Origin: Nemertoderma westbladi
Lineage: Eukaryota > Animalia > Xenacoelomorpha
Direction: 5' to 3'
Assembly (NCBI GenBank): GCA_032718475.1
Contig: JAUCBJ010003662.1
Location: 33,802-97,801, forward strand
Length of the DNA: 64,000 bases
Below the pieces are notes generated by a model. That model was not told the DNA's origin, made no database searches, and was given only the letters and a program-made list of their open reading frames with translations. Positions 1 through 64,000 of the stretch are shown here, in pieces (position 1 is the first letter of the stretch; every line of letters starts with the position of its first letter). The position numbers and the translations under genes are program-made.

Positions 1-3000
1 TGTTTGTTTGCTCACCTGTTCAGTTGTATTACGTGGTTCTGTTGTTTGTTTGCTCACCTGTTCAGTTATATTACGTGGTTCTGTTGTTTGTTTGCTCACC
101 TGTTCAGTTATATTACGTGGTTCTGTTGTTTGTTTGCTCACCTGTTCAGTTGTATTACGTGGTTCTGTTGTTTGTTTGCTCACCTGTTCAGTTTTATTAC
201 GTGGTTCTGTTGTTTGTTTGCTCACCTGTTCAGTTATATTACGTGGGTCTGTTGTTTGTTTGCTCACCTGTTCAGTTGTACATGTATTCCATGGTTCTGT
301 TGTTTGTTTGCTCACCTGTTCAGGTTTTTTACGTGGTTCTGTTGTTTGTTTGCTCACCTGTTCAGTTGTATTACGTGGTTCTGTTGTTTGTTTGCTCACC
401 TGTTCAGTTGTATTACGTGGTTCTGTTGTTTGTTTGCTCACCTGTTCAGTTGTATTACGTGGTTCTGTTGTTTGTTTGCTCACCTGTTCAGTTTTATTAC
501 GTGGTTCTGTTGTTTGTTTGCTCGGCTGTTCAGTTATATTACGTGGTTCTGTTGTTTGTTTGCTCACCTGTTCAGTTATATTACGTGGTTCTGTTGTTTG
601 TTTGCTCACCTGTTCAGTTTTATTACGTGGTTCTGTTGTTTGTTTGCTCACCTGTTCAGTTATATTACGTGGTTCTGTTGTTTGTTTGCTCACCTGTTCA
701 GTTGTATTACGTGGTTCTGTTGTTTGTTTGCTCACCTGTTCAGTTTTATTACGTGGTTCTGTTGTTTGTTTGCTCACCTGTTCAGTTGTATTACGTGGTT
801 CTGTTGTTTGTTTGCTCACCTGTTCAGTTTTATTACGTGGTTCTGTTGTTTGTTTGCTCACCTGTTCAGTTTTATAACGTGGTTCTGTTGTTTGTTTGCT
901 CACCTGTTCAGTTGTATTACGTGGTTCTGTTGTTAGTTTGCTCACCTTTTCAGTTTTATTACGTGGTTCTGTTGTTTGTTTGCTCACCTGTTCAGTTTTA
1001 TTACGTGGTTCTGTTGTTTGTTTGCTCACCTGTTCAGTTGTATTACGTGGTTCTGTTGTTTGTTTGCTCACCTGTTCAGTTTTATTACGTGGTTCTGTTG
1101 TTTGTTTGCTCATCTGTTCAGTTTTATTACGTGGTTCTGTTGTTTGTTTGCTCACCTGTTCAGTTTTATTACGTGGTTCTGTTGTTTGTTTGCTCACCTG
1201 TTCAGTTGTATTACGTGGTTCTGATGTTTGTTTACTCACCTGTTTAGTTTTTGTTTGCTCACCTGTTCAGTTTTATTACGTGGTTCTGTTGTTTGTTTAC
1301 TCACCTGTTTAGTTTTTGTTTGCTCACCTGTTCAGTTGTATTACGTGGTTCTGTTGTTTGTTTGCTCACCTGTTCAGTTTTATTACGTGGTTCTGTTGTT
1401 TGTTTGCTCACCTGTTCAGTTTTATTACGTGGTTCTGTTGTTTGTTTGCTCACCTGTTCAGTTGTAATACGTGGTTCTGTTGTTTGTTTGCTCACCTGTT
1501 CAGTTGTATTACGTGGTTCTGTTGTTTGTTTGCTCACCTGTTCAGGTTTTTTTTACGTGGTTCTGTTGTTTGTTTGCTCACCTGTTCAGTTGTATTACGT
1601 GGTTCTGTTGTTTGTTTGCTCACCTGTTCAGTTTTATTACGTGGTTCTGTTGTTTGTTTGCTCACCTGTTCAGTTGTAATACGTGGTTCTGTTGTTTGTT
1701 TGCTCACCTGTTCAGTTGTATTACGTGGTTCTGTTGTTTGTTTGCTCACCTGTTCAGGTTTTTTTTACGTGGTTCTGTTGTTTGTTTGCTCACCTGTTCA
1801 GTTGTATTACGTGGTTCTATTGTTTGTTTGCTCACCTGTTCAGTTGTATTACGTGGTTCTGTTGTTTGTTTGCTCACCTGTTCAGTTGTATTACGTGGTT
1901 CTGTTGTTTGTTTGCTCACCTGTTCAGTTTTATTACGTGGTTCTGTTGTTTGTTTGCTCACCTGTTCAGTTGTATTACGTGGTTCTGTTGTTTGTTTGCT
2001 CACCTGTTCAGTTGTATTACGTGGTTCTGCTGATTGTTTGCTCACCTGTTCAGTTGTATTACGTGGTTCTGTTGTTTGTTTGCTCACCTGTTCAGTTGTA
2101 TTACGTGGTTCTGTTGTTTGTTTGCTCACCTGTTCAGTTTTATTACGTGGTTCTGTTGTTTGTTTGCTCACCTGTTCAGTTGTATTACGTGGTTCTGTTG
2201 TTTGTTTGCTCACCTGTTCAGTTGTATTACGTGGTTCTGCTGTTTGTTTGCTCACCTGTTCAGTTGTATTACGTGGTTCTGTTGTTTGTTTGCTCACCTG
2301 TTCAGTTTTATTACGTGGTTCTGTTGTTTGTTTACTCACCTGTTCAGTTGTATTACGTGGTTCTGTTGTTTGTTTGCTCACCTGTTCAGTTTTATTACGT
2401 GGTTCTGTTGTTTGTTTGCTCACATGTTCAGTTGTATTACGTGGTTCTGTTGTTTGTTTGCTCACCTGTTCAGTTGTATTACGTGGTTCTGTTGTTTGTT
2501 TGCTCACCTGTTTAGTTTTTGTTTGCTCACCTGTTCAGTTTTATTACGTGGTTCTGTTGTTTGTTTACTCACCTCTTTACTTTTTGTTTGCTCACCTGTT
2601 CAGTTGTATTACGTGGTTCTGTTGTTTGTTTGCTCACCTGTTCAGTTTTATTACGTGGTTCTGTTGTTTGTTTGCTCACCTGTTCAGTTTTATTACGTGG
2701 TTCTGTTGTTTGTTTGCTCACCTGTTCAGTTGTATTACGTGGTTCTGTTGTTTGTTTGCTCACCTGTTCAGTTTTATTACGTGGTTCTGTTGTTTGTTTG
2801 CTCACCTGTTCAGTTGTATTACGTGGTTCTGTTGTTTGTTTGCTCACCTGTTCAGTTGTATTACGTGGTTCTGTTGTTTGTTTGCTCACCTGTTCAGTTT
2901 TATTACGTGGTTCGGTTGTTTGTTTGCTCACCTGTTCAGTTTTATTACGTGGTTCTGTTGTTTGTTTGCTCACCTGTTCAGTTGTATTACGTGGTTCTGT

Positions 3001-6000
3001 TGTTTGTTTGCTCACCTGTTCAGTTGTATTACGTGGTTCTGTTGTTTGTTTGCTCACCTGTTCAGTTTTATTACGTGGTTCTCTTGCTTGTTTGCTCACC
3101 TGTTCAGTTTTATAACGTGGTTCTGTTGTTTGTTTGCTCACCTGTTCAGTTGTATTACGTGGTTCTGTTGTTTGTTTGCTCACCTGTTCAGTTTTATTAC
3201 GTGGTTCTGTTGTTTGTTTACTCACCTGTTCAGTTGTATTACGTGGTTCTGTTGTTTGTTTGCTCACCTGTTCAGTTGTATTACGTGGTTCTGTTGTTTG
3301 TTTGCTCACCTGTTCAGTTGTATTACGTGGTTCTGTTGTTTGTTTGCTCACCTGTTCAGTTTTATTACGTGGTTCTGTTGTTTGTTTGCTCACCTGTTCA
3401 GTTGTATTACGTGGTTCTGTTGTTTGTTTGCTCACCTGTTTAGTTTTTGTTTGCTCACCTGTTCAGTTTTATTACGTGGTTCTGTTGTTTGTTTACTCAC
3501 CTCTTTACTTTTTGTTTGCTCACCTGTTCAGTTGTATTACGTGGTTCTGTTGTTTGTTTGCTCACCTGTTCAGTTTTATTACGTGGTTCTGTTGTTTGTT
3601 TGCTCACCTGTTCAGTTTTATTACGTGGTTCTGTTGTTTGTTTGCTCACCTGTTCAGTTGTATTACGTGGTTCTGTTGTTTGTTTGCTCACCTGTTCAGT
3701 TTTATTACGTGGTTCTGTTGTTTGTTTGCTCACCTGTTCAGTTGTATTACGTGGTTCTGTTGTTTGTTTGCTCACCTGTTCAGTTGTATTACGTGGTTCT
3801 GTTGTTTGTTTGCTCACCTGTTCAGTTTTATTACGTGGTTCGGTTGTTTGTTTGCTCACCTGTTCAGTTTTATTACGTGGTTCTGTTGTTTGTTTGCTCA
3901 CCTGTTCAGTTGTATTACGTGGTTCTGTTGTTTGTTTGCTCACCTGTTCAGTTGTATTACGTGGTTCTGTTGTTTGTTTGCTCACCTGTTCAGTTTTATT
4001 ACGTGGTTCTCTTGCTTGTTTGCTCACCTGTTCAGTTTTATAACGTGGTTCTGTTGTTTGTTTGCTCACCTGTTCAGTTGTATTACGTGGTTCTGTTGTT
4101 TGTTTGCTCACCTGTTCAGTTATATTACGTGGTTCTGTTGTTTGTTTGCTCACCTGTTCAGTTTTATTACGTGGTTCCGTTGTTTGTTTGCTCACCTGTT
4201 CAGTTTTATTACGTGGTTCTGTTGTTTGTTTGCTCACATGTTCAGTTGTATTACGTGGTTCTGTTGTTTGTTTGCTCACCTGTTCAGTTTTATTACGTGG
4301 TTCTGTTGTTTGTTTGCTCACCTGTTCAGTTTTATTACGTGGTTCTGTTGTTTGTTTGCTCACCTGTTCAGTTGTATTACGTGGTTCTGTTGTTTGTTTG
4401 CTCACCTGTTCAGTTATATTACGTGGTTCTGTTGTTTGTTTGCTCACCTGTTCAGTTATATTACGTGGTTCTGTTGTTTGTTTGCTCACCTGTTCAGTTG
4501 TATTACGTGGTTCTGTTGTTTGTTTGCTCACCTGTTCAGTTGTATTACGTGGTTCTGTTGTTTGTTTGCTCACCTGTTCAGTTTTATTACGTGGTTCTGT
4601 TGTTTGTTTGCTCACCTGTTCAGTTTTATTACGTGGTTCTGTTGTTTGTTTGCTCACCTGTTCAGTTGTATTACGTGGTTCTGTTGTTTGTTTGCTCACC
4701 TGTTCAGTTTTATTACGTGGTTCTGTTGTTTGTTTGCTCACCTGTTCAGTTGTATTACGTGGTTCTGTTGTTTGTTTGCTCACCTGTTCAGTTTTATTAC
4801 GTGGTTCTGTTGTTTGTTTGCTCACCTGTTCAGTTGTATTACGTGGTTCTGTTGTTTGTTTGCTCACCTGTTCAGTTGTATTACGTGGTTCTGTTGTTTG
4901 TTTGCTCACCTGTTCAGTTGTATTACGTGGTTCTGTTGTTTGTTTGCTCACCTGTTCAGTTTTATTACGTGGTTCGGTTGTTTGTTTGCTCACCTGTTCA
5001 GTTTTATTACGTGGTTCTGTTGTTTGTTTGCTCACCTGTTCAGTTGTATTACGTGGTTCTGTTGTTTGTTTGCTCACCTGTTCAGTTGTATTACGTGGTT
5101 CTGTTGTTTGTTTGCTCACCTGTTCAGTTTTATTACGTGGTTCTCTTGCTTGTTTGCTCACCTGTTCAGTTTTATAACGTGGTTCTGTTGTTTGTTTGAT
5201 CACCTGTTCAGTTGTATTACGTGGTTCTGTTGTTTGTTTGCTCACCTGTTCAGTTATATTACGTGGTTCTGTTGTTTGTTTGCTCACCTGTTCAGTTTTA
5301 TTACGTGGTTCCGTTGTTTGTTTGCTCACCTGTTCAGTTTTATTACGTGGTTCTGTTGTTTGTTTGCTCACATGTTCAGTTGTATTACGTGGTTCTGTTG
5401 TTTGTTTGCTCACCTGTTCAGTTTTATTACGTGGTTCTGTTGTTTGTTTGCTCACCTGTTCAGTTTTATTACGTGGTTCTGTTGTTTGTTTGCTCACCTG
5501 TTCAGTTGTATTACGTGGTTCTGTTGTTTGTTTGCTCACCTGTTCAGTTATATTACGTGGTTCTGTTGTTTGTTTGCTCACCTGTTCAGTTATATTACGT
5601 GGTTCTGTTGTTTGTTTGCTCACCTGTTCAGTTGTATTACGTGGTTCTGTTGTTTGTTTGCTCACCTGTTCAGTTTTATTACGTGGTTCTGTTGTTTGTT
5701 TGCTCACCTGTTCAGTTATATTACGTGGGTCTGTTGTTTGTTTGCTCACCTGTTCAGTTGTACATGTATTCCATGGTTCTGTTGTTTGTTTGCTCACCTG
5801 TTCAGGTTTTTTACGTGGTTCTGTTGTTTGTTTGCTCACCTGTTCAGTTGTATTACGTGGTTCTGTTGTTTGTTTGCTCACCTGTTCAGTTGTATTACGT
5901 GGTTCTGTTGTTTGTTTGCTCACCTGTTCAGTTGTATTACGTGGTTCTGTTGTTTGTTTGCTCACCTGTTCAGTTTTATTACGTGGTTCTGTTGTTTGTT

Positions 6001-9000
6001 TGCTCAGCTGTTCAGTTATATTACGTGGTTCTGTTGTTTGTTTGCTCACCTGTTCAGTTATATTACGTGGTTCTGTTGTTTGTTTGCTCACCTGTTCAGT
6101 TTTATTACGTGGTTCTGTTGTTTGTTTGCTCACCTGTTCAGTTTTATAACGTGGTTCTGTTGTTTGTTTGCTCACCTGTTCAGTTGTATTACGTGGTTCT
6201 GTTGTTTGTTTGCTCACCTGTTCAGTTATATTACGTGGTTCTGTTGTTTGTTTGCTCACCTGTTCAGTTTTATTACGTGGTTCCGTTGTTTGTTTGCTCA
6301 CCTGTTCAGTTTTATTACGTGGTTCTGTTGTTTGTTTGCTCACATGTTCAGTTGTATTACGTGGTTCTGTTGTTTGTTTGCTCACCTGTTCAGTTTTATT
6401 ACGTGGTTCTGTTGTTTGTTTGCTCACCTGTTCAGTTTTATTACGTGGTTCTGTTGTTTGTTTGCTCACCTGTTCAGTTGTATTACGTGGTTCTGTTGTT
6501 TGTTTGCTCACCTGTTCAGTTATATTACGTGGTTCTGTTGTTTGTTTGCTCACCTGTTCAGTTATATTACGTGGTTCTGTTGTTTGTTTGCTCACCTGTT
6601 CAGTTGTATTACGTGGTTCTGTTGTTTGTTTGCTCACCTGTTCAGTTGTATTACGTGGTTCTGTTGTTTGTTTGCTCACCTGTTCAGTTTTATTACGTGG
6701 TTCTGTTGTTTGTTTGCTCACCTGTTCAGTTTTATTACGTGGTTCTGTTGTTTGTTTGCTCACCTGTTCAGTTGTATTACGTGGTTCTGTTGTTTGTTTG
6801 CTCACCTGTTCAGTTTTATTACGTGGTTCTGTTGTTTGTTTGCTCACCTGTTCAGTTGTATTACGTGGTTCTGTTGTTTGTTTGCTCACCTGTTCAGTTG
6901 TATTACGTGGTTCTGTTGTTTGTTTGCTCACCTGTTCAGTTTTATTACGTGGTTCGGTTGTTTGTTTGCTCACCTGTTCAGTTTTATTACGTGGTTCTGT
7001 TGTTTGTTTGCTCACCTGTTCAGTTGTATTACGTGGTTCTGTTGTTTGTTTGCTCACCTGTTCAGTTGTATTACGTGGTTCTGTTGTTTGTTTGCTCACC
7101 TGTTCAGTTTTATTACGTGGTTCTCTTGCTTGTTTGCTCACCTGTTCAGTTTTATAACGTGGTTCTGTTGTTTGTTTGCTCACCTGTTCAGTTGTATTAC
7201 GTGGTTCTGTTGTTTGTTTGCTCACCTGTTCAGTTATATTACGTGGTTCTGTTGTTTGTTTGCTCACCTGTTCAGTTTTATTACGTGGTTCCGTTGTTTG
7301 TTTGCTCACCTGTTCAGTTTTATTACGTGGTTCTGTTGTTTGTTTGCTCACATGTTCAGTTGTATTACGTGGTTCTGTTGTTTGTTTGCTCACCTGTTCA
7401 GTTTTATTACGTGGTTCTGTTGTTTGTTTGCTCACCTGTTCAGTTTTATTACGTGGTTCTGTTGTTTGTTTGCTCACCTGTTCAGTTGTATTACGTGGTT
7501 CTGTTGTTTGTTTGCTCACCTGTTCAGTTATATTACGTGGTTCTGTTGTTTGTTTGCTCACCTGTTCAGTTATATTACGTGGTTCTGTTGTTTGTTTGCT
7601 CACCTGTTCAGTTGTATTACGTGGTTCTGTTGTTTGTTTGCTCACCTGTTCAGTTTTATTACGTGGTTCTGTTGTTTGTTTGCTCACCTGTTCAGTTATA
7701 TTACGTGGGTCTGTTGTTTGTTTGCTCACCTGTTCAGTTGTACATGTATTCCATGGTTCTGTTGTTTGTTTGCTCACCTGTTCAGGTTTTTTACGTGGTT
7801 CTGTTGTTTGTTTGCTCACCTGTTCAGTTGTATTACGTGGTTCTGTTGTTTGTTTGCTCACCTGTTCAGTTGTATTACGTGGTTCTGTTGTTTGTTTGCT
7901 CACCTGTTCAGTTGTATTACGTGGTTCTGTTGTTTGTTTGCTCACCTGTTCAGTTTTATTACGTGGTTCTGTTGTTTGTTTGCTCAGCTGTTCAGTTATA
8001 TTACGTGGTTCTGTTGTTTGTTTGCTCACCTGTTCAGTTATATTACGTGGTTCTGTTGTTTGTTTGCTCACCTGTTCAGTTTTATTACGTGGTTCTGTTG
8101 TTTGTTTGCTCACCTGTTCAGTTATATTACGTGGTTCTGTTGTTTGTTTGCTCACCTGTTCAGTTGTATTACGTGGTTCTGTTGTTTGTTTGCTCACCTG
8201 TTCAGTTTTATTACGTGGTTCTGTTGTTTGTTTGCTCACCTGTTCAGTTGTATTACGTGGTTCTGTTGTTTGTTTGCTCACCTGTTCAGTTTTATTACGT
8301 GGTTCTGTTGTTTGTTTGCTCACCTGTTCAGTTTTATAACGTGGTTCTGTTGTTTGTTTGCTCACCTGTTCAGTTGTATTACGTGGTTCTGTTGTTAGTT
8401 TGCTCACCTTTTCAGTTTTATTACGTGGTTCTGTTGTTTGTTTGCTCACCTGTTCAGTTTTATTACGTGGTTCTGTTGTTTGTTTGCTCACCTGTTCAGT
8501 TGTATTACGTGGTTCTGCTGTTTGTTTGCTCACCTGTTCAGTTTTATTACGTGGTTCTGTTGTTTGTTTGCTCATCTGTTCAGTTTTATTACGTGGTTCT
8601 GTTGTTTGTTTGCTCACCTGTTCAGTTTTATTACGTGGTTCTGTTGTTTGTTTGCTCACCTGTTCAGTTGTATTACGTGGTTCTGATGTTTGTTTACTCA
8701 CCTGTTTAGTTTTTGTTTGCTCACCTGTTCAGTTTTATTACGTGGTTCTGTTGTTTGTTTACTCACCTGTTTAGTTTTTGTTTGCTCACCTGTTCAGTTG
8801 TATTACGTGGTTCTGTTGTTTGTTTGCTCACCTGTTCAGTTTTATTACGTGGTTCTGTTGTTTGTTTGCTCACCTGTTCAGTTTTATTACGTGGTTCTGT
8901 TGTTTGTTTGCTCACCTGTTCAGTTGTAATACGTGGTTCTGTTGTTTGTTTGCTCACCTGTTCAGTTGTATTACGTGGTTCTGTTGTTTGTTTGCTCACC

Positions 9001-12000
9001 TGTTCAGGTTTTTTTTACGTGGTTCTGTTGTTTGTTTGCTCACCTGTTCAGTTGTATTACGTGGTTCTGTTGTTTGTTTGCTCACCTGTTCAGTTTTATT
9101 ACGTGGTTCTGTTGTTTGTTTGCTCACCTGTTCAGTTGTAATACGTGGTTCTGTTGTTTGTTTGCTCACCTGTTCAGTTGTATTACGTGGTTCTGTTGTT
9201 TGTTTGCTCACCTGTTCAGGTTTTTTTTACGTGGTTCTGTTGTTTGTTTGCTCACCTGTTCAGTTGTATTACGTGGTTCTATTGTTTGTTTGCTCACCTG
9301 TTCAGTTGTATTACGTGGTTCTGTTGTTTGTTTGCTCACCTGTTCAGTTGTATTACGTGGTTCTGTTGTTTGTTTGCTCACCTGTTCAGTTTTATTACGT
9401 GGTTCTGTTGTTTGTTTGCTCACCTGTTCAGTTGTATTACGTGGTTCTGTTGTTTGTTTGCTCACCTGTTCAGTTGTATTACGTGGTTCTGCTGATTGTT
9501 TGCTCACCTGTTCAGTTGTATTACGTGGTTCTGTTGTTTGTTTGCTCACCTGTTCAGTTGTATTACGTGGTTCTGTTGTTTGTTTGCTCACCTGTTCAGT
9601 TTTATTACGTGGTTCTGTTGTTTGTTTGCTCACCTGTTCAGTTGTATTACGTGGTTCTGTTGTTTGTTTGCTCACCTGTTCAGTTGTATTACGTGGTTCT
9701 GCTGTTTGTTTGCTCACCTGTTCAGTTGTATTACGTGGTTCTGTTGTTTGTTTGCTCACCTGTTCAGTTTTATTACGTGGTTCTGTTGTTTGTTTACTCA
9801 CCTGTTCAGTTGTATTACGTGGTTCTGTTGTTTGTTTGCTCACCTGTTCAGTTGTATTACGTGGTTCTGTTGTTTGTTTGCTCACCTGTTCAGTTGTATT
9901 ACGTGGTTCTGTTGTTTGTTTGCTCACCTGTTCAGTTTTATTACGTGGTTCTGTTGTTTGTTTGCTCACCTGTTCAGTTGTATTACGTGGTTCTGTTGTT
10001 TGTTTGCTCACCTGTTTAGTTTTTGTTTGCTCACCTGTTCAGTTTTATTACGTGGTTCTGTTGTTTGTTTACTCACCTCTTTACTTTTTGTTTGCTCACC
10101 TGTTCAGTTGTATTACGTGGTTCTGTTGTTTGTTTGCTCACCTGTTCAGTTTTATTACGTGGTTCTGTTGTTTGTTTGCTCACCTGTTCAGTTTTATTAC
10201 GTGGTTCTGTTGTTTGTTTGCTCACCTGTTCAGTTGTATTACGTGGTTCTGTTGTTTGTTTGCTCACCTGTTCAGTTTTATTACGTGGTTCTGTTGTTTG
10301 TTTGCTCACCTGTTCAGTTGTATTACGTGGTTCTGTTGTTTGTTTGCTCACCTGTTCAGTTGTATTACGTGGTTCTGTTGTTTGTTTGCTCACCTGTTCA
10401 GTTTTATTACGTGGTTCGGTTGTTTGTTTGCTCACCTGTTCAGTTTTATTACGTGGTTCTGTTGTTTGTTTGCTCACCTGTTCAGTTGTATTACGTGGTT
10501 CTGTTGTTTGTTTGCTCACCTGTTCAGTTGTATTACGTGGTTCTGTTGTTTGTTTGCTCACCTGTTCAGTTGTATTACGTGGTTCTGTTGTTTGTTTGCT
10601 CACCTGTTCAGTTTTATTACGTGGTTCTGTTGTTTGTTTGCTCACCTGTTCAGTTATATTACGTGGTTCTGTTGTTTGTTTGCTCACCTGTTCAGTTATA
10701 TTACGTGGTTCTGTTGTTTGTTTGCTCACCTGTTCAGTTTTATTACGTGGTTCTGTTGTTTGTTTGCTCACCTGTTCAGTTGTATTACGTGGTTCTGTTG
10801 TTTGTTTGCTCACCTGTTCCGTTATATTACGTGGTTCTGTTGTTTGTTTGCTCACCTGTTCAGTTGTATTAGGTGGTTCTGTTGTTTGTTTGCTCACCTG
10901 TTCAGTTTTATTACGTGGTTCTGTTGTTTGTTTGCTCACCTGTTCAGTTGTATTACGTGGTTCTGTTGTTTGTTTGCTCACCTGTTCAGTTTTATTACGT
11001 GGTTCTCTTGCTTGTTTGCTCACCTGTTCAGTTTTATAACGTGGTTCTGTTGTTTGTTTGCTCACCTGTTCAGTTTATTACGTGGTTCTGTTGTTTGTTT
11101 GCTCACCTGTTCAGTTTTATTACGTGGTTCTGTTGTTTGTTTTCTCACCTGTTCAGTTGTATTACGTGGTTCTGTTGTTTGTTTGCTCACCTGTTCAGTT
11201 GTATTACGTGGTTCTGTTGTTTGTTTGCTCACCTGTTCAGTTTTATTACGTGGTTCTGTTGTTTGTTTGCTCACCTGTTCAGTTTTATTACGTGGTTCTG
11301 TTGTTTGTTTGCTCACCTGTTCAGTTGTATTACGTGGTTCTGTTGTTTGTTTGCTCACCTGTTCAGTTATATTACGTGGTTCTGTTGTTTGTTTGCTCAC
11401 CTGTTCAGTTTTATTACGTGGTTCTGTTGTTTGTTTGCTCACCTGTTCAGTTGTATTACGTGGTTCTGTTGTTTGTTTGCTCACCTGTTCAGTTTTATTA
11501 CGTGGTTCTCTTGCTTGTTTGCTCACCTGTTCAGTTTTATTACGTGGTTCTGTTGTTTGTTTGCTCACCTGTTCAGTTGTATTACGTGGTTCTGTTGTTT
11601 GTTTGCTCACCTGTTTAGTTTTTGTTTGCTCACCTGTTCAGTTTTATTACGTGGTTCTGTTGTTTGTTTGCTCACCTGTTCAGTTGTATTACGTGGTTCT
11701 GTTGTTTGTTTGCTCACCTGTTCAGTTTTATTACGTGGTTCTGTTGTTTGTTTGCTCACCTGTTCAGTTGTATTACGTGGTTCTGTTGGTTCAGTTTTAT
11801 TACGTGGTTCTGTTGTTTGTTTACTCACCTGTTTAGTTTTTGTTTGCTCACCTGTTCAGTTGTATTACATGGTTCTGTTGTTTGTTTGCTCACCTGTTCA
11901 GTTTTATTACGTGGTTCTGTTGTTTGTTTGCTCACCTGTTTAGTTTTTGTTTGCTTACCTGTTCAGTTTTATTACGTGGTTCTGTTGTTTGTTTGCTCAC

Positions 12001-15000
12001 CTGTTCAGTTTTATTACGTGGTTCTGTTGTTTGTTTGCTCACCTGTTCAGTTTTATTACGTGGTTCTGTTGTTTGTTTGCTCACCTGTTCAGTTGTATTA
12101 CGTGGTTCTGTTGTTTGTTTGCTCTCCTGTTCAGTTGTATTACGTGGTTCTGTTGTTTGTTTGCTCACCTGTTCAGTTGTATTACGTGGTTCTGTTGTTT
12201 GTTTGCTCACCTGTTCAGTTTTATTACGTGGTTCTGTTGTTTGTTTGCTCACCTGTTCAGTTGTATTACGTGGTTCTGTTGTTTGTTTGCTCACCTGTTC
12301 AGTTTTATTACGTGGTTCTGTTGTTTGTTTGCTCACCTGTTCAGTTGTATTACGTGGTTCTGTTGTTTGTTTGCTCACCTGTTCAGTTTTATTACGTGGT
12401 TCTGTTGTTTGTTTACTCACCTGTTTAGTTTTTGTTTGCTCACCTGTTCAGTTGTATTACGTGGTTCTGTTGTTTGTTTGCTCACCTGTTCAGTTTTATT
12501 ACGTGGTTCTGTTGTTTGTTTGCTCACCTGTTTAGTTTTTGTTTGCTCACCTGTTCAGTTTTATTACGTGGTTCTGTTGTTTGTTTGCTCACCTGTTCAG
12601 TTTTATTACGTGGTTCTGTTGTTTGTTTGCTCACCTGTTTAGTTTTTGTTTGCTCACCTATTCAGTTTTATTACGTGGTTCTGTTGTTTGTTTGCTCACC
12701 TGTTTAGTTTTTGTTTGCTCACCTGTTCAGTTTTATTACGTGGTTCTGTTGTTTGTTTGCTCACCTGTTCAGTTTTATTACGTGGTTCTGTTGTTTGTTT
12801 GCTCACCTGTTTAGTTTTTGTTTGCTCACCTGTTCAGTTTTATTACGTGGTTCTGTTGTTTGTTTGCTCACCTGTTCAGTTTTATTACGTGGTTCTGTTG
12901 TTTGTTTGCTCACCTGTTTAGTTTTTGTTTGCTCACCTGTTCAGTTTTATTACGTGGTTCTGTTGTTTGTTTGCTCACCTGTTCAGTTTTTGTTTGCTCA
13001 CCTGTTCAGTTTTATTACGTGGTTCTGTTGTTTGTTTGCTCACCTGTTCAGTTTTATTACGTGGTTCTGTTGTTTGTTTGCTCACCTGTTTAGTTTTTGT
13101 TTGCTCACCTGTTCAGTTTTATTACGTGGTTCTGTTGTTTGTTTGCTCACCTGTTCAGTTTTATTACGTGGTTCTGTTGTTTGTGTGCTCACCTGTTCAG
13201 TTTTATTACGTGGTTCTGTTGTTTGTTTGCTCACCTGTTCAGTTTTACTACGTGGTTCTGTTGTTTGTTTGCTCACCTGTTTAGTTTTTGTTTGCTCACC
13301 TGTTCAGTTGTATTACGTGGTTCTGTTGTTTGTTTGCTCACCTGTTCAGTTTTATTACGTGGTTCTGTTGTTTGTTTACTCACCTGTTTAGTTTTTGTTT
13401 GCTCACCTGTTCAGTTGTATTACGTGGTTATGTTGTTTGTTTGCTCACCTGTTCAGTTTTATTACGTGGTTCTGTTGTTTGTTTGCTCACCTGTTTAGTT
13501 TTTGTTTGCTCACCTGTTCAGTTTTATTACGTGGTTCTGTTGTTTGTTTGCTCACCTGTTCAGTTTTATTACGTGGTTCTGTTGTTTGTTTGCTCACCTG
13601 TTCAGTTATATTACGTGGTTCTGTTGTTTGTTTGCTCACCTGTTCAGTTTTATTACGTGGTTCTGTTGTTTGTTTGCTCACCTGTTCAGTTGTATTACGT
13701 GGTTCTGTTGTTTGTTTGCTCACCTGTTCCGTTATATTACGTGGTTCTGTTGTTTGTTTGCTCACCTGTTCAGTTTTATTACGTGGTTCTGTTGTTTGTT
13801 TTCTCACCTGTTCAGTTGTATTACGTGGTTCTGTTGTTTGTTTGCTCACCTGTTCAGTTGTATTACGTGGTTCTGTTGTTTGTTTGCTCACCTGTTCAGT
13901 TTTATTACGTGGTTCTGTTGTTTGTTTGCTCACCTGTTCAGTTTTATTACGTGGTTCTGTTGTTTGTTTGCTCACCTGTTCAGTTGTATTACGTGGTTCT
14001 GTTGTTTGTTTGCTCACCTGTTCAGTTATATTACGTGGTTCTGTTGTTTGTTTGCTCACCTGTTCAGTTTTATTACGTGGTTCTGTTGTTTGTTTGCTCA
14101 CCTGTTCAGTTGTATTACGTGGTTCTGTTGTTTGTTTGCTCACCTGTTCAGTTTTATTACGTGGTTCTCTTGCTTGTTTGCTCACCTGTTCAGTTTTATT
14201 ACGTGGTTCTGTTGTTTGTTTGCTCACCTGTTCAGTTGTATTACGTGGTTCTGTTGTTTGTTTGCTCACCTGTTTAGTTTTTGTTTGCTCACCTGTTCAG
14301 TTTTATTACGTGGTTCTGTTGTTTGTTTGCTCACCTGTTCAGTTGTATTACGTGGTTCTGTTGTTTGTTTGCTCACCTGTTCAGTTTTATTACGTGGTTC
14401 TGTTGTTTGTTTGCTCACCTGTTCAGTTGTATTACGTGGTTCTGTTGGTTCAGTTTTATTACGTGGTTCTGTTGTTTGTTTACTCACCTGTTTAGTTTTT
14501 GTTTGCTCACCTGTTCAGTTGTATTACGTGGTTCTGTTGTTTGTTTGCTCACCTGTTCAGTTTTATTACGTGGTTCTGTTGTTTGTTTGCTCACCTGTTT
14601 AGTTTTTGTTTGCTCACCTGTTCAGTTTTATTACGTGGTTCTGTTGTTTGTTTGCTCACCTGTTCAGTTTTATTACGTGGTTCTGTTGTTTGTTTGCTCA
14701 CCTGTTCAGTTTTATTACGTGGTTCTGTTGTTTGTTTGCTCACCTGTTCAGTTGTATTACGTGGTTCTGTTGTTTGTTTGCTCTCCTGTTCAGTTGTATT
14801 ACGTGGTTCTGTTGTTTGTTTGCTCACCTGTTCAGTTGTATTACGTGGTTCTGTTGTTTGTTTGCTCACCTGTTCAGTTTTATTACGTGGTTCTGTTGTT
14901 TGTTTGCTCACCTGTTCAGTTGTATTACGTGGTTCTGTTGTTTGTTTGCTCACCTGTTCAGTTTTATTACGTGGTTCTGTTGTTTGTTTGCTCACCTGTT

Positions 15001-18000
15001 CAGTTGTATTACGTGGTTCTGTTGTTTGTTTGCTCACCTGTTCAGTTTTATTACGTGGTTCTGTTGTTTGTTTACTCACCTGTTTAGTTTTTGTTTGCTC
15101 ACCTGTTCAGTTGTATTACGTGGTTCTGTTGTTTGTTTGCTCACCTGTTCAGTTTTATTACGTGGTTCTGTTGTTTGTTTGCTCACCTGTTTAGTTTCTG
15201 TTTGCTCACCTGTTCAGTTTTATTACGTGGTTCTGTTGTTTGTTTGCTCACCTGTTCAGTTTTATTACGTGGTTCTGTTGTTTGTTTGCTCACCTGTTTA
15301 GTTTTTGTTTGCTCACCTGTTCAGTTTTATTACGTGGTTCTGTTGTTTGTTTGCTCACCTGTTTAGTTTTTGTTTGCTCACCTGTTCAGTTTTATTACGT
15401 GGTTCTGTTGTTTGTTTGCTCACCTGTTCAGTTTTATTACGTGGTTCTGTTGTTTGTTTGCTCACCTGTTTAGTTTTTGTTTGCTCACCTGTTCAGTTTT
15501 ATTACGTGGTTCTGTTGTTTGTTTGCTCACCTGTTCAGTTTTATTACGTGGTTCTGTTGTTTGTTTGCTCACCTGTTTAGTTTTTGTTTGCTCACCTGTT
15601 CAGTTTTATTACGTGGTTCTGTTGTTTGTTTGCTCACCTGTTCAGTTTTTGTTTGCTCACCTGTTCAGTTTTATTACGTGGTTCTGTTGTTTGTTTGCTC
15701 ACCTGTTCAGTTTTATTACGTGGTTCTGTTGTTTGTTTGCTCACCTGTTTAGTTTTTGTTTGCTCACCTGTTCAGTTTTATTACGTGGTTCTGTTGTTTG
15801 TTTGCTCACCTGTTCAGTTTTATTACGTGGTTCTGTTGTTTGTGTGCTCACCTGTTCAGTTTTATTACGTGGTTCTGTTGTTTGTTTGCTCACCTGTTCA
15901 GTTTTATTACGTGGTTCTGTTGTTTGTTTGCTCACCTGTTTAGTTTTTGTTTGCTCACCTGTTCAGTTGTATTACGTGGTTCTGTTGTTTGTTTGCTCAC
16001 CTGTTCAGTTTTATTACGTGGTTCTGTTGTTTGTTTACTCACCTGTTTAGTTTTTGTTTGCTCACCTGTTCAGTTGTATTACGTGGTTCTGTTGTTTGTT
16101 TGCTCACCTGTTCAGTTTTATTACGTGGTTCTGTTGTTTGTTTGCTCACCTGTTTAGTTTTTGTTTGCTCACCTGTTCAGTTTTATTACGTGGTTCTGTT
16201 GTTTGTTTGCTCACCTGTTCAGTTTTATTACGTGGTTCTGTTGTTTGTTTGCTCACCTGTTCAGTTTTATTACGTGGTTCTGTTGTTTGTTTGCTCACCT
16301 GTTCAGTTGTATTACGTGGTTCTGTTGTTTGTTTGCTCACCTGTTCAGTTTTATTACGTGGTTCTGTTGTTTGTTTGCTCACCTGTTCAGTTGTATTACG
16401 TGGTTCTGTTGTTTGTTTGCTCACCTGTTCAGTTGTATTACGTGGTTCTGTTGTTTGTTTGCTCACCTGTTCAGTTTTATTACGTGGTTCTGTTGTTTGT
16501 TTGCTCACCTGTTCAGTTGTATTACGTGGTTCTGTTGTTTGTTTGCTCACCTGTTCAGTTTTATTACGTGGTTCTGTTGTTTGTTTGCTCACCTGTTCAG
16601 TTGTATTACGTGGTTCTGTTGTTTGTTTGCTCACCTGTTCAGTTTTATTACGTGGTTCTGTTGTTTGTTTACTCACCTGTTTAGTTTTTGTTTGCTCACC
16701 TGTTCAGTTGTATTACGTGGTTCTGTTGTTTGTTTGCTCACCTGTTCAGTTTTATTACGTGGTTCTGTTGTTTGTTTGCTCACCTGTTCAGTTTTATTAC
16801 GTGGTTCTGTTGTTTGTTTGCTCACCTGTTCAGTTGTATTACGTGGTTCTGTTGTTTGTTTACTCACCTGTTTAGTTTTTGTTTGCTCACCTGTTCAGTT
16901 TTATTACGTGGTTCTGTTGTTTGTTTGCTCACCTGTTCAGTTTTATTACGTGGTTCTGTTGTTTGTTTGCTCACCTGTTCAGTTTTATTACGTGGTTCTG
17001 TTGTTTGTTTGCTCACCTGTTCAGTTGTATTACGTGGTTCTGTTGTTTGTTTGCTCACCTGTTCAGTTTTATTACGTGGTTCTGTTGTTTGTTTGCTCAC
17101 CTGTTCAATTGTATTACGTGGTTCTGTTGTTTGTTTGCTCACCTGTTCAGTTTTATTACGTGGTTCTGTTGTTTGTTTGCTCCCCTGTTCAGTTGTATTA
17201 CGTGGTTCTGCTGTTTGTTTGCTCACCTGTTCAGTTGTATTACGTGGTTCTGTTGTTTGTTTGCTCACCTGTTCAGTTGTAATACGTGGTTCTGTTGTTT
17301 GTTTGCTCACCTGTTCAGTTGTATTACGTGGTTCTGTTGTTTGTTTGCTCACCTGTTCACGTTTTTTTTACGTGGTTCTGTTGTTTGTTTGCTCACCTGT
17401 TCAGTTGTATTACGTGGTTCTGTTGTTTGTTTGCTCACCTGTTCAGTTTTATTACGTGGTTCTGTTGTTTGTTTGCTCACCTGTTCAGTTGTATTACGTG
17501 GTTCTGTTGTTTGTTTGCTCACCTGTTCAGTTTTATTACGTGGTTCTGTTGTTTGTTTGCTCACCTGTTCAGTTTTTGTTTGCTCACCTGTTCAGTTTTA
17601 TTACGTGGTTCTGTTGTTTGTTTGCTCACCTGTTCAGTTTTATTACGTGGTTCTGTTGTTTGTTTGCTCACCTGTTCAGTTTTATTACGTGGTTCTGTTG
17701 TTTGTTTGCTCACCTGTTCAGTTGTATTACGTGGTTCTGTTGTTTGTTTGCTCACCTGTTCAGTTTTATTACGTGGTTCTGTTGTTTGTTTGCTCACCTG
17801 TTCAGTTGTATTACGTGGTTCTGTTGTTTGTTTGCTCACCTGTTCAGTTGTATTACGTGGTTCTGTTGTTTGTTTGCTCACCTGTTCAGTTTTATTACGT
17901 GGTTCTGTTGTTTGTTTGCTCACCTGTTCAGTTGTATTACGTGGTTCTGTTGTTTGTTTGCTCACCTGTTCAGTTTTATTACGTGGTTCTGTTGTTTTTG

Positions 18001-21000
18001 ATTGCTCACCTGTTCAGTTGTATTACGTGGTTCTGTTGTTTGTTTGCTCACCTGTTCAGTTTTATTACGTGGTTCTGTTGTTTGTTTACTCACCTGTTTA
18101 GTTTTTGTTTGCTCACCTGTTCAGTTGTATTACGTGGTTCTGTTGTTTGTTTGCTCACCTGTTCAGTTTTATTACGTGGTTCTGTTGTTTGTTTGCTCAC
18201 CTGTTTAGTTTTTGTTTGCTCACCTGTTCAGTTTTATTACGTGGTTCTGTTGTTTGTTTGCTCACCTGTTTAGTTTTATTATGTGGTTCTGTTGTTTGTT
18301 TGCTCACCTGTTCAGTTTTATTACGTGGTTCTGTTGTTTGTTTGCTCACCTGTTCAGTTGTATTACGTGGTTCTGTTGTTTGTTTACTCACCTGTTTAGT
18401 TTTTGTTTGCTCACCTGTTCAGTTTTATTACGTGGTTCTGTTGTTTGTTTGCTCACCTGTTCAGTTTTATTACGTGGTTCTGTTGTTTGTTTGCTCACCT
18501 GTTCAGTTTTATTACGTGGTTCTGTTGTTTGTTTGCTCACCTGTTCAGTTGTATTACGTGGTTCTGTTGTTTGTTTGCTCACCTGTTCAGTTTTATTACG
18601 TGGTTCTGTTGTTTGTTTGCTCACCTGTTCAATTGTATTACGTGGTTCTGTTGTTTGTTTGCTCACCTGTTCAGTTTTATTACGTGGTTCTGTTGTTTGT
18701 TTGCTCCCCTGTTCAGTTGTATTACGTGGTTCTGCTGTTTGTTTGCTCACCTGTTCAGTTGTATTACGTGGTTCTGTTGTTTGTTTGCTCACCTGTTCAG
18801 TTGTAATACGTGGTTCTGTTGTTTGTTTGCTCACCTGTTCAGTTGTATTACGTGGTTCTGTTGTTTGTTTGCTCACCTGTTCACGTTTTTTTTACGTGGT
18901 TCTGTTGTTTGTTTGCTCACCTGTTCAGTTGTATTACGTGGTTCTGTTGTTTGTTTGCTCACCTGTTCAGTTTTATTACGTGGTTCTGTTGTTTGTTTGC
19001 TCACCTGTTCAGTTGTATTACGTGGTTCTGTTGTTTGTTTGCTCACCTGTTCAGTTTTATTACGTGGTTCTGTTGTTTGTTTGCTCACCTGTTCAGTTGT
19101 AATACGTGGTTCTGTTGTTTGTTTGCTCACCTGTTCAGTTGTATTACGTGGTTCTGTTGTTTGTTTGCTCACCTGTTCAGTTTTATTACGTGGTTCTGTT
19201 GTTTGTTTTCTCACCTGTTCAGGTTTTTTTACGTGGTTCTGTTGTTTGTTTGCTCACCTGTTCAGTTGTATTACGTGGTTCTGTTGTTTGTTTGCTCACC
19301 TGTTCAGTTGTATTACGTGGTTCTGTTGTTTGTTTGCTCACCTGTTCAGTTGTATTACGTGGTTCTGCTGTTTGTTTGCTCACCTGTTCAGTTGTATTAC
19401 GTGGTTCTGTTGTTTGTTTGCTCACCTGTTCAGTTTTATTACGTGGTTCTGTTGTTTGTTTGCTCACCTGTTCAGTTGTATTACGTGGTTCTGTTGTTTG
19501 TTTGCTCACCTGTTCAGTTGTATTACGTGGTTCTGTTGTTTGTTTGCTCACCTGTTCAGTTTTATTACGTGGTTCTGTTGTTTGTTTGCTCACCTGTTCA
19601 GTTTTATTACGTGGTTCTGTTGTTTGTTTGCTCACCTGTTCAGTTGTATTACGTGGTTCTGTTGTTTTTTTGCTCACCTGTTTAGTTTTTGTTTGCTCAC
19701 CTGTTCAGTTTTATTACGTGGTTCTGTTGTTTGTTTACTCACCTGTTTAGTTTTTGTTTGCTCACCTGTTCAGTTGTATTACGTGGTTCTGTTGTTTGTT
19801 TGCTCACCTGTTCAGTTTTATTACGTGGTTCTGTTGTTTGTTTGCTCACCTGTTCAGTTTTATTACGTGGTTCTGTTGTTTGTTTGCTCACCTGTTCAGT
19901 TGTATTACGTGGTTCTGTTGTTTGTTTGCTCACCTGTTCAGTTGTATTACGTGGTTCTGTTGTTTGTTTGCTCACCTGTTCAGTTTTATTACGTGGTTCT
20001 GTTGTTTGTTTGCTCACCTGTTCAGTTGTATTACGTGGTTCTGTTGTTTGTTTGCTCACCTGTTTAGTTTTTGTTTGCTCACCTGTTCAGTTTTATTACG
20101 TGGTTCTGTTGTTTGTTTACTCACCTGTTTAGTTTTTGTTTGCTCACCTGTTCAGTTGTATTACGTGGTTCTGTTGTTTGTTTGCTCACCTGTTCAGTTT
20201 TATTACGAGGTTCTGTTGTTTGTTTGCTCACCTGTTCAGTTTTATTACGTGGTTCTGTTGTTTGTTTGCTCACCTGTTCAGTTGTATTACGTGGTTCTGT
20301 TGTTTGTTTGCTCACCTGTTCAGTTGTATTACGTGGTTCTGTTGTTTGTTTGCTCACCTGTTCAGGTTTTTTTTACGTGGTTCTGTTGTTTGTTTGCTCA
20401 CCTGTTCAGTTTTATTACGTGGTTCTGTTGTTTGTTTGCTCACCTGTTCAGTTTTATTACGTGGTTCTGTTGTTTGTTTGCTCACCTGTTCAGTTGTAAT
20501 ACGTGGTTCTGTTGTTTGTTTGCTCACCTGTTCAGTTGTATTACGTGGTTCTGTTGTTTGTTTGCTCACCTGTTCAGGTTTTTTTTACGTGGTTCTGTTG
20601 TTTGTTTGCTCACCTGTTCAGTTGTATTACGTGGTTCTGTTGTTTGTTTGCTCACCTGTTCAGTTGTATTACGTGGTTCTGTTGTTTGTTTGCTCACCTG
20701 TTCAGTTGTATTACGTGGTTCTGTTGTTTGTTTGCTCACCTGTTCAGTTTTATTACGTGGTTCTGTTGTTTGTTTGCTCACCTGTTCAGTTGTATTACGT
20801 GGTTCTGTTGTTTGTTTGCTCACCTGTTCAGTTGTATTACGTGGTTCTGCTGTTTGTTTGCTCACCTGTTCAGTTGTATTACGTGGTTCTGTTGTTTGTT
20901 TGCTCACCTGTTCAGTTTTATTACGTGGTTCTGTTGTTTGTTTGCTCACCTGTTCAGTTGTATTACGTGGTTCTGTTGTTTGTTTGCTCACCTGTTCAGT

Positions 21001-24000
21001 TGTATTACGTGGTTCTGTTGTTTGTTTGCTCACCTGTTCAGTTTTATTACGTGGTTCTGTTGTTTGTTTGCTCACCTGTTCAGTTTTATTACGTGGTTCT
21101 GTTGTTTGTTTGCTCACCTGTTCAGTTGTATTACGTGGTTCTGTTGTTTGTTTGCTCACCTGTTTAGTTTTTGTTTGCTCACCTGTTCAGTTTTATTACG
21201 TGGTTCTGTTGTTTGTTTACTCACCTGTTTAGTTTTTGTTTGCTCACCTGTTCAGTTGTATTACGTGGTTCTGTTGTTTGTTTGCTCACCTGTTCAGTTT
21301 TATTACGTGGTTCAGTTGTTTGTTTGCTCACCTGTTCAGTTTTATTACGTGGTTCTGTTGTTTGTTTGCTCACCTGTTCAGTTGTATTACGTGGTTCTGT
21401 TGTTTGTTTGCTCACCTGTTCAGTTTTATTACGTGGTTCTGTTGTTTGTTTGCTCACCTGTTCAGTTGTATTACGTGGTTCTGTTGTTTGTTTGCTCACC
21501 TGTTCAGTTGTATTACGTGGTTCTGTTGTTTGTTTGCTCACCTGTTCAGTTTTATTACGTGGTTCTGTTGTTTGTTTGCTCACCTGTTTAGTTTTATTAC
21601 GTGGTTCTGTTGTTTGTTTGCTCACCTGTTCAGTTGTATTACGTGGTTCTGTTGTTTGTTTGCTCACTTGTTCAGTTGTATTACGTGGTTCTGTTGTTTG
21701 TTTGCTCACCTGTTCAGTTGTATTACGTGGTTCTGTTGTTTGTTTGCTCACCTGTTCAGTTTTATTACGTGGTTCTGTTGTTTGTTTGCTCACCTGTTCA
21801 GTTATATTACGTGGTTCTGTTGTTTGTTTGCTCACCTGTTCAGTTATATTACGTGGTTCTGTTGTTTGTTTGCTCACCTGTTCAGTTTTATTACGTGGTT
21901 CTGTTGTTTGTTTGCTCACCTGTTCAGTTGTATTACGTGGTTCTGTTGTTTGTTTACTCACCTGTTCAGTTGTATTACGTGGTTCTGTTGTTTGTTTGCT
22001 CACCTGTTCAGTTGTATTACGTGGTTCTGTTGTTTGTTTGCTCACCTGTTCAGTTGTATTACGTGGTTCTGTTGTTTGTTTACTCACCTGTTCAGTTGTA
22101 TTACGTGGTTCTGTTGTTTGTTTACTCACCTGTTCAGTTGTATTACGTGGTTCTGTTGTTTGTTTGCTCACCTGTTCAGTTTTATTACGTGGTTCTGTTG
22201 TTTGTTTGCTCACCTGTTCAGTTGTATTACGTGGTTCTGTTGTTTGTTTGCTCACCTGTTCCGTTATATTACGTGGTTCTGTTGTTTGTTTGCTCACCTG
22301 TTCAGTTGTATTACGTGGTTCTGTTGTTTGTTTGCTCACCTGTTCAGTTTTATTACGTGGTTCTGTTGTTTGTTTGCTCACCTGTTCAGTTGTATTACGT
22401 GGTTCTGTTGTTTGTTTGCTCACCTGTTCAGTTTTATTACGTGGTTCTCTTGCTTGTTTGCTCACCTGTTCAGTTTTATAACGTGGTTCTGTTGTTTGTT
22501 TGCTCACCTGTTCAGTTGTATTACGTGGTTCTGTTGTTTGTTTGCTCACCTGTTCAGTTATATTACGTGGTTCTGTTGTTTGTTTGCTCACCTGTTCAGT
22601 TTTATTACGTGGTTCCGTTGTTTGTTTGCTCACCTGTTCAGTTTTATTACGTGGTTCTGTTGTTTGTTTGCTCACATGTTCAGTTGTATTACGTGGTTCT
22701 GTTGTTTGTTTGCTCACCTGTTCAGTTTTATTACGTGGTTCTGTTGTTTGTTTGCTCACCTGTTCAGTTTTATTACGTGGTTCTGTTGTTTGTTTGCTCA
22801 CCTGTTCAGTTGTATTACGTGGTTCTGTTGTTTGTTTGCTCACCTGTTCAGTTATATTACGTGGTTCTGTTGTTTGTTTGCTCACCTGTTCAGTTATATT
22901 ACGTGGTTCTGTTGTTTGTTTGCTCACCTGTTCAGTTGTATTACGTGGTTCTGTTGTTTGTTTGCTCACCTGTTCAGTTTTATTACGTGGTTCTGTTGTT
23001 TGTTTGCTCACCTGTTCAGTTATATTACGTGGGTCTGTTGTTTGTTTGCTCACCTGTTCAGTTGTACATGTATTCCATGGTTCTGTTGTTTGTTTGCTCA
23101 CCTGTTCAGGTTTTTTACGTGGTTCTGTTGTTTGTTTGCTCACCTGTTCAGTTGTATTACGTGGTTCTGTTGTTTGTTTGCTCACCTGTTCAGTTGTATT
23201 ACGTGGTTCTGTTGTTTGTTTGCTCACCTGTTCAGTTGTATTACGTGGTTCTGTTGTTTGTTTGCTCACCTGTTCAGTTTTATTACGTGGTTCTGTTGTT
23301 TGTTTGCTCAGCTGTTCAGTTATATTACGTGGTTCTGTTGTTTGTTTGCTCACCTGTTCAGTTATATTACGTGGTTCTGTTGTTTGTTTGCTCACCTGTT
23401 CAGTTTTATTACGTGGTTCTGTTGTTTGTTTGCTCACCTGTTCAGTTATATTACGTGGTTCTGTTGTTTGTTTGCTCACCTGTTCAGTTGTATTACGTGG
23501 TTCTGTTGTTTGTTTGCTCACCTGTTCAGTTTTATTACGTGGTTCTGTTGTTTGTTTGCTCACCTGTTCAGTTGTATTACGTGGTTCTGTTGTTTGTTTG
23601 CTCACCTGTTCAGTTTTATTACGTGGTTCTGTTGTTTGTTTGCTCACCTGTTCAGTTTTATAACGTGGTTCTGTTGTTTGTTTGCTCACCTGTTCAGTTG
23701 TATTACGTGGTTCTGTTGTTAGTTTGCTCACCTTTTCAGTTTTATTACGTGGTTCTGTTGTTTGTTTGCTCACCTGTTCAGTTTTATTACGTGGTTCTGT
23801 TGTTTGTTTGCTCACCTGTTCAGTTGTATTACGTGGTTCTGTTGTTTGTTTGCTCACCTGTTCAGTTTTATTACGTGGTTCTGTTGTTTGTTTGCTCATC
23901 TGTTCAGTTTTATTACGTGGTTCTGTTGTTTGTTTGCTCACCTGTTCAGTTTTATTACGTGGTTCTGTTGTTTGTTTGCTCACCTGTTCAGTTGTATTAC

Positions 24001-27000
24001 GTGGTTCTGATGTTTGTTTACTCACCTGTTTAGTTTTTGTTTGCTCACCTGTTCAGTTTTATTACGTGGTTCTGTTGTTTGTTTACTCACCTGTTTAGTT
24101 TTTGTTTGCTCACCTGTTCAGTTGTATTACGTGGTTCTGTTGTTTGTTTGCTCACCTGTTCAGTTTTATTACGTGGTTCTGTTGTTTGTTTGCTCACCTG
24201 TTCAGTTTTATTACGTGGTTCTGTTGTTTGTTTGCTCACCTGTTCAGTTGTAATACGTGGTTCTGTTGTTTGTTTGCTCACCTGTTCAGTTGTATTACGT
24301 GGTTCTGTTGTTTGTTTGCTCACCTGTTCAGGTTTTTTTTACGTGGTTCTGTTGTTTGTTTGCTCACCTGTTCAGTTGTATTACGTGGTTCTGTTGTTTG
24401 TTTGCTCACCTGTTCAGTTTTATTACGTGGTTCTGTTGTTTGTTTGCTCACCTGTTCAGTTGTAATACGTGGTTCTGTTGTTTGTTTGCTCACCTGTTCA
24501 GTTGTATTACGTGGTTCTGTTGTTTGTTTGCTCACCTGTTCAGGTTTTTTTTACGTGGTTCTGTTGTTTGTTTGCTCACCTGTTCAGTTGTATTACGTGG
24601 TTCTGTTGTTTGTTTGCTCACCTGTTTAGTTTTTGTTTGCTCACCTGTTTAGTTTTTGTTTGCTCACCTGTTCAGTTTTATTACGTGGTTCTGTTGTTTG
24701 TTTGCTCACCTGTTTAGTTTTTGTTTGCTCACCTGTTTAGTTTTTGTTTGCTCACCTGTTCAGTTTTATTACGTGGTTCTGTTGTTTGTTTGCTCACCTG
24801 TTCAGTTGTATTACGTGGTTCTGTTGTTTGTTTGCTCACCTGTTCAGTTGTATTACGTGGTTCTGTTGTTTGTTTGCTCACCTGTTCAGTTTTATTACGT
24901 GGTTCTGTTGTTTGTTTGCTCACCTGTTCAGTTGTATTACGTGGTTCTGTTGTTTGTTTGCTCACCTGTTCAGTTGTATTACGTGGTTCTGCTGATTGTT
25001 TGCTCACCTGTTCAGTTGTATTACGTGGTTCTGTTGTTTGTTTGCTCACCTGTCCAGTTGTATTACGTGGTTCTGTTGTTTGTTTGCTCACCTGTTCAGT
25101 TGTATTACGTGGTTCTGTTGTTTGTTTGCTCACCTGTTCAGTTGTATTACGTGGTTCTGTTGTTTGTTTGCTCACCTGTTCAGTTTTATTACGTGGTTCT
25201 GTTGTTTGTTTGCTCACCTGTTCAGTTGTATTACGTGGTTCTGTTGTTTGTTTGCTCACCTGTTCAGTTGTATTACGTGGTTCTGCTGATTGTTTGCTCA
25301 CCTGTTCAGTTGTATTACGTGGTTCTGTTGTTTGTTTGCTCACCTGTTCAGTTGTATTACGTGGTTCTGTTGTTTGTTTGCTCACCTGTTCAGTTTTATT
25401 ACGTGGTTCTGTTGTTTGTTTGCTCACCTGTTCAGTTTTATTACGTGGTTCTGTTGTTTGTTTGCTCACCTGTTCAGTTGTATTACGTGGTTCTGCTGAT
25501 TGTTTGCTCACCTGTTCAGTTGTATTACGTGGTTCTGTTGTTTGTTTGCTCACCAGTTCAGTTGTATTACGTGGTTCTGTTGTTTGTTTGCTCACCTGTT
25601 CAGTTTTATTACGTGGTTCTGTTGTTTGTTTGCTCACCTGTTCAGTTGTATTACGTGGTTCTGTTGTTTGTTTGCTCACCTGTTCAGTTGTATTACGTGG
25701 TTCTGTTGTTTGTTTGCGCACCTGTTCAGTTGTATTACGTGGTTCTGTTGTTTGTTTGCTCACCTGTTCAGTTTTATTACGTGGTTCTGTTGTTTGTTTG
25801 CTCATCTGTTCAGTTTTATTACGTGGTTCTGTTGTTTGTTTGCTCACCTGTTCAGTTTTATTACGTGGTTCTGTTGTTTGTTTGCTCACCTGTTCAGTTG
25901 TATTACGTGGTTCTGATGTTTGTTTACTCACCTGTTTAGTTTTTGTTTGCTCACCTGTTCAGTTTTATTACGTGGTTCTGTTGTTTGTTTACTCACCTGT
26001 TTAGTTTTTGTTTGCTCACCTGTTCAGTTGTATTACGTGGTTCTGTTGTTTGTTTGCTCACCTGTTCAGTTTTATTACGTGGTTCTGTTGTTTGTTTGCT
26101 CACCTGTTCAGTTTTATTACGTGGTTCTGTTGTTTGTTTGCTCACCTGTTCAGTTGTAATACGTGGTTCTGTTGTTTGTTTGCTCACCTGTTCAGTTGTA
26201 TTACGTGGTTCTGTTGTTTGTTTGCTCACCTGTTCAGGTTTTTTTTACGTGGTTCTGTTGTTTGTTTGCTCACCTGTTCAGTTGTATTACGTGGTTCTGT
26301 TGTTTGTTTGCTCACCTGTTCAGTTTTATTACGTGGTTCTGTTGTTTGTTTGCTCACCTGTTCAGTTGTAATACGTGGTTCTGTTGTTTGTTTGCTCACC
26401 TGTTCAGTTGTATTACGTGGTTCTGTTGTTTGTTTGCTCACCTGTTCAGGTTTTTTTTACGTGGTTCTGTTGTTTGTTTGCTCACCTGTTCAGTTGTATT
26501 ACGTGGTTCTGTTGTTTGTTTGCTCACCTGTTTAGTTTTTGTTTGCTCACCTGTTTAGTTTTTGTTTGCTCACCTGTTCAGTTTTATTACGTGGTTCTGT
26601 TGTTTGTTTGCTCACCTGTTTAGTTTTTGTTTGCTCACCTGTTTAGTTTTTGTTTGCTCACCTGTTCAGTTTTATTACGTGGTTCTGTTGTTTGTTTGCT
26701 CACCTGTTCAGTTGTATTACGTGGTTCTGTTGTTTGTTTGCTCACCTGTTCAGTTGTATTACGTGGTTCTGTTGTTTGTTTGCTCACCTGTTCAGTTTTA
26801 TTACGTGGTTCTGTTGTTTGTTTGCTCACCTGTTCAGTTGTATTACGTGGTTCTGTTGTTTGTTTGCTCACCTGTTCAGTTGTATTACGTGGTTCTGCTG
26901 ATTGTTTGCTCACCTGTTCAGTTGTATTACGTGGTTCTGTTGTTTGTTTGCTCACCTGTCCAGTTGTATTACGTGGTTCTGTTGTTTGTTTGCTCACCTG

Positions 27001-30000
27001 TTCAGTTGTATTACGTGGTTCTGTTGTTTGTTTGCTCACCTGTTCAGTTGTATTACGTGGTTCTGTTGTTTGTTTGCTCACCTGTTCAGTTTTATTACGT
27101 GGTTCTGTTGTTTGTTTGCTCACCTGTTCAGTTGTATTACGTGGTTCTGTTGTTTGTTTGCTCACCTGTTCAGTTGTATTACGTGGTTCTGCTGATTGTT
27201 TGCTCACCTGTTCAGTTGTATTACGTGGTTCTGTTGTTTGTTTGCTCACCTGTTCAGTTGTATTACGTGGTTCTGTTGTTTGTTTGCTCACCTGTTCAGT
27301 TTTATTACGTGGTTCTGTTGTTTGTTTGCTCACCTGTTCAGTTTTATTACGTGGTTCTGTTGTTTGTTTGCTCACCTGTTCAGTTGTATTACGTGGTTCT
27401 GCTGATTGTTTGCTCACCTGTTCAGTTGTATTACGTGGTTCTGTTGTTTGTTTGCTCACCAGTTCAGTTGTATTACGTGGTTCTGTTGTTTGTTTGCTCA
27501 CCTGTTCAGTTTTATTACGTGGTTCTGTTGTTTGTTTGCTCACCTGTTCAGTTGTATTACGTGGTTCTGTTGTTTGTTTGCTCACCTGTTCAGTTGTATT
27601 ACGTGGTTCTGTTGTTTGTTTGCGCACCTGTTCAGTTGTATTACGTGGTTCTGTTGTTTGTTTGCTCACCTGTTCAGTTTTATTACGTGGTTCTGTTGTT
27701 TGTTTGCTCATCTGTTCAGTTTTATTACGTGGTTCTGTTGTTTGTTTGCTCACCTGTTCAGTTTTATTACGTGGTTCTGTTGTTTGTTTGCTCACCTGTT
27801 CAGTTGTATTACGTGGTTCTGATGTTTGTTTACTCACCTGTTTAGTTTTTGTTTGCTCACCTGTTCAGTTTTATTACGTGGTTCTGTTGTTTGTTTACTC
27901 ACCTGTTTAGTTTTTGTTTGCTCACCTGTTCAGTTGTATTACGTGGTTCTGTTGTTTGTTTGCTCACCTGTTCAGTTTTATTACGTGGTTCTGTTGTTTG
28001 TTTGCTCACCTGTTCAGTTTTATTACGTGGTTCTGTTGTTTGTTTGCTCACCTGTTCAGTTGTAATACGTGGTTCTGTTGTTTGTTTGCTCACCTGTTCA
28101 GTTGTATTACGTGGTTCTGTTGTTTGTTTGCTCACCTGTTCAGGTTTTTTTTACGTGGTTCTGTTGTTTGTTTGCTCACCTGTTCAGTTGTATTACGTGG
28201 TTCTGTTGTTTGTTTGCTCACCTGTTCAGTTTTATTACGTGGTTCTGTTGTTTGTTTGCTCACCTGTTCAGTTGTAATACGTGGTTCTGTTGTTTGTTTG
28301 CTCACCTGTTCAGTTGTATTACGTGGTTCTGTTGTTTGTTTGCTCACCTGTTCAGGTTTTTTTTTACGTGGTTCTGTTGTTTGTTTGCTCACCTGTTCAG
28401 TTGTATTACGTGGTTCTGTTGTTTGTTTGCTCACCTGTTTAGTTTTTGTTTGCTCACCTGTTTAGTTTTTGTTTGCTCACCTGTTCAGTTTTATTACGTG
28501 GTTCTGTTGTTTGTTTGCTCACCTGTTTAGTTTTTGTTTGCTCACCTGTTTAGTTTTTGTTTGCTCACCTGTTCAGTTTTATTACGTGGTTCTGTTGTTT
28601 GTTTGCTCACCTGTTCAGTTGTATTACGTGGTTCTGTTGTTTAGTTTGCTCACCTGTTCAGTTGTATTACGTGGTTCTGTTGTTTGTTTGCTCACCTGTT
28701 CAGTTTTATTACGTGGTTCTGTTGTTTGTTTGCTCACCTGTTCAGTTGTATTACGTGGTTCTGTTGTTTGTTTGCTCACCTGTTCAGTTGTATTACGTGG
28801 TTCTGCTGATTGTTTGCTCACCTGTTCAGTTGTATTACGTGGTTCTGTTGTTTGTTTGCTCACCTGTTCAGTTGTATTACGTGGTTCTGTTGTTTGTTTG
28901 CTCACCTGTTCAGTTGTATTACGTGGTTCTGTTGTTTGTTTGCTCACCTGTTCAGTTGTATTACGTGGTTCTGTTGTTTGTTTGCTCACCTGTTCAGTTT
29001 TATTACGTGGTTCTGTTGTTTGTTTGCTCACCTGTTCAGTTGTATTACGTGGTTCTGTTGTTTGTTTGCTCACCTGTTCAGTTGTATTACGTGGTTCTGC
29101 TGATTGTTTGCTCACCTGTTCAGTTGTATTACGTGGTTCTGTTGTTTGTTTGCTCACCTGTTCAGTTGTATTACGTGGTTCTGTTGTTTGTTTGCTCACC
29201 TGTTCAGTTTTATTACGTGGTTCTGTTGTTTGTTTGCTCACCTGTTCAGTTTTATTACGTGGTTCTGTTGTTTGTTTGCTCACCTGTTCAGTTGTATTAC
29301 GTGGTTCTGCTGATTGTTTGCTCACCTGTTCAGTTGTATTACGTGGTTCTGTTGTTTGTTTGCTCACCAGTTCAGTTGTATTACGTGGTTCTGTTGTTGT
29401 TTGCTCATCTGTTCAGTTTTATTACGTGGTTCTGTTGTTTGTTTGCTCACCTGTTCAGTTGTATTACGTGGTTCTGTTGTTTGTTTGCTCACCTGTTCAG
29501 TTGTATTACGTGGTTCTGTTGTTTGTTTGCTCACCTGTTCAGTTTTATTACGTGGTTCTGTTGTTTGTTTACTCACCTGTTCAGTTGTATTACGTGGTTC
29601 TGTTGTTTGTTTGCTCACCTGTTCAGTTGTATTACGTGGTTCTGTTGTTTGTTTGCTCACCTGTTCAGTTGTATTACGTGGTTCTGTTGTTTGTTTGCTC
29701 ACCTGTTCAGTTTTATTACGTGGTTCTGTTGTTTGTTTGCTCACCTGTTCAGTTGTATTACGTGGTTCTGTTGTTTGTTTGCTCACCTGTTTAGTTTTTG
29801 TTTGCTCACCTGTTCAGTTTTATTACGTGGTTCTGTTGTTTGTTTACTCACCTCTTTACTTTTTGTTTGCTCACCTGTTCAGTTGTATTACGTGGTTCTG
29901 TTGTTTGTTTGCTCACCTGTTCAGTTTTATTACGTGGTTCTGTTGTTTGTTTGCTCACCTGTTCAGTTTTATTACGTGGTTCTGTTGTTTGTTTGCTCAC

Positions 30001-33000
30001 CTGTTCAGTTGTATTACGTGGTTCTGTTGTTTGTTTGCTCACCTGTTCAGTTTTATTACGTGGTTCTGTTGTTTGTTTGCTCACCTGTTCAGTTGTATTA
30101 CGTGGTTCTGTTGTTTGTTTGCTCACCTGTTCAGTTGTATTACGTGGTTCTGTTGTTTGTTTGCTCACCTGTTCAGTTTTATTACGTGGTTCGGTTGTTT
30201 GTTTGCTCACCTGTTCAGTTTTATTACGTGGTTCTGTTGTTTGTTTGCTCACCTGTTCAGTTGTATTACGTGGTTCTGTTGTTTGTTTGCTCACCTGTTC
30301 AGTTGTATTACGTGGTTCTGTTGTTTGTTTGCTCACCTGTTCAGTTGTATTACGTGGTTCTGTTGTTTGTTTGCTCACCTGTTCAGTTTTATTACGTGGT
30401 TCTGTTGTTTGTTTGCTCACCTGTTCAGTTATATTACGTGGTTCTGTTGTTTGTTTGCTCACCTGTTCAGTTATATTACGTGGTTCTGTTGTTTGTTTGC
30501 TCACCTGTTCAGTTGTATTACGTGGTTCTGCTGATTGTTTGCTCACCTGTTCAGTTGTATTACGTGGTTCTGTTGTTTGTTTGCTCACCTGTTCAGTTGT
30601 ATTACGTGGTTCTGTTGTTTGTTTGCTCACCTGTTCAGTTTTATTACGTGGTTCTGTTGTTTGTTTGCTCACCTGTTCAGTTTTATTACGTGGTTCTGTT
30701 GTTTGTTTGCTCACCTGTTCAGTTGTATTACGTGGTTCTGCTGATTGTTTGCTCACCTGTTCAGTTGTATTACGTGGTTCTGTTGTTTGTTTGCTCACCA
30801 GTTCAGTTGTATTACGTGGTTCTGTTGTTTGTTTGCTCACCTGTTCAGTTTTATTACGTGGTTCTGTTGTTTGTTTGCTCACCTGTTCAGTTGTATTACG
30901 TGGTTCTGTTGTTTGTTTGCTCACCTGTTCAGTTGTATTACGTGGTTCTGTTGTTTGTTTGCTCACCTGTTCAGTTTTATTACGTGGTTCTGTTGTTTGT
31001 TTACTCACCTGTTCAGTTGTATTACGTGGTTCTGTTGTTTGTTTGCTCACCTGTTCAGTTGTATTACGTGGTTCTGTTGTTTGTTTGCTCACCTGTTCAG
31101 TTGTATTACGTGGTTCTGTTGTTTGTTTGCTCACCTGTTCAGTTTTATTACGTGGTTCTGTTGTTTGTTTGCTCACCTGTTCAGTTGTATTACGTGGTTC
31201 TGTTGTTTGTTTGCTCACCTGTTTAGTTTTTGTTTGCTCACCTGTTCAGTTGTATTACGTGGTTCTGTTGTTTGTTTGCTCACCAGTTCAGTTGTATTAC
31301 GTGGTTCTGTTGTTTGTTTGCTCACCTGTTCAGTTTTATTACGTGGTTCTGTTGTTTGTTTGCTCACCTGTTCAGTTGTATTACGTGGTTCTGTTGTTTG
31401 TTTGCTCACCTGTTCAGTTGTATTACGTGGTTCTGTTGTTTGTTTGCTCACCTGTTCAGTTGTATTACGTGGTTCTGTTGTTTGTTTGCTCACCTGTTCA
31501 GTTTTATTACGTGGTTCTGTTGTTTGTTTACTCACCTGTTCAGTTGTATTACGTGGTTCTGTTGTTTGTTTGCTCACCTGTTCAGTTGTATTACGTGGTT
31601 CTGTTGTTTGTTTGCTCACCTGTTCAGTTGTATTACGTGGTTCTGTTGTTTGTTTGCTCACCTGTTCAGTTTTATTACGTGGTTCTGTTGTTTGTTTGCT
31701 CACCTGTTCAGTTGTATTACGTGGTTCTGTTGTTTGTTTGCTCACCTGTTTAGTTTTTGTTTGCTCACCTGTTCAGTTTTATTACGTGGTTCTGTTGTTT
31801 GTTTACTCACCTCTTTACTTTTTGTTTGCTCACCTGTTCAGTTGTATTACGTGGTTCTGTTGTTTGTTTGCTCACCTGTTCAGTTTTATTACGTGGTTCT
31901 GTTGTTTGTTTGCTCACCTGTTCAGTTTTATTACGTGGTTCTGTTGTTTGTTTGCTCACCTGTTCAGTTGTATTACGTGGTTCTGTTGTTTGTTTGCTCA
32001 CCTGTTCAGTTTTATTACGTGGTTCTGTTGTTTGTTTGCTCACCTGTTCAGTTGTATTACGTGGTTCTGTTGTTTGTTTGCTCACCTGTTCAGTTGTATT
32101 ACGTGGTTCTGTTGTTTGTTTGCTCACCTGTTCAGTTTTATTACGTGGTTCGGTTGTTTGTTTGCTCACCTGTTCAGTTTTATTACGTGGTTCTGTTGTT
32201 TGTTTGCTCACCTGTTCAGTTGTATTACGTGGTTCTGTTGTTTGTTTGCTCACCTGTTCAGTTGTATTACGTGGTTCTGTTGTTTGTTTGCTCACCTGTT
32301 CAGTTGTATTACGTGGTTCTGTTGTTTGTTTGCTCACCTGTTCAGTTTTATTACGTGGTTCTGTTGTTTGTTTGCTCACCTGTTCAGTTATATTACGTGG
32401 TTCTGTTGTTTGTTTGCTCACCTGTTCAGTTATATTACGTGGTTCTGTTGTTTGTTTGCTCACCTGTTCAGTTGTATTACGTGGTTCTGCTGATTGTTTG
32501 CTCACCTGTTCAGTTGTATTACGTGGTTCTGTTGTTTGTTTGCTCACCTGTTCAGTTGTATTACGTGGTTCTGTTGTTTGTTTGCTCACCTGTTCAGTTT
32601 TATTACGTGGTTCTGTTGTTTGTTTGCTCACCTGTTCAGTTTTATTACGTGGTTCTGTTGTTTGTTTGCTCACCTGTTCAGTTGTATTACGTGGTTCTGC
32701 TGATTGTTTGCTCACCTGTTCAGTTGTATTACGTGGTTCTGTTGTTTGTTTGCTCACCAGTTCAGTTGTATTACGTGGTTCTGTTGTTTGTTTGCTCACC
32801 TGTTCAGTTTTATTACGTGGTTCTGTTGTTTGTTTGCTCACCTGTTCAGTTGTATTACGTGGTTCTGTTGTTTGTTTGCTCACCTGTTCAGTTGTATTAC
32901 GTGGTTCTGTTGTTTGTTTGCTCACCTGTTCAGTTTTATTACGTGGTTCTGTTGTTTGTTTACTCACCTGTTCAGTTGTATTACGTGGTTCTGTTGTTTG

Positions 33001-36000
33001 TTTGCTCACCTGTTCAGTTGTATTACGTGGTTCTGTTGTTTGTTTGCTCACCTGTTCAGTTGTATTACGTGGTTCTGTTGTTTGTTTGCTCACCTGTTCA
33101 GTTTTATTACGTGGTTCTGTTGTTTGTTTGCTCACCTGTTCAGTTGTATTACGTGGTTCTGTTGTTTGTTTGCTCACCTGTTTAGTTTTTGTTTGCTCAC
33201 CTGTTCAGTTTTATTACGTGGTTCTGTTGTTTGTTTACTCACCTCTTTACTTTTTGTTTGCTCACCTGTTCAGTTGTATTACGTGGTTCTGTTGTTTGTT
33301 TGCTCACCTGTTCAGTTTTATTACGTGGTTCTGTTGTTTGTTTGCTCACCTGTTCAGTTTTATTACGTGGTTCTGTTGTTTGTTTGCTCACCTGTTCAGT
33401 TGTATTACGTGGTTCTGTTGTTTGTTTGCTCACCTGTTCAGTTTTATTACGTGGTTCTGTTGTTTGTTTGCTCACCTGTTCAGTTGTATTACGTGGTTCT
33501 GTTGTTTGTTTGCTCACCTGTTCAGTTGTATTACGTGGTTCTGTTGTTTGTTTGCTCACCTGTTCAGTTTTATTACGTGGTTCGGTTGTTTGTTTGCTCA
33601 CCTGTTCAGTTTTATTACGTGGTTCTGTTGTTTGTTTGCTCACCTGTTCAGTTGTATTACGTGGTTCTGTTGTTTGTTTGCTCACCTGTTCAGTTGTATT
33701 ACGTGGTTCTGTTGTTTGTTTGCTCACCTGTTCAGTTGTATTACGTGGTTCTGTTGTTTGTTTGCTCACCTGTTCAGTTTTATTACGTGGTTCTGTTGTT
33801 TGTTTGCTCACCTGTTCAGTTATATTACGTGGTTCTGTTGTTTGTTTGCTCACCTGTTCAGTTATATTACGTGGTTCTGTTGTTTGTTTGCTCACCTGTT
33901 CAGTTTTATTACGTGGTTCTGTTGTTTGTTTGCTCACCTGTTCAGTTGTATTACGTGGTTCTGTTGTTTGTTTGCTCACCTGTTCAGGTTTTTTTTTACG
34001 TGGTTCTGTTGTTTGTTTGCTCACCTGTTCAGTTGTATTACGTGGTTCTGTTGTTTGTTTGCTCACCTGTTCAGTTTTATTACGTGGTTCTGTTGTTTGT
34101 TTGCTCACCTGTTCAGTTGTAATACGTGGTTCTGTTGTTTGTTTGCTCACCTGTTCAGTTGTATTACGTGGTTCTGTTGTTTGTTTGCTCACCTGTTCAG
34201 GTTTTTTTTACGTGGTTCTGTTGTTTGTTTGCTCACCTGTTCAGTTGTATTACGTGGTTCTGTTGTTTGTTTGCTCACCTGTTTAGTTTTTGTTTGCTCA
34301 CCTGTTTAGTTTTTGTTTGCTCACCTGTTCAGTTTTATTACGTGGTTCTGTTGTTTGTTTGCTCACCTGTTTAGTTTTTGTTTGCTCACCTGTTTAGTTT
34401 TTGTTTGCTCACCTGTTCAGTTTTATTACGTGGTTCTGTTGTTTGTTTGCTCACCTGTTCAGTTGTATTACGTGGTTCTGTTGTTTGTTTGCTCACCTGT
34501 TCAGTTGTATTACGTGGTTCTGTTGTTTGTTTGCTCACCTGTTCAGTTTTATTACGTGGTTCTGTTGTTTGTTTGCTCACCTGTTCAGTTTTATTACGTG
34601 GTTCTGTTGTTTGTTTGCTCACCTGTTCAGTTGTATTACGTGGTTCTGTTGTTTGTTTGCTCACCTGTTCAGTTGTATTACGTGGTTCTGCTGATTGTTT
34701 GCTCACCTGTTCAGTTGTATTACGTGGTTCTGTTGTTTGTTTGCTCACCTGTCCAGTTGTATTACGTGGTTCTGTTGTTTGTTTGCTCACCTGTTCAGTT
34801 GTATTACGTGGTTCTGTTGTTTGTTTGCTCACCTGTTCAGTTGTATTACGTGGTTCTGTTGTTTGTTTGCTCACCTGTTCAGTTGTATTACGTGGTTCTG
34901 TTGTTTGTTTGCTCACCTGTTCAGTTGTATTACGTGGTTCTGTTGTTTGTTTGCTCACCTGTTCAGTTGTATTACGTGGTTCTGCTGATTGTTTGCTCAC
35001 CTGTTCAGTTGTATTACGTGGTTCTGTTGTTTGTTTGCTCACCTGTTCAGTTGTATTACGTGGTTCTGTTGTTTGTTTGCTCACCTGTTCAGTTTTATTA
35101 CGTGGTTCTGTTGTTTGTTTGCTCACCTGTTCAGTTTTATTACGTGGTTCTGTTGTTTGTTTGCTCACCTGTTCAGTTGTATTACGTGGTTCTGCTGATT
35201 GTTTGCTCACCTGTTCAGTTGTATTACGTGGTTCTGTTGTTTGTTTGCTCACCAGTTCAGTTGTATTACGTGGTTCTGTTGTTTGTTTGCTCACCTGTTC
35301 AGTTTTATTACGTGGTTCTGTTGTTTGTTTGCTCACCTGTTCAGTTGTATTACGTGGTTCTGTTGTTTGTTTGCTCACCTGTTCAGTTGTATTACGTGGT
35401 TCTGTTGTTTGTTTGCGCACCTGTTCAGTTGTATTACGTGGTTCTGTTGTTTGTTTGCTCACCTGTTCAGTTTTATTACGTGGTTCTAGTGTTTGTTTGC
35501 TCATCTGTTCAGTTTTATTACGTGGTTCTGTTGTTTGTTTGCTCACCTGTTCAGTTTTATTACGTGGTTCTGTTGTTTGTTTGCTCACCTGTTCAGTTGT
35601 ATTACGTGGTTCTGATGTTTGTTTACTCACCTGTTTAGTTTTTGTTTGCTCACCTGTTCAGTTTTATTACGTGGTTCTGTTGTTTGTTTACTCACCTGTT
35701 TAGTTTTTGTTTGCTCACCTGTTCAGTTGTATTACGTGGTTCTGTTGTTTGTTTGCTCACCTGTTCAGTTTTATTACGTGGTTCTGTTGTTTGTTTGCTC
35801 ACCTGTTCAGTTTTATTACGTGGTTCTGTTGTTTGTTTGCTCACCTGTTCAGTTGTAATACGTGGTTCTGTTGTTTGTTTGCTCACCTGTTCAGTTGTAT
35901 TACGTGGTTCTGTTGTTTGTTTGCTCACCTGTTCAGGTTTTTTTTACGTGGTTCTGTTGTTTGTTTGCTCACCTGTTCAGTTGTATTACGTGGTTCTGTT

Positions 36001-39000
36001 GTTTGTTTGCTCACCTGTTCAGTTTTATTACGTGGTTCTGTTGTTTGTTTGCTCACCTGTTCAGTTGTAATACGTGGTTCTGTTGTTTGTTTGCTCACCT
36101 GTTCAGTTGTATTACGTGGTTCTGTTGTTTGTTTGCTCACCTGTTCAGGTTTTTTTTACGTGGTTCTGTTGTTTGTTTGCTCACCTGTTCAGTTGTATTA
36201 CGTGGTTCTGTTGTTTGTTTGCTCACCTGTTTAGTTTTTGTTTGCTCACCTGTTTAGTTTTTGTTTGCTCACCTGTTCAGTTTTATTACGTGGTTCTGTT
36301 GTTTGTTTGCTCACCTGTTTAGTTTTTGTTTGCTCACCTGTTTAGTTTTTGTTTGCTCACCTGTTCAGTTTTATTACGTGGTTCTGTTGTTTGTTTGCTC
36401 ACCTGTTCAGTTGTATTACGTGGTTCTGTTGTTTAGTTTGCTCACCTGTTCAGTTGTATTACGTGGTTCTGTTGTTTGTTTGCTCACCTGTTCAGTTTTA
36501 TTACGTGGTTCTGTTGTTTGTTTGCTCACCTGTTCAGTTGTATTACGTGGTTCTGTTGTTTGTTTGCTCACCTGTTCAGTTGTATTACGTGGTTCTGCTG
36601 ATTGTTTGCTCACCTGTTCAGTTGTATTACGTGGTTCTGTTGTTTGTTTGCTCACCTGTTCAGTTGTATTACGTGGTTCTGTTGTTTGTTTGCTCACCTG
36701 TTCAGTTGTATTACGTGGTTCTGTTGTTTGTTTGCTCACCTGTTCAGTTGTATTACGTGGTTCTGTTGTTTGTTTGCTCACCTGTTCAGTTTTATTACGT
36801 GGTTCTGTTGTTTGTTTGCTCACCTGTTCAGTTGTATTACGTGGTTCTGTTGTTTGTTTGCTCACCTGTTCAGTTGTATTACGTGGTTCTGCTGATTGTT
36901 TGCTCACCTGTTCAGTTGTATTACGTGGTTCTGTTGTTTGTTTGCTCACCTGTTCAGTTGTATTACGTGGTTCTGTTGTTTGTTTGCTCACCTGTTCAGT
37001 TTTATTACGTGGTTCTGTTGTTTGTTTGCTCACCTGTTCAGTTTTATTACGTGGTTCTGTTGTTTGTTTGCTCACCTGTTCAGTTGTATTACGTGGTTCT
37101 GCTGATTGTTTGCTCACCTGTTCAGTTGTATTACGTGGTTCTGTTGTTTGTTTGCTCACCAGTTCAGTTGTATTACGTGGTTCTGTTGTTTGTTTGCTCA
37201 CCTGTTCAGTTTTATTACGTGGTTCTGTTGTTTGTTTGCTCACCTGTTCAGTTGTATTACGTGGTTCTGTTGTTTGTTTGCTCACCTGTTCAGTTGTATT
37301 ACGTGGTTCTGTTGTTTGTTTGCTCACCTGTTCAGTTTTATTACGTGGTTCTGTTGTTTGTTTACTCACCTGTTCAGTTGTATTACGTGGTTCTGTTGTT
37401 TGTTTGCTCACCTGTTCAGTTGTATTACGTGGTTCTGTTGTTTGTTTGCTCACCTGTTCAGTTGTATTACGTGGTTCTGTTGTTTGTTTGCTCACCTGTT
37501 CAGTTTTATTACGTGGTTCTGTTGTTTGTTTGCTCACCTGTTCAGTTGTATTACGTGGTTCTGTTGTTTGTTTGCTCACCTGTTTAGTTTTTGTTTGCTC
37601 ACCTGTTCAGTTTTATTACGTGGTTCTGTTGTTTGTTTACTCACCTCTTTACTTTTTGTTTGCTCACCTGTTCAGTTGTATTACGTGGTTCTGTTGTTTG
37701 TTTGCTCACCTGTTCAGTTTTATTACGTGGTTCTGTTGTTTGTTTGCTCACCTGTTCAGTTTTATTACGTGGTTCTGTTGTTTGTTTGCTCACCTGTTCA
37801 GTTGTATTACGTGGTTCTGTTGTTTGTTTGCTCACCTGTTCAGTTTTATTACGTGGTTCTGTTGTTTGTTTGCTCACCTGTTCAGTTGTATTACGTGGTT
37901 CTGTTGTTTGTTTGCTCACCTGTTCAGTTGTATTACGTGGTTCTGTTGTTTGTTTGCTCACCTGTTCAGTTTTATTACGTGGTTCGGTTGTTTGTTTGCT
38001 CACCTGTTCAGTTTTATTACGTGGTTCTGTTGTTTGTTTGCTCACCTGTTCAGTTGTATTACGTGGTTCTGTTGTTTGTTTGCTCACCTGTTCAGTTGTA
38101 TTACGTGGTTCTGTTGTTTGTTTGCTCACCTGTTCAGTTGTATTACGTGGTTCTGTTGTTTGTTTGCTCACCTGTTCAGTTTTATTACGTGGTTCTGTTG
38201 TTTGTTTGCTCACCTGTTCAGTTATATTACGTGGTTCTGTTGTTTGTTTGCTCACCTGTTCAGTTATATTACGTGGTTCTGTTGTTTGTTTGCTCACCTG
38301 TTCAGTTGTATTACGTGGTTCTGCTGATTGTTTGCTCACCTGTTCAGTTGTATTACGTGGTTCTGTTGTTTGTTTGCTCACCTGTTCAGTTGTATTACGT
38401 GGTTCTGTTGTTTGTTTGCTCACCTGTTCAGTTTTATTACGTGGTTCTGTTGTTTGTTTGCTCACCTGTTCAGTTTTATTACGTGGTTCTGTTGTTTGTT
38501 TGCTCACCTGTTCAGTTGTATTACGTGGTTCTGCTGATTGTTTGCTCACCTGTTCAGTTGTATTACGTGGTTCTGTTGTTTGTTTGCTCACCAGTTCAGT
38601 TGTATTACGTGGTTCTGTTGTTTGTTTGCTCACCTGTTCAGTTTTATTACGTGGTTCTGTTGTTTGTTTGCTCACCTGTTCAGTTGTATTACGTGGTTCT
38701 GTTGTTTGTTTGCTCACCTGTTCAGTTGTATTACGTGGTTCTGTTGTTTGTTTGCTCACCTGTTCAGTTTTATTACGTGGTTCTGTTGTTTGTTTACTCA
38801 CCTGTTCAGTTGTATTACGTGGTTCTGTTGTTTGTTTGCTCACCTGTTCAGTTGTATTACGTGGTTCTGTTGTTTGTTTGCTCACCTGTTCAGTTGTATT
38901 ACGTGGTTCTGTTGTTTGTTTGCTCACCTGTTCAGTTTTATTACGTGGTTCTGTTGTTTGTTTGCTCACCTGTTCAGTTGTATTACGTGGTTCTGTTGTT

Positions 39001-42000
39001 TGTTTGCTCACCTGTTTAGTTTTTGTTTGCTCACCTGTTCAGTTTTATTACGTGGTTCTGTTGTTTGTTTACTCACCTCTTTACTTTTTGTTTGCTCACC
39101 TGTTCAGTTGTATTACGTGGTTCTGTTGTTTGTTTGCTCACCTGTTCAGTTTTATTACGTGGTTCTGTTGTTTGTTTGCTCACCTGTTCAGTTTTATTAC
39201 GTGGTTCTGTTGTTTGTTTGCTCACCTGTTCAGTTGTATTACGTGGTTCTGTTGTTTGTTTGCTCACCTGTTCAGTTTTATTACGTGGTTCTGTTGTTTG
39301 TTTGCTCACCTGTTCAGTTGTATTACGTGGTTCTGTTGTTTGTTTGCTCACCTGTTCAGTTGTATTACGTGGTTCTGTTGTTTGTTTGCTCACCTGTTCA
39401 GTTTTATTACGTGGTTCGGTTGTTTGTTTGCTCACCTGTTCAGTTTTATTACGTGGTTCTGTTGTTTGTTTGCTCACCTGTTCAGTTGTATTACGTGGTT
39501 CTGTTGTTTGTTTGCTCACCTGTTCAGTTGTATTACGTGGTTCTGTTGTTTGTTTGCTCACCTGTTCAGTTGTATTACGTGGTTCTGTTGTTTGTTTGCT
39601 CACCTGTTCAGTTTTATTACGTGGTTCTGTTGTTTGTTTGCTCACCTGTTCAGTTATATTACGTGGTTCTGTTGTTTGTTTGCTCACCTGTTCAGTTATA
39701 TTACGTGGTTCTGTTGTTTGTTTGCTCACCTGTTCAGTTTTATTACGTGGTTCTGTTGTTTGTTTGCTCACCTGTTCAGTTGTATTACGTGGTTCTGTTG
39801 TTTGTTTGCTCACCTGTTCCGTTATATTACGTGGTTCTGTTGTTTGTTTGCTCACCTGTTCAGTTGTATTACGTGGTTCTGTTGTTTGTTTGCTCACCTG
39901 TTCAGTTTTATTACGTGGTTCTGTTGTTTGTTTGCTCACCTGTTCAGTTGTATTACGTGGTTCTGTTGTTTGTTTGCTCACCTGTTCAGTTTCATTACGT
40001 GGTTCTCTTGCTTGTTTGCTCACCTGTTCAGTTTTATAACGTGGTTCTGTTGTTTGTTTGCTCACCTGTTCAGTTTATTACGTGGTTCTGTTGTTTGTTT
40101 GCTCACCTGTTCAGTTTTATTACGTGGTTCTGTTGTTTGTTTGCTCACCTGTTCAGTTGTATTACGTGGTTCTGTTGTTTGTTTGCTCACCTGTTCAGTT
40201 GTATTACGTGGTTCTGTTGTTTGTTTGCTCACCTGTTCAGTTTTATTACGTGGTTCTGTTGTTTGTTTGCTCACCTGTTCAGTTTTATTACGTGGTTCTG
40301 TTGTTTGTTTGCTCACCTGTTCAGTTGTATTACGTGGTTCTGTTGTTTGTTTGCTCACCTGTTCAGTTATATTACGTGGTTCTGTTGTTTGTTTGCTCAC
40401 CTGTTCAGTTTTATTACGTGGTTCTGTTGTTTGTTTGCTCACCTGTTCAGTTGTATTACGTGGTTCTGTTGTTTGTTTGCTCACCTGTTCAGTTTTATTA
40501 CGTGGTTCTCTTGCTTGTTTGCTCACCTGTTCAGTTTTATTACGTGGTTCTGTTGTTTGTTTGCTCACCTGTTCAGTTGTATTACGTGGTTCTGTTGTTT
40601 GTTTGCTCACCTGTTCAGTTTTATTACGTGGTTCTGTTGTTTGTTTGCTCACCTGTTCAGTTGTATTACGTGGTTCTGTTGTTTGTTTGCTCACCTGTTC
40701 AGTTGTATTACGTGGTTCTGTTGTTTGTTTGCTCACCTGTTCAGTTTTATTACGTGGTTCTGTTGTTTGTTTACTCACCTGTTCAGTTGTATTACGTGGT
40801 TCTGTTGTTTGTTTGCTCACCTGTTCAGTTGTATTACGTGGTTCTGTTGTTTGTTTGCTCACCTGTTCAGTTGTATTACGTGGTTCTGTTGTTTGTTTGC
40901 TCACCTGTTCAGTTTTATTACGTGGTTCTGTTGTTTGTTTGCTCACCTGTTCAGTTGTATTACGTGGTTCTGTTGTTTGTTTGCTCACCTGTTTAGTTTT
41001 TGTTTGCTCACCTGTTCAGTTTTATTACGTGGTTCTGTTGTTTGTTTACTCACCTCTTTAGTTTTTGTTTGCTCACCTGTTCAGTTGTATTACGTGGTTC
41101 TGTTGTTTGTTTGCTCACCTGTTCAGTTTTATTACGTGGTTCTGTTGTTTGTTTGCTCACCTGTTCAGTTTTATTACGTGGTTCTGTTGTTTGTTTGCTC
41201 ACCTGTTCAGTTGTATTACGTGGTTCTGTTGTTTGTTTGCTCACCTGTTCAGTTTTATTACGTGGTTCTGTTGTTTGTTTGCTCACCTGTTCAGTTGTAT
41301 TACGTGGTTCTGTTGTTTGTTTGCTCACCTGTTCAGTTGTATTACGTGGTTCTGTTGTTTGTTTGCTCACCTGTTCAGTTTTATTACGTGGTTCTGTTGT
41401 TTGTTTGCTCACCTGTTCAGTTTTATTACGTGGTTCTGTTGTTTGTTTGCTCACCTGTTCAGTTGTATTACGTGGTTCTGTTGTTTGTTTGCTCACCTGT
41501 TCAGTTGTATTACGTGGTTCTGTTGTTTGTTTGCTCACCTGTTCAGTTGTATTACGTGGTTCTGTTGTTTGTTTGCTCACCTGTTCAGTTTTATTACGTG
41601 GTTCTGTTGTTTGTTTGCTCACCTGTTCAGTTATATTACGTGGTTCTGTTGTTTGTTTGCTCACCTGTTCAGTTATATTACGTGGTTCTGTTGTTTGTTT
41701 GCTCACCTGTTCAGTTTTATTACGTGGTTCTGTTGTTTGTTTGCTCACCTGTTCAGTTGTATTACGTGGTTCTGTTGTTTGTTTGCTCACCTGTTCCGTT
41801 ATATTACGTGGTTCTGTTGTTTGTTTGCTCACCTGTTCAGTTGTATTACGTGGTTCTGTTGTTTGTTTGCTCACCTGTTCAGTTTTATTACGTGGTTCTG
41901 TTGTTTGTTTGCTCACCTGTTCAGTTGTATTACGTGGTTCTGTTGTTTGTTTGCTCACCTGTTCAGTTTTATTACGTGGTTCTCTTGCTTGTTTGCTCAC

Positions 42001-45000
42001 CTGTTCAGTTTTATAACGTGGTTCTGTTGTTTGTTTGCTCACCTGTTCAGTTGTATTACGTGGTTCTGTTGTTTGTTTGCTCACCTGTTCAGTTTTATTA
42101 CGTGGTTCTGTTGTTTGTTTTCTCACCTGTTCAGTTGTATTACGTGGTTCTGTTGTTTGTTTGCTCACCTGTTCAGTTGTATTACGTGGTTCTGTTGTTT
42201 GTTTGCTCACCTGTTCAGTTTTATTACGTGGTTCTGTTGTTTGTTTGCTCACCTGTTCAGTTTTATTACGTGGTTCTGTTGTTTGTTTGCTCACCTGTTC
42301 AGTTGTATTACGTGGTTCTGTTGTTTGTTTGCTCACCTGTTCAGTTATATTACGTGGTTCTGTTGTTTGTTTGCTCACCTGTTCAGTTTTATTACGTGGT
42401 TCTGTTGTTTGTTTGCTCACCTGTTCAGTTGTATTACGTGGTTCTGTTGTTTGTTTGCTCACCTGTTCAGTTTTATTACGTGGTTCTCTTGCTTGTTTGC
42501 TCACCTGTTCAGTTTTATTACGTGGTTCTGTTGTTTGTTTGCTCACCTGTTCAGTTGTATTACGTGGTTCTGTTGTTTGTTTGCTCACCTGTTCAGTTTT
42601 ATTACGTGGTTCTGTTGTTTGTTTGCTCACCTGTTCAGTTGTATTACGTGGTTCTGTTGTTTGTTTGCTCACCTGTTCAGTTGTATTACGTGGTTCTGTT
42701 GTTTGTTTGCTCACCTGTTCAGTTTTATTACGTGGTTCTGTTGTTTGTTTGCTCACCTGTTCAGTTTTATTACGTGGTTCTGTTGTTTGTTTGCTCACCT
42801 GTTCAGTTGTATTACGTGGTTCTGTTGTTTGTTTGCTCACCTGTTCAGTTGTATTACGTGGTTCTGTTGTTTGTTTGCTCACCTGTTCAGTTGTATTACG
42901 TGGTTCTGTTGTTTGTTTGCTCACCTGTTCAGTTTTATTACGTGGTTCTGTTGTTTGTTTGCTCACCTGTTCAGTTATATTACGTGGTTCTGTTGTTTGT
43001 TTGCTCACCTGTTCAGTTATATTACGTGGTTCTGTTGTTTGTTTGCTCACCTGTTCAGTTTTATTACGTGGTTCTGTTGTTTGTTTGCTCACCTGTTCAG
43101 TTGTATTACGTGGTTCTGTTGTTTGTTTGCTCACCTGTTCCGTTATATTACGTGGTTCTGTTGTTTGTTTGCTCACCTGTTCAGTTGTATTACGTGGTTC
43201 TGTTGTTTGTTTGCTCACCTGTTCAGTTTTATTACGTGGTTCTGTTGTTTGTTTGCTCACCTGTTCAGTTGTATTACGTGGTTCTGTTGTTTGTTTGCTC
43301 ACCTGTTCAGTTTTATTACGTGGTTCTCTTGCTTGTTTGCTCACCTGTTCAGTTTTATAACGTGGTTCTGTTGTTTGTTTGCTCACCTGTTCAGTTGTAT
43401 TACGTGGTTCTGTTGTTTGTTTGCTCACCTGTTCAGGTTTTTTTACGTGGTTCTGTTGTTTGTTTGCTCACCTGTTCAGTTGTATTACGTGGTTCTGTTG
43501 TTTGTTTGCTCACCTGTTCAGTTGTATTACGTGGTTCTGTTGTTTGTTTGCTCACCTGTTCAGTTGTATTACGTGGTTCTGTTGTTTGTTTGCTCACCTG
43601 TTCAGTTTTATTACGTGGTTCTGTTGTTTGTTTGCTCACCTGTTCAGTTGTATTACGTGGTTCTGTTGTTTGTTTGCTCACCTGTTCAGTTGTATTACGT
43701 GGTTCTGCTGTTTGTTTGCTCACCTGTTCAGTTGTTTTACGTGGTTCTGTTGTTTGTTTGCTCACCTGTTCAGTTTTATTACGTGGTTCTGTTGTTTGTT
43801 TGCTCACCTGTTCAGTTGTATTACGTGGTTCTGTTGTTTGTTTGCTCACCTGTTCAGTTGTATTACGTGGTTCTGTTGTTTGTTTGCTCACCTGTTCAGT
43901 TTTATTACGTGGTTCTGTTGTTTGTTTGCTCACCTGTTCAGTTTTATTACGTGGTTCTGTTGTTTGTTTGCTCACCTGTTCAGTTGTATTACGTGGTTCT
44001 GTTGTTTGTTTGCTCACCTGTTCAGTTGTATTACGTGGTTCTGTTGTTTGTTTGCTCACCTGTTCAGTTTTATTACGTGGTTCTGTTGTTTGTTTGCTCA
44101 CCTGTTCAGTTTTATTACGTGGTTCTGTTGTTTGTTTGCTCACCTGTTCAGTTGTATTACGTGGTTCTGTTGTTTGTTTGCTCACCTGTTCAGTTGTATT
44201 ACGTGGTTCTGTTGTTTGTTTGCTCACCTGTTCAGTTTTATTACGTGGTTCTGTTGTTTGTTTGCTCACCTGTTCAGTTTTATTACGTGGTTCTGTTGTT
44301 TGTTTGCTCACCTGTTCAGTTGTATTACGTGGTTCTGTTGTTTGTTTGCTCACCTGTTCAGTTGTATTACGTGGTTCTGTTGTTTGTTTGCTCACCTGTT
44401 CAGTTGTATTACGTGGTTCTGTTGTTTGTTTGCTCACCTGTTCAGTTTTATTACGTGGTTCTGTTGTTTGTTTGCTCACCTGTTCAGTTATATTACGTGG
44501 TTCTGTTGTTTGTTTGCTCACCTGTTCAGTTATATTACGTGGTTCTGTTGTTTGTTTGCTCACCTGTTCAGTTTTATTACGTGGTTCTGTTGTTTGTTTG
44601 CTCACCTGTTCAGTTGTATTACGTGGTTCTGTTGTTTGTTTGCTCACCTGTTCCGTTATATTACGTGGTTCTGTTGTTTGTTTGCTCACCTGTTCAGTTG
44701 TATTACGTGGTTCTGTTGATTGTTTGCTCACCTGTTCAGTTTTATTACGTGGTTCTGTTGTTTGTTTGCTCACCTGTTCAGTTGTATTACGTGGTTCTGT
44801 TGTTTGTTTGCTCACCTGTTCAGTTTTATTACGTGGTTCTCTTGCTTGTTTGCTCACCTGTTCAGTTTTATAACGTAGTTCTGTTGTTTGTTTGCTCACC
44901 TGTTCAGTTGTATTACGTGGTTCTGTTGTTTGTTTGCTCACCTGTTCAGGTTTTTTTTACGTGGTTCTGTTGTTTGTTTGCTCACCTGTTCAGTTGTATT

Positions 45001-48000
45001 ACGTGGTTCTGTTGTTTGTTTGCTCACCTGTTCAGTTGTATTACGTGGTTCTGTTGTTTGTTTGCTCATCTGTTCAGTTGTATTACGTGGTTCTGTTGTT
45101 TGTTTGCTCACCTGTTCAGTTTTATTACGTGGTTCTGTTGTTTGTTTGCTCACCTGTTCAGTTGTATTACGTGGTTCTGTTGTTTGTTTGCTCACCTGTT
45201 CAGTTGTATTACGTGGTTCTGCTGTTTGTTTGCTCACCTGTTCAGTTATATTACGTGGTTCTGTTGTTTGTTTGCTCACCTGTTCAGTTTTATTACGTGG
45301 TTCTGTTGTTTGTTTGCTCACCTGTTCAGTTGTATTACGTGGTTCTGTTGTTTGTTTGCTCACCTGTTCCGTTATATTACGTGGTTCTGTTGTTTGTTTG
45401 CTCACCTGTTCAGTTGTATTACGTGGTTCTGTTGATTGTTTGCTCACCTGTTCAGTTTTATTACGTGGTTCTGTTGTTTGTTTGCTCACCTGTTCAGTTG
45501 TATTACGTGGTTCTGTTGTTTGTTTGCTCACCTGTTCAGTTTTATTACGTGGTTCTCTTGCTTGTTTGCTCACCTGTTCAGTTTTATAACGTGGTTCTGT
45601 TGTTTGTTTGCTCACCTGTTCAGTTGTATTACGTGGTTCTGTTGTTTGTTTGCTCACCTGTTCAGGTTTTTTTTACGTGGTTCTGTTGTTTGTTTGCTCA
45701 CCTGTTCAGTTGTATTACGTGGTTCTGTTGTTTGTTTGCTCACCTGTTCAGTTGTATTACGTGGTTCTGTTGTTTGTTTGCTCATCTGTTCAGTTGTATT
45801 ACGTGGTTCTGTTGTTTGTTTGCTCACCTGTTCAGTTTTATTACGTGGTTCTGTTGTTTGTTTGCTCACCTGTTCAGTTGTATTACGTGGTTCTGTTGTT
45901 TGTTTGCTCACCTGTTCAGTTGTATTACGTGGTTCTGTTGTTTGTTTGCTCACCTGTTCAGTTTTATTACGTGGTTCTGTTGTTTGTTTGCTCACCTGTT
46001 CAGTTGTATTACGTGGTTCTGTTGTTTGTTTGCTCACCTGTTCAGTTGTATTACGTGGTTCTGCTGTTTGTTTGCTCACCTGTTTAGTTGTTTTACGTGG
46101 TTCTGTTGTTTGTTTGCTCAACTGTTCAGTTTTATTACGTGGTTCTGTTGTTTGTTTGCTCACCTGTTCAGTTGTATTACGTGGTTCTGTTGTTTGTTTG
46201 CTCACCTGTTCAGTTGTATTACGTGGTTCTGTTGTTTGTTTGCTCACCTGTTCAGTTTTATTACGTGGTTCTGTTGTTTGTTTGCTCACCTGTTCAGTTT
46301 TATTACGTGGTTCTGTTGTTTGTTTGCTCACCTGTTCAGTTGTATTACGTGGTTCTGTTGTTTGTTTGCTCACCTGTTCAGTTGTATTACGTGGTTCTGT
46401 TGTTTGTTTGCTCACCTGTTCAGTTTTATTACGTGGTTCTGTTGTTTGTTTGCTCACCTGTTCAGTTTTATTACGTGGTTCTGTTGTTTGTTTGCTCACC
46501 TGTTCAGTTGTATTACGTGGTTCTGTTGTTTGTTTGCTCACCTGTTCAGTTGTATTACGTGGTTCTGTTGTTTGTTTGCTCACCTGTTCAGTTTTATTAC
46601 GTGGTTCTGTTGTTTGTTTGCTCACCTGTTCAGTTTTATTACGTGGTTCTGTTGTTTGTTTGCTCACCTGTTCAGTTGTATTACGTGGTTCTGTTGTTTG
46701 TTTGCTCACCTGTTCAGTTGTATTACGTGGTTCTGTTGTTTGTTTGCTCACCTGTTCAGTTGTATTACGTGGTTCTGTTGTTTGTTTGCTCACCTGTTCA
46801 GTTTTATTACGTGGTTCTGTTGTTTGTTTGCTCACCTGTTCAGTTATATTACGTGGTTCTGTTGTTTGTTTGCTCACCTGTTCAGTTATATTACGTGGTT
46901 CTGTTGTTTGTTTGCTCACCTGTTCAGTTTTATTACGTGGTTCTGTTGTTTGTTTGCTCACCTGTTCAGTTGTATTACGTGGTTCTGTTGTTTGTTTGCT
47001 CACCTGTTCCGTTATATTACGTGGTTCTGTTGTTTGTTTGCTCACCTGTTCAGTTGTATTACGTGGTTCTGTTGATTGTTTGCTCACCTGTTCAGTTTTA
47101 TTACGTGGTTCTGTTGTTTGTTTGCTCACCTGTTCAGTTGTATTACGTGGTTCTGTTGTTTGTTTGCTCACCTGTTCAGTTTTATTACGTGGTTCTCTTG
47201 CTTGTTTGCTCACCTGTTCAGTTTTATAACGTGGTTCTGTTGTTTGTTTGCTCACCTGTTCAGTTGTATTACGTGGTTCTGTTGTTTGTTTGCTCACCTG
47301 TTCAGGTTTTTTTTACGTGGTTCTGTTGTTTGTTTGCTCACCTGTTCAGTTGTATTACGTGGTTCTGTTGTTTGTTTGCTCACCTGTTCAGTTGTATTAC
47401 GTGGTTCTGTTGTTTGTTTGCTCATCTGTTCAGTTGTATTACGTGGTTCTGTTGTTTGTTTGCTCACCTGTTCAGTTTTATTACGTGGTTCTGTTGTTTG
47501 TTTGCTCACCTGTTCAGTTGTATTACGTGGTTCTGTTGTTTGTTTGCTCACCTGTTCAGTTGTATTACGTGGTTCTGCTGTTTGTTTGCTCACCTGTTTA
47601 GTTGTTTTACGTGGTTCTGTTGTTTGTTTGCTCAACTGTTCAGTTTTATTACGTGGTTCTGTTGTTTGTTTGCTCACCTGTTCAGTTGTATTACGTGGTT
47701 CTGTTGTTTGTTTGCTCACCTGTTCAGTTGTATTACGTGGTTCTGTTGTTTGTTTGCTCACCTGTTCAGTTTTATTACGTGGTTCTGTTGTTTGTTTGCT
47801 CACCTGTTCAGTTTTATTACGTGGTTCTGTTGTTTGTTTGCTCACCTGTTCAGTTGTATTACGTGGTTCTGTTGTTTGTTTGCTCACCTGTTTAGTTTTT
47901 GTTTGCTCACCTGTTCAGTTTTATTACGTGGTTCTGTTGTTTGTTTACTCACCTGTTTAGTTTTTGTTTGCTCACTTGTTCAGTTGTATTACGTGGTTCT

Positions 48001-49281
48001 GTTGTTTGTTTGCTCACCTGTTCAGTTTTATTACGTGGTTCTGTTGTTTGTTTGCTCACCTGTTCAGTTTTATTACGTGGTTCTGTTGTTTGTTTGCTCA
48101 CCTGTTCAGTTGTATTACGTGGTTCTGTTGTTTGTTTGCTCACCTGTTCAGTTTTATTACGTGGTTCTGTTGTTTGTTTGCTCACCTGTTCAGTTGTATT
48201 ACGTGGTTCTGTTGTTTGTTTGCTCACCTGTTCAGTTGTATTACGTGGTTCTGTTGTTTGTTTGCTCACCTGTTCAGTTTTATTACGTGGTTCTGTTGTT
48301 TGTTTGCTCACCTGTTCAGTTTTATTACGTGGTTCTGTTGTTTGTTTGCTCACCTGTTCAGTTGTATTACGTGGTTCTGTTGTTTGTTTGCTCACCTGTT
48401 CAGTTGTATTACGTGGTTCTGTTGTTTGTTTGCTCACCTGTTCAGTTGTATTACGTGGTTCTGTTGTTTGTTTGCTCACCTGTTCAGTTTTATTACGTGG
48501 TTCTGTTGTTTGTTTGCTCACCTGTTCAGTTATATTACGTGGTTCTGTTGTTTGTTTGCTCACCTGTTCAGTTATATTACGTGGTTCTGTTGTTTGTTTG
48601 CTCACCTGTTCAGTTTTATTACGTGGTTCTGTTGTTTGTTTGCTCACCTGTTCAGTTGTATTACGTGGTTCTGTTGTTTGTTTGCTCACCTGTTCCGTTA
48701 TATTACGTGGTTCTGTTGTTTGTTTGCTCACCTGTTCAGTTGTATTACGTGGTTCTGTTGTTTGTTTGCTCACCTGTTCAGTTTTATTACGTGGTTCTGT
48801 TGTTTGTTTGCTCACCTGTTCAGTTGTATTACGTGGTTCTGTTGTTTGTTTGCTCACCTGTTCAGTTTTATTACGTGGTTCTCTTGCTTGTTTGCTCACC
48901 TGTTCAGTTTTATAACGTGGTTCTGTTGTTTGTTTGCTCACCTGTTCAGTTGTATTACGTGGTTCTGTTGTTTGTTTGCTCACCTGTTCAGTTATATTAC
49001 GTGGTTCTGTTGTTTGTTTGCTCACCTGTTCAGTTTTATTACGTGGTTCTGTTGTTTGTTTGCTCACCTGTTCAGTTTTATTACGTGGTTCTGTTGTTTG
49101 TTTGCTCACCTGTTCAGTTGTATTACGTGGTTCTGTTGTTTGTTTGCTCACCTGTTCAGTTTTATTACGTGGTTCTGTTGTTTGTTTGCTCACCTGTTCA
49201 GTTTTATTACGTGGTTCTGTTGTTTGTTTGCTCACCTGTTCAGTTATATTACGTGGGTCTGTTGTTTGTTTGCTCACCTGT
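1..49281 (+). repeat. 42-bp tandem satellite/minisatellite array, left arm (runs off the window start)
   Basis: Continuous head-to-tail copies of TGTTTGTTTGCTCACCTGTTCAGTT(G/T/A)TATTACGTGGTTCTGT (21 T, 10 G, 7 C, 4 A in the G allele). All copies are in one orientation. Interspersed length variants of 23, 27, 41, 43-45 and 48 bp occur. Confidence 0.99.
49277..49281 (+). other. Target-site duplication CCTGT (partner at 56123-56127)
   Basis: Uninterrupted copies of the same monomer context (e.g. 241-292) contain CCTGT once, while the insertion has it on both sides. Confidence 0.95.
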
Positions 49282-49812
49282 TGTGACGGGATCTACGGAT
49301 CCCGGTTTATCCGTTGGGTTTTCTATCCACGCGTACCCGCCGTGTGTGAAAGGTAAAAGAGTTCTGATGTTGGGTAATATGTATAAAGGTATAATAGTCT
49401 GATAGTTGATATAGTATAGTATGACACAACAGGTAATATATAATGGCGGTAGCGGACGGTGATAGAAGTCACCGTTCCACCCTACTGAACTAACTGAGTA
49501 AACTAAACTGATATGATTACAGGTTACTGGTTATATTGCACGGTGGCCTTATTGCTACTCAATCGATGCCTTTCCCCCCTCTGATTGGTTGATACCCCTG
49601 TTGGCACCCTTTGGAGTGTTTCCCTTCACTCCCTGTGTTCTCTCTCGGTTAGGGGTTTGGCCCCTGACCCCTATTGTGTGTGTCTCCTTTGGGGCCTATT
49701 ATCTCCGTTTACTGGGCTGACACGAGGTTGATTGGTAATCAACCTCGTGCTCCCAATATTGCTTTATGGCTCACTCTATGGGTTTGTGTTAGCGGAATTG
49801 GATAAGCTAACA
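49282..49812 (-). repeat. 3' LTR (531 bp)
   Basis: 529/531 identical to the other LTR by eye. Immediately preceded on the minus strand by the PPT. Confidence 0.97.
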
Positions 49813-49822
49813 CTCCCCCCCC
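49813..49822 (-). promoter_or_regulatory. Polypurine tract (GGGGGGGGAG)
   Basis: Minus strand reads ATGGGGGGGGAG|TGTTAGC, directly abutting the 3' LTR. This fixes the element orientation. Confidence 0.9.
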
Positions 49823-50320
49823 ATGCTATCTTCCCGGTGAGAAGATAGCATCCAACTAAAGTGCGCTACAATTCCGCTGGATCCCGATCTAGCATCGGGT
49901 GTGGGGTGGGTATATTTTTTCTTTCGGAGTCGGCTTTCCAGGCCGCTCCCTATGGGTATGATGTCACTACCCTCTGGCGTCTCGTGTCGGGCCGATCGTG
50001 CGCTTCTCTCACACAATTTTTGTTTCCCCAACACTCTCACCACTCTTAACTCCGCTCTCTGACTCAACTCGCTCTTACCCTCTCCCCACACCTGAATCGC
50101 ACTCCTCTCTCTCGCCAACAGTTCCTCTCACTATCTCCTCTCTAATCTCTGCCACTCTCTAAGGCCCTGACCTCTAATGCTACCCCTGTGCTATCATACT
50201 ATCTACCTACTACTCACTTGCTAACTATCTAACTCTCTTACTAACTCTAACTATCTCTCTAAGCCTACTAACTTTAACTCTAACTCTTTACTAAGTCTAA
50301 CTAACTCCTACTAACTCTTT

Positions 50321-50432
50321 ACTTCTACTAACTCTCTTGACTCCTCTAAGTCTACCAACTCCGCTAACTAGCTCTCTACTTCTACTAACTCTCTTGACTC
50401 CTCTAAGTCTACCAACTCCGCTAACTAGCTCT
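50321..50432. repeat. 57-bp-period direct tandem duplication
   Basis: ACTTCTACTAACTCTCTTGACTCCTCTAAGTCTACCAACTCCGCTAACTAGCTCT at 50321 and 50378. Confidence 0.9.
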
Positions 50433-50460
50433 ACTAACTCTACTCCACTCTTCTAACTAT

Positions 50461-51105
50461 GTGGCGCTTGCGGTGCCCACAACCACTTACTATCTGGCAC
50501 CATATGTGCCCGTCTCTACTATTCTACTACCTGGCACCCTATGTGCCCTCACTATTACACTACTACCTCTCTAACTCTACTACCTGGCACCCTATGTGCC
50601 CTCTCTACTACCCTACTCTATCTCTAACTCTCTAACTCTACTACCTGGCACCCTATGTGCCCTGTCTACTACTCTACTCTATCTCTAACTTACCTCCTTT
50701 ACATCTACTCCCTTTACGTCTACTCGCCTACACGTGACGCTCTGAGTGCCGGCAGAGTGGGTACGTTAATCATGTGAACTACTACTAACTCTTACTAACT
50801 CTACTTCTAACTCTCTCTAACTCTCTACTAACTCTCTACTAACTCTCTTAACTCTCTACTCTTCTACTTACGTGGTGCTTGCGGTGCCCACAACCACTCT
50901 ACTATCTGGCACCCTATGTGCCCTTCTACTACTCAACTACCTCCACTACTAACTCCTTTTGTGCCCGGCACCTCTCGTGCCCGGCACCCACCCTAATTAA
51001 CATACCCTGCTCTAACATCAAACACGTCATCACGCCCGTGCCCCATTAAGTTCAACGCATTCCCTACTAACTCTAACTACGTGGCGCTTACGGTGCCCAC
51101 AACCT
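50461..51105. repeat. Dispersed hairpin repeats GGCAC-N5/6-GTGCC (about 6 copies) and GTGGYGCTTRCGGTGCCCACAACC (3 copies)
   Basis: GGCAC(C)CTATGTGCC-type copies near 50496, 50533, 50586, 50647, 50907 and 50967. The second motif is at 50461, 50872 and 51081. Confidence 0.88.
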
Positions 51106-51130
51106 CTACTGCTCTACTACTTCCTAACTA

Positions 51131-51770
51131 GCGGTACTTACGTACCCTCTAACTCTAACTAGGTACTACGTACCTATTAACTCTAACTCTAACTAGGTAC
51201 CACGTACCTACTGACTCTCTAACTAACTCTAGGTACTACGTACCTACTAACTCTAACTCTAACTAGCGGTACTACGTACCCACTAACTCTAACTCTAACT
51301 AGCGGTACTACGTACCCTCTAACTATAACTCTAACTAGCGGTACTACGTACCCTCTAACTCTAACTAGCGGTACTACGTACCCTCTAACTCTAACTCTAA
51401 CTAGCGGTACTACGTACCCTCTAACTCTAACTCTAACTAGCGGTACTACGTACCCTCTAACTCTAACTCTAACTAGCGGTACTACGTACCCTCTAACTCT
51501 AACTCTAACTAGCGGTACTACGTACCCTCTAACTCTAACTAACTCTAGGTACTACGTACCTACTAACTCTCTAACTCTAGGTACTACGTACCTACTAACT
51601 CTAACTCTGACTAGGTACTACGTACCTACTAACTCTCTAGCTCTCTCTACTAGCTAGCGGTACTACGTACCTTCTTACTCTTACTAAATACTAACTCTCT
51701 CTCTCTTACTAACCGGTACTACGTACCCTTTAACTCTTACTCTCTCTAACTAATGGTACTGCGTACCCTC
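51131..51770. repeat. Internal tandem array of about 18 GGTAC-TAC-GTACC mini-hairpins spaced by (CTCTAA)n
   Basis: 36-bp units CTAGCGGTACTACGTACCCTCTAACTCTAACTCTAA start at 51365, 51401, 51437, 51473 and 51509 (the last with a divergent tail). TAGGTACTACGTACCTA variants flank them. Confidence 0.92.
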
Positions 51771-51827
51771 TAACTACTCTAACTGACTAACTAACTAACT
51801 CTTACTACCTAACTTACTTCTACCTAC

Positions 51828-51848
51828 TTTATTATTTAATTATTTATT
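51828..51848 (-). terminator. Two AATAAA hexamers just after the gag stop (candidate internal poly(A) signal)
   Basis: + strand TTTATT at 51828-51833 and 51843-51848, 9-29 nt beyond the TAA at 51857. The context is AT-rich, so this could be chance. Confidence 0.4.
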
Positions 51849-51856
51849 GTTTTTAA

Positions 51857-53614
51857 TTAAATAATTATTTTATATTTTGTGCGTGGGAAGGGCGTATCGC
51901 CCTCATTCCCACCCCCCTCAGTCCAAAACTTTGGACGACTAAAAACTCTCACGTGCCCCTTCTTCCGGTAGGCACTCTCCTGCTGCTCTCCTATACGTCC
52001 TTTAACTCTTCGCCACACTCTCTTCGGTGCTACCTTTGCTGGCCTCCCCCTTCGTATGTGCGCTGGCATTAAAGCCCTCGACGACCCCCACTCGTCCCTC
52101 GGTATACGCGGTGTCTGCCCATGTAATGCCCCCCCGCACTGTGTCAGCCCTGCGTGTGTATGCAACACGCCTCCTTCTACTTTCCCGACTCCTTTGCTCA
52201 TGGACTTCTCTACCCCTGGTTTAGTCCTTTCACATCCTCTCCCTTTCCAACACTCTCCGGATCTGTGTCCTTTTACCACACATCGATGACATAGTCCGTT
52301 TGCGTCTGTGTAGGCTACACGATCTCGTTTGGGCAACGCTCGCCAGTACTTGCAACTCCTGGTCTTATGGGTTCCGTCCCGATGTAATTGACATTGGAAT
52401 CCTGGATTATAGCGTTTCCTGTATAGTCCTTCACGTATCGCGCTTAGGTTTATATGTACCGATTTAATGTTTTGGTTGTCTAGACTCGGCCTACTGGGTA
52501 TATTGGGATTGTTTTTATTTACGGTGTTATTTTCTTTCTGTCCCTGCCACGGTGTGGCCCTCCTACCACCTTGTATGGCCGCGTGTGGTAGCGACTGTCC
52601 GCACGACCTTCTTCTGTCCAAGGGGTCCGATGTTCTGGCTCCTACTGGGGTATATTGTTGATATTGTGATGGGGGAATGTCACCCTGTCCCCCCCCAGCC
52701 GGTATGTTTGGTACTGGGGTTGATGTTAATGTATTGGGGCCCATACATCTATCTCCAATAACTCTCCCATCCCCTGGATATATGTTATGTCCCTGTGTAT
52801 TATAGTCATGCTGCTGTACCGATATAGGCCTACCCAGTTCTTGCCTACCTACCGGTATGTACTCCGCGGCTCCCGGGTTTAACCCCGTCGCTCGCGCTAC
52901 CCTATCGCCTACTCTATCTCTCCCAGCATGGCCTATAATAGTATGTGCAGTAAGGCCTACAGTATGTCCTGCAGTCTGCATGTGCCCTTCCGAACCGAAG
53001 TTTATTCTTCGCGAATCTCGAATCTCCCCGCGACTACTGCACTCGCGATCGGCAGCTATATCCCGTCGGGAAGCTTCTCTTCGATCCCATCTCCTGTTCT
53101 CGACTTTGTATTGGTACCTCCTGTACCCCTCTCTTGGCGTGCGGTGCGTTTCTCCGGGGCGACGGCAATCTCCCGAAGTTCGACCCCACTGGCTCCCTGA
53201 CTCCATCTCTACTGTCGACGGTCCGTTATCCGTCCTCGCACTGCTATCGTTCGTGGCGACACTTCTTCTACTATCTTCTCTTCTTCTCTTTTCTGTGTAG
53301 TATTCCGGCTCGTGAGGTCTCTCGTCGACCTCCCGGTTAAACTCCACTGTTCTTCTTCCCTCTTCTGGTCGGGCTCGACGCTTCGCCTGCCCTCTCGCGA
53401 TGCCAACCTGCCTCTCTCTGCTCGATCGCACGCCGCTGGGGATACTCGCAATCCCCCTATTACTCTCCGTCGCCGGGTGTTGCAGTTTACCTGGTTCGGC
53501 CCGCGCATTATCCGCTGACGGCTGTGGGACACTCTCTGCCCCCCCCTCTCTCTCTACTAACTTCTCGCGGTGGGGTGCCCGTAGCCCCCCCCCACCCGCC
53601 ACTTCTAACTTCAC
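51857..53614 (-). CDS. gag: Gag-like polyprotein, C-terminal part with two zinc knuckles and a basic tail
   Basis: CQLHRDGTHKTRSC (CX2HX4HX4C), a 20-aa linker ending in L, then CHRCVVKGHRSGEC (CX2CX4HX4C), at 52250-52393. Lies in the +1 frame relative to ORF1 and overlaps it. No early ATG of its own. Confidence 0.8.
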   Translation of the reverse strand: MKLEVAGGGGLRAPHREKLVEREGGAESVPQPSADNARAEPGKLQHPATESNRGIASIPSGVRSSRERQVGIARGQAKRRARPEEGRRTVEFNREVDERPHEPEYYTEKRRREDSRRSVATNDSSARTDNGPSTVEMESGSQWGRTSGDCRRPGETHRTPREGYRRYQYKVENRRWDRREASRRDIAADRECSSRGEIRDSRRINFGSEGHMQTAGHTVGLTAHTIIGHAGRDRVGDRVARATGLNPGAAEYIPVGRQELGRPISVQQHDYNTQGHNIYPGDGRVIGDRCMGPNTLTSTPVPNIPAGGGQGDIPPSQYQQYTPVGARTSDPLDRRRSCGQSLPHAAIQGGRRATPWQGQKENNTVNKNNPNIPSRPSLDNQNIKSVHINLSAIREGLYRKRYNPGFQCQLHRDGTHKTRSCKYWRALPKRDRVAYTDANGLCHRCVVKGHRSGECWKGRGCERTKPGVEKSMSKGVGKVEGGVLHTHAGLTQCGGALHGQTPRIPRDEWGSSRALMPAHIRRGRPAKVAPKRVWRRVKGRIGEQQESAYRKKGHVRVFSRPKFWTEGGGNEGDTPFPRTKYKIII

Positions 53615-55475
53615 TATCTCTTACTACACCTTTGCGTCCCTCTTGTCGGACACTCTCTACCCCCCTTCTCTCGCCACTAATCTCTCGCGGTGGGGCGCCC
53701 GTAGCCCACCCCCACCCGCCACTTCCAACTTCACTACCTCTTACTACACTTCTACACTCCTCTCTAGTCGACGCACTGTCTCTACTACGGCTGGGTCTAT
53801 TCACCCCCGCCTCTCTCTCTACTACTGCGTGGCCCATCAGGCCCACCTCGGGTTGGCTCAACCCCGCTACCTCCTGTCTACCAACTACGTGGCCTACCAG
53901 GCCGCCGTCGGGTTGGCTCAACCCTGCCACCTCCTGCCTACTAACTACGTGGCCTACCAGGCCACCGTCTGCTGAGTTATGTACGTCCGACACGCTCATA
54001 TTAATAGCACCATTCCCAATATTATTTGTTAAATCAATTAAATTATTAGAATTTGAAACGGAATTATTATTTAAATTATTTTGCGGGTTTGAATTGAAAT
54101 TATTATTTAGAGTATTTGTATTTAAATTTAAATTACTACTACCCGGTAAAATATTACTTGCTGCAATAAAGGGATTAGGGTTATCTACTACGGTACTATT
54201 AATATTAACATTTCCTAACGTACTACTATTACCCCCCCCGCCCGTACGGCTACACCAGTTCTGGTTTTCCCGCCTGGTGCCTGTAAGTGGGGGCTCACTC
54301 TCTGATATTTCCAACCGCGCCAGTTCTAGTCGGCGCTGGTTTAGTTTGGCCCGATATTGCACAAGCCTCCCTATCCGGGCACACAAATCATCCCGCTCAC
54401 GCTCACCCTCTATCTCTCTCTCTCTGCACTCTCGTAAACTTCGCTCGGCCCTCTCTCTCGCAAGCATTTCAGACCGCTTTGCCGACTCGCTCTCTACTCC
54501 CATCTCCCGCTCTCTACACTCCTCGGCTCTCTCTCTATCTTTCTTTGCCCACTCTCTTTCTCTCTCCAACCACGCGGTTTCCTCACTCAATCGTCTCTCT
54601 AACTCATTCTGCTCTGTCGCAACCTTTTCTAATTTATACGCCACGCGTTCACTCTCTCGCACCCTTCTTTCTTTTGCGGAGGATGTAGCAGACTTGTCGG
54701 TTGCGACGGACTCCCGTCGCCCCTCTGTCCCACCAACTTTCCCCCGCCTCCCGGAACTTCCTCCGACCGACGAGACCGAATCCTCAGAGTTAACCTCGGA
54801 TTCGCCCTCCTCAGGTCTCTTCCAACCCACTAATTTTATATCCTGGGCATCGACTAAGTATGGCCCTATGTACACTACACTAGGTTCCATACCCCCACAT
54901 TCCCATAGTTTAAACAGTTCGAAGGCAACTCCCCACGCCCTCAACTCTGCTAGTTCTCTCTGCCCAGAACACACTAGGTGATCAAAGTATCTGTTCGACT
55001 CACCTAGTCGCTTTCTCAGTCTCACCTCGTCTATCCTCGCCCCCTCCTTGGCCTCCTTTAGTAGTTCCCTGGTCGCGAGGTAGGCTCGTCGAAGTCGATC
55101 AGAAACCCCGACGTCCTCGTCGCCGACCTCTCCTCCATCTCTCCGGGTCCGACGTCGTACCGACGGCCCCACCGTCGCCGTTCCGGTGGACCGTTCGTCG
55201 TCCTCGGCCTGTGGCTGGCCTGCGACATCGGTACGTCGACCCTCGCTCCGCGTCGACTCGTCTTTCTCTTCTCCTCCCTTCTCGTCTCCTTCCCTCGACT
55301 CGCTCTCCGGTTGTAGACGACCCCCCACATCTCGGTTCGCCGGGTTGCTCGTTGTCGACGTGGTCGGCGTAGCATCGACCGGCGTCGTGGGTTCGTATCG
55401 TCTCGCCGTGGCCTCGCGGATCGTTAGATCGTCGTCCGGGGTCCGCGGCGGTGTCGTTCCTATCTCTCGACTCAT
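53508..55475 (-). CDS. gag: Gag-like polyprotein, N-terminal part (655 aa from first ATG): charged disordered N-terminus, S-rich linker, E/R coiled coil, Asn-rich tract, peptide repeats
   Basis: ATG at 55475 in a near-optimal Kozak context (GCTGCCACGATGA), about 115 nt downstream of the 5' LTR. Long open frame. The E/R-rich segment looks coiled-coil. Probably continuous with the next ORF. Confidence 0.75.
   Translation of the reverse strand: MSREIGTTPPRTPDDDLTIREATARRYEPTTPVDATPTTSTTSNPANRDVGGRLQPESESREGDEKGGEEKDESTRSEGRRTDVAGQPQAEDDERSTGTATVGPSVRRRTRRDGGEVGDEDVGVSDRLRRAYLATRELLKEAKEGARIDEVRLRKRLGESNRYFDHLVCSGQRELAELRAWGVAFELFKLWECGGMEPSVVYIGPYLVDAQDIKLVGWKRPEEGESEVNSEDSVSSVGGSSGRRGKVGGTEGRRESVATDKSATSSAKERRVRESERVAYKLEKVATEQNELERRLSEETAWLEREREWAKKDRERAEECREREMGVESESAKRSEMLARERAERSLRECREREIEGERERDDLCARIGRLVQYRAKLNQRRLELARLEISESEPPLTGTRRENQNWCSRTGGGGNSSTLGNVNINSTVVDNPNPFIAASNILPGSSNLNLNTNTLNNNFNSNPQNNLNNNSVSNSNNLIDLTNNIGNGAINMSVSDVHNSADGGLVGHVVSRQEVAGLSQPDGGLVGHVVGRQEVAGLSQPEVGLMGHAVVEREAGVNRPSRSRDSASTREECRSVVRGSEVGSGGWGWATGAPPREISGERRGVESVRQEGRKGVVRDSEVRSGGWGGATGTPPREVSRERGGGRECPTAVSG
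53528..53970 (-). repeat. Coding tandem repeats in gag: 2 x about 120 bp (40 aa) and about 2.5 x 60 bp (20 aa)
   Basis: VVRGSEVGSGGWGWATGAPPREISGERRGVESV vs VVRDSEVRSGGWGGATGTPPREVSRERGG. GGLVGHVV(S/G)RQEVAGLSQP(D/E) occurs twice, followed by VGLMGHAV. Confidence 0.9.
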
Positions 55476-55580
55476 CGTGGCAGCCACAGTCTGTCAGTTG
55501 GTTGGATCCAGTTCTATCACTGTCAGACTGTTAGGGCAGCTGCTAGGATCCTATCTCTGTCAGGGCAGCTGGGCGGATCT

Positions 55581-55591
55581 AGTTCTATCAC
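55581..55591 (-). promoter_or_regulatory. Putative non-canonical primer-binding site (GTGATAGAACT)
   Basis: Occupies the PBS position right after the 5' LTR end (...CCCGTCACA|GTGATAGAACT). Has no TGG. Complementary to LTR 55769-55777. A second copy sits at 55510-55520. Confidence 0.55.
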
Positions 55592-56122
55592 TGTGACGGG
55601 ATCTACGGATCCCGGTTTATCCGTTGGGTTTTCTATCCACGCGTCCCCGCCGTGTGTGAAAGGTAAAAGAGTTCTGATGTTGGGTAATATGTATAAAGGT
55701 ATAATAGTCTGATAGTTGATATAGTATAGTATGACACAACAGGTAATATATAATGGCGGTAGCGGACGGTGATAGAAGTCACCGTTCCACCCTACTGAAC
55801 TAACTGAGTAAACTAAACTGATATGATTACAGGTTACTGGTTATATTGCACGGTGGCCTTATTGCTACTCAATCGATGCCTTTCCCCCCTCTGATTGGTT
55901 GATACCCCTGTTGGCACCCTTTGGAGTGTTTCCCTTCACTCCCTGTGTTCTCTCTCGGTTAGGGGTTTGGCCCCTGACCCCTATTGTGTGTGTCTCCTTT
56001 GGGGCCTATTATCCCCGTTTACTGGGCTGACACGAGGTTGATTGGTAATCAACCTCGTGCTCCCAATATTGCTTTATGGCTCACTCTATGGGTTTGTGTT
56101 AGCGGAATTGGATAAGCTAACA
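55592..56122 (-). repeat. 5' LTR (531 bp)
   Basis: + strand reads TGTGACGGGATC...GATAAGCTAACA. Matches 49282-49812 except at 55645 (C vs A) and 56014 (C vs T). Lies upstream of the gag ORF on the minus strand. Confidence 0.97.
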
Positions 56123-59100
56123 CCTGTTCAGTTGTACATGTATTCCATGGTTCTGTTGTTTGTTTGCTCACCTGTTCAGATTTTTTACGTGGTTCTGTTG
56201 TTTGTTTGCTCACCTGTTCAGTTGTATTACGTGGTTCTGTTGTTTGTTTGCTCACCTGTTCAGTTGTATTACGTGGTTCTGTTGTTTGTTTGCTCACCTG
56301 TTCAGTTGTATTACGTGGTTCTGTTGTTTGTTTGCTCACCTGTTCAGTTTTATTACGTGGTTCTGTTGTTTGTTTGCTCAGCTGTTCAGTTATTTTACGT
56401 GGTTCTGTTGTTTGTTTGCTCACCTGTTCAGTTATATTACGTGGTTCTGTTGTTTGTTTGCTCACCTGTTTAGTTTTATTACGTGGTTCTGTTGTTTGTT
56501 TGCTCACCTGTTCAGTTGTATTACGTGGTTCTGTTGTTTGTTTGCTCACCTGTTCCGTTATATTACGTGGTTCTGTTGTTTGTTTGCTCACCGGTTCAGT
56601 TGTATTACGTGGTTCTGTTGTTTGTTTGCTCACCTGTTCAGTTTTATTACGTGGTTCTGTTGTTTGTTTGCTCACCTGTTCAGTTGTATTACGTGGTTCT
56701 GTTGTTTGTTTGCTCACCTGTTCAGTTTTATTACGTGGTTCTGTTGTTTGTTTGCTCACCTGTTCAGTTTTATAACGTGGTTCTGTTGTTTGTTTGCTCA
56801 CCTGTTCAGTTGTATTACGTGGTTCTGTTGTTTGTTTGCTCACCTGTTCAGTTTTATTACGTGGTTCTGTTGTTTGTTTGCTCACCTGTTCAGTTTTATT
56901 ACGTGGTTCTGTTGTTTGTTTGCTCACCTGTTCAGTTGTATTACGTGGTTCTGTTGTTTGTTTGCTCACCTGTTCAGTTTTATTACGTGGTTCTGTTGTT
57001 TGTTTGCTCACCTGTTCAGTTTTATTACGTGGTTCTGTTGTTTGTTTGCTCACCTGTTCAGTTTTATTACGTGGTTCTGTTGTTTGTTTGCTCACCTGTT
57101 CAGTTGTATTACGTGGTTCTGATGTTTGTTTACTCACCTGTTTAGTTTTTGTTTGCTCACCTGTTCAGTTTTATTACGTGGTTCTGTTGTTTGTTTACTC
57201 ACCTGTTTAGTTTTTGTTTGCTCACCTGTTCAGTTGTATTACGTGGTTCTGTTGTTTGTTTGCTCACCTGTTCAGTTTTATTACGTGGTTCTGTTGTTTG
57301 TTTGCTCACCTGTTCAGGTTTTTTTTACGTGGTTCTGTTGTTTGTTTGCTCACCTGTTCAGTTGTATTACGTGGTTCTGTTGTTTGTTTGCTCACCTGTT
57401 CAGTTTTATTACGTGGTTCTGTTGTTTGTTTGCTCACCTGTTCAGTTGTAATACGTGGTTCTGTTGTTTGTTTGCTCACCTGTTCAGTTGTATTACGTGG
57501 TTCTGTTGTTTGTTTGCTCACCTGTTCAGGTTTTTTTTACGTGGTTCTGTTGTTTGTTTGCTCACCTGTTCAGTTGTATTACGTGGTTCTGTTGTTTGTT
57601 TGCTCACCTGTTCAGTTGTATTACGTGGTTCTGTTGTTTGTTTGCTCACCTGTTCAGTTGTATTACGTGGTTCTGTTGTTTGTTTGCTCACCTGTTCAGT
57701 TTTATTACGTGGTTCTGTTGTTTGTTTGCTCACCTGTTCAGTTGTATTACGTGGTTCTGTTGTTTGTTTGCTCACCTGTTCAGTTGTATTACGTGGTTCT
57801 GCTGTTTGTTTGCTCACCTGTTCAGTTGTATTACGTGGTTCTGTTGTTTGTTTGCTCACCTGTTCAGTTGTATTACGTGGTTCTGTTGTTTGTTTGCTCA
57901 CCTGTTCAGTTTTATTACGTGGTTCTGTTGTTTGTTTGCTCACCTGTTCAGTTGTATTACGTGGTTCTGTTGTTTGTTTGCTCACCTGTTCAGTTGTATT
58001 ACGTGGTTCTGCTGTTTGTTTGCTCACCTGTTCAGTTGTATTACGTGGTTCTGTTGTTTGTTTGCTCACCTGTTCAGTTTTATTACGTGGTTCTGTTGTT
58101 TGTTTACTCACCTGTTCAGTGGTATTACGTGGTTCTGTTGTTTGTTTGCTCACCTGTTCAGTTGTATTACGTGGTTCTGTTGTTTGTTTGCTCACCTGTT
58201 CAGTTGTATTACGTGGTTCTGTTGTTTGTTTGCTCACCTGTTCAGTTTTATTACGTGGTTCTGTTGTTTGTTTGCTCACCTGTTCAGTTTTATTACGTGG
58301 TTCTGTTGTTTGTTTGCTCACCTGTTCAGTTGTATTACGTGGTTCTGTTGTTTGTTTGCTCACCTGTTTAGTTTTTGTTTGCTCACCTGTTCAGTTTTAT
58401 TACGTGGTTCTGTTGTTTGTTTACTCACCTGTTTAGTTTTTGTTTGCTCACCTGTTCAGTTGTATTACGTGGTTCTGTTGTTTGTTTGCTCACCTGTTCA
58501 GTTTTATTACGTGGTTCTGTTGTTTGTTTGCTCACCTGTTAAGTTTTATTACGTGGTTCTGTTGTTTGTTTGCTCACCTGTTCAGTTGTATTACGTGGTT
58601 CTGTTGTTTGTTTGCTCACCTGTTCAGTTTTATTACGTGGTTCTGTTGTTTGTTTGCTCACCTGTTCAGTTGTATTACGTGGTTCTGTTGTTTGTTTGCT
58701 CACCTGTTCAGTTGTATTACGTGGTTCTGTTGTTTGTTTGCTCACCTGTTCAGTTTTATTACGTGGTTCTGTTGTTTGTTTGCTCACCTGTTCAGTTTTA
58801 TTACGTGGTTCTGTTGTTTGTTTGCTCACCTGTTCAGTTGTATTACGTGGTTCTGTTGTTTGTTTGCTCACCTGTTCAGTTGTATTACGTGGTTCTGTTG
58901 TTTGTTTGCTCACCTGTTCTGTTGTATTACGTGGTTCTGTTGTTTGTTTGCTCACCTGTTCAGTTTTATTACGTGGTTCTGTTGTTTGTTTGCTCACCTG
59001 TTCAGTTATATTACGTGGTTCTGTTGTTTGTTTGCTCACCTGTTCAGTTATATTACGTGGTTCTGTTGTTTGTTTGCTCACCTGTTCAGTTTTATTACGT

Positions 59101-62100
59101 GGTTCTGTTGTTTGTTTGCTCACCTGTTCAGTTGTATTACGTGGTTCTGTTGTTTGTTTGCTCACCTGTTCAGTTTTATTACGTGGTTCTGTTGTTTGTT
59201 TGCTCACCTGTTCAGTTGTATTACGTGGTTCTGTTGTTTGTTTGCTCACCTGTTCAGTTTTATTACGTGGTTCTGTTGTTTGTTTGCTCACCTGTTCAGT
59301 TTTATTACGTGGTTCTGTTGTTTGTTTGCTCACCTGTTCAGTTTTATTACGTGGTTCTGTTGTTTGTTTGCTCACCTGTTCAGTTATATTACGTGGTTCT
59401 GTTGTTTGTTTGCTCACCTGTTCAGTTTTATTACGTGGTTCTGTTGTTTGTTTGCTCACCTGTTCAGTTGTATTACGTGGTTCTGTTGTTTGTTTGCTCA
59501 CCTGTTCAGTTTTATTACGTGGTTCTGTTGTTTGTTTGCTCACCTGTTCAGTTTTATTACGTGGTTCTGTTGTTTGTTTGCTCACCTGTTCAGGTTTTTT
59601 ACGTGGTTCTGTTGTTTGTTTGCTCACCTGTTCAGTTGTATTACGTGGTTCTGTTGTTTGTTTGCTCACCTGTTCAGTTGTATTACGTGGTTCTGTTGTT
59701 TGTTTGCTCACCTGTTCAGTTGTATTACGTGGTTCTGTTGTTTGTTTGCTCACCTGTTCCGTTATATTACGTGGTTCTGTTGTTTGTTTGCTCACCTGTT
59801 CAGTTGTATTACGTGGTTCTGTTGTTTGTTTGCTCACCTGTTCAGTTTTATTACGTGGTTCTGTTGTTTGTTTGCTCACCTGTTCAGTTGTATTACGTGG
59901 TTCTGTTGTTTGTTTGCTCACCTGTTCAGTTTTATTACGTGGTTCTCTTGCTTGTTTGCTCACCTGTTCAGTTTTATAACGTGGTTCTGTTGTTTGTTTG
60001 CTCACCTGTTCAGTTGTATTACGTGGTTCTGTTGTTTGTTTGCTCACCTGTTCAGTTTTATTACGTGGTTCTGTTGTTTGTTTTCTCACCTGTTCAGTTG
60101 TATTACGTGGTTCTGTTGTTTGTTTGCTCACCTGTTCAGTTGTATTACGTGGTTATGTTGTTTGTTTGCTCACCTGTTCAGTTTTATTACGTGGTTCTGT
60201 TGTTTGTTTGCTCACCTGTTCAGTTTTATTACGTGGTTCTGTTGTTTGTTTGCTCACCTGTTCAGTTGTATTACGTGGTTCTGTTGTTTGTTTGCTCACC
60301 TGTTCAGTTATATTACGTGGTTCTGTTGTTTGTTTGCTCACCTGTTCAGTTTTATTACGTGGTTCTGTTGTTTGTTTGCTCACCTGTTCAGTTGTATTAC
60401 GTGGTTCTGTTGTTTGTTTGCTCACCTGTTCAGTTTTATTACGTGGTTCTCTTGCTTGTTTGCTCACCTGTTCAGTTTTATTACGTGGTTCTGTTGTTTG
60501 TTTGCTCACCTGTTCAGTTGTATTACGTGGTTCTGTTGTTTGTTTGCTCACCTGTTCAGTTTTATTACGTGGTTCTGTTGTTTGTTTGCTCACCTGTTCA
60601 GTTGTATTACGTGGTTCTGTTGTTTGTTTGCTCACCTGTTCAGTTGTATTACGTGGTTCTGTTGTTTGTTTGCTCACCTGTTCAGTTTTATTACGTGGTT
60701 CTGTTGTTTGTTTGCTCACCTGTTCAGTTTTATTACGTGGTTCTGTTGTTTGTTTGCTCACCTGTTCAGTTGTATTACGTGGTTCTGCTGTTTGTTTGCT
60801 CACCTGTTCAGTTGTATTACGTGGTTCTGTTGTTTGTTTGCTCACCTGTTCAGTTGTATTACGTGGTTCTGTTGTTTGTTTGCTCACCTGTTCAGTTTTA
60901 TTACGTGGTTCTGTTGTTTGTTTGCTCACCTGTTCAGTTGTATTACGTGGTTCTGTTGTTTGTTTGCTCACCTGTTCAGTTGTATTACGTGGTTCTGCTG
61001 TTTGTTTGCTCACCTGTTCAGTTGTATTACGTGGTTCTGTTGTTTGTTTGCTCACCTGTTCAGTTTTATTACGTGGTTCTGTTGTTTGTTTACTCACCTG
61101 TTCAGTGGTATTACGTGGTTCTGTTGTTTGTTTGCTCACCTGTTCAGTTGTATTACGTGGTTCTGTTGTTTGTTTGCTCACCTGTTCAGTTGTATTACGT
61201 GGTTCTGTTGTTTGTTTGCTCACCTGTTCAGTTTTATTACGTGGTTCTGTTGTTTGTTTGCTCACCTGTTCAGTTTTATTACGTGGTTCTGTTGTTTGTT
61301 TGCTCACCTGTTCAGTTGTATTACGTGGTTCTGTTGTTTGTTTGCTCACCTGTTTAGTTTTTGTTTGCTCACCTGTTCAGTTTTATTACGTGGTTCTGTT
61401 GTTTGTTTACTCACCTGTTTAGTTTTTGTTTGCTCACCTGTTCAGTTGTATTACGTGGTTCTGTTGTTTGTTTGCTCACCTGTTCAGTTTTATTACGTGG
61501 TTCTGTTGTTTGTTTGCTCACCTGTTAAGTTTTATTACGTGGTTCTGTTGTTTGTTTGCTCACCTGTTCAGTTGTATTACGTGGTTCTGTTGTTTGTTTG
61601 CTCACCTGTTCAGTTTTATTACGTGGTTCTGTTGTTTGTTTGCTCACCTGTTCAGTTGTATTACGTGGTTCTGTTGTTTGTTTGCTCACCTGTTCAGTTG
61701 TATTACGTGGTTCTGTTGTTTGTTTGCTCACCTGTTCAGTTTTATTACGTGGTTCTGTTGTTTGTTTGCTCACCTGTTCAGTTTTATTACGTGGTTCTGT
61801 TGTTTGTTTGCTCACCTGTTCAGTTGTATTACGTGGTTCTGTTGTTTGTTTGCTCACCTGTTCAGTTGTATTACGTGGTTCTGTTGTTTGTTTGCTCACC
61901 TGTTCTGTTGTATTACGTGGTTCTGTTGTTTGTTTGCTCACCTGTTCAGTTTTATTACGTGGTTCTGTTGTTTGTTTGCTCACCTGTTCAGTTATATTAC
62001 GTGGTTCTGTTGTTTGTTTGCTCACCTGTTCAGTTATATTACGTGGTTCTGTTGTTTGTTTGCTCACCTGTTCAGTTTTATTACGTGGTTCTGTTGTTTG

Positions 62101-64000
62101 TTTGCTCACCTGTTCAGTTGTATTACGTGGTTCTGTTGTTTGTTTGCTCACCTGTTCAGTTTTATTACGTGGTTCTGTTGTTTGTTTGCTCACCTGTTCA
62201 GTTGTATTACGTGGTTCTGTTGTTTGTTTGCTCACCTGTTCAGTTTTATTACGTGGTTCTGTTGTTTGTTTGCTCACCTGTTCAGTTTTATTACGTGGTT
62301 CTGTTGTTTGTTTGCTCACCTGTTCAGTTTTATTACGTGGTTCTGTTGTTTGTTTGCTCACCTGTTCAGTTATATTACGTGGTTCTGTTGTTTGTTTGCT
62401 CACCTGTTCAGTTGTATTACGTGGTTCTGTTGTTTGTTTGCTCACCTGTTCAGTTGTATTACGTGGTTCTGTTGTTTGTTTGCTCACCTGTTCAGTTTTA
62501 TTACGTGGTTCTGTTGTTTGTTTGCTCACCTGTTCAGTTTTATTACGTGGTTCTGTTGTTTGTTTGCTCACCTGTTCAGGTTTTTTACGTGGTTCTGTTG
62601 TTTGTTTGCTCACCTGTTCAGTTGTATTACGTGGTTCTGTTGTTTGTTTGCTCACCTGTTCAGTTGTATTACGTGGTTCTGTTGTTTGTTTGCTCACCTG
62701 TTCAGTTGTATTACGTGGTTCTGTTGTTTGTTTGCTCACCTGTTCCGTTATATTACGTGGTTCTGTTGTTTGTTTGCTCACCTGTTCAGTTGTATTACGT
62801 GGTTCTGTTGTTTGTTTGCTCACCTGTTCAGTTTTATTACGTGGTTCTGTTGTTTGTTTGCTCACCTGTTCAGTTGTATTACGTGGTTCTGTTGTTTGTT
62901 TGCTCACCTGTTCAGTTTTATTACGTGGTTCTCTTGCTTGTTTGCTCACCTGTTCAGTTTTATAACGTGGTTCTGTTGTTTGTTTGCTCACCTGTTCAGT
63001 TGTATTACGTGGTTCTGTTGTTTGTTTGCTCACCTGTTCAGTTTTATTACGTGGTTCTGTTGTTTGTTTTCTCACCTGTTCAGTTGTATTACGTGGTTCT
63101 GTTGTTTGTTTGCTCACCTGTTCAGTTGTATTACGTGGTTATGTTGTTTGTTTGCTCACCTGTTCAGTTTTATTACGTGGTTCTGTTGTTTGTTTGCTCA
63201 CCTGTTCAGTTTTATTACGTGGTTCTGTTGTTTGTTTGCTCACCTGTTCAGTTGTATTACGTGGTTCTGTTGTTTGTTTGCTCACCTGTTCAGTTATATC
63301 ACGTGGTTCTGTTGTTTGTTTGCTCACCTGTTCAGTTTTATTACGTGGTTCTGTTGTTTGTTTGCTCACCTGTTCAGTTGTATTACGTGGTTCTGTTGTT
63401 TGTTTGCTCACCTGTTCAGTTTTATTACGTGGTTCTCTTGCTTGTTTGCTCACCTGTTCAGTTTTATTACGTGGTTCTGTTGTTTGTTTGCTCACCTGTT
63501 CAGTTGTATTACGTGGTTCTGTTGTTTGTTTGCTCACCTGTTCAGTTTTATTACGTGGTTCTGTTGTTTGTTTGCTCACCTGTTCAGTTGTATTACGTGG
63601 TTCTGTTGTTTGTTTGCTCACCTGTTCAGTTGTATTACGTGGTTCTGTTGTTTGTTTGCTCACCTGTTCAGTTTTATTACGTGGTTCTGTTGTTTGTTTG
63701 CTCACCTGTTCAGTTTTATTACGTGGTTCTGTTGTTTGTTTGCTCACCTGTTCAGTTGTATTACGTGGTTCTGTTGTTTGTTTGCTCACCTGTTCAGTTG
63801 TATTACGTGGTTCTGTTGTTTGTTTGCTCACCTGTTCAGTTTTATTACGTGGTTCTGTTGTTTGTTTGCTCACCTGTTCAGTTGTATTACGTGGTTCTGA
63901 TGTTTGTTTACTCACCTGTTTAGTTTTTGTTTGCTCACCTGTTCAGTTTTATTACGTGGTTCTGTTGTTTGTTTACTCACCTGTTTAGTTTTTGTTTGCT
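56123..64000 (+). repeat. 42-bp tandem satellite array, right arm (runs off the window end)
   Basis: Same monomer and orientation. It resumes in register after the TSD (CCTGT-TCAGTTG). Confidence 0.99.

What the first reader, a model, noticed from the sequence alone, without database searches (positions are those of the whole stretch)
55504..55779. Candidate tRNA-independent self-priming: the PBS is complementary to the element's own LTR
Seen: on the minus strand the 5' LTR is followed by GTGATAGAACT, with no TGG to pair with a tRNA CCA end. The same strand carries ACTTCTATCAC inside the LTR (55779-55769): 9 contiguous Watson-Crick pairs, 10 of 11 overall. The match ends exactly at the LTR/PBS border, as a primer 3' end would need. 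A given 9-mer is expected about 531/4^9 = 0.002 times per LTR strand at uniform composition. Established: Tf1/Tf2 and sushi-type Ty3/gypsy elements prime by folding the first 9-11 nt of their transcript onto the PBS, followed by RNase H cleavage. Inference: transcription starts near 55777-55779 (R+U5 about 186 nt) and the element self-primes. I do not know of this being shown for a BEL/Pao-like element. Caveat: no TATA box at -30; the nearest TATAA is about 65 nt upstream.
Basis: partly seen in the sequence, partly recalled or inferred. Interest (0 to 1): 0.78.

Follow-up and report, generated by a model that had tools for sequence, protein, structure and literature searches.

The report
Long self-primer in BEL/Pao retrotransposon
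A young jumping gene that lacks its own polymerase and is likely of the BEL/Pao group has no tRNA landing site; instead the 37 bases after its terminal repeat, present twice, are an imperfect mirror copy of part of that repeat with a perfect 9-base core at the border, so it likely starts copying itself with the front end of its own RNA, a trick we found described only for other retrotransposon groups.

Summary
The element is a 6,841-bp gag-only LTR retrotransposon (531-bp LTRs, 2 mismatches, 5-bp target duplication) in a 42-bp satellite. Its zinc knuckles match only BEL/Pao Gag. No TGG follows the LTR; the first 9 bases pair perfectly with LTR 55777-55769 (14 of 5,000 shuffles). New here: the complement continues upstream to about 55808 (28 of 37 columns; 0 of 3,000 shuffles), and a second leader copy does the same. 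That end coincides with an initiator-like motif and lies 37 bases below a TATAA, so the RNA probably starts near 55805-55819, not at 55777-55779. Best reading (0.5): self-priming with a 37-50-base primer of which only the last 9 bases must pair perfectly; a Tf1-type short primer gets 0.18. Against: no transcript data, no sister family to test covariation, no host tRNA set, and a U5 segment competes for the core in folding. No splice-made primer exists here. Our literature searches found no self-priming BEL/Pao element, and ICTV lists the family as tRNA-primed. This scan noted the same signature before in other genomes (unchecked notes).

The parts
49282..56122 (-). Whole element, 6,841 bp, gag-only (non-autonomous) LTR retrotransposon of likely BEL/Pao origin
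55592..56122 (-). 5' LTR, 531 bp, TG...CA
49282..49812 (-). 3' LTR, 531 bp, differs from the 5' LTR at 2 positions (56014 and 55645 of the 5' copy)
56123..56127 (-). Target-site duplication, upstream copy (5 bp), in the 42-bp satellite
49277..49281 (-). Target-site duplication, downstream copy (5 bp)
55583..55591 (-). PBS1 core, 9 bases, starts at the first base after the LTR
55555..55591 (-). PBS1 extended unit: imperfect mirror copy of LTR 55808-55769 (28 matches in 37 aligned columns, 3 gap positions)
55485..55520 (-). PBS2, second leader copy 71 bases downstream: same 11 first bases, mirror copy of the same LTR stretch (28 matches in 36 aligned columns, 4 gap positions)
55769..55777 (-). 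Predicted primer 3' end (perfect 9-base core); the cut would fall between 55769 and 55768
   Evidence: cut inferred from Tf1
55769..55808 (-). Predicted long primer: LTR stretch mirrored by both leader units; forms further predicted helices of 7, 4 and 5 bp with the PBS1 tail
55802..55821 (-). Two TCAGTT initiator-like motifs (55821-55816, 55807-55802), predicted transcription start zone
   Evidence: initiator consensus from PMC3601003 passages
55841..55898 (-). CCAAT (55898-55894) and TATAA (55845-55841) promoter-like motifs
55642..55768 (-). Predicted R:U5 stem (55768-55755 with 55651-55642, 10 bp with a 4-base bulge) stacked on the primer 3' end
   Evidence: 23 of 2,000 shuffles as stable
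55631..55640 (-). U5 segment that competes with the PBS for the 9-base core in predicted folds
55597..55614 (-). Predicted 7-bp U5 hairpin ending 5 bases before the PBS
53508..55493 (-). ORF1, 661 codons stop to stop, first ATG at 55475; low-complexity and coiled-coil-like, no family hit
51857..53620 (-). ORF2, 587 codons stop to stop, overlaps ORF1 in another frame; two zinc knuckles of BEL/Pao type near 52420-52230, third knuckle not intact
49813..49822 (-). Polypurine tract, 10 bases, directly before the 3' LTR
49823..49851 (-). Perfect 13-bp hairpin directly before the polypurine tract

Best explanation
This polymerase-less element, likely derived from a BEL/Pao retrotransposon, carries two imperfect mirror copies of its own LTR stretch 55808-55769 where a tRNA site should be, and it likely primes reverse transcription with the 5' end of its own RNA. 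Shown: the anatomy, the absence of TGG, the border-exact 9-base core and the longer complement. Inferred: (1) transcription starts near 55805-55819; (2) the first 37-50 bases fold onto the leader through helices of about 5, 4, 7 and 9 bp, the outer ones holding the PBS next to the core while the core flips from a U5 partner to the PBS (1.3 kcal/mol apart); (3) RNase H of a reverse transcriptase supplied by an autonomous relative cuts after 55769, as in Tf1, and extends the new 3' end into 177 bases of strong-stop DNA; (4) the mirror copies arose when plus-strand synthesis once ran through such a primer and wrote its complement next to the LTR, after which only the 9 border bases stayed under strict selection.
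For: Core: 14 of 5,000 shuffles. Extension beyond the fixed core: PBS1 10 of 600 tail shuffles, 3 of 600 LTR-side shuffles, 0 of 197 other LTR windows; PBS2 5 of 600, 3 of 600, 0 of 197; duplex energy with the core fixed 82 of 3,000 and 78 of 3,000. Whole-LTR alignment of the 42-base units: 0 of 3,000 and 1 of 3,000 shuffles; 2 of 1,862 other internal 42-mers reach the same score. The mirror copy ends at an initiator-like motif, within a CCAAT-TATAA-initiator layout. The core is perfect in both copies while their tails match the LTR at about two thirds to seven tenths of columns, yet the LTRs are 529 of 531 identical with an intact target duplication, so the lineage moved recently with this PBS. 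The primer-paired fold costs only 1.3 kcal/mol and has a 10-bp R:U5 stem stacked on the predicted cut. Gag knuckles match BEL/Pao proteins only.
Against: No RNA 5' ends, no strong-stop DNA, no host tRNA set and no sister family were available. With a start at 55805-55819 the core pairs with PBS1 in only 0.1 of the predicted ensemble, against 0.83-0.9 for two of three fragments starting at 55779. The two leader copies are duplicates and not independent; window lengths and scores were chosen after the extension was seen by eye. TATAA to the 55807 initiator is 40 bases, longer than usual; the 55821/55816 motifs fit the TATAA better but lie beyond the mirror copy. The diverged tail shows that the long complement is not rewritten in every cycle. 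The whole interior is no more favourable to the primer-paired fold than shuffled interiors (69 of 200). No AATAAA in the LTR, so the R region needed after the cut is not located. The element cannot supply RNase H itself.
Confidence: 0.5

Rival explanations
1. Strict Tf1 geometry: the RNA starts at 55777-55779, its first 9-11 bases are the primer, and the longer complement is a relic of an older start site.
For: Fragments starting at 55779 put the core on PBS1 with probability 0.9 and 0.83 (ends 55545, 55476). Tf1 uses its first 11 bases (PMC7175516 passage). Only the 9 border bases are perfect.
Against: Other fragment ends give 0.18 and 0.02-0.06. No TATA or initiator-like motif fits a start at 55779; the promoter motifs and the mirror copy point 26-42 bases upstream.
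Confidence: 0.18
2. The mirror copies are a relic of one aberrant fold-back event and do not prime; the element is mobilised with strong-stop DNA made on a co-packaged helper RNA that shares its LTR.
For: The element has no pol and needs a helper anyway; about a quarter of the mirror columns mismatch; the leader is a degenerate tandem region.
Against: The perfect part sits exactly at the LTR border in both copies; a relic should decay evenly (9 of 9 in the core against 19 of 28 in the PBS1 tail). No helper with the same LTR is known.
Confidence: 0.14
3. The LTR-leader pairing is a structural switch for packaging, dimerisation or translation, and priming is by a host RNA (tRNA half or other small RNA) that binds the same site.
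For: Half-tRNA and bipartite primer sites exist in other LTR elements (PMC5371799 and PMC6317226 passages). The core has two predicted partners of similar energy. The host tRNA set was not available.
Against: No TGG near the LTR. The 7-base middle of the site occurs in none of the tRNA 3' 12-mers or PBS entries in the supplements of PMC13524379 (a weak test, 3' ends only). No Rfam family passes its threshold in the element. A host primer would not explain why the perfect self-match ends at the border.
Confidence: 0.13
4. Chance resemblance between a short leader motif and a 531-base LTR.
For: Short motifs; 2 of 1,862 internal windows score as well, in low-complexity tracts; tests were post hoc.
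Against: Core 14 of 5,000 and extension about 0.5-3 in 100 with the core held fixed, at the one position where a primer site must lie.
Confidence: 0.05

Closest known systems
Tf1/Tf2 (Schizosaccharomyces pombe), Tj1, Tosmo1-3, Tcry1 and the Tf1/sushi group of Ty3/gypsy chromoviruses
   Same: PBS directly after the 5' LTR is complementary to the element's own LTR; no tRNA site; flanking helices around the primer duplex (passages of PMC7175516, PMC4600332 and bioRxiv 10.1101/2022.12.06.519325).
   Different: Here the Gag is BEL/Pao-type and pol is absent; the perfect core is 9 bases inside a 37-base imperfect complement; the primer is predicted not to be just the first 11 bases; the PBS tail pairs with LTR sequence upstream of the core, whereas both extra helices of the Tf1 'pretzel' use LTR sequence downstream of the primer; the site is duplicated.
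TAR lineage of Ty1/copia (Houba, Osr-1) and plant Tcn1 clade
   Same: Self-priming predicted from PBS-LTR complementarity alone (PMC6317226 passages).
   Different: Other superfamilies, plants; no long mirror copy reported in the passages read.
Belpaoviridae / BEL-Pao LTR retrotransposons (ICTV profile PMC8742986, whole text read)
   Same: LTR size in the 0.2-1.2 kb range, 10-base polypurine tract, BEL/Pao-type Gag knuckles, 5-bp target duplication.
   Different: The profile gives an 18-base PBS for tRNA-Arg or tRNA-Gly and priming by host tRNA; this element has neither such a site nor pol.
GalEa copia elements of fungi with a conserved hairpin site in place of a PBS (PMC5445492 passage)
   Same: No tRNA site at the PBS position.
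   Different: There the authors found no complementary LTR sequence; here it is present.

Membership tests
BEL/Pao (Belpaoviridae) | LTRs of 0.2-1.2 kb with TG...CA ends, short target duplication, polypurine tract of about 10 bases | tested here: met
   531-bp LTRs, 5-bp duplication, 10-base tract
BEL/Pao (Belpaoviridae) | Gag related to BEL/Pao Gag | tested here: met
   Only 2 hits among 1.84 billion proteins (E 3e-5, 3e-4); one carries DUF1759, relatives of both carry DUF1759 and, for one, Pao peptidase and RT; profiles from those relatives hit ORF2 at E 5e-7 to 3e-14 within the element's six frames. Knuckle region only.
BEL/Pao (Belpaoviridae) | Triple Cys-His box (PMC554778 passage) | tested here: inconclusive
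   Two knuckles align (the first with His in second place, as in P0002); the third is not intact
BEL/Pao (Belpaoviridae) | pol with PR-RT-RH-IN and an RT that groups with BEL/Pao | tested here: not met
   No pol remnant by tblastn with 8 polyproteins or by 3 profiles; the RT placement therefore cannot be made. Filed as BEL/Pao-derived, not as a member.
BEL/Pao (Belpaoviridae) | 18-base PBS complementary to the 3' end of tRNA-Arg or tRNA-Gly | tested here: not met
   No TGG within 80 bases of the LTR
Tf1/sushi self-priming group | PBS adjacent to the LTR and complementary to the element's own LTR | tested here: met
Tf1/sushi self-priming group | The primer is the very 5' end of the RNA (first 11 bases in Tf1) | not testable with these tools
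   No raw RNA reads; sequence motifs point to a start 26-42 bases upstream of the 11-mer
Tf1/sushi self-priming group | Three-duplex 'pretzel': both PBS-adjacent segments pair with LTR sequence downstream of the primer | tested here: not met
   5' side: 7-bp U5 hairpin ending 5 bases before the PBS; 3' side pairs with LTR upstream of the core in the predicted fold (pseudoknots are not modelled)
Tf1/sushi self-priming group | Ty3/gypsy chromovirus proteins | tested here: not met
   Gag is BEL/Pao-type, no pol or chromodomain
Tf1/sushi self-priming group | RNase H cut at the end of the primer duplex | not testable with these tools
   Needs biochemistry or 5'-end reads
Splice-made self-primer (earlier notes of this scan, unpublished) | An intron in the LTR whose removal creates the PBS complement | tested here: not met
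   No GT/GC...AG junction of 20 bases or more in the LTR gives a junction-spanning match of 7 or more bases

The most novel reading that the evidence does not exclude
BEL/Pao elements can write their own primer site: plus-strand read-through of a long, capped 5' RNA end deposits its complement beside the LTR, giving a tRNA-independent 37-50-base self-primer held by several helices and gated by a U5 switch. The two decayed mirror copies here would be a fossil record of that process and a route by which self-priming can arise repeatedly.
Probability: 0.33. Interest if true: 0.8.

Novelty: new variant of a known kind. Interest (0 to 1): 0.6.

Why it matters
BEL/Pao, one of the three big LTR superfamilies of animals, is described as tRNA-primed with poorly understood replication (PMC8742986). 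Self-priming there would be a further independent use of the Tf1 trick, would free the element from host tRNA supply and from tRNA-fragment silencing, and would explain BEL/Pao elements with no assignable PBS. A long primer with a perfect 9-base core differs from Tf1 and gives sharp tests: a capped end near 55805-55819, an uncapped end at 55768, and strong-stop DNA of 177 bases on a 37-50-base RNA.

Tried and rejected
No genome is held. Sequencing runs: no RNA holder listed; one run, X1, with share 0.10. Laid on the element it gave 99 contigs, mostly under 95% alike, with no depth at 55465-55693 (PBS) or 49282-49510, so no test of the site or of the start; a closer look at the LTR and leader was not obtained. 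Relatives with LTRs: none for the element's own Gag in metagenome or genome contigs; none for BEL/Pao queries in viral contigs or genome contigs; 5 loci for the P0001 lineage, all without two LTRs, so the PBS could not be placed and 0 of 5 were usable. The 41 viral loci from a 15-base pattern were taken as chance and not examined. Pfam: 0 families for both ORFs; longer-protein search 0 of 63 candidates; Atlas gave a zinc-knuckle lead under 0.9 for ORF2 and nothing for ORF1; no solved structure; no tRNA in the window; Rfam 1 match below threshold. Splice-made primer rejected; removals of 35 or 22 bases would give 12 paired bases but have no splice-site ends. The U5 segment as a third, older mirror copy was not supported by alignment. 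The core:U5 probability column used a wrong register and is not used. The BEL/Pao sequence supplement of PMC3118150 was too large to read and may bear on novelty and on covariation. From recall only, untested: the anticodon loop of one common tRNA could give about 7 pairs with a wobble, fewer than the self-match.

Full report
What is there. The window is a 42-bp satellite with one insertion on the minus strand, 56122 to 49282 (6,841 bp). It has 531-bp LTRs with TG...CA ends that differ at 2 positions, a 5-bp target duplication and a 10-base polypurine tract, so it is a recent integrase-made insertion. It holds two overlapping ORFs of 661 and 587 codons and about 2 kb of tandem non-coding sequence; tblastn with 8 BEL/Pao polyproteins and three profiles found no pol, only the zinc-knuckle region of ORF2. 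Pfam gave nothing. A search of 1.84 billion representatives returned 2 proteins (E 3e-5 and 3e-4); one carries DUF1759, the other a retroviral-type protease, and their longer relatives carry DUF1759 and in part Pao peptidase and RT. Two knuckles align and the third is not intact. I therefore call it BEL/Pao-derived and non-autonomous; the host is likely an animal because the family is metazoan (PMC8742986, whole text).

The observation. All coordinates hold. The 9 bases after the LTR pair perfectly with 55777-55769, 10 of 11 to 55779. The first TGG is 81 bases away. A match of 9 or more at offset 0 arose in 14 of 5,000 dinucleotide shuffles, 37 of 5,000 at offsets 0-3. The same 11 bases recur at 55520-55510, again after ACA.

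The complement does not stop at 11 bases. The reverse complement of 55591-55555 aligns with LTR 55808-55769 at 28 of 37 columns with 3 gap positions, and that of 55520-55485 at 28 of 36 with 4. With the 9-base core held fixed, the extension was matched by 10 and 5 of 600 tail shuffles, 3 and 3 of 600 LTR-side shuffles and 0 of 197 other LTR windows; by duplex energy 82 and 78 of 3,000. Against the whole LTR the two 42-base units were matched by 0 and 1 of 3,000 shuffles and by 2 of 1,862 other internal windows. These tests were designed after I saw the extension, and the two copies are duplicates, so they count once.

Where the RNA starts. Not measured. The LTR has CCAAT at 55898, TATAA at 55845 and TCAGTT at 55821 and 55807, which fits the initiator consensus quoted in PMC3601003 (passages). 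The mirror copy ends at about 55808-55805. Both lines put the start 26-42 bases above 55779. There is no AATAAA in the LTR. No GT/GC-AG junction in the LTR builds a better primer, so the splice-made primer of two earlier notes does not apply here.

Folding. For RNA from 55805, helices of 5, 4 and 7 bp join the 5' end to the PBS1 tail in both best folds; the core pairs either with U5 55640-55631 (-63.3 kcal/mol) or with PBS1 (-62.0), ensemble share 0.1 for PBS1 and 0.0 for PBS2. In the primer-paired fold a 10-bp R:U5 stem (23 of 2,000 shuffles) stacks on the predicted cut and a 7-bp U5 hairpin ends 5 bases before the PBS. From 55779 the share is 0.9, 0.83 or 0.18 and 0.02-0.06 depending on the fragment end, so folding does not decide the start. 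Shuffled interiors support the enforced fold as well as the real one in 69 of 200 cases.

Mechanism. I commit to self-priming with a long primer (0.5): start near 55805-55819, fold-back on the leader, RNase H of a helper's RT cuts after 55769 (inferred from Tf1, PMC7175516 passage), 177 bases of strong-stop DNA follow. The element moved recently while core and tail had already diverged to different degrees (9 of 9 against 19 of 28), which fits selection on the border bases. The tail need not be rewritten each cycle: a reference title in PMC5371799 states that the primer sequence is not inherited in Ty1 (that paper itself not read). Rivals: short Tf1-type primer 0.18, non-priming relic with helper strong-stop DNA 0.14, host RNA primer with a structural switch 0.13, chance 0.05. 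Self-priming of either kind totals about 0.68.

What could not be tested. No genome, no raw RNA reads and no cover of the PBS in the one run, no sister family, and 0 of 5 distant loci had two LTRs. The host tRNA set was not available; a 7-base part of the site is absent from the tRNA and PBS 12-mers in the supplements of PMC13524379, a weak test.

Known and new. Self-priming is shown for Tf1 and proposed for the Tf1/sushi group, Tcn1 and the copia TAR lineage (passages). The ICTV profile gives BEL/Pao a tRNA-Arg or tRNA-Gly site. Nine searches listed no paper on self-priming in BEL/Pao; term look-ups found no 'tRNA' or 'PBS' in the Sinbad paper PMC554778, in PMC3118150 or in PMC6238403, and no 'tRNA' in PMC8220671. 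The library lacks most subscription journals and one key supplement could not be read, so absence from print is not proven. It works like Tf1 but is not a member of that group, and it differs in primer length, helix layout and duplication. This scan has noted BEL/Pao self-priming signatures in other genomes (7 notes); they are unchecked and not counted as support.

Verdict. Observation confirmed, interpretation partly supported, new variant of a known kind, interest 0.6: a clear and testable sequence signature in one defective element, without transcript or covariation evidence.

Noticed in passing
window 49823-49851 (minus strand): A perfect 13-bp hairpin with a 3-base loop sits directly before the polypurine tract; it could position plus-strand priming or packaging.
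   Followed up: partly
window 50200-51820: In place of pol there is about 2 kb of non-coding, strand-biased tandem sequence, including 14 copies of a 36-bp unit at 51147-51636 with a palindromic core and 57- and 61-bp repeats.
   Followed up: no
window 1-49281 and 56123-64000: About 1,300 copies of a 42-bp satellite, 97-99% alike in phase, with strong AT skew and long open frames that follow from the repeat. The unit next to the upstream target site (56149-56130) is irregular.
   Followed up: no
window 55766-55787 (minus strand): A local 7-bp inverted repeat spans the predicted cut site; it did not form in the predicted ensembles of longer fragments.
   Followed up: partly
window 55476-55570 (minus strand): Short palindromes in the leader (55571-55566, 55543-55536, 55488-55478) resemble dimer-initiation sites; resemblance from recall.
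   Followed up: no
window 56031-56059 and 49721-49749: A 29-base near-perfect palindrome in U3.
   Followed up: no
window 53508-53620: ORF1 and ORF2 overlap by 113 bases in different frames, inside a 120-bp duplication with long G runs; programmed frameshift or decay not decided.
   Followed up: partly
L042-L045: A BEL/Pao lineage in metagenome contigs; in L042 and L044 gag-protease and pol are in frame and separated by a single stop codon, and L045 has an extra 780-codon ORF after the integrase.
   Followed up: no
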